From the NCBI GenBank assembly GCA_002269645.1, contig NIVC01003806.1:12090-76089 (forward strand): a stretch of DNA of 64,000 bases, read 5' to 3'. Shown piece after piece: positions 1 to 64,000 of this stretch. How positions within the stretch are numbered: position 1 is the stretch's first letter; each line of letters starts with the position of its first letter. Under the pieces are notes generated by a model. That model was given only the letters and a program-made list of their open reading frames with translations. It did not search any database and was not told the origin of the DNA. The stretch comes from Macrostomum lignano (taxonomy: Eukaryota). The position numbers were made by a program, and so were the translations under genes.

Positions 1-597
<597 letters not shown>

Positions 598-764
598 GCC
601 CGACTTGTGGTGGTCATCGGATATTACTGAGATCTCTAAGCCGTTCCATTTTTATAGTCATAGTTGTTCTCCCTGCAGCACTGCTTCAAATACTGTTGCA
701 AATTGTTTTTTTAGCATGCTGAGAGTCTGGTGTGGCCCAGGTTTAAAGGTGTCCTCTGCTTGCC

Positions 765-1022
765 GCTGGGCCAGCCTCCCAGATCCTCAGTTGCTGTGCC
801 AGCCTCCCAGATCCTCTGTTGCTGGGCCAGCCTCCCAGATCCTCAGTTGCTGGGCCAGCCTCCCAGATCCTCAGTTGCTGTGCCAGCCTCCCAGATCCTC
901 AGTTGCTGGGCCAGCCTCCCAGATCCTCAGTTGCTGTGCCAGCCTCCCAGATCCTCAGTTGCTGGGCCAGCCTCCCAGATCCTCAGTTGCTGGGCCAGCC
1001 TCCCAGATCCTCAGTTGCTGTT
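765..1022. repeat. 28-bp minisatellite (GGGCCAGCCTCCCAGATCCTCAGTTGCT)
   Basis: About 9 units; same family as 13965-14850. Confidence 0.9.
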
Positions 1023-1861
1023 CCTCCCTCCCATTTTTCTATTTAACCCAGCTGGTTGTCGGTGAGATTAGCACTGTGTATTATTTTAAACTATTTTTAC
1101 TGTTGATTCAGTGGTCCTTCGCTCCTTTTGCTGGTGGCACCTCATCGCCAATTATTGTACAGTACACAGCTAACATCATTCTGTTGCCCCCCTGTCCTTT
1201 ATTGAGACTGCTCTCTGAGGTAGGTAACAGTATATTTTCATTAACTTCGCATTGTACACTACCGCTTATCCTGCCTATCATTATTGATTCATAATTTGTC
1301 TGGCACTTGAGCACTAACTGGCTAAATTTTACTAGCATTCCTCACTCACTATCTGATTCATTAACTGATCCATAATTGCTGTGTAATTAGGCATGATCAT
1401 TTATAGATTACTGTATTTTTGTTTTATCAGTTTGTTTTGTACGCTTTAATGTTGGTCCCTGTCAGCGCCAGAGGAGAATTTCCCTGTAAACTTTTCAGCA
1501 TAGCAAACCCCCCCTCTATCACTGTTTTTCATTTAGGCTTGAAATATTGGCATTCCCTTTATGGTTTAATAAAATAAAGAATCATTGTGAAACTCGATCG
1601 GCCACTATTTTATCTGTGTCATTTTCATCATATGCGCGTATTTTTTAACTGTCCAAAGCTGTATTTTTTGTACTGTCAGCCCTGTCTGTCTAATTGTGCC
1701 TGGCAAATTCAGTAACTGTTATTTATTTTTATGAGTTCGTTTTGTCCGCGCTTTTCTTGAAGATCTTTGTGTACCTGATTATTGAGCTGTTAATTTAGTC
1801 ATTGCTTGCCGATATTCTTCATGCCTCTATGCTTATCATCGGCTTTCTGTATTCTGTGTGT

Positions 1862-2380
1862 CCCCCTGCTGTAGCTGAGTCTGTAATGACCCCTGCTGTA
1901 GCTGAGTCTGTAATGACCCCTGCTGTAGCTGAGTCTGTAATGACCCCTGCTGTAGCTGAGTCTGTAATGACCCCTGCTGTAGCTGAGTCTGTAATGACCC
2001 CTGCTGTAGCTGAGTCTGTAATGACCCCTGCTGTAGCTGAGTCTGTAATGACCCCTGCTGTAGCTGAGTCTGTAATGACCCCTGCTGTAGCTGAGTCTGT
2101 AATGACCCCTGCTGTAGCTGAGTCTGTAATGACCCCTGCTGTAGCTGAGTATGTAATGACCCCTGCTGTAGCTGAGTCTGTAATGACCCCTGCTGTAGCT
2201 GTGTCTCTAAGTACCCCTGCTGTAGCTGAGTATGTAAGGGACAATGACCCATGGTGTAACTGAGTCTGTAAGGGACGATGACACCTGCTGTAGCTGAGTC
2301 TGTAAGAGACAATGACCCCGGCTGTAGCTGTCTATAAGGGACAATGACCCCTGCTGTAACTGAGTCTGTGAAGGATGATT
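1862..2380. repeat. 27-bp minisatellite (CCCTGCTGTAGCTGAGTCTGTAATGAC)
   Basis: Tandem units produce the MTPAVAESV artefact ORF. Confidence 0.92.
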
Positions 2381-3017
2381 GCCCCAAACCTTCGTACTAG
2401 CACCATGATCAGTAAGGATACAGCAATGGCTATGTGAATCTAAGCAATTTATAAAGCTGCAAAGCTATCAGCAATGCATAGCTGTTTAGTTTGTGCACCG
2501 TGCTAACTTGGTCCCCTTCAGCTGTGCATCCGCTTGTATGTGTGCTCGTGTAGAAATATTTATTAATAACTGTTTGCGATTACATATTTCTGTGTTGGCA
2601 ATATAAAGAAGCACCAAATTAAGCGAAAAAGAAATATCAATATGGTAGGAGAATGATTTGTTATAATATACGTTTTTTCCTGATTCTGGGTGTTCGGCTG
2701 TTTTTCTGAACTCAAATCTTCGTCTTATTTGTTTGTTTCTTTGTATCGCGCTGGCTTCTGTCCAGGGTCTGAAGTCACCTCTGCGCACCTGTAGTGTATC
2801 CGATTAGGCTTGCAGAATTTTTTATCTTGTTTAATTGTTTAGCAATTTTATGGGAGCAATTTTGTTCCAGGGTTTAATCGGCAAATTGGTCATATTTTCT
2901 GCTGGGTGAAGAATTTTAAACTTGTCCTGTCCTCTACATGAATGCTGTGCACCTTGTGTACCTTTCATCCGTGCTCTTGAGTTTGGTTTGTTGGGTCTTG
3001 TGGCCAGCTGTGTCTTG

Positions 3018-3190
3018 TGTGGGTCTAGTGTGGGGTTTGTGTGGGTCTAGTGTGGGGTTTGTGTGGGTCTAGTGTGGGGTTTGTGTGGGGTTTGTGTGGG
3101 TCTAGTGTGGGTCTAGTGTGGGGTTTGTGTGAGTCTAGTATGGGGTTTGTGTGGGTCTAGTGTGGGGTTTGTGTGGGTCTAGTGTGGTTA
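3018..3190. repeat. ~22-bp GT-rich repeat (GTGTGGGTCTAGTGTGGGGTTT)
   Basis: Direct reading. Confidence 0.8.
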
Positions 3191-3429
3191 TAGCGTGAGG
3201 TTTTTGTTGGTTTAGTGAGTTCTTTGTGAATTTAGCGGCTGTGTGGGTTATTGGGGTCAGTTTGTCTGGTTTAAAGTCGCTGCTGTGAGTTCGATATGTA
3301 TGCTTTGTGTTCCAGTTGCCGCACTGCTTCTCCCCATGGTTCAAGTGATGCACACAGCACTTTATCTCGCATGATTTCAGCAACCAGTCGAGCCGATAGA
3401 ATAAACGCGAGTTGCTCCGCTGTGTTGCC

Positions 3430-6400
3430 ATGGCAACCAACCAGCACAAGCAGAGTCGGGCCCAATCGCCAATATCCAGGCTGAAGTCGCACCACTCGCG
3501 AGCATTCGAGAGCTTGGCGGCCGCGCTCGACTTGGACGAGCGCCTGCAGCAGACGGAGGCCTCGGCGGAGCAGCTGCGCTCTCTGATCAGTTTGTACCGG
3601 AAGGGCGTGGCCGAGCTGGAGCACGGACTGGCCGTCCGGCCGGACTCGGCCACCAAGGCAGATCCGGCCAAAGCCAGCAAGCTGGCCAGCATCCAGGCCA
3701 AGATGAAGGCCAACCTGGCGCAGGCCGGCGAGAGACTGGCCACTGCGGAGGCTGGGCTGGAGCGGCTGAGGAAACAGCCGGCGCAGAGTGCGGCCAAGCC
3801 CGCGTGAGTGCGCGGGTGTGGGATTGGTGTGGGATTGGGTATGGGATTTGTGTGGGATTGGGTATGGGGTTTGTGTGGGATTGGGTATGGGATTTGTGTG
3901 GGATTGGGTATGGGGTTTGTGTGGGATTGGGTATGGGATTTGTGTGGGATTGGGTATGGGGTTTGTGTGGGATTGGGTATGGGATTTGTGTGGGATCGGG
4001 TGTGGGATTGGTGTGCGGTTTGTGTGGGATTGGGTATGGAGTTTGTGTGGGATTGGGTATGGGATTGGTGTGGGATTTGTGTGGGATTGGGTATGGAGTT
4101 TGTGTGAGATTGGGTGTGGGATTGGTGTGGGGTTTGTGTGGGATTGGGTGTGGAATTGGTGTGGGGTTTGTGTGGGATTGGGTATGGGATTTGTGTGGGA
4201 TTGGGTATGAGGTTTGTGTGGGATTGGGTATGGGATCTGTGTGGGATTTTTGTGCGATCAGGTGCTGTGGGAAAGTGTGTATTAAGTGTTGTAATGATAA
4301 GGGATATAAAATCTAGGATATTCAAGGTATGGGATACACTGAATGTGGGATAGATTGGGTATTGGATAGATAGGGTGTGGGATAGATGGAGTGTGGGATA
4401 GATAGGATGTGGGATAGATTGGGTGTGGGATAGATGGAGTGTGGGTTAGATGGAGTGTGGGTTAGATAGGGTGTGGGATAAATTGGGTGTGGGATAGATG
4501 GAGTGTGGGTTAGATAGGGTGTGGGATAGATGGAGTGTGGGATAGATAGGATGTGGGATAGATTGGGTGTGGGATAGATTGGGTGTGGGATAGATAGGAT
4601 GTGGGATAGATTGGGTGTGGGATAGATTGGGTGTGGGATAGATAGGATGTGGGATAGATTGGGTGTGGGATAGATTGGGTGTGGGATAGATAGGATGTGG
4701 GATAGATTGGGTGTGGGATAGATTGGGTGTGGAATAGATGGGTGTGGAATAGATGGGTGTGGGATAGATGGGTGTGGGATAGATGGGTGTGGGATAGATG
4801 GGTGTGGGATAGATCAGGTGTGGGATAGATAGGGTGTGGAATAGATGGGTGTGGGATAGATGGGTGTGGGATAGGCTAAATACCATGCATCATAAGCCGG
4901 CCTACTGCATGAAAAGCCCCCAGTAGCCGCAGCCCCTCCTCCGCCTTCGCCAGCCGCGCCACCCGGAAGCAGCAGCCGCACAAGCCGCCGGCAGCAGCGC
5001 GAGCAGCTCCGGTCTCCTCCTTGGCGGCCGAGCTGAAAGGCGTGGACCCGGGCCTGGCCAACTCAATCCTGAACGAAGTGCTGGACAGATCGCCCGGCGT
5101 CGGCTTCGACGATGTCGTCGGCAACGAGGCGGCCAAGCAGGCGCTGCGGGAGGCCACGGTGCTGCCCAGCCTGCGGCCCGACCTGTTCGGCGGCCTGCGC
5201 CAGCCGGCCAGGGCGGTGCTGCTGTTCGGACCGCCTGGCAACGGCAAAACCCTACTGGCCAAGGCTGTGGCCACGGAGGCCGGCGGCGTGTTCTTCAACA
5301 TCTCGGCCGGCTCGCTGATGTCCAAGTGGGTTGGCGAGGCCGAGAAGCTGGTGCGGGCCCTGTTCGCCCTGGCGAGGCAGCTGGCGCCCGCTGTGATCTT
5401 TATCGACGAAGTCGACTCCATACTGAGCGTTCGCGGTGACAAGGTGAGGATTAATTGCAGGAATCGCCCCTCAACCCTACACAGAATCGCCCCCCAATCC
5501 CACAGGAAATCGCCCCTCAACCTCACAGAGTATCGCCCCAATCCCACAAAGAATCGCCCCTCAACTCTACAAACAATCGCCTCTCAATCGCCCCTCAAGC
5601 CCACAAAGAATGCCCCCTCAACCCCACAAGAATCGCCCTCAACCCCACAAAGAATCGCCCCTCAACCCCACAAAGAATCGCCCCTCAACCCCACAAAGAA
5701 TCGCCCCAATCCCACAAAGAATCGCCCCTCAACTCTACAAACAATCGCCTCTCAATCGCCCCTCAAGCCCACAAAGAATGCCCCCTCAACACCGCGAAGA
5801 ATCGCCCCTCAACACCGCGAAGAATCGCCCCTCAACCCCACAGAGAATCGCCCCTCAACCCCACAAAGAATCGCCCCTCAACCCCACAAAGAATCGCCCC
5901 TCAACCCCACAAAGAATCGCCCCTCAATCCCACAAACAATCGCCTCTCAATCGCCCCTCAAGCCCACAAAGAATGCCCCTCAACACCGCGAAGAATCGCC
6001 CCTCAACCCCGCGAAGAATCGCCCCTCAACCCCACAGAGAATCGCCCCTCAACCCGCGAAGAATCGCCCCGAGTTCACCGAAGCCTACTGCATTCCAGGA
6101 AACCGAGGTGTCCCGTCGCCTGAAGACGCAATTCCTCGTCGAACTGGACGGTGTCCGAGCCGCCGACGACGACAGCTCGGACGCCGGTGGCAAGCGGAAA
6201 GGCAGCGGCGGCATCTTCCTTCTGGCGGCCACGAACCGGCCGGCCGAGATTGACCCGGCCGTTGTCCGTCGATTCGGCCGCCGGCTGTACATCGGCATGC
6301 CGGACAGCCGGTGCCGGCTGAACCTCCTGAGCTGCCTTCTGGCCAAGCACGATTCCGTTGACGTGTCCGAAGCTGAGCTGCGCGAGCTGGCCGAGCTCAC

Positions 6401-6635
6401 CGACGGCTACTCGGCCAGCGACCTGGCCAACCTGGCCCGTGAAGCCGCCATGGAGCCGCTGCGGCAGATCCGACCGGATCGCCTAGCAACTGTTGCTAAG
6501 GCCGCCGTCCGGCCGTTGAGGGGTGAGGATTTACGAAACTGCCTGGCCAGGGTGCGGCCGAGCGTGCCGCCCGAGAGTCTGGCCGAGCTGCTGGACTGGA
6601 GCGAGAAGTACGGCTCGGACGGTGGGGCCTCTTAA
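3430..6635 (+). CDS. SPAST: Spastin (MIT + AAA ATPase), about 476 aa; exons 3430-3803, 4924-5443, 6099-6635
   Basis: Exon 1 encodes a MIT domain ([16 protein letters not shown]...[13 protein letters not shown]). The AAA domain has the spastin-type Walker A GPPGNGKT, Walker [27 protein letters not shown] and [12 protein letters not shown]. Donors GTGAGT 3804 and GTGAGG 5444; acceptors CAG 4923 (in-phase alternatives at 4926 and 4932) and CAG 6098. Phases are consistent (2, 0). Confidence 0.93.
3812..4874. repeat. G/T-rich satellites filling spastin intron 1 (GTGTGGGATTGGGTATGG.. then GGGTGTGGGATAGAT..)
   Basis: Two related degenerate arrays, read directly. Confidence 0.88.
5460..6070. repeat. 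AAGAATCGCCCCTCAACCCCAC-type minisatellite filling spastin intron 2
   Basis: Direct reading; it includes larger block duplications. Confidence 0.9.
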
Positions 6636-6769
6636 CTGGCTGTAGCCTGGCAACCGCGTCCCCATGCTCTTTGTGGGTGCTCTGAGTTCCATTCCGTTCG
6701 TTCTAGTTGGTCACGCTTAATTGCTTCATTGATTCTCAATATTTTGATGGATAGATGCTTTTAGGGTTG

Positions 6770-7720
6770 ATTGTCTCAGGGTGAGATTCACTAGTAATGG
6801 GTTTTCTCATGGTGAGATTCAATAGTAATGGGTTTTCTCATGGTGAGATTCTTTAGAAATGTGTTTCTCCAGGTGATATTCTTTATTGGATGGTTTCCTC
6901 GGGGTGAGATTCTTCAAGTAGTTATTTTCTCAGGGTGAGATTCTTCAAGTAATGGTTTTCTCAGGGTGAGATTCTTCAAGTAATGGTTTTCTCAGGGTGA
7001 GATTCTTCAAGTAATGGTTTTCTCAGGGTGAGATTCTTTATGGGATGTTTTCCTCAGGGTGAGATTCTTTATGGGATGTTTTCCTCAGGGTGAGATTCTT
7101 TATGGGATGTTTTCCTCAGGGTGAGATTCTTTATGGGATGTTTTCCTCAGGGTGAGATTCTTTATGGGATGTTTTCCTCAGGGTGAGATTCTTTATGGGA
7201 TGTTTTCCCCAGGGTGAGATTCTTTATGGGATGTTTTCCTCAGGGTGAGATTCTTTATGGGATGTTTTCCTCAGGGTGAGATTCTTTAAATGATGGTTTT
7301 CTCAGGGTGAGATTCTTTAAATGATGGTTTGCTCAGGGTGAGATTCTTTAAATGATGGTTTTCTCAGGGTGAGATTCTTTAAATGATGGTTTTCTCAGGG
7401 TGAGATTCTTTAAATGATGGTTTTCTCAGGGTGAGATTCTTTAAATTATGGTTTTCTCAGGGTGAGATTCTTTAAATGATGGTTTTCTCAGGGTGAGATT
7501 CTTTAAATGATGGTTTTCTCAGGGTGAGATTCTTTAAATGATGGTTTTCTCAGGGTGAGATTCTTTAAATGATGGTTTTCTCAGGGTGAGATTCTTTAAA
7601 TGATGGTTTTCTCAGGGTGAGATTCTTTAAATGATGGTTTTCTCAGGGTGAGATTCTTTAAATGATGGTTTTCTCAGGGTGAGATTCTTTAAATGATGGT
7701 TTCCTCAGAGTGAGATTCTT
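6770..7720. repeat. 31-bp minisatellite (CAGGGTGAGATTCTTTAAATGATGGTTTTCT) with three sequential variant blocks
   Basis: Direct reading; 31-bp period. Confidence 0.92.
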
Positions 7721-8264
7721 AGGATCTTCCCGGTGGATACGCGAGACTGAGACTCCCTGCGAGTGTCCATCACAGGGGTGAAAAGTTCAACGTAAAAAGT
7801 TCTCTCCTACACAATTAACCTACTTTCATTCAAGATTTCCTTTCATCGCCTACCAAATTTCCTGAGAGACTGGTTTTCCGTTTCAATTTTTGAATGCAAT
7901 TGTTCTTGCTTAATTGAGTTTTATGCAGCATTTTGGACGCTGGTTTCCCCGTTCTCTTGTTCCCTGGTCTTCGCGGGACTAATTAACAAGGTTTCCTGCT
8001 TTTAGACAGGTGCGAAAATTTATTAAAATTAATTTCCTACGATATATAAATTAAATTATCCCGCTTCACTTCTGCTGATGGAGACTCCAGATAATGGAAG
8101 TCCCCAGAGACTGTTTAATCTCTAAATCCTTTTGATTTGTTAGTTCTGCGCCTCAGGCGCCCATCCATGACATGCAATCGAATTTGTTGACTTGCTTCCT
8201 GTGCGAGAACCCCGTACTTCTCGTACTTTGTAACTCTTTGCGCCTCCTGCACTTGCTTTTGCCA

Positions 8265-8855
8265 CCCTCAGTTTGGTCCTTCGGTGGTCCTCTGCCGCCC
8301 CCAGTTTGGGTCCTTCGGTGGTCCTCTGCCGCCCCCAGTTTGGGTCCTTCGGTGGTCCTCTGCCGCCCCCAGTTTGGGTCCTTCGGTGGTCCTCTGCCAT
8401 CCTCAGTTGGGTCCTTCGGTGGTCCTCTGTCATCCTCAGTTTGGTCCTTCGGTGGTCCTCTGCCGCCCCCAGTTTGGGTCCTTCGGTGGTCCTCTGCCGC
8501 CCCCAGTTTGGGTCCTTCGGTGGTCCTCTGCCGCCCCCAGTTTGGGTCCTTCGGTGGTCCTCTGTCATCCTCAGTTTGGTCTTTCGGTGTTCCTCTGCCA
8601 TCCTCAGTTTGGTCCTTCGGTGGTCCTCTGCCGCCCCCAGTTTGGGTCCTTCGGTGGTCCTCTGCCGCCCCCAGTTTGGGTCCTTCGGTGGTCCTCTGCC
8701 ATCCTCAGTTTGGTCCTTCGGTGGTCCTCTGCCGCCCCCAGTTTGGGTCCTTCGGTGGTCCTCTGCCGCCCCCAGTTTGGGTCCTTCGGTGGTCCTCTGT
8801 CATCCTCAGTTTGGTCCTTCGGTGGTCCTCTGCCGCCCCCAGTTTGGGTCCTTCC
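8265..8855. repeat. 33/34-bp minisatellite (GGTCCTTCGGTGGTCCTCTGCCGCCCCCAGTTTG)
   Basis: Direct reading. Confidence 0.92.
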
Positions 8856-9172
8856 TTGAAATTGAGTTCTCTAAATCTTGTCTGACACACTGACAGATAT
8901 CATTTTTTGCAATGAAAATACGCCAGTAATTTCCCGAGTATTTTTGCACTTTGCATCAAATCGAAAAAAATTATTTGGATTTTTACCTGCTTTTCTATTG
9001 TGTAATGCGCGCTTCAACTGTGTAGTTAACTAAGATGTTCACCTGTGGGTTGGTCTGTAAATTCAATGTGTCTTTAAAAATACACTGAGATTTGTGCATC
9101 TGTGTCTGTTCACTGGCTTTCATTGGCTAATAATTATGCTGATTACTATTCGCCAATCTTCTTCACTGCAAT

Positions 9173-9570
9173 TTGTATTTGATGATTAGCCATGGTGCCT
9201 GGGTAAGCTGTTTTTGATGATTAGCCATGGTGCCTGGGTAAGCTGTATTTGATGATTAGCCATGGTGCCTGGGTAAGCTGTTTTTGATGATTAGCCATGG
9301 TGCCTGGGTAAGCTGTATTTGATGATTAGCCATGGTGCCTGGGTAAGCTGTTTTTGATGATTAGCCATGGTGCCTGGGTAAGCTGTATTTGATGATTAGC
9401 CATGGTGCCTGGGTAAGCTGTATTTGATGATTAGCCATGGTGCCTGGGTAAGCTGTTTTTGATGATTAGCCATGGTGCCTGGGTAAGCTGTTTTTGATGA
9501 TTAGCCATGGTGCCTGGGTAAGCTGTTTTTGATGATTAGCCATGGTGCCTGGGTAAGCTGTTTTTGATTA
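9173..9570. repeat. 35-bp minisatellite (GATGATTAGCCATGGTGCCTGGGTAAGCTGT(A/T)TTT)
   Basis: About 11 units. Confidence 0.92.
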
Positions 9571-9589
9571 GGCCAATTTTTTATGAGAC

Positions 9590-10405
9590 TGAGGTTGGTG
9601 AAGCTGTACTTCTATACCTGATGAACTGAAGCTGAGTTTGATGAAGCTGTACTTCTATACCTGATGAACTGAAGCTGAGGTTGATGAAGCTGTACTTCTA
9701 TACCTGATGAACTGAAGCTGAGGTTGGTGAAGCTGTACTTCTATACCTGATGAGCAGAAGCTGAAGTTGGTGAAGCTGTACTTCTATACCTGATGAACTG
9801 AAGCTGAGTTTGATGAAGCTGTACTTCTATACCTGATGAACTGAAGCTGAGGTTGGTGAATCTGTACTTCTATACCTGATGAACTGAAGCTGAGGTTGGT
9901 GAAGCTGTACTTCTATACCTGATGAACTGAAGCTGAGCTTGATGAAGCTGTACTTCTATACCTGATGAACTGAAGCTGAGCTTGATGAAGCTGTACTTCT
10001 ATACCTGATGAACTGAAGCTGAGCTTGATGAAGCTGTACTTCTATACCTGATGAACTGAAGCTGAGCTTGATGAAGCTGTACTTCTATACCTGATGAGCC
10101 AAAGCTGAGCTTGATGTACCTGTACTTCTATACCTGATGAGCCAAAGCTGAGCTTGATGTACCTGTACTTCTATACCTGATGAGCCAAAGCTGAGCTTGA
10201 TGTACCTGTACTTCTATACCTGTTGAACAGAAGCTGAGGTTGGTGAAGCTGTACTTCTATACCTGATGAACTGAAGCTGAGGTTGGTGAAGCTGTACTTC
10301 TATACCTGAAAAACTGAAGCTGAGGCTGATGGAGCTGTACTTCTATACCTGAGGAGCAGAAGCTGAGGCTGATGGAGCTGTACCTGCTGAGGCTGATGGA
10401 GCTGA
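9590..10405. repeat. 43-bp minisatellite (AAGCTGTACTTCTATACCTGATGAACTGAAGCTGAGGTTGGTG)
   Basis: About 18 units, directly abutting the 35-bp array. Confidence 0.92.
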
Positions 10406-10756
10406 GGTACCTATTATTTTAGATCCGGGAATTCTTTCAAGCAGCTATTTTTATCCGTAGGTCTCGCAGCTCACACCGTCTACCTTGCTGGGCTTGAGGC
10501 CGTGAATACTGCCCTCAGACCGCTACAGCCCCTTCTGTGCTTGCAGCTGATGTACAGCATTTTTGCTGCTCGATTCTTTTCGCAGTTCCGTCTCCGCAGC
10601 ATCACTGGTTCGGAGACTGCCGGATGTAGCCACTTCTCCATTCGGGGCCCGAAATGTCGCGAACTGTCTGTGTGGCAGAAGTATCGATTTCGGCCTTCCC
10701 GCCTTTGCCGCCTGTCTGGTGCCGAGACTTTCTTTGCTGGCGCTAGTTATTCAGCC

Positions 10757-11030
10757 TTGCTAGATTAGCAATCCATTCTATTATATTCATATTGGCTAGA
10801 TTAGCAATCCATTCTATTCTGTTCATATTGGCTAGATTAGCAATCCATTCTATTATATTCATATTGGCTAGATTAGCAATCCATTCTATTCTGTTCATAT
10901 TGGCTAGATTAGCAATCCATTCTATTCTGTTCATATTGGCTAGATTAGCAATCCATTCTATTCTGTTCATATTAGCTAGATTAGCAATCCATTTAATTCC
11001 TACAGACATGACTGAACAGATTAGCAATCG
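10757..11030. repeat. 36-bp minisatellite (TTAGCAATCCATTCTATTCTGTTCATATTGGCTAGA)
   Basis: About 7 units. Confidence 0.9.
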
Positions 11031-11431
11031 ATTTTATCTTGTCTCATCTTGACAGTTGCAGTAAATCTCTCTAGCATGCCGAGTTGTCAACAGAGTTTTC
11101 GTTTTCGATTCATCGCTCTTAACTGACCGCCTTTGTCTGCTGCAGGATTTTGGCAAAATCAATATCCAGTTTATCACGAAATCGCGCGCTGAAACGCCTG
11201 TTTATCCGCGGCTCAGACATTTGCAGTGAAATCCGGATCTCGCCTTAAAATTGTCTTCAATCCGAGCTCCTGTGATTTTGCTTACTGCCAAAGGCCAAGC
11301 ATTTCCAGTTTCTGTTAATTTCCTTGCAATTGTCTTGTGATGAGCAAAATATACTTAAGAATTAATTAGTAGTTCAGGGCTTTGGGTAAATTCTTATCTG
11401 AGGTGGGAAATTGTCTCAGCAATCACCTTTT

Positions 11432-11625
11432 ATGAGTGCCTGCGGCGCTAAAATGAGTGCCTGTGGCGCCAAATTGAATGCCTGCGGCGCTAAAATGAAT
11501 GCGTGCGGCGCTAAAATGAATGCCTGCGGAGCTAAAATGAATGCGTGCGGCGCTAAAGTGAATGCGTGCGGCGCTAAAATGAATGCCTGCAGCGCTAAAA
11601 TGAGTGCCTGCGGCGCCAAAATGAG
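11432..11625. repeat. 21-bp minisatellite (ATGAATGCCTGCGGCGCTAAA)
   Basis: About 9 units. Confidence 0.88.
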
Positions 11626-13964
11626 CACTGACAACACCAATTCTGAAAAAAATGTACATGTACATGTAGAAATCTTGGCTTTGTCCCCCTTAAAATCCAT
11701 GGCGACGCCCCCTGTACGTAGTTGCTCCGCTCTCACCGACGTAAGGATCGACGCTTTGGTAGAATATGGCACCCTGAATCCTTTATAAAGTTGATTCCTT
11801 TGTAATTCAAGTTTACTTCAACTGCCATTAATTCAATACAATATTTATATGTATCCGTGCTTAGCAAAAAGTACTTCGTAGTTATGCAGCTCTGAGCGCG
11901 CAGTGATTGGTCATCTCGCTTGTAGAAACACACTCGGCCCAGTTACTACGTTCAACTAAAACTGAGCCAGCCCCAAAGTGCACCGCGTCCTAACATACAT
12001 ATATATACACAAAAAAGGGCACAGGCACTTCATGTACTCATGTACTGCAGAAGAACGAGTTCTTTTCTTATAAAATGCTCGAGAGCGATGGTTTACGCAA
12101 GAATACACTCTGAAGAGATATATATGTACGCGACCTTTTCATTTTTTGTCCAAAATATAATAAGTAATTTATCAGCATTTATTTAATAATTTAATCAGCC
12201 CTTAATAATATAATTATTAAAGATTGTACCGTAATTATAATTACTTTATCCGTAATTATAAATACAGCTCATGAACATGAATTTTAAATGTGCATGTCGT
12301 TCGAATAGCTCGTAAAAGACAAATTCTTCTATTCATTCGCTGCGTCAAAAAGTGACTGCACAAGTTACTACACAACACGCGAGCCTGCATGCACACCAAA
12401 ATCTTCAAGTTTCATTTTCTCGACTCTCAACATGAGACTAAACAAAAAACGAAATTTTCGCCTCCTTTGCTCTACTTTGTTCATCACACTGCGTACTAAT
12501 TATATGAAGCACATACATACTGAATGATCACCTTTTAATATAATTACGAGCGTACGGCCATTCGAGTTACGATCGATTTAAAATATCCTATTAGTTTCTC
12601 TGTTAAACAAAAAGATTAAGAGATAAGAGATGAGTCTTAATTATGTTTGTTTGTATATTTTGAAGTACTTCTATTTTATTATATTCATTGGCGTGAACCC
12701 AGAACTTTTGCTTGGCTTTTGTTATGGCATGGGTGTTGGGTGTCCCAGCGTGGACATCCTGTGCAAACATGCAGCTTTTTAACATTCCGCGCTCCTCCGA
12801 GGCAATTCAGCAAAACCTATATCCTGCATAACTACTATATTTTAACTACTATACTTTATATCAACACTTGCTGCGTTTCCAAAACTTAAAAAAATTCTTT
12901 GATTTTTAACTTTTTTTAGACAGTTTTCTGGTTTTTTTCTGAGACACCTAGCTTAGGACTCTCGTTATATTTGCGGCTTTTTACTAGCCTTTATGGTTAG
13001 CGGCATACGAACTATTTGGCGCAAATTCAAATTTTTATTTCTAAGAGAGCGTGTCCTCAATGTTTACATGTGACCAATTGTCATTGAGATCACTTGTGCA
13101 CCTTTTATTTTTAGATTCGTTTTTATCCCTTCGTCATTCGTCATTATGTGATTGAATTTTATTTTGATAAAAGAACATTAGATCTATGGCAATTCGTTTA
13201 TTACCTGAATTACTTCATCCTGGTTTTATTTTGCTTTTTTTGGCTAGCTTCTAGCTAAAATTACTAAGACGATTAGGGACTCTTTATTTCATGTTATTAT
13301 GGTTTTTCAAAATTATTCTATTCCTGATATTTTGTGAGATTGAACATCTACCTGTTGTTTTCTTCTTGTCCCAATGATCTTGAAGTATATTTAATTTAGT
13401 TTTTTATGTCACTACTAATTATACTTTGCAAAAACGATTGTTGTGTTGACATGTCAAAACAAAATATTTAGAATTGAAACTATTGAAAAATCAGACAGTC
13501 AGTGTTGAGTTAAACTTTGCCATTTGCTTGTAGTTCTTTTTAAATAAGACAATATTTGAACATTATACTATTGTTGATTATACAAGCTATTTTACTAGTA
13601 GTTAGAAACTAAACTACATATTTTTTTATATATGAGAAATTTTAGTTATTTACTGATTTTTTAAATTTATGCTTGAAATATCTTTTTCAACTTTATATTC
13701 ATAAATAAAGCTTGCTTTAATATAAAACCTAAAGTCCAAACAAAAGTGTGTTAATATTCATTTTTTTGTTTTTGTGCATATTAAAAAAGATTCTAAAATG
13801 TAAGTTTGCATTTTGCCAAGTTTTAGATGCACAATGTACGATGCACATTGTACTTTTAAACTTTTAAAAAATATTTTGTCTTAGCTTAGCAATGTCTCTT
13901 ACAATATTTAAGCTTTATCACAACTTAGATTATTAAGCTAAGTTAAGTTGACACCTTCTTAGAT

Positions 13965-14850
13965 CCTTAGTTGCTAGGCCAGCCTCCCAGATCCTCAGTT
14001 GCTACGCCACTGCCAGCCTCCCAGATCCTCAGTTGCTACGCCACTGCCAGCCTCCCAGATCCTCAGTTGCTAAGCCACTGCCAGCCTCCCAGATCCTCAG
14101 TTGCTAAGCCAGTGCTAGCCTCCCAGATCCTTAGTTGCTAAGCCATTGCCAGCCTCCCAGATCCTCAGTGCTGGGCTAGCCTCTCAGAGTGTCAGTTGCT
14201 AGGCCAGCCTCCCAGATCCTCAGTTGCTAAGCTACTGCCAGCCTCCCAGATCCTCAGTTGCTAAGCCACCACCAGCCTCCCAGATCCTCAGTTGCTGGGC
14301 CAGCCTCCCAGATCCTCAGTTGCTAGGCCAGCCTCCCAGATCCTCAGTTGCTAAGCTACTGCCAGCCTCCCAGATCCTCAGTTGCTAAGCCACCACCAGC
14401 CTCCCAGATCCTCAGTTGCTGGGCCAGCCTCCCAGATCCTCAGTTGCTAGGCCAGCCTCCCAGATCCTCAGTTGCTAAGCTACTGCCAGCCTCCCAGATC
14501 CTCAGTTGCTAAGCCACCACCAGCCTCCCAGATCCTCAGTTGCTGGGCCAGCCTCCCAGATCCTCAGTTGCTAGGCCAGCCTCCCAGATCCTCAGTTGCT
14601 AAGCTACTGCCAGCCTCCCAGATCCTCAGTTGCTAAGCCACCACCAGCCTCCCAGATCCTCAGTTGCTGGGCCAGCCTCCCAGATCCTCAGTTGCTAGGC
14701 CAGCCCCCCCAGATCCTCAGTTGCTGGGCCAGCCTCCCAGATCCTCAGTTGCTGGGCCAGCCTCCCAGATCCTCAGTTGCTGGGCCAGCCTCCCAGATCC
14801 TCAGTTGCTGTGCCAGCCTCTCAGATCCTCAGTTGCTGGGCGACTGCCAT
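13965..14850. repeat. 28/34-bp minisatellite with a 124-bp higher-order repeat
   Basis: The GCTAAGCTACT variant recurs at 14226, 14350, 14474 and 14598 (124-bp spacing). Confidence 0.92.
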
Positions 14851-15099
14851 CATCCCAGATCCGTTAATTTATATTTTAGGCTAAAACTTTACTGCAGAGC
14901 TTTCAAATGATCAGTCGTTTGCTTTTAAGATGTACATGCATATTGTGCTATATATCCTATAGTTTATATCTATCCAATTATGAATTGCTTTCGCAAAAAA
15001 TTTTTGTTGATGCCTCTGTTTATCCTTCCATAGCCAGATGCGAGACCGTAGCCTGTTGCGTCTCTTGCGTTGGTTCTGCCTTGTCTCTTTGGCGCCTCT

Positions 15100-15247
15100 G
15101 CGTCCATCCAGCTCTTCTTGGCAGGCGAGGGAGGGTTAGAGTGGCTCTCGGTTGAGCAGCTACTCCAAGGTGGGAATCGTTAATGCTATTTAGTTGCGAG
15201 TCTCTCTAAACTGCTCAAGACACCCTTCAAAGTCCAGTCCCTGTGCA
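15100..15247 (+). other. Probable non-coding 5' UTR exon of the PRKX-like gene
   Basis: Strong donor GCA|GTAAGT at 15248 and an acceptor TTTTGCAG at 16429, 13 nt before ATG 16443. The 5' boundary is a guess. Confidence 0.35.
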
Positions 15248-15834
15248 GTAAGTATGAACTGTTGCAGAACAATAGCAGCTGGCAAATAAATCTTTTTAAT
15301 TGCCAGCCCGCTGTATAGCTCGCTTATTGGTGCTGCAGTGTTTATTTTGCTTATACTGCGACTGGATTCTGATTAGTGGGATTAGTTGGTTAGCGGTTCC
15401 CAAGGTCGTGCAAAAGGAGGCGATTAAGAATCCGCATTTCCGATCAATTCTGTCTCAGTGCAGTCGCACTGCTTGTTCTTAATTGTTCGGCAAGGAGCGC
15501 ACATGTTTGTCGTAAGAGAGGAATCGGATTTTTCTATGGGTTTGTCTATGGGGAAACCTCACTAAGCACTGTGCGTTCTCTGGAGCTTACTGAATACAAC
15601 TGGCGACACGACAAATGTACGTTCCTTGGCGGGCTCCAACTCATTTTTAAGAAAATTAAAATTTTTAAATAGCGTCCTTATACTTTGGCTACACATTGTG
15701 TTAAATCGTGTGTATGACCGCTTAGTGTCTTTTATGTTCTCAGTAAATAGACTAGCAACCAGCGCCCCCCATTGGGGAGCCAACAAAGAATGGAATAAAA
15801 AAATTGAATAAACTACATGTAGCTTCTGACCCCC

Positions 15835-16178
15835 CAGACTTGACATCGCAGCAATTCCCCCTGTCAGCTTTGACATCTCAGCATTCCCCCCATCAGCCTT
15901 GACATCTCAGCATTCCCCCCATCAGCCTTGACATCTCAGCATTCCCCCCATCAGCCTTGACATCTCAGCATTCCCCCGTCAGCCTTGACATCTCAGCATT
16001 CCCCCCGTCAGCCTTGACATCTCAGCATTCCCCCCGTCAGCCTTGACATCTCAGCATTCCCCCCATCAGCCTTGACATCTCAGCATTCCCCCGTAAGCAT
16101 GGACATCCCAGCGATTCCCCCATAAGCCTTGACATCGCAGCAATTCCCCCGTAAGCATGGACATCTCAGCGGTCCCCA
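15835..16178. repeat. 29/30-bp minisatellite (TTGACATCTCAGCATTCCCCCATCAGCC)
   Basis: Reverse-complement family of 30205-30745. Confidence 0.88.
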
Positions 16179-16442
16179 ATGAATCTTTTATTTTCGACAC
16201 GACGCTTCCTTCATTTTTGATTGAAAAAAAAGTGTTTTGCCATGCAGGTTGCGCGCAGTCCTCATGTATATATCTATATCTATTTTACATTCAATCGTGT
16301 ACGAGCTGCCTGCAGCGTACGACAAGTGCTTATATAAGTCTTATAAAAGTGTATCATAAAGCACCCTGACATCTCTGACAGCATGCCTGGACTGTGGTCA
16401 CTAAACCTCAAAATGCAACAATTTTGCAGACCGGGTTCCTCT

Positions 16443-18112
16443 ATGGCCCAAAGCGGCGGCGGAGGCGATATGGACTCTGTGACTGTCGCCCTATCTCAAG
16501 TTGAGCTGCAGCAGCCCGGCAGCATTGACTGGTCCAAGTTCACCCTGCGCCAGGCCGAACTGCTCCGCACAGTGGGCACCGGGACCTTCGGCCGGGTGCT
16601 GGTGATCAGGGAGCGCTCCACCGCCCAGCACTTTGCCCTGAAGATCCTTCTTATCGATGACGTTGTGCGGTTGAAACAGGAGGCCCACGTGAAGAACGAG
16701 AAGGCCATCCTGATGAACGTGAAGCATCCGTTCCTTGTGCGCCTCTACTGGACCAATCACGACGCGAAGTTCCTGTACATGATCATGGAGTACATCTGCG
16801 GCGGGGAGGTGTTCTCCTACCTGCGCGCTGCTGGCATCTTCGCCAACTCTGCCGCCCTGTTCTACGCTGCTGAGATTTTGTCGGCCATCGGCTACCTGCA
16901 CAGCCTGTGCATCATGTACCGCGACCTCAAGCCCGAGAACCTGCTGCTGGATGTCAATGGCCATTTGAAGATTACGGACTTCGGCTTTGCCAAAGTTGTG
17001 CGAGATCGGACCTTCACCATGTGCGGCACTCCGGAGTATCTGGGTGGGTTGTGACCAAATTTTGTGTGTCTTTGAATTGTTCTGCTGGATTCAATGGTAG
17101 ATTAGGTATCTGATACCGGGGGCCGTAGCCCAGCGGTAGCGCAGCTGCTCTGGTGTGCCAGCGGCCCAGGCTCGATTCCAAGTGCAGTCACATTAATTTG
17201 GGGCTGAATTGGAATCTCGGCTTGGCTCTGCTCGTGCAATTAACGGCCTTGAGAGCCAACCCCCCAAGGCGCAGTGAAGTGTACATGCCTATCGATAATA
17301 TAAAGTTAGGGCCGCTGTACACTCCTGTGTGAGTGTGTGCCTGCGTACGTATCCGCGCGCTTGTATGCCTGCTCAGGGGAGTCGGCGGAATGGGCAGTAA
17401 TGCCTCTCGCCGGTTGTGTGCCTATGTCGCTTGAAGTGCGCCAGGGTGCACCCAACCCCCCTGCCTCTAATAAAAAAGGTATCTGATAGATTCGATTAGG
17501 TGTCTGGTAGATTCGATTAGGTTTCTGGTAGATTCGATTAGGTGTCTGGTAGATTCGATTAGGTGTCTGGCAGATTCGATTAGGTGTCTGGTAGATTCCA
17601 TTAGGTTTCTGGTAGATTCGATTAGGTGTCTAGTAGATTTGATTAGGTATCTGGTGGACCTATGTACAAGCGCAGATTGAGTTTAGTGGAAAATGAAATT
17701 GCAGATTTGCCCACAGCCGGCGGGGTCAGTTTGGCCGCACGAATTCATGCCTCCGTTTCTGTTGTTATTTTTACATCTCGCTGTTTCTCTATTTGGCAGA
17801 TTAAGCTTCTTGCTGTGTGCAGAGCCTGGCAGGGTTCCGAGGGGGGAATTGCTGGGGCGGAGGCTTCAAGTGGGGTGGCGGCTCACACTCGACAGGCGAC
17901 CCCGTGGGCCGTAGTTGCTTTTTTATTGTTTTCAACTGCTCCGCGGCATCATTATGAGCGGAGGCTGAGAGCTGTGCTCACTGCCAAATTTGCACAATGC
18001 AGTCGCTAAGACTGAGTAAACCTCTAAGTCTCTAGCAGATTGCGTCTGGGTGGCTTTGATTCCAGGCAGTTGCTTTTCACTGGGCGTTCTTTGCTGCATG
18101 CCCTGTCTATCC

Positions 18113-18179
<67 letters not shown>

Positions 18180-18180
18180 C

Positions 18181-18227
<47 letters not shown>

Positions 18228-18228
18228 C

Positions 18229-18298
<70 letters not shown>

Positions 18299-18320
18299 GT
18301 ATCTATCCATCTATCTATCC

Positions 18321-18411
<91 letters not shown>

Positions 18412-18412
18412 C

Positions 18413-18466
<54 letters not shown>

Positions 18467-18488
18467 GTATCTATCCATCTATCTATCC

Positions 18489-18566
<78 letters not shown>

Positions 18567-19472
18567 GTATCTATCCATCTATCTATCCATCTATCTATCC
18601 ATCTATCTATATATCTATATATATATCTATTTCTATCTGTCTATCTGTCTATCTTTCTATCTACCTCCACCTTGCAGCACCTGAGATCATCCGTGGCCAA
18701 GGCTACAACAAGTCCGTGGACTTCTGGGCCCTCGGCATCCTCATCTACGAGATGCTTGTGGGCTCGCCGCCATTTTACGACGATAACCCGGCCAACATCT
18801 ACCAGAAGATTCTGCCAGGAAAATTTGACTTCCCCAGAGAAAGCAACATCGACCCGCTGGCTAAGGATCTCATTCGAAGGTGGGGTGTTCGATTCGGTGC
18901 ACGGCTACATTAATTTGGGGCCTGTGCGCATGAAAATTGGTCAGGGGTTGTCGTGAACTTCTTGCCCAGAGGGCCAAGGCACAGAGGGTGCACATGCCTG
19001 AGGATTAGAAAGTCAAAGAGCCGCTGTGCACCCTGTGTGAGCGTGTGTGTGAGTGCGTGCCTGATTACAGTGTTGGCCTGCTTGTCTGAGCCTGCTTGCT
19101 CAAGAGTCTGCGGAATGGGCAGAATCGCCTCAGCGCTGGTTGTGAGACGATGTCGCCGAAGGCTTGGAGCCGAGTTGCCTACAAGAACGCATTTATACAT
19201 AAGATTATTGTATCGCACGTGACAGGCTGCTGACCGTGGACCAGACAAAGCGGCTGGGCAACATGAAGAACGGCGTCGAGGACATCCGGTCGCACCGCTG
19301 GTTCAAGTCCATCAACTGGCCAGATGTGGAGCTGCGCCAGTTGAAGCCGCCCATTGTGCCGCAGGTCTCTCACGCCGGCGACACCCGCTGCTACGACATG
19401 TACGACGAGCAGGACTGGAAGAAGGTCCCGGTGGCGTCTCCAGCCGGCCAGGAACATTTCAAAGATTTTTGA
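16443..19472 (+). CDS. PRKX: PRKX / Pka-C3-type cAMP-dependent protein kinase catalytic subunit, about 349 aa; exons 16443-17043, 18678-18879, 19226-19472
   Basis: Motifs [48 protein letters not shown]|[23 protein letters not shown] and C-terminal FKDF are PRKX-type. Splice phases 1 and 2 are consistent and the total is 1050 nt. The start ATG 16443 is inferred because it follows an acceptor at 16429. Confidence 0.92.
17116..17476 (+). mobile_element. Full-length tRNA-derived SINE (family A) with a 12-bp target-site duplication
   Basis: A box TAGCCCAGCGG, B box GGCTCGATTCC and an A-rich tail AATAAAAAA. It is flanked by AGGTATCTGATA at 17104-17115 and 17477-17488. Confidence 0.85.
17477..17655. 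repeat. 21-bp minisatellite (TAGATTCGATTAGGTGTCTGG)
   Basis: About 8 units; a first unit is left at 17096-17115, upstream of the SINE. Confidence 0.85.
18103..18662. repeat. (ATCT)n microsatellite abutting the PRKX exon 2 acceptor
   Basis: Direct reading. Confidence 0.95.
18880..19200 (+). mobile_element. Divergent SINE family A relative filling PRKX intron 2
   Basis: B-box-like GTTCGATTC followed by ACATTAATTTGGGG, GCCGCTGTGCAC and GCGGAATGGGCAG, collinear with the 17116 copy. Confidence 0.6.
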
Positions 19473-19544
19473 TGATTTCGGGCTGTGATTTGAAATATGC
19501 GTCGTTTTGAAAGCACCTCATAATTGATCGGCATTTTTAATTCA

Positions 19545-19790
19545 GAGTAGGAATTTCCAGTGTCAATGTACAGCGGTTTAAGGCGGGGAGTGAGGTGGAT
19601 GTCCTGACAAGGGGTAGGAATTTCCAGTGTCAATGTACAGCGGGGCAGGGCGGGGAGTGAGGTGGATGTCCTGACAAGGGGTAGGAATTTCCTGTGTCAA
19701 TGTTCAGCGGGGCAGGGCGGGGAGTGAGGTGAGCATCCTGATAAGGGGTAAGAACTTCTTGTTTCAATGTACAACGAAGTGAGGTGGACA
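19545..19790. repeat. 67-bp tandem repeat downstream of the PRKX stop codon
   Basis: GGAATTTCC recurs at 19550, 19617 and 19684. Confidence 0.8.
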
Positions 19791-20964
19791 GTCAAGCTAT
19801 AGATTTTTAACTTAAATAAATCTGGAATCAAAGGTGTCGCTGTGAGTGCAAATTTAGCAGAAATATAATCGGGGTGCTTTCCAAACTTTGTAAGATTTCT
19901 GCAACAATAAAATATTGATTTTCATGCCTAATTTCCTCATTCGAGACAATCTGGAGTTCTGTCAGAAGACAGGCATTCTCCAGATGTATTTGCCAGAGTT
20001 TTCTGCAACAATTCAGTTGCAGACGTTGTTAATGTGTCAATGCACTGCCCGCTTCATCTCGTGTCAAGCTCAAACTGATATCTTAGCCTATTTTTGAATG
20101 AACAAAAACTTCTGACTTGCCAAAATTTGTTCTTCCAGCTCAACTGGCCGCATTAAGTCGGCAAATCCTGAGTGTGTGCGAACTTTTTTTACAATTTATT
20201 CTTGTAATTTTTTACACTGTACGACAGATAATTTTGTGAAGCGCCTCTATTAAAGTTTTTTTAGTTTTTTTTTAGTGACGAAGTTTGACAGTTTTTCTGT
20301 ATTTTGTAATTTAACAGATTGAATATTGTTTAAAAATTGTCTCAGGCTAAAATTGTGTTTTCAATTGTCTTGTTGTACTACTGATGCGCTGTCAGTAGTA
20401 TGTATTGGGAAATTCGGAATATGCTAATGTGAGATTCACAATAAGGGCAGAGCTCGGCTCTTAAGTTTGACGCGTCGCGGGTAGCAACAGACGCGGCTGT
20501 GTGCTTCTCTCGCTCTTCCAACAAAGCACTTAGCTGACTAAAAAAATTCCAACTGAATTTGAATTGCATCTTCGCCAAGCTGACTGACTGCCATTGTTTT
20601 TCCCACATTAACTTTCACCTGACTCGCTGATCCTCAAAGCGCGAGACCCAGCCATTATCCAAGCTTCTGTTACCGAACTCTCCTCACTCATGCATGTCAG
20701 TCCTTTGTCTCTCAATCCACTCTCAGGCCAAGCGGGTGCACAGGATGAAGCTGACACAGGAAACCGAGGCTCAATCATTTGGGTTGTTTAATGATTCTGT
20801 TGAATTGCAAAAATCCAATTGTTGTTTTAAATACATAACCGCCCTGTGCCTTTTGTATATAGCTGCCACCAGCTTAAAGTTTTTTCGTCACGAACTGTCT
20901 GCTTTCACCGATTTTATTGCTCCAGAGTTGAATAATTGTTAGGTGTTATGCTGAATCAGGAATA

Positions 20965-21272
20965 ATTAATAACAATATAATAATTGCTTACACCTGCCCT
21001 AACGAGCAGATGTGCAACCGACAGCTCAGCCGCAGCTATTGCGCGGCGCATCTGAAGCCTGCGTACGGCTGTTCAGTCCAAGGACTGGGGGGTCGCCACA
21101 CAAACCCTCAATTACCCCAGCTAATGCTGGCACCCATTTTACAGCTGGGTGAACTGAGGCAATGCAGAGTTTAGTGTCTTGCTCAAGGACACAAATTGTT
21201 CCGAGTGGGTCGAGAATCGAACCCCCGACCTTCAAGTTGCGAGTCCGACGCTCTGACCACTAGGCTACAACC
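20965..21272 (-). mobile_element. tRNA-derived CORE-SINE (family B, MIR-type core)
   Basis: The reverse complement is highly similar to 40580-40886: B box GGTTCGATTC, a CORE-like segment GTGTCCTTGAGCAAGACAC...CTCAGTTCACCCAGCTGTAAAATGGG, and an (ATT)n tail. Confidence 0.85.
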
Positions 21273-21784
21273 TAGTGTCAGGCTCAGGAAGGAGGCAAAA
21301 CCGCTGCACTTGTTCATTACACAAGAAGGCTGTCGGGGCGCCCACGCGATTGACATTTTTGACTGTTGCTCTCCGCCTTCGCCTTCGTCGGCCCCAACTC
21401 TTCCGTGTGTGTTGATTGCTGCTGTCGAAGCAAATGTGCTGCCTAGAGCGTTTGCTAAGAAGGAATGACTTCACCCAGGTGAAGTACTGGGCTTAAGTAA
21501 ATTATTCAGCCCCAATCATGCCCGGTAAGCCTAAGGGTGCCCGTGGTTTTAGATGGGTTTATTCACAACCAGAATGCTCAAATGCGATGCGAAATTCTGA
21601 GCTGCTGCAGAGGGACTTGGCAGCCTGCACCAATCGATATGTAATCCTCTTGACTGCCCTCGGCTCTGCACTCTCCGCTCTCTGCTTTCTCTTTGATAGT
21701 TTTTGCTTCCTCTTGCCTGCTTCTCAATTCATGGGATTCAATCTCGTGGTCGCATATGAGATCTGGATTGAGTAGCAGAGCATC

Positions 21785-23340
21785 ACTTGAGGTTGCTTAC
21801 TGACTGCCACTGAGGTTGCTTACCGACTGCCACTTACCGACTGTCACTGAGGTTGCTTACCGACTGTCACTGAGGTTGCTTACCGACTGTCAACTGAGGT
21901 TACTTACCGACTGTCACTGAGGTTGCTTACCGACTGCCACTGAGGTTGCTTACCGACTGTCACTGAGGTTGCTTACCGACTGCCACTGAGGTTGCTTACC
22001 GACTGTCACCTGAGGTTGCTTACCGACTGTCACTGAGGTTGCTTACCGACTGTCACCTGAGGTTGCTTACCGACTGTCACCTGAGGTTGCTTACCGACTG
22101 TCACTGAGGTTGCTTACCAACTGTCACCTGAGGTTGCTTACCGACTGCCACTGAGGTTGCTTACCGACTGTCACTGAGGTTGCTTACCAACTGTCACCTG
22201 AGGTTGCTTACCGACTGTCACTGAGGTTGCTTACCGACTGTCACTGAGGTTGCTTACCAACTGTCACCTGAGGTTGCTTACCGACTGCCACTGAGGTTGC
22301 TTACCGACTGTCACCTGAGGTTGCTTACCGACTGTCAACTGAGGTTGCTTACCGACTGTCACATTAGGTTGCTTACCGACTGTCACCTGAGGTTGCTTAC
22401 CGACTGTCAACTGAGGTTACTTACCGACTGTCAACTGAGGTTGCTTACCGACTGTCACCTGAGGTTGCTTACCGACTGTCACTGAGGTTGCTTACCGACT
22501 GTCACTGAGGTTGCTTACCGACTGTCAACTGAGGTTACTTACCGACTGTCAACTGAGGTTACTTACCGACTGTCAACTGAGGTTGCTTACCGACTGTCAC
22601 CTGAGGTTGCTTACCGACTGTCACCTGAGGTTGCTTACCGACTGTCACTGAGGTTGCTTACCGACTGTCACTGAGGTTGCTTACCGACTGTCACCTGAGG
22701 TTGCTTACCGACTGTCACCTGAGGTTGCTTACCGACTGTCAACTGAGGTTGCTTACCGACTGTCACTGAGGTTGCTTACCGACTGTCAACTGAGGTTACT
22801 TACCGACTGTCACTGAGGTTGCTTACCGACTGCCACTGAGGTTGCTTACCGACTGTCACTGAGGTTGCTTACCGACTGTCACCTGAGGTTGCTTACCGAC
22901 TGTCACCTGAGGTTGCTTACCGACTGTCACTGAGGTTGCTTACCGACTGTCACTGAGGTTGCTTACCGACTGTCAACTGAGGTTACTTACCGACTGTCAC
23001 TGAGGTTGCTTACCGACTGTCACTGAGGTTGCTTACCGACTGTCACCTGAGGTTGCTTACCGACTGCCACTGAGGTTGCTTACCGACTGTCACCTGAGGT
23101 TGCTTACCGACTGCCACTGAGGTTGCTTACCGACTGTCACTGAGGTTGCTTACCGACTGTCACCTGAGGTTGCTTACCGACTGTCACTGAGGTTGCTTAC
23201 CGACTGTCACCTGAGGTTGCTTACCGACTGTCACCTGAGGTTGCTTACCGACTGTCACCTGAGGTTGCTTACCGACTGTCACCTGAGGTTGCTTACCGAC
23301 TGTCACCTGAGGTTGCTTACCGACTGCCACTGAGGTTGCA
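21785..23340. repeat. 22/23-bp minisatellite (CTGAGGTTGCTTACCGACTGTCA[C/A])
   Basis: About 1.55-kb array. Confidence 0.95.
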
Positions 23341-24654
23341 TACTAGCTCTCAACCTATGGCTGATAGCTCGTATTTCTATGTTGTTTACAATATCCCTTT
23401 ATTTTAGGATAGCCTCAAAGTTACACATTGTGCGTTGCACTTTGCGCTACTAGATGCAACCGGGAGAAGTCTTCTGCAATTGAAAAGCTGTCAAGAATTG
23501 GTACAAACAGAAACAGACTGATTTTTACCGAAAAAAGAAATAAGCGCGGCTTTACAAGACGAAAAAGTTGTTCCTGTTTTGCGGGCCCTAATTATCCCAT
23601 CGGTGCGGTTCGGGCGTCAGCAATCAGGGGTCACAATCAATGACAGCCTAGCTGCCTGCCTCTGGACAGATGGGGAACAGAGGCGCCAATGGGGAGCTGA
23701 TTTCGACGGCTTCTCTGCGCCACCGCGTAAAATTTCCAGCACTCGCTAAACGAGCGAAATTCTAAGCTTTGCAGCTGCGGCCAGAAGTCCCAAGCGAATT
23801 CTGGGAATCTAGGAAAACGGCAGACGCGCGCAAAGACCTTTAATGCTATTCCAATACGGATTGGAAGAGAGGCCATACAGATAGTCATTTTTAGCCCCAC
23901 GAAGGACGTTCAGACTTGTTCAGTTAGTTGCAGTTTTTTATATGTCCTTGGCCACGAGGATGGCCAAGGAGCTTAAACCCGTCCAGTGGTTATTTTTAGA
24001 AAACCTTGGCACAGATTTTCAGCTGAAGCCTGATCCGTTTTCTTGCGCTCCGCATGGAAAAGAAATGTTCGAATTTCCAGACGTCCGTTCGAGCTACTTC
24101 TAGAGGTCTCTGTAGTTTGATCGGGACTCAAACCTACGCGCTCCGTTGACAAGGCGAAACACGTTTTGCCTTTTATCAATTTGCATTGACCGGAAAGACG
24201 GGAGTTGCGTCGCGATCCTGTTTAATTTTCCGTCCGGAACTTGAAGCCAAATTTCGAAATTGCGTGATTGCTGCGTCTCTGGCAGCAACCCCCCCCCGGA
24301 CCCCCCGGAGACCCAAGCAGCAGACATAGGGTTTCACAGGATAATTACAGCGATACAGACTCCTCGACTTGGATGGGAGTTTGGTCTTTATTATGATATT
24401 GAGTCTGTTTTGACCTTCCTGTTCAACCTTCCCTGTCTCCGTCTGTCTGTCTAGACTACTTTTGGTTTTTGTTACAGACTGTCTCTCGTAGCTACGTCTC
24501 AATTTACTGGCGAAGATCAACTGTCTGAACTTTAGCTCGTGACGAGAGTACCTGACTTTTCAAAGCTTTCGACCTAATCAAATAACTGACTAGATCGAGC
24601 TATTGTGGCGCTATTGCGTAGATTTACTACTGTTGCACCAGCACGTCTGTGGGT

Positions 24655-25545
24655 GGGGGGAGACACATCGGTCTGGGAAGAGACACATCGGTTTAAGAAG
24701 AGACGCATCGGTTAGAGAAGAGACACATCGGTTTGAGAAGAGACACATCGGTTTGAGAAGAGACGCATCGGTTAGAGAAGAGACGCATCGGTTTGGGGAG
24801 AGACTCATCGGTCTAAGAAAAGACGCATCGGTTTGAGAAGAGACACATCGGTTTGAGAAGAGACAGATCGGTCTGGGAAGAGACACATCGGTTTGAGAAG
24901 AGACACATCGGTCTGGGAAGAGACACGTCGGTCTGGGGAGAGACACATCGGTCTGGGAAGAGACACATCGGTCTGGGGAGAGACACATCGGTCTGGAAAG
25001 AGACACATCGGTTTGAGAAGAGACACATCGGTTTGAGAAGAGACGTATCGGTTTGAGAAGAGACACATCGGTTTGAGAAGAGACGTATCGGTTTGAGAAG
25101 AGACACATCGGTCTAAGGAGAGACGCATCGGTCTGGGGAGAGACGCATCGGTCTGGGAAGAGACACATCGGTTTGAGAAGAGACACATCGGTCTGGGAAG
25201 AGACACGTCGGTCTGGGAAGAGACACATCGGTCTGGGAAGAGACACATCGGTCTGGGGAGAGACACATCGGTCTGGAAAGAGACACATCGGTTTGAGAAG
25301 AGACACATCGGTTTGAGAAGAGACGTATCGGTTTGAGAAGAGACACATCGGTCTAAGGAGAGACGCATCGGTCTGGGGAGAGACGCATCGGTCTAGGAAG
25401 AGACACATCGGTTTGAGAAGAGACACATCGGTCTGGGAAGAGACACGTCGGTCTGGGAAGAGACACATCGGTCTGGGAAGAGACACGTCGGTCTGGGGAG
25501 AGACACATCGGTCTGGAAAGAGACACATCGGTCTGGAGAGAGATG
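24655..25545. repeat. 20-bp minisatellite (AGACACATCGGTTTGAGAAG and variants)
   Basis: Direct reading; includes a 240-bp block duplication. Confidence 0.93.
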
Positions 25546-26102
25546 TCGGACCGATTTGCATCGATTTTGAAGGCCTGACCCTCGTGTTCCTCTAAGGCCC
25601 AGCTCTTAGCCTGTATCAATTCACCTTTAAGCAACCAATATGAGCTGAGGGAAATTTAGCCTGCAGACGACGGGCCTTCATTAGACCTTTATTGATCCAT
25701 TGTTCGGTGCGATATACGACAACATTAAGAAGCATGAGTGGACATGCAAGAGGTGCAGCAGTACCCGTACAGTTTCTGGGGCGCTTCATGCACAAGCACG
25801 GCAGGTAACACAATGCAAAGTATTTTCACTATTAGCAACGCAATTATTTATCGAAGATTATGAGTAACAAAAGCATTTTCTGCCAACGTCAGAAAATATT
25901 TGCATTCGATTTAGAAAAGGACACAGCACACTGTGCAAACTTGTGGTTTCTTGTTTCTGTCCACCAAAAAGAGATGATAAAATCTATCAATCTATCAACG
26001 TAGTATTCGCTAGATCCAGCTGTGTACATTAGCCTCCAGAGAAATCAATGACGTTGGTTAACCAGCATCCGGTATCTGCCACAATCTGATTATTTGCCTG
26101 TG

Positions 26103-40140
<14,038 letters not shown>

Positions 40141-40579
40141 GCTGTTCAGGGGAGTCGAGATGTGCTCAGGAGAGCGGGAGGGTTCGCGTGCCGGCTGCCG
40201 TCAGGGCGGCTGCGCTGTCATCGGGGTGCCGCGGTGCCGAGCATCGGAGGCGAAGCTGAGGTGCTGCTGGTGGCTGCGAATGAATAGGTTTTGGGTTGCG
40301 TTATCTACGGCAATATTCTGTTCAAACACTTCGAGAGCCTCTGAAATCCCTCCAACTTTCAAATTCTAACAAATCCTGCCAAAACTCTATAGAAAATCCC
40401 GACTGAACACTCCGAAACCCTATTCAAACTTTCCTAAACCCCAGCTAAAACCATCTAAACCAGCCCGAAACCCACGGAAACACCGTCCTCATCCTACAGA
40501 AACTACCAACAACTTTTCCACAACCAAATTAAATGTCTTGAAGCATTTAAACAATACTCAAGGCTTTCTTGCTGGAACG

Positions 40580-40886
40580 GGGGTTGTTGCTTAGTGATCA
40601 GAGAGTCGGACTCACGACTGAAAAGTCGGGGGTTCGATTCCCGATCCCACTGGGAACAATTTGTGTCCTTGAGCAAGACACTTAACTCTGCATTGCTTCA
40701 GTTCACCCAGCTGTAAAATGGTGCCAGCATTAGCTGGGGTAATTGAGGGTGTGTTGCGACCCCCCAGTCCTTGGACTGAACAGCCGTACGCAGCCTTCAG
40801 ATGCGCCGCGCAATAGCTGCGGCTGAGCTGTCGATTGCAAATCTGCTCGTTAGGGCAGGTGTAAGCAATTATTATTATTGTTATTT
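40580..40886 (+). mobile_element. tRNA-derived CORE-SINE (family B)
   Basis: A-box-like TTGCTTAGTGA, B box GGTTCGATTCCC, the MIR-core-like TGTGTCCTTGAGCAAGACACTTAACTCTG...CTTCAGTTCACCCAGCTGTAAAATGG, and an ATTATTATTATT tail. Confidence 0.85.
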
Positions 40887-41159
40887 CTGGAAGTTATACG
40901 GTTTCAAGCAAAGCTTAACAAAGCGAAGAAGAGATCGGCATCATTCTGTCCTGGAATCAATCTAATGAACTATTTTGAAATCAGATAGAATGAAGAGTTT
41001 TCCTTCTTTCCAGAGAAGACCACTTGAATGTACTGCGCGTTTACGGTGCGGATTAACTGGCTGAGTTGGCCAGTAAGTGGAGCTGTTTAAGTCGGCTCTT
41101 GGATCGATATTTTATGAGTCAGTCTTTTGTCCTCATTAATGTGATTACCCTGCGGCAGT

Positions 41160-41428
41160 ACATTCCAGGTAAGACCTGAGTGATTCCAGGTAAGACCTGA
41201 GTGATTCTAGGTAAGACCTGAGTGATTCCAGGTAAGACCTGAGTGATTCTAGGTAAGACCTGAGTGATTCCAGGTAAGAGCTGAGTGATTCCAGGTAAGA
41301 CCTGAGTGATTCCATGTAAGAGCTGAGTGATTCCAGGTAAGAGCTGAGTGATTCCAGGTAAGACCTGAGTGATTCCAGGTAAGAGCTGAGTGATTCCAGG
41401 TAAGAGCTGAGTGATTCCAGGTAAGAGA
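41160..41428. repeat. 21-bp minisatellite (CCAGGTAAGACCTGAGTGATT)
   Basis: About 13 units. Confidence 0.9.
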
Positions 41429-41934
41429 CAGAGGCGTCCATAACGTGTGGAACGCTAGGGGGTATAATTTTTCACCTGAAGAAAAAAGCACAGATTGTTG
41501 CAGAATTTGTAGCGGACTTGCTGCTGTTAACTAATCACCAATTACATGCAGACGACAGACAAGAAAGAGCTCTATCCCTACTCACGGGCGCCAACCCTCC
41601 CCAGCAACTGCCTGTGAGCTGCTAAGCTGTCAGTTCAGGTGGGAGGCTCTGGCAGCACCACATATGGATTGACAGGTCTCTTGGCTCGGCTGAAGATGGA
41701 ATTTGACGGACGGGAAATGCCTCTGCGGGGGGTTGAGAAGGAGGCGGAGAAACGAGGGGTTGATTGCCCGTCAAAGTTTTTAGTTTTCAGCGTAAAGTGA
41801 TTGACATCCCTGAGAATTTTGCTTTCTAACGTTTGAAGCAATTATCGAACAGCTCGCTTGAGGTGAGCTGTGGCTAGAAATAGGTTCAGGTTGCCCCTCA
41901 TTTTGAGAATCATAGGCTGGGATTCCAGATAATA

Positions 41935-42372
41935 ATTTGGGATTCTATGGGACAAGTGAGGTCCGATTCTGTGGGATATTTGAGCTGGGATTCTATGGGA
42001 TAATTGAGGTGGGATTCTGCAGGATAATTGAGGTGGGATTCTATGGGATAACTGAGGTGGGATTCTGTGGGATAATTGAGGTGGGATTCTGAGGGATAAT
42101 TGAGGTGGGATTCTGTGGGATAATTGAGGTGGGATTCTATGGGATAACTGAGGTGGGATTCTATGGGATAAATGAGGTGGGATTCTGTGGGATAATTGAG
42201 GTGGGATTCTGAGGGATAATTGAGGTGGGATTCTATGGGATAACTGAGGTGGGATTCTATGGGATAACTGAGGTGGGATTCTGTGGGATAATTGAGGTGG
42301 GATTCTGTGGGATAATTGAGGTGGGATTCTATGGGATAATTGAGGTGGGATTCTATGGGATAATTGAGGTGG
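41935..42372. repeat. 24-bp minisatellite (GGGATAATTGAGGTGGGATTCTAT)
   Basis: Direct reading. Confidence 0.9.
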
Positions 42373-42834
42373 AATAAACGTTTCATTGTTTCTGAGAACG
42401 AAATTTCACAATATACGACAGAAGGAGTTCGGGATACCAGAAAAGGAATTTGGTATCCAGGGGGACGCCCGACAAACAACTGAAAAGTAGAAAGTGCAGC
42501 GACTCACGCGGTAACTTGCGCGGGAAGCTGTGCTCAGCTCTCCCAGGCTACTTGGCTTTGAATGAGGTGGAAAGGCAACGGGGGGGGGCGGCAAACCGGG
42601 CCGGTTGCGATGGTCCAGAATCGGGTCGCGGCTGGGCCAAGAGGCTGCCTGAATTCACATATCAATCATCAGTCCGACCCGCTGTTTCAAAGGCCTCCCT
42701 GATTGGCTGGAGGCCTGCGGGCCGATCAGGGCCAGCTGGGATTTACGAATTGATTCAGATCGCAGGAGGGGCCTTCCTTTGTTGGAGAGGCTTGCAGCGC
42801 TTGCCAGTAGTTTGCTAAAGTGTAGCCACATGAT

Positions 42835-43362
42835 TCCATTCCACCCCCTGAGATTTCCATTCCACACCCTGAGATTTCCATTCCACACCCTGAGATTTCC
42901 ATTCCACACCCTGAGATTTCCATTCCACACCCTGAGATTTCCATTCCACACCCTGAGATTTTCATTCCACACCCTGAGATTTCCATTCCAAACCCTGAGA
43001 TTTCCATTCCACACCATGAGATTTCCATTCAACACCCTGAGATTTCCATTCCACACCCTGAGATTTCCATTCCACACCCTGAGATTTCCATTCCACACCC
43101 TGAGATTTCCATTCCACACCCTGAGATTTCCATTCCACACCCTGAGATTTCCATTCCACACCCTGAGATTTCCATTCCACACCCTGAGATTTCCATTCCA
43201 CACCCTGAGATTTCCATTCCACACCCTGAGATTTCCATTCCACACCCTGAGATTTCCATTCCACACCCTGAGATTTCCATTCCACACCCTGAGATTTCCA
43301 TTCCACACCCTGAGATTTCCATTCCACACCCTGAGATTTCCATTCCACACCCTGAGATTTCC
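42835..43362. repeat. 21-bp minisatellite (CCACACCCTGAGATTTCCATT)
   Basis: About 25 near-identical units. Confidence 0.95.
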
Positions 43363-43614
43363 AGTCTGTAGCTAATTAAGCAGAGTTTCGGTTCAGCTAT
43401 TACTTAAGTTTTTGTTAATCAATTTCGTAAGAAAAACGCAGCATAACCGGCATACTCTACTGCAGCTAGTAGCCGAACATGCAACCGTAGTACACACTTA
43501 CAAGTGTCACATGACAATTGGCTAATTTAAATCAAATTACTCGTATCATAATATTAGAACTTGCTGTCTAAATTATTTTAGAAATACAGGTAAACAGATA
43601 AGTAAACAGATATC

Positions 43615-44410
43615 AAAAGACAGGTGATGTGGTTACAAAGATCTACCAAAAGGCAGGTGATGTAGTTACAAAGATCTACCAAAAGACAGGTGATGTGGTT
43701 ACAAAGATCTACCAAAGGACAGGTGATGTGGTTACAAAGATCTACCAAAGGACAGGTGATGTGGTTACAAAGATCTACCAAAGGACAGGTGATGTGGTTA
43801 CAAAGATCTACCAAAGGACAGGTGATGTGGTTACAAAGATCTACCAAAGGACAGGTGATGTGGTTACAAAGATCCACCAAAGGACAGGTGATGTGGTTAC
43901 AAAGATCTACCAAAGGACAGGTGATGTGGTTACAAAGATCCAATTTGAGACAGGTGATGTGGTTACAAAGATCCAATTTGAGACAGGTGATGTGGTTACA
44001 AAGATCTACCAAAGGACAGGTGATGTGGTTACAAAGATCTACCAAAGGACAGGTGATGTGGTTACAAAGATCTACCAAAGGACAGGTGATGTGGTTACAA
44101 AGATCTACCAAAGGACAGGTGATGTGGTTACAAAGATCCACCAAAGGACAGGTGATGTGGTTACAAAGATCTACCAAAGGACAGGTGATGTGGTTACAAA
44201 GATCCAATTTGAGACAGGTGATGTGGTTACAAAGATCTACCAAAGGACAGGTGATGTGGTTACAAAGATCCACCAAAGGACAGGTGATGTGGTTACAAAG
44301 ATCTACCAAAGGACAGGTGATGTGGATACAAAGATCTACCAAAGGACAGGTGATGTGGTTACAAAGATCCACCAAAAGGCAGGTGATGTGGTTGCAGAGA
44401 TCTATCAGTG
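43615..44410. repeat. 33-bp minisatellite (ACAGGTGATGTGGTTACAAAGATCTACCAAAGG)
   Basis: Direct reading. Confidence 0.93.
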
Positions 44411-44820
44411 AGCATCACTACAGGACAGGTAAATCAATTCCATATTAATCAATAATAGTTGAAGTTCCCAAGCGGAGTTGCTAGTCGGTGTTCACTGTCA
44501 GGCCCAAGCGGTTGCCAGTTCGCCAGCAAGAGCCGCCCGGAAACGCGGTCATGCGTTCGTCCCCAGCAGTGCAATGCCTCAAATGCAGACTTGTTCAATG
44601 GAAAGCTGAAAGGCAAAGCGGGCTGAGGGGTATCGCAGTGCGCATAAACAGTGCAGGCAGGCAGGCAGGCATGGAACTGAATTCCGCAGCCAGAATAAAG
44701 CACAGACAGCAGTGGGCTGCTTCTTATTATTTCATTCAGTTAGTTGAAAATGCCGTTATTCAATGAAGGAGAACCGAAGCCAGAGTACCGCGCTACTGGA
44801 GACATGCAGAAACACAAAAG

Positions 44821-44824
<4 letters not shown>

Positions 44825-44897
<73 letters not shown>

Positions 44898-44898
44898 G
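44825..44898. repeat. (GA)n microsatellite
   Basis: Direct reading. Confidence 0.95.
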
Positions 44899-45111
44899 GG
44901 ACGAACAGAAAGAAGCAAGGCAAAAGCAACTTGTAGCAATAGGTTGGTAAAAAGAAGCAGATACCGTAGTTTGCAATATATTACACTACTACAAAAATGC
45001 TGATTCTAAAATAGCGAATAGAGTTTTTACGTTATCTGCTTTTGTCTGAGCCTCTTTAAATGTTAATGGAGCAGTTCTCCGATGGCTAAGCACCCCTCCG
45101 GGTTCCCTGTC

Positions 45112-45795
45112 GCCACCACTCACAACACCCAGTTGGCTTGGCATTCCTCACAACACCCAGTTGGCTTGTCATTCCTCACAACACCCAGTTGGCTTGTCAT
45201 TCCTCACAACACCCAGTTGGCTTGTCATTCCTCACAACACCCAGTTGGCTTGTCATTCCTCACAACACCCAGTTGGCTTGTCATTCCTCACAACACCCAG
45301 TTGGCTTGGCGCCCCTCACAACACCCAGTTGGCGCCCCTCACAACACCCAGTTGGCTTGGCGCCTCTCACAACACCCAGTTGGCTTGGCATTCCTCACAA
45401 CACCCAGTTGGCTTGTCATTCCTCACAACACCCAGTTGGCTTGGCGCCCCTCACAACACCCAGTTGACTTGGCGCCCCTCACAACACCCAGTTGGCTTGG
45501 CGCCCCTCACAACACCCAGTTGACTTGGCGCCCCTCACAACACCCAGTTGGCTTGGCGCCACTCACAACACCCAGTTGGCGCCACTCACAACACCCAGTT
45601 GGCTTGGCGCCACTCACAACACCCAGTTGGCGCCCCTCACAACACCCAGTTGGCTTGGCGCCACTCACAACACCCAGTTGGCGCCACTCACAACACCCAG
45701 TTGGCTTGGCGCCACTCACAACACCCAGTTGGCGCCCCTCACAACACCCAGTTGGCTTGGCACCACTCACAACAGCCAGTTGGCGCCACTCACGG
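45112..45795. repeat. 23/28-bp minisatellite (CACAACACCCAGTTGGCTTGGCGCCCCT)
   Basis: Direct reading. Confidence 0.92.
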
Positions 45796-46852
45796 CGCCT
45801 TCTGAGCAGGCATTCTCCATTCCGCAGGCGCCATTCACCTCCTTGTCCCAAGCGTGCAGCTCATCAGAGCATCAAAGTGTAATTCTTATCCACCTTATCG
45901 TGTTATGACGGCAGCTTGTAAATTCTGCAGTTCTACAAGGTGCCCCGCTGTTTTAGGCTTGTAAAAAGTAAGACACCATTATGGTAGCAGATGCTACTGT
46001 AGACAGAAACGCATCATTTCAGCTTCTGTTGCAGCTGCCGAGTTTCCAAGCTCAAATTCTTTTCTGCTTCATCTCTGCATTTTCATTTTCCATCACTGCC
46101 TCCCTCTTGCTTGCACTGCACCCTGCCGCGCCAGGCAATTTCTTAGCAAACAGGGCGCCTCTTTCTCTCAAGACAAGTTTACTGAACACAAACAAACTGT
46201 GGTTGGTTCTGCCTGTCTGTCTGCCTGATTGTGTGCGCTCTGCGTGTTTATGAAGCCCAGGCCCTCCGGCTCTGTGCGCCTGGCACGCACCAGCACAATT
46301 GCCAATTATTCTGGCTCTTTGCTCTGCCACTCCGACTCTCGAGTGACTCAGAATCTCCACACACGCGCACACAGCTCCATCTCATATTTTTTATTATAGA
46401 AAGAATATTGTCCATCCATCACCGAGTTCGACCCAACCTTGAGCACACGCCCGCTCGCTCAGTGAGTTCTCGACTCTCTTAGCAGAGAGGGTCGAGCCAG
46501 CCCCCCCCCCGAGCTCTGCCAGTTGCTAACCAAAACTTTCTGAGTAGTTTTGACAGAGCCAAGGTGAGGAAGGCCTGGACACAATAGGACTGGGACAGGC
46601 AGTCCATATTGCCGTCCGTCTCAGCCTCGGGCTCAAAAGATAAGGACCGAAGCCTCATAGCCTTAAAAAATAAGAAGAGACAGAGAAAGCAGCAATAAAA
46701 GAAGACTTCAAGCGCTTTTTTTGTCTGCTCGACTTGCTTTTGCTTTCAGCAGCAGCCGAGGCATCTTGCTGGCTAAACATGGAAAACTGCCTGCCCGCGC
46801 TTCTGTAGCCACTTCGCATTTTAGTTTCTTTGAAATTCCACTTTTTTCTGCA

Positions 46853-53607
<6,755 letters not shown>

Positions 53608-54861
53608 AAATTTCATCGGGGCAGCTTTCCTGTATTACGATTGTAAACTATACAAAAAAAACTGTTTTTTTAATTAATGCATTGCTGAAAAACATTCTAC
53701 ATTGTAATTAGTGCTTAGATTTGCATGGGTATGCGCCGGTCATTAAAAAACACCTGGCAGCAAAAGGGCGTGACGCTTGATTTGCCCCTGCTTTAGCACT
53801 AAATAGGCAACTTTCTTGCCTATTAGACATTCGATGACGGGGATATGAAGTCTGAAATCATAAATCCTTTGAATGCTTCTTGAATAGAAGTCCGAGCATC
53901 TCTCTTAATGCCAGCGAGTTTTAAATATTGTTTCTGCTCCCTGTCTCACCTGTGCCTCTCATCCTGAGCTTCAAGCACTCATGCGGTACATTTGACACCG
54001 AATCTGCACCTATGCACGATCTGCAAGAGTGGCACCCTTCTGCTTCGTGCATGCGGTGCCCGATTGTACATTATCAAGTTACATGCTGGCCTAGTTGCGG
54101 ATGCACGTCTCTCCTTGCAGAGCAAAAACTGTAGAAGCAGTTTTAAACAGCAGCTTCTTCACAATTGGTGATATTTGCAAACATATTTTATGTGGTTCGT
54201 AATACTGTATTGTTTTTTGCTAGCGTTTTGCATTCGAGACCCACAGCTGAAATAGAATTTTCTGAACAATTTTTATGTTTATCTGAGTGATGTTGCGGTT
54301 GAGTCTGTATAACTCTCGCGCAAGCTGTGTACAGTCCCCCCGATCCCCTGTGCATACCGCCGCTTCGCTTCCGTGCACATCAGTAATAAATCAAATAAAA
54401 GCTCGAATTAAATTTCAATTAACACTTTTTGTTGTCTAAAAACACTTTAATAATTATTTTGTATATTTTTTGAAACCGAACAAGGCCAAAAGTTGAGTCA
54501 TGCAAACTGGTTTCAAATTTTTGGTAAAGCGTCTTTAAGGAGCATGAAATAATCTTACGCAAGAGAAAAGAATGAAAGAATGTTATATATAAGCGCTTTT
54601 GCTTTGGAAATAAAAGTATTAAACCTTGAAAACAGTTTTACAAGAATAATTATAATTAACAATTTGGCATACGTGCTCTGAGCACCCGGTGCTGTATAGT
54701 GGCACCAGTTCAGATGAACAACAGTCGTTCAGTTTGACATGCAAAGTTTTCTGCGATAGTGACTTTTACTCTCAGTTACCATCTAGCCTTCGTTAAAGTC
54801 GGTGTCAAAAGAGAAATTTGTCTGCATTGTTTATGTCTGTCAGCTCGCGAGCCAGGCCTTA

Positions 54862-57645
54862 TTAATTTCCACGAAATATCAACTTCTTTGTCAGGAAATT
54901 GTCAAACACCGGAGTCTCCACCAATGGAGATGGAGATCGCACCACCAATTCGCGCAGGTGCTGGGTGAACTCTGGCAGCTCTGGCGGCGGATAGTTAAAA
55001 TGTTTTTGCAACTCCGCCGAGAAGGCCGAACCCTCGCAGTCACCGCCCTGATGGCTGTACAACATCAACGTGTCCCTGTGGACTCGCACGTCTCCATAGG
55101 CTGCCATCCCACCCGGAGACACGCCTTGATTCAGCAGCAGTTTTGGCAGTCCCTCGCGAGTTCGGGCAGGCCCAAGCAGCCCCAGCTTCTCGTCGAAGGA
55201 CAGGCGACCGAAGTCAAGCAGCGCAAGAGCCCAGGCACTGCTTTCAGTTTCAACGGCTATTCTTCTTTGCACATAGTCTCTGAACTTTGATGATACATTT
55301 GATCGGAGATCCACAACGTAAAAGCCTTTGCTATCAAGAAAGTTTCGCAAATTCTGCTGAACTTTCTCCTTGGCCTCAATTCGATAGTGACACTGACCAT
55401 CGACATCCACCAAATTAAAGGCAGCCAGGAACGCTTGCCTATTGTCATCAATTTTGTAGACATCGGCGTCGTCTGGCGTGACAAGGTTTCTCACGTTTTG
55501 AAACTCATTGGCGTCTCCGCCGCCTCCGCCTCCACCACCGCTGCCTCCGCCACCGCCTCCGCCGCCGCCTCCACCGCCGCCTCCGCCTCCTCCTCCTCCG
55601 CTACCTCCACCGCCGCCGCTTCCGCCTCCGCCTCTACCTACGGCTCCTTCACGACTATCACTAACAGTATCGACCACCGACACCCTAGCCTGACATGTAT
55701 CCTGCACGGCCACCACCCCAAACACCCCGTCTCCATGGTTACTCGGCGGTCGCCGTTTGTCAGCCTTGGCGCAAAACTGCTCTTTCGGCCGACCATTCCA
55801 CCCGAGGTCCTGTCCTCCTGACTGCCCACTGTCGACTGATGCGTGCGCTTTCTGCTACTTCTCCTGTTCGAGCCGCTGTGGTTGCTGGCATATTTTCCGC
55901 TCCCGCTTGAAGGCCCTCCAGCTCCGTCCCTGTCATTGGATTCGGCCGCCACAGAGCTTGACTGGCCGGCAGTGAGCTCAGTAATCCTGTAGGTTAGTTC
56001 GATCCGGATGCTGAGTCATTAAAATTGCCGCACATTGAAATATACCTTAATGTAAATTCTAAGAAACCAAAACGGTACTTACGTCTTCCGTATGAATTTA
56101 GTCGCTTGTGGCCTCTCGTTGGCTTGGGCCCACTCTTCCGCAGTGAGTCCGTGCTCTCCCTTCGCCTCCCAGTCGGCCGGGTCCTTGATGTAGCGAGCCA
56201 GCGTCTCCAGACAGGCCACCTGATTTCGTCTGGCGGCCAGAATGATGGCGGTGTTGCCGCGGTTGTCCGTCAGCCTGTAGTTGGCCTTCTTCTTCAGGAG
56301 CAACTCAGCGATGGCTGCGTGACCTCTCTGGGCGGCGTACATGAGGGCAGTGAAGCCGGACCTGTCCTGCAATGCAAAACAAAGTGGAAGCGTTATGATT
56401 ATTAGGGAACTGTTTTTATTAGTTTCATTCGAATTTTTTATCTCACCTGGCAGTTGAACAGCACCATCTCGTTGCTGAGCAAGGTTTTCGCGATGGCCTC
56501 GCAGCCAGCCACGCTGGCAAGAATAAGCGCAGTTCGCTTGCTGTAGTCCACAAAATTGACCGCCTCTTTGCTGCGAGAGTTCAGCTGATAGATAGTTAGG
56601 AATTCCTGCGGGTTGCCTTTGGCAGCCGCTCGCAGCATCGCGTTCTGGCCGCTGATGTCCACGTCGCTGGCTAGGACATCCCCTGTAGTTGAGGATCTGT
56701 GCAGACTTTTAGTCTCTGGTAGGCCGGTTTTTCGATACTTTTCATCTGCGAAAAAATTCGAAAAATACGAATCGATTACAGATTTAAGTCGATCTGGAGA
56801 CACAAACTACCTGAACTCTGTTGCTTCACCTTTATTAAAAAAGTAATAGTAGACTATTAGTATACCTCTTGCTGTATTATAGTTGAAAAAATTGCTAGAA
56901 ATTTAAATCTGTTGTTACGTAGCAGAGTTAAGATTTACTGAACTGCTACAATTAACTTTCATAGAGTTCATTTTATTTAATAATTTTCCCCTTTCATTTG
57001 CTAATGTTTAACCGTTTCGGGCTTGAGGAGCGTGAAAAAACTTTAGTTCCTAGTGCTGAAGGTCTTTCCACGGTAAATCCGTGGAAGAACCGGCCGGAAT
57101 AGACTAGTTATTGCGTTGGCAATACCAGGAATTTGCCACGGAATTGCCGTGGAATTGCCGAGTTAGTTTTATTATTTTACTGTACAAGCATTACTGTACA
57201 ACAACTACTAGTTAGTCTAGTAGTCCTTGGTACACATAGAGAAAAATTCAAGCCCTTGCTTGTACAGTCAAATAATAAAACTAACTCGGCAATTCCACGG
57301 CAATTCCGTGGGAAATTCCTGGAATTGCCAGCGCAATAACTTAATCTATTCCAACCGGTTCTTCCACGGATTTACCGTGGAAAAACCTTCAGCACTAGGA
57401 ACAAAAGTTTTTTTTCACGCTCCTCAAGCCCAAAGCGGTTGGGCATTGGAAAAAAGGGGAATATTTCATTATACTTCAGTTTGGGATTTGTGAGATGGGA
57501 AACAACATAAGGTGCAGCGAGTTTTGCGCCACTGCACGAACGAGCCTACCAGAATGAATGAAAAACATTTTCAAATCTTACCTGTCGAATGGCTGTGGTT
57601 GACACTTTTATGGAAACCATTGAGGCCACTGGTTGATTCGTTCAT
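54862..57645 (-). CDS. Ankyrin-repeat + caspase-like (catalytically dead) protein, about 576 aa; exons 57645-57582, 56745-56447, 56366-56083, 55986-55743, 55701-54862
   Basis: 4-5 ANK repeats (KRTALILASVAG, GFTALMYAAQRGH, GNTAIILAARRN), then a Ser/Gly-rich linker and polyG. The C-terminal ~200 aa align by eye to the caspase p20/p10 fold: YKID, NLRNFL..KGFYV, SS..ALLDFG, GLPKLLLNQG, RDTLMLYS, EGSAF, LTKKLIF. Splice phases are consistent (1731 nt). The last intron (41 nt) is inferred. Confidence 0.75.
57010..57440. mobile_element. Foldback MITE-like element with ~180-bp inverted arms
   Basis: 57010-57190 is the near-perfect reverse complement of 57257-57440, with a 66-bp spacer. The arms contain internal palindromes such as TTCCACGGTAAATCCGTGGAA. 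Confidence 0.85.
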
Positions 57646-58884
57646 TTTTCTCTATAACTTTTTCTACGGCTTCAGCTCGCTATGAATAGGAAAAACTACA
57701 GATTTCTCTGCGATTTTTTTAGATGAGTTGAATCAATAAATCGATTCGATTTCAAAAATATTGATTCAGTTTTCTCTAACTTTTTAGTTGAATTTATACA
57801 ACACAACTGTCGCTTTAGTAATCTTAAAAGACTAATGGTAATATTAGCCCCATGTCTTCTGCTTTTTTTGTCGCTTTGGAGCAGAAACTAAACCGAGCTT
57901 ACAGTGCAGAGCTGCCTCAACGCATACCTATACCTGTGTTAAAACTCTCCATTATATAAGCAAGTTGGTTTGCAGGCGGTGCTTTACAGTAAATGCACTG
58001 GCAACGGTGTGCAAATGGGTATGCACGGCTTCCACCGCTGTTTCCAACCCCAGTTTTTCTACCCTTTTAGATACTAAAGTAGTAGGCTGCTCTCTGTTGC
58101 TACTACCAGCGTGCAAGTAAAGCTTTCGTAGTAACTGCGTCCTAAATAAATGGGGAAAACTGAAGGATTCATATACAATGGCTCCGATTCTGTTATGGAA
58201 AAAACATGTTTACAAGGTGACAAAAAGCCGCACAAAACCCATGGTTACTGTTAAAGTGACAGCTTGGAGAAAGACCTTAAGACAACTCGTTTTGAGTTGA
58301 TGTACCTAATTCTTGCATCCTGATTGAGCCAAGCTTCAAGGACGCAATAAGGGAGACCCATTGCGTGCACGCGTTTGCAGACCAGGTGGGAGGCGGCAGC
58401 AGCCTGGGGGGGGCAGCGATAGCACCTGCAGGTTAGCGATGAGGCAATCAGCCAGAGTGGCAGTTGCTGGGTCGGCCGGTGCAGCAGGGCCCGGAGCCTA
58501 GGGTCCGGAGGCAGTGGCCAGCAGCATCTGACGGCACCGGCACAGGGCGGAGCTCCAACGCGGGTCATCAGAGCGTTGGTCGGCAGGCACGCCGCGTAGC
58601 GCAGCAGCGATCAGTAGAGCGCGTCCTGGGCTCGCGCTCTGGCGTGTCTAAAATTGATGCATTTTCTAAACTCAAAATCACCCGGCTCGAATGTTTCTAA
58701 TCAGACAGAGAAGACTGACAGATCAGCAAATGAGATTGAAGAAAAATTATCCAAACAAAACATCATCAGCTTATTAAAAGTAATTTTGAAGTCGACTCGA
58801 TAATATAAAAAATCACTAGCGAGAGGCCACTGGTCCGTTCGGGATAGTTGCGGCTCTCGTGACCTTGGGGGGTTAGTCAGACCG

Positions 58885-59225
58885 TGCGTACATTGCTGTT
58901 TGATTGGGGTAGGAGGGGTTGTGAGCATGTGTACATTGCTGTTTGACTGGGGTAGGAAGGGTTGTGAGCATGTGTACATTGCTGTTTGACTGGGGTAGGA
59001 AGGGTTGTGAGCATGTGTACATTACTGTTTGACTGGGGTAGGAGGGGTTGGGAACATGTGTACATTACTGTTTGACTGGGGTAGGAAGGGTTGTGAGCAT
59101 GTGTACATTGCTATTTGACTGGGGTAGGAAGGCTTGTGAGCATGTGTACATTGCTGTTTGACTGGGGTAGGAAGGCTTGTGAGCATGTGTACATTGCTAT
59201 TTGACTGGGGTAGGAAGGGTTGGGG
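58885..59225. repeat. ~43-bp minisatellite (CATGTGTACATTGCTGTTTGACTGGGGTAGGAAGGGTTGTGAG)
   Basis: About 8 units. Confidence 0.88.
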
Positions 59226-59400
59226 AGAGTGCGCATATTTTTTACTGTCGAGAAATGGCCGATAATTGTAAGTTAAAATTACAGTGATGAAGACATGATG
59301 CCAGCCATGCAATCACATTGAAAGCGATACGAGCATTAATATATAAGATTATGAACGACAATAAAATTATCACAGTTAACAAACCTACAAAATTTTAAAG

Positions 59401-63649
<4,249 letters not shown>

Positions 63650-63699
63650 GTAAGTGCAGCGCTTATGCGTTGCGCACCCATTTCACCGTTAGCGATGCA

Positions 63700-63948
63700 A
63701 AGGGGCTTTAGCACCAAGGGGCTTAGCACCAAGGGGCTTTAGCCACCAAGGGGCTTTAGCACCAAGATGCTTTAGCACCAAGGGGCTTTAGCACCAAGGG
63801 GCTTTAGCACCAAGGGGCTTTAGCACCAAGGGGCTTTAGCACCAAGGGGCTTTAGCACCAAGGGGCTTTAGCACCAAGGGGCTTAGCACCAAGGGGCTTT
63901 AGCACCAAGGGGCTTTAGCACCCAGCAGGGGCTTTAGCACCAAGGGCT
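63700..63948. repeat. 16-bp minisatellite (GGGGCTTTAGCACCAA)
   Basis: Direct reading. Confidence 0.9.
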
Positions 63949-64000
63949 AAAACACGTTAACAATATTTCAATTACAAATTCGGAAATTGCAAACGCGCAG

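Follow-up and report, generated by a model that had tools for sequence, protein, structure and literature searches.

The window analysed here is a 64,000-nt stretch of the Macrostomum lignano genome (contig NIVC01003806.1, positions 12,090 to 76,089), and on its minus strand lies a four-exon gene with ankyrin (ANK) repeats followed by a putative caspase-derived domain. Exon 1 (57582-57645, 64 nt) opens with an ATG at 57645-57643 and ends in the donor CAG/GTAAGA; a paralog of the gene, C2392, keeps this exon with an in-frame 3-nt indel. Intron 1 holds a foldback or MITE-like long inverted repeat (56997-57453, not assigned to a strand; nested arms of 85, 72 and 44 nt, 84-95% complementary), and alignment of the two copies shows that C2392 lacks about 240 nt of the intron around this region. 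Exon 2 (56447-56745) encodes the first ANK repeats and ends in the phase-0 donor CAG/GTGAGA, while exon 3 (56083-56366), also made up of ANK repeats, ends with FIRK and the phase-2 donor AC/GTAAGT; the introns elsewhere in the gene are 72 and 80 nt long. For this N-terminal part Pfam returned only ANK families, above their cut-offs (Ank_2 6e-19, Ank_4 6e-16, Ank 6e-14), and no DED prodomain.

Exon 4 is read in two frames. Its first part (55641-56010) encodes a Ser/Gly-rich linker in frame A and, in the window copy, runs into a TAG at 55640-55638. Frame B contains a (GGN)n tract (55516-55637) that codes for about 40 Gly, with some Ser, then the 217-aa caspase-like pseudo-enzyme domain (54865-55515; aligned core residues 13-215, at 55479-54871) and a TAA stop at 54862-54864. 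At the place of the poly-Gly tract, the linkers of related pseudocaspases (group B, see below) have much longer Gly/Asp tracts, and those of true ANK-caspases are G/S-rich.

Reading frame of the window copy

The two frames of the window copy, A for ANK repeats and linker and B for the caspase-like part, are separated by a 1-bp difference in a run of G at 55725-55728, which has 4 G here and 5 G in C2392. With 5 G, exon 4 of C2392 is one open frame and the four exons encode a continuous 601-aa protein; this reading, together with the long ORFs of group B, supports the claim of an earlier note on this DNA that ANK repeats and a caspase-like domain belong to one protein. A copy on contig C56, 99.7% identical to that in the window, also has 4 G. 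Because one G is missing, frame A of the window copy stops at 55638. Frame B is open over 330 codons; no Met precedes the domain in this ORF, which therefore requires upstream exons. As judged from the assembled sequence, the window copy would give a 339-aa ANK-plus-linker protein, unless the G is absent only through an error in the assembly.

It is a substantial possibility, though one we hold to be somewhat improbable, that the window copy and its C56 twin are a recently disabled gene, in which the loss of the G is real, translation yields only the 339-aa protein and the caspase-like ORF downstream goes untranslated, a relic still free of stops. The 4-G run recurs in C3806 and C56, contigs that were assembled separately, and the assembly was polished by Pilon with Illumina and RNA-seq reads (PMC5730564). 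Furthermore, dN/dS between the window copy and C2392 is 0.80 in the pseudocaspase domain (p=0.33), which is nearly neutral and indistinguishable from 1, whereas the ANK-encoding exons 1-3 (0.28) and the exon 4 linker (0.31) are constrained. However, frame B is still open, and polarising with group B gave no excess of derived states (5 substitutions in the window copy versus 3), although this comparison, covering 31 alignment columns that differ (about 28 substitutions plus an indel), is uninformative. A homopolymer error beside a GC-rich repeat, among near-identical polyploid copies, would also be plausible in a PacBio/Canu assembly.

The earlier note had joined the frames by a short 65-nt intron (e.g. 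55665-55601) to give a 576-aa protein, which we consider very unlikely: GT...AG pairs of suitable length are present and the gene's other introns are likewise short, but the candidate segment is GC-rich and coding-like, it is nearly identical to sequence translated as plain coding in the intact frame of C2392, and dozens to hundreds of equally valid GT/AG pairs emerged when introns that restore the frame were sought by brute force, so that finding one carries no weight. The real difference from C2392 is the single G.

Caspase descent of the C-terminal domain

Direct searches hardly see the domain as a caspase. Of the Pfam checks proposed in the earlier note, the ANK part succeeded (Ank_2 and Ank, above), and the caspase part failed for the single sequence, which matched PF00656 (Peptidase_C14) over residues 154-212 only, with E 0.12 and 12.5 bits, below the curated cut-off of 21.4. 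C2392 and group B1 gave no match to Pfam C14. Nothing was returned for the 217-aa domain by phmmer against PDB sequences, by a word-indexed search of 5.8 billion proteins, by an exhaustive phmmer search of 1.84 billion protein representatives (0 matches) or by phmmer against the 30 best-scoring M. lignano caspase loci, and a PDB hmmsearch with a 7-sequence profile of the family (A4) found nothing relevant. Comparison by hhalign with the genome's non-ANK caspases was not significant (P 0.024-0.11), nor was it when the profile held only two close paralogs (P 0.066).

Comparison with the ANK-caspases of M. lignano itself gave a different result. Nine of their caspase domains, which match PF00656 at E 1e-24 to 1e-35, served as the reference. 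Against these, hhalign scored a 4-sequence pseudocaspase profile at Prob 90% (P 1.6e-6) and the 7-sequence profile at Prob 95.7% (P 9.1e-9), the latter over 198 collinear columns. For the smaller, 4-sequence profile the real score was 47.5, compared with a mean of 13.4 (sd 2.4, max 23) over 60 column shuffles and 13.6 for the reversed profile. DFG of the pseudocaspases was paired with SHG of the caspases, and LLLNQGV with IFIVQAC, in two independent alignments (MAFFT A3; hhalign). In these sequence comparisons, the caspase link emerges solely by way of the ANK-caspases of M. lignano itself, the closest relatives that could be detected for the window domain.

The alignments uphold what the earlier note had read from the residues. 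The C-terminal ~200 aa are caspase-like, being collinear with caspase domains and above chance in hhalign. Phe102 (55210-55212; LLDFG versus MSHG) stands in the column of the catalytic His and Val132 (55120-55122; NQGV versus QACR) in that of the catalytic Cys, both at the codons that had been named. Arg45 of the YRIE motif (55381-55383) aligns with the conserved Arg of the caspase S1 pocket, and the Gln of QACRG is invariant in 13 of 13 aligned sequences. The small-subunit loop carrying the second S1 Arg is deleted, as had been claimed, and so is the hairpin after His-Gly. Without the catalytic His and Cys, and with this hairpin and the second-S1-Arg loop lost, the domain cannot be a protease.

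Gene structure is likewise shared with true ANK-caspases. The phase-2 intron after ANK exon 3, at FIR-x, is common to the window gene, the pseudocaspase L040 and the true ANK-caspase L042, whose gene model contains both Ank_2 (8e-28) and Peptidase_C14 (7.8e-25). The intron between exons 2 and 3 has the same position and phase in the window gene and L042 (phase 0, before DRxG). Exon 3 is 35-42% identical to its equivalents in group B and in true ANK-caspases, with the same boundaries.

Structure prediction, also proposed earlier as a check, agreed in part. With caspases in the alignment, AF2 produced a model with caspase-like beta-alpha order (pLDDT 66.9, pTM 0.71), and the top 50 Foldseek matches of this model were all caspases (caspase-6/3/9/1 first; E 4e-8, TM 0.6-0.69). 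When the caspases were left out (2-sequence alignment), the model was unusable (pLDDT 33.5). The good model is therefore partly circular, and as evidence for the fold it depends on the alignment used.

That the domain is not caspase-derived, its motif matches being chance or its QG stretch a decayed ankyrin repeat, is scarcely credible: direct Pfam and PDB searches did return no caspase, and the 4-sequence profile (A2) matched designed ANK-repeat proteins in the PDB at positions 120-164 (4gmr_A, E 0.0046), but this match was lost with seven sequences and was dropped, hhalign gave P 0.03-0.8 against ANK exons or a consensus ANK protein versus 9e-9 over the full length against ANK-caspase domains, the best shuffle stayed below the real score, and the conserved exon structure puts the domain exactly at the place of the caspase exon. 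The comparisons support the view that the domain is a very divergent, predicted caspase fold that has lost its catalytic dyad and is joined to ANK repeats.

A family of ANK-pseudocaspases and its possible role

The M. lignano genome (Mlig_3_7) has more than 166 caspase-domain matches, and at about 16 loci an ANK exon adjoins a caspase exon. ANK-pseudocaspases are present in at least eight copies, which fall into three subgroups (A, B1 and B2) and all have open frames; the ORFs of group B, 691-1055 aa long, carry the same pseudocaspase domain. The catalytic His and Cys are both absent in 7 of 7 family members. Asp-Phe at the His site is invariant in all seven sequences, the Cys site in group B is Ser or Tyr, and the Gln-Gly motif is invariant. 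Groups A and B1 keep the S1 Arg, which B2 has lost. The family also has conserved motifs of its own (DF, QG, EFT and PxFDNxLxKxL). Purifying selection on the domain is undetectable in the window's subgroup, and B2 (dN/dS 0.26, p=2e-4) is the only subgroup with demonstrable constraint. Related active members have an N-terminal region that weakly matches Mab-21_C.

We favour, with moderate confidence, the interpretation that this locus belongs, as one of its copies, to a lineage-specific M. lignano family that arose from the ANK-prodomain caspases of this species, and that the family's product is a dead caspase-fold protein acting non-catalytically. Its intact form, as represented by C2392, would consist of a short N-terminus, 4-5 ankyrin repeats, a disordered Ser/Gly linker with poly-Gly and a compact caspase fold of ~200 aa. 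Such a protein would most likely act as a decoy or partner. The retained caspase core could pair with active ANK-caspase paralogs, or, alternatively, the protein could compete for whatever binds the ANK prodomain of these paralogs; either way, activation of the active ANK-caspases might be tuned, as by cFLIP or CSP-3. As in the earlier note, a role as inhibitor or scaffold is what we infer by analogy.

The dead domain may instead have been kept as a binding or sensing module and not as a caspase regulator, for example as a platform in an immune-like pathway specific to the lineage, similar to the way in which paracaspase or caspase-like domains serve without catalysis, although we regard this as unlikely. 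The position of the family within a huge, tandemly duplicated caspase expansion, the Mab-21_C match of related active members and the fact that groups A and B1 have retained the S1 Arg and the Gln are consistent with such a module. However, B2, for which alone constraint is demonstrable, has lost the S1 Arg.

Returning to the decoy or adaptor interpretation, it might be extended, at present only as a long shot, to the whole system: free-living M. lignano would run a large lineage-specific signalling based on ANK-prodomain caspases, some active members of which would carry an N-terminal Mab-21/cGAS-like region, with the poly-Gly ANK-pseudocaspases as selected, dedicated decoys or adaptors. If true, M. 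lignano, an animal that no longer has FADD-type extrinsic apoptosis, would have evolved on its own a counterpart to the DED/c-FLIP logic.

Comparison with known caspases and pseudocaspases

The earlier note did not recognise the ANK-caspase architecture, which is, however, known: ANK-prodomain caspases have been published for flatworms (Genome Biol Evol 2024, PMC11463336), having first been noted in Schistosoma (Lee et al. 2014, as cited in PMC11463336), and the ~16 ANK/caspase loci, L042 among them, are found in this genome. The 2024 study reports ANK caspases in parasitic flatworms only and treats them as parasite-specific; M. lignano is listed there with a kinase-like-prodomain caspase only. 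The same work describes a loss of DED caspases and a gain of ANK caspases in parasitic flatworms, and reports that flatworms have lost FADD. In contrast to the parasite-specific view, ANK-caspase loci are numerous here in M. lignano, a model flatworm that is free-living and regenerates. When a large protein collection, apparently with little or no flatworm data, was searched with a true ANK-caspase, no flatworm relatives were returned.

The dead, poly-Gly-linked variant appears to be undescribed. Like platyhelminth ANK caspases, it has, as read in C2392 and group B, ANK repeats N-terminal to a putative C14-type domain in one flatworm protein; unlike them, the window family has neither the His, the Cys nor two of the loops, scores below the Pfam cut-off and has a poly-Gly insert in the linker. 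In c-FLIP (CFLAR) and other vertebrate caspase-8-like pseudoenzymes, a Cys-less caspase fold similarly lies beside a protein-interaction prodomain, with pairing with active paralogs presumed. The window family, however, has ANK repeats where c-FLIP has tandem DED, its origin is independent, its domain is far more eroded, and heterodimerisation is here predicted by analogy. The C. elegans proteins CSP-2 and CSP-3 are non-catalytic caspase homologs that come from a lineage-specific duplication and restrain an active caspase. CSP-3 is essentially a mimic of the small subunit and has no prodomain, whereas the window family retains both subunit-equivalent halves in one chain behind ANK repeats.

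The subfamily appears to be a case of a protease turned dead domain, with selection still acting on that domain in one subgroup at least, and paralogs from its own genome allowed the placement of a domain invisible to Pfam, the PDB and billion-scale searches. Should the pseudocaspases regulate active ANK-caspases, c-FLIP-like control would have been invented independently; since transgenesis works in M. lignano (PMC5730564), such control would be testable there. As a possibly frameshifted allele, the window copy itself is of limited importance.

Two other dead domains lie in the ANK-caspase clusters of M. lignano (L046:3072-3797 and L045:6479-7228), with the catalytic residues replaced (GCG/AQT and GHG/QAE). 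They still match the caspase HMM at E ~1e-42 to 1e-45, whereas the window family is far more diverged.

Origin of the C-terminal domain

The earlier note had assigned the C-terminal domain of the window gene (54865-55515, minus strand) to the caspase fold. Direct tests of this identity were weak or negative. Peptidase_C14 of Pfam matched the domain below its cut-off (E 0.12; 12.5 bits versus 21.4), although the match is correctly placed, pairing domain residues 154-212 with profile positions 173-232. The domains of the C2392 paralog and of a more distant subgroup, B1, did not match Pfam C14; the window domain had no match among PDB sequences, and none at all in an exhaustive phmmer search of 1.84 billion representatives.

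Comparison of profiles by hhalign aligned a four-sequence pseudocaspase profile collinearly, over 197 columns, with nine domains of caspases linked to ankyrin repeats (ANK-caspases) at Prob 90% and P 1.6e-6. The score was 47.5, versus 13.4 ± 2.4 (maximum 23) for 60 column-shuffled queries and 13.6 for the reversed query. A seven-sequence profile raised the score to 61.9 (Prob 95.7%, P 9.1e-9; residues 13-215 to 13-241). Non-ANK caspases of the same genome gave no significant match in hhalign (P 0.024-0.11), which makes the ANK-caspases the bridging relatives. MAFFT alignment of 13 sequences independently repeated the pairings: LLDFG with MSHG, LLLNQGV with IFIVQAC, HRDTLMLYS with GQDCLYIYS, and TPVFDNFLTKKLIF with QIPCYKSTLLKLLFF, the Gln being invariant in 13/13. 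Both hhalign and MAFFT place Phe (55212-55210) at the catalytic His and Val (55122-55120) at the catalytic Cys, as the earlier note had reported. All seven pseudocaspase sequences lack both residues, with Asp-Phe at the caspase Ser-His and Gln-Gly-x at Gln-Ala-Cys, and share the EFT and PxFDNxLxKxL motifs; true ANK-caspases also typically have EFT (VEFTHLLPKV). The hairpin behind His-Gly (~11 residues) is deleted, as is the loop that in caspases bears the second S1 Arg (5-6 residues).

AF2 on the 13-sequence alignment gave the caspase strand-helix order (pLDDT 66.9, pTM 0.71), and the top 50 Foldseek matches in the PDB were all caspases (caspase-6, -3, -9, -1, -4 and -11; E 4e-8, TM 0.6-0.69). 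Because this alignment includes real caspases, the model indicates compatibility and is no independent proof; two close paralogs modelled without them gave pLDDT 33.5. A decayed-ankyrin origin, suggested by a match of the four-sequence profile to designed ankyrin proteins in the PDB (positions 120-164, E 0.0046), was rejected, as the match disappeared with the seven-sequence profile and hhalign comparisons with ANK exons or a consensus ANK protein gave P 0.03-0.8. An ANK-linked, caspase-derived and catalytically dead domain is very probable.

One gene and a missing base

On the minus strand, exons 1 (57645-57582), 2 (56745-56447) and 3 (56366-56083; donor AC/GTAAGT, phase 2) are followed by exon 4, which begins at 56010 and in frame A reads IRIELTYR... 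into a Ser/Gly-rich linker. Frame A of the window copy is closed by a TAG at 55640-55638. The caspase-like part belongs to frame B, which stays open for 330 codons (55854-54862) and has no Met ahead of the domain. The 65-nt intron proposed earlier to join the two frames is not supported: in a brute-force scan hundreds of GT/AG pairs bridge them likewise, so a single pair is no evidence for an intron.

Searching the genome (764,410,778 bases, 5269 contigs) revealed copies of the gene on contigs C56 (99.7% identity) and C2392 (~91%). Base-by-base alignment gave GACGGGGGTG in C2392 versus GACGGGGTG in the window and C56 (window 55725-55728). With the fifth G present, C2392 exon 4 is a single open frame, and its four exons encode a predicted 601-aa protein with ANK repeats, linker, poly-Gly and the C-terminal domain. 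Since C2392 reads open, ANK repeats and C-terminal domain, judged from sequence, do belong to one gene, and the window copy is one base, in a homopolymer, from the intact form. The 4-G state common to two contigs, the window's and C56, favours a real frameshift; an assembly error is favoured by the PacBio homopolymer beside a GC-rich repeat in near-identical polyploid copies, the Mlig_3_7 assembly having been made from PacBio reads with Canu and then polished with Pilon (PMC5730564).

Intron 1 holds a long nested inverted repeat (56997-57453) with 84-95% complementarity between its arms (85, 72 and 44 nt) and the appearance of a foldback or MITE element; the C2392 paralog lacks ~240 nt at this site. 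Partial, ANK-only duplicates of exons 2-3 occur at L005:1105-1402 (C2392:29104-29401), C4850:8652-8948 and C3934:7586-8158, and no caspase-like exon was found downstream of any of the three. The one on C2392 precedes the intact gene by 3.4 kb, and its exon 3 resembles that of the window (98% identity) more closely than the C2392 gene's own exon 3 does, which may reflect gene conversion or mis-assembly. A convergent Notch-like receptor gene (~47961-52000, plus strand; six EGF matches, an LNR domain, ANK repeats at 51479-51985) is unconnected with the ANK-pseudocaspase.

Distant paralogs, selection and possible role

Group B1 (C4989:16180-16845, C282:176253-176921) shares 24-28% identity with the window domain, and group B2 (C356:189975-190619, C282:181143-181793, C4989:9591-10235) is 47-48% identical to B1. 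Their domains end long open frames (691-1055 aa), preceded by enormous Gly/Asp tracts (>150 residues versus ~40 Gly in the window) and an ANK exon with the same phase-2 intron. B1 and B2 genes stand as tandem pairs in C282:175000-184999 (L037) and on C4989 (L038/L039). Long open frames are retained in all eight pseudocaspase copies.

Pairwise dN/dS (Nei-Gojobori) for the B2 domain, C356 versus C282, was 0.26 (p 2e-4), so the catalytically dead domain is demonstrably kept by selection in this one subgroup. Between the window and C2392 the ratio was 0.28 for exons 1-3 (binomial p 4e-4), 0.31 for the linker and 0.80 for the pseudocaspase domain (11 synonymous and 30 non-synonymous substitutions; p 0.33). 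Constraint is relaxed in this very domain, in keeping with either fast evolution or translation lost after a real frameshift. Polarising these differences with group B did not identify the drifting copy. The B1 domain (C4989 versus C282) also gave 0.80, with too few changes for a test (3 synonymous, 9 non-synonymous).

Descended from ANK-caspases, the protein keeps the hydrophobic core and C-terminal strand motifs but cannot work as a cysteine protease. We infer that it would act by binding. The most economical idea, in line with the caspase inhibitor or scaffold of the earlier note, is that it serves active ANK-caspases as a decoy or partner; it might work through the caspase-fold interface or compete for the ANK-prodomain ligand, as c-FLIP does for caspase-8. 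By this analogy, a regulator of active caspases is a tentative proposal.

ANK-caspases of M. lignano

The earlier note did not recognise the architecture, but ANK-prodomain caspases of flatworms are already published (PMC11463336), so ANK plus caspase as such is known. That study confines them to parasitic flatworms and for M. lignano mentions a kinase-like-prodomain caspase alone. Literature searches found no description of M. lignano ANK-caspase loci or of the dead poly-Gly-linked subfamily, and no paper on a pseudocaspase together with ankyrin. The significance is moderate, tempered by doubt over whether the window copy is intact.

The PF00656 profile matches >166 places in the genome, many in tandem clusters. 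Window exon 3 as query found many loci with exons 35-42% identical and of the same boundaries; about 16 (on C2582, C557, C2235, C1302, C713, C70, C166, C6 and C301) have a full PF00656 domain a few hundred bases downstream on the same strand. These candidate true ANK-caspases conflict with the published absence from free-living flatworms (PMC11463336). The C557 gene model (L042; Ank_2 8e-28, Peptidase_C14 7.8e-25) has SHG and QACR intact and shares intron positions and phases with the window gene (phase 0 ahead of DRxG, phase 2 behind FIR-x), x-I-R opening the last exon in both; the window's last exon is thus the positional counterpart of the active paralogs' linker and caspase exon.

The ANK-caspase at C2582:128000-137999 (L041, minus strand, 6885-3625) has a continuous 683-aa ORF in which a 500-aa region, matching Mab-21_C just below the cut-off (E 7e-5; 23.3 bits versus 24.1), is joined to the first ANK repeats. 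ANK exon 3 comes next and then an intact caspase exon, which suggests a possible Mab-21/cGAS-like, ANK and caspase architecture; in L042 (6961-3696) one stop codon separates the Mab-21-like region from the ANK part. Two caspase domains in ANK-caspase clusters, L046:3072-3797 (plus strand; GCG...AQT) and L045:6479-7228 (minus strand; GHG...QAE), have lost catalytic residues and, still matching the caspase HMM at E ~1e-42 to 1e-45, look like younger, independent pseudocaspases.
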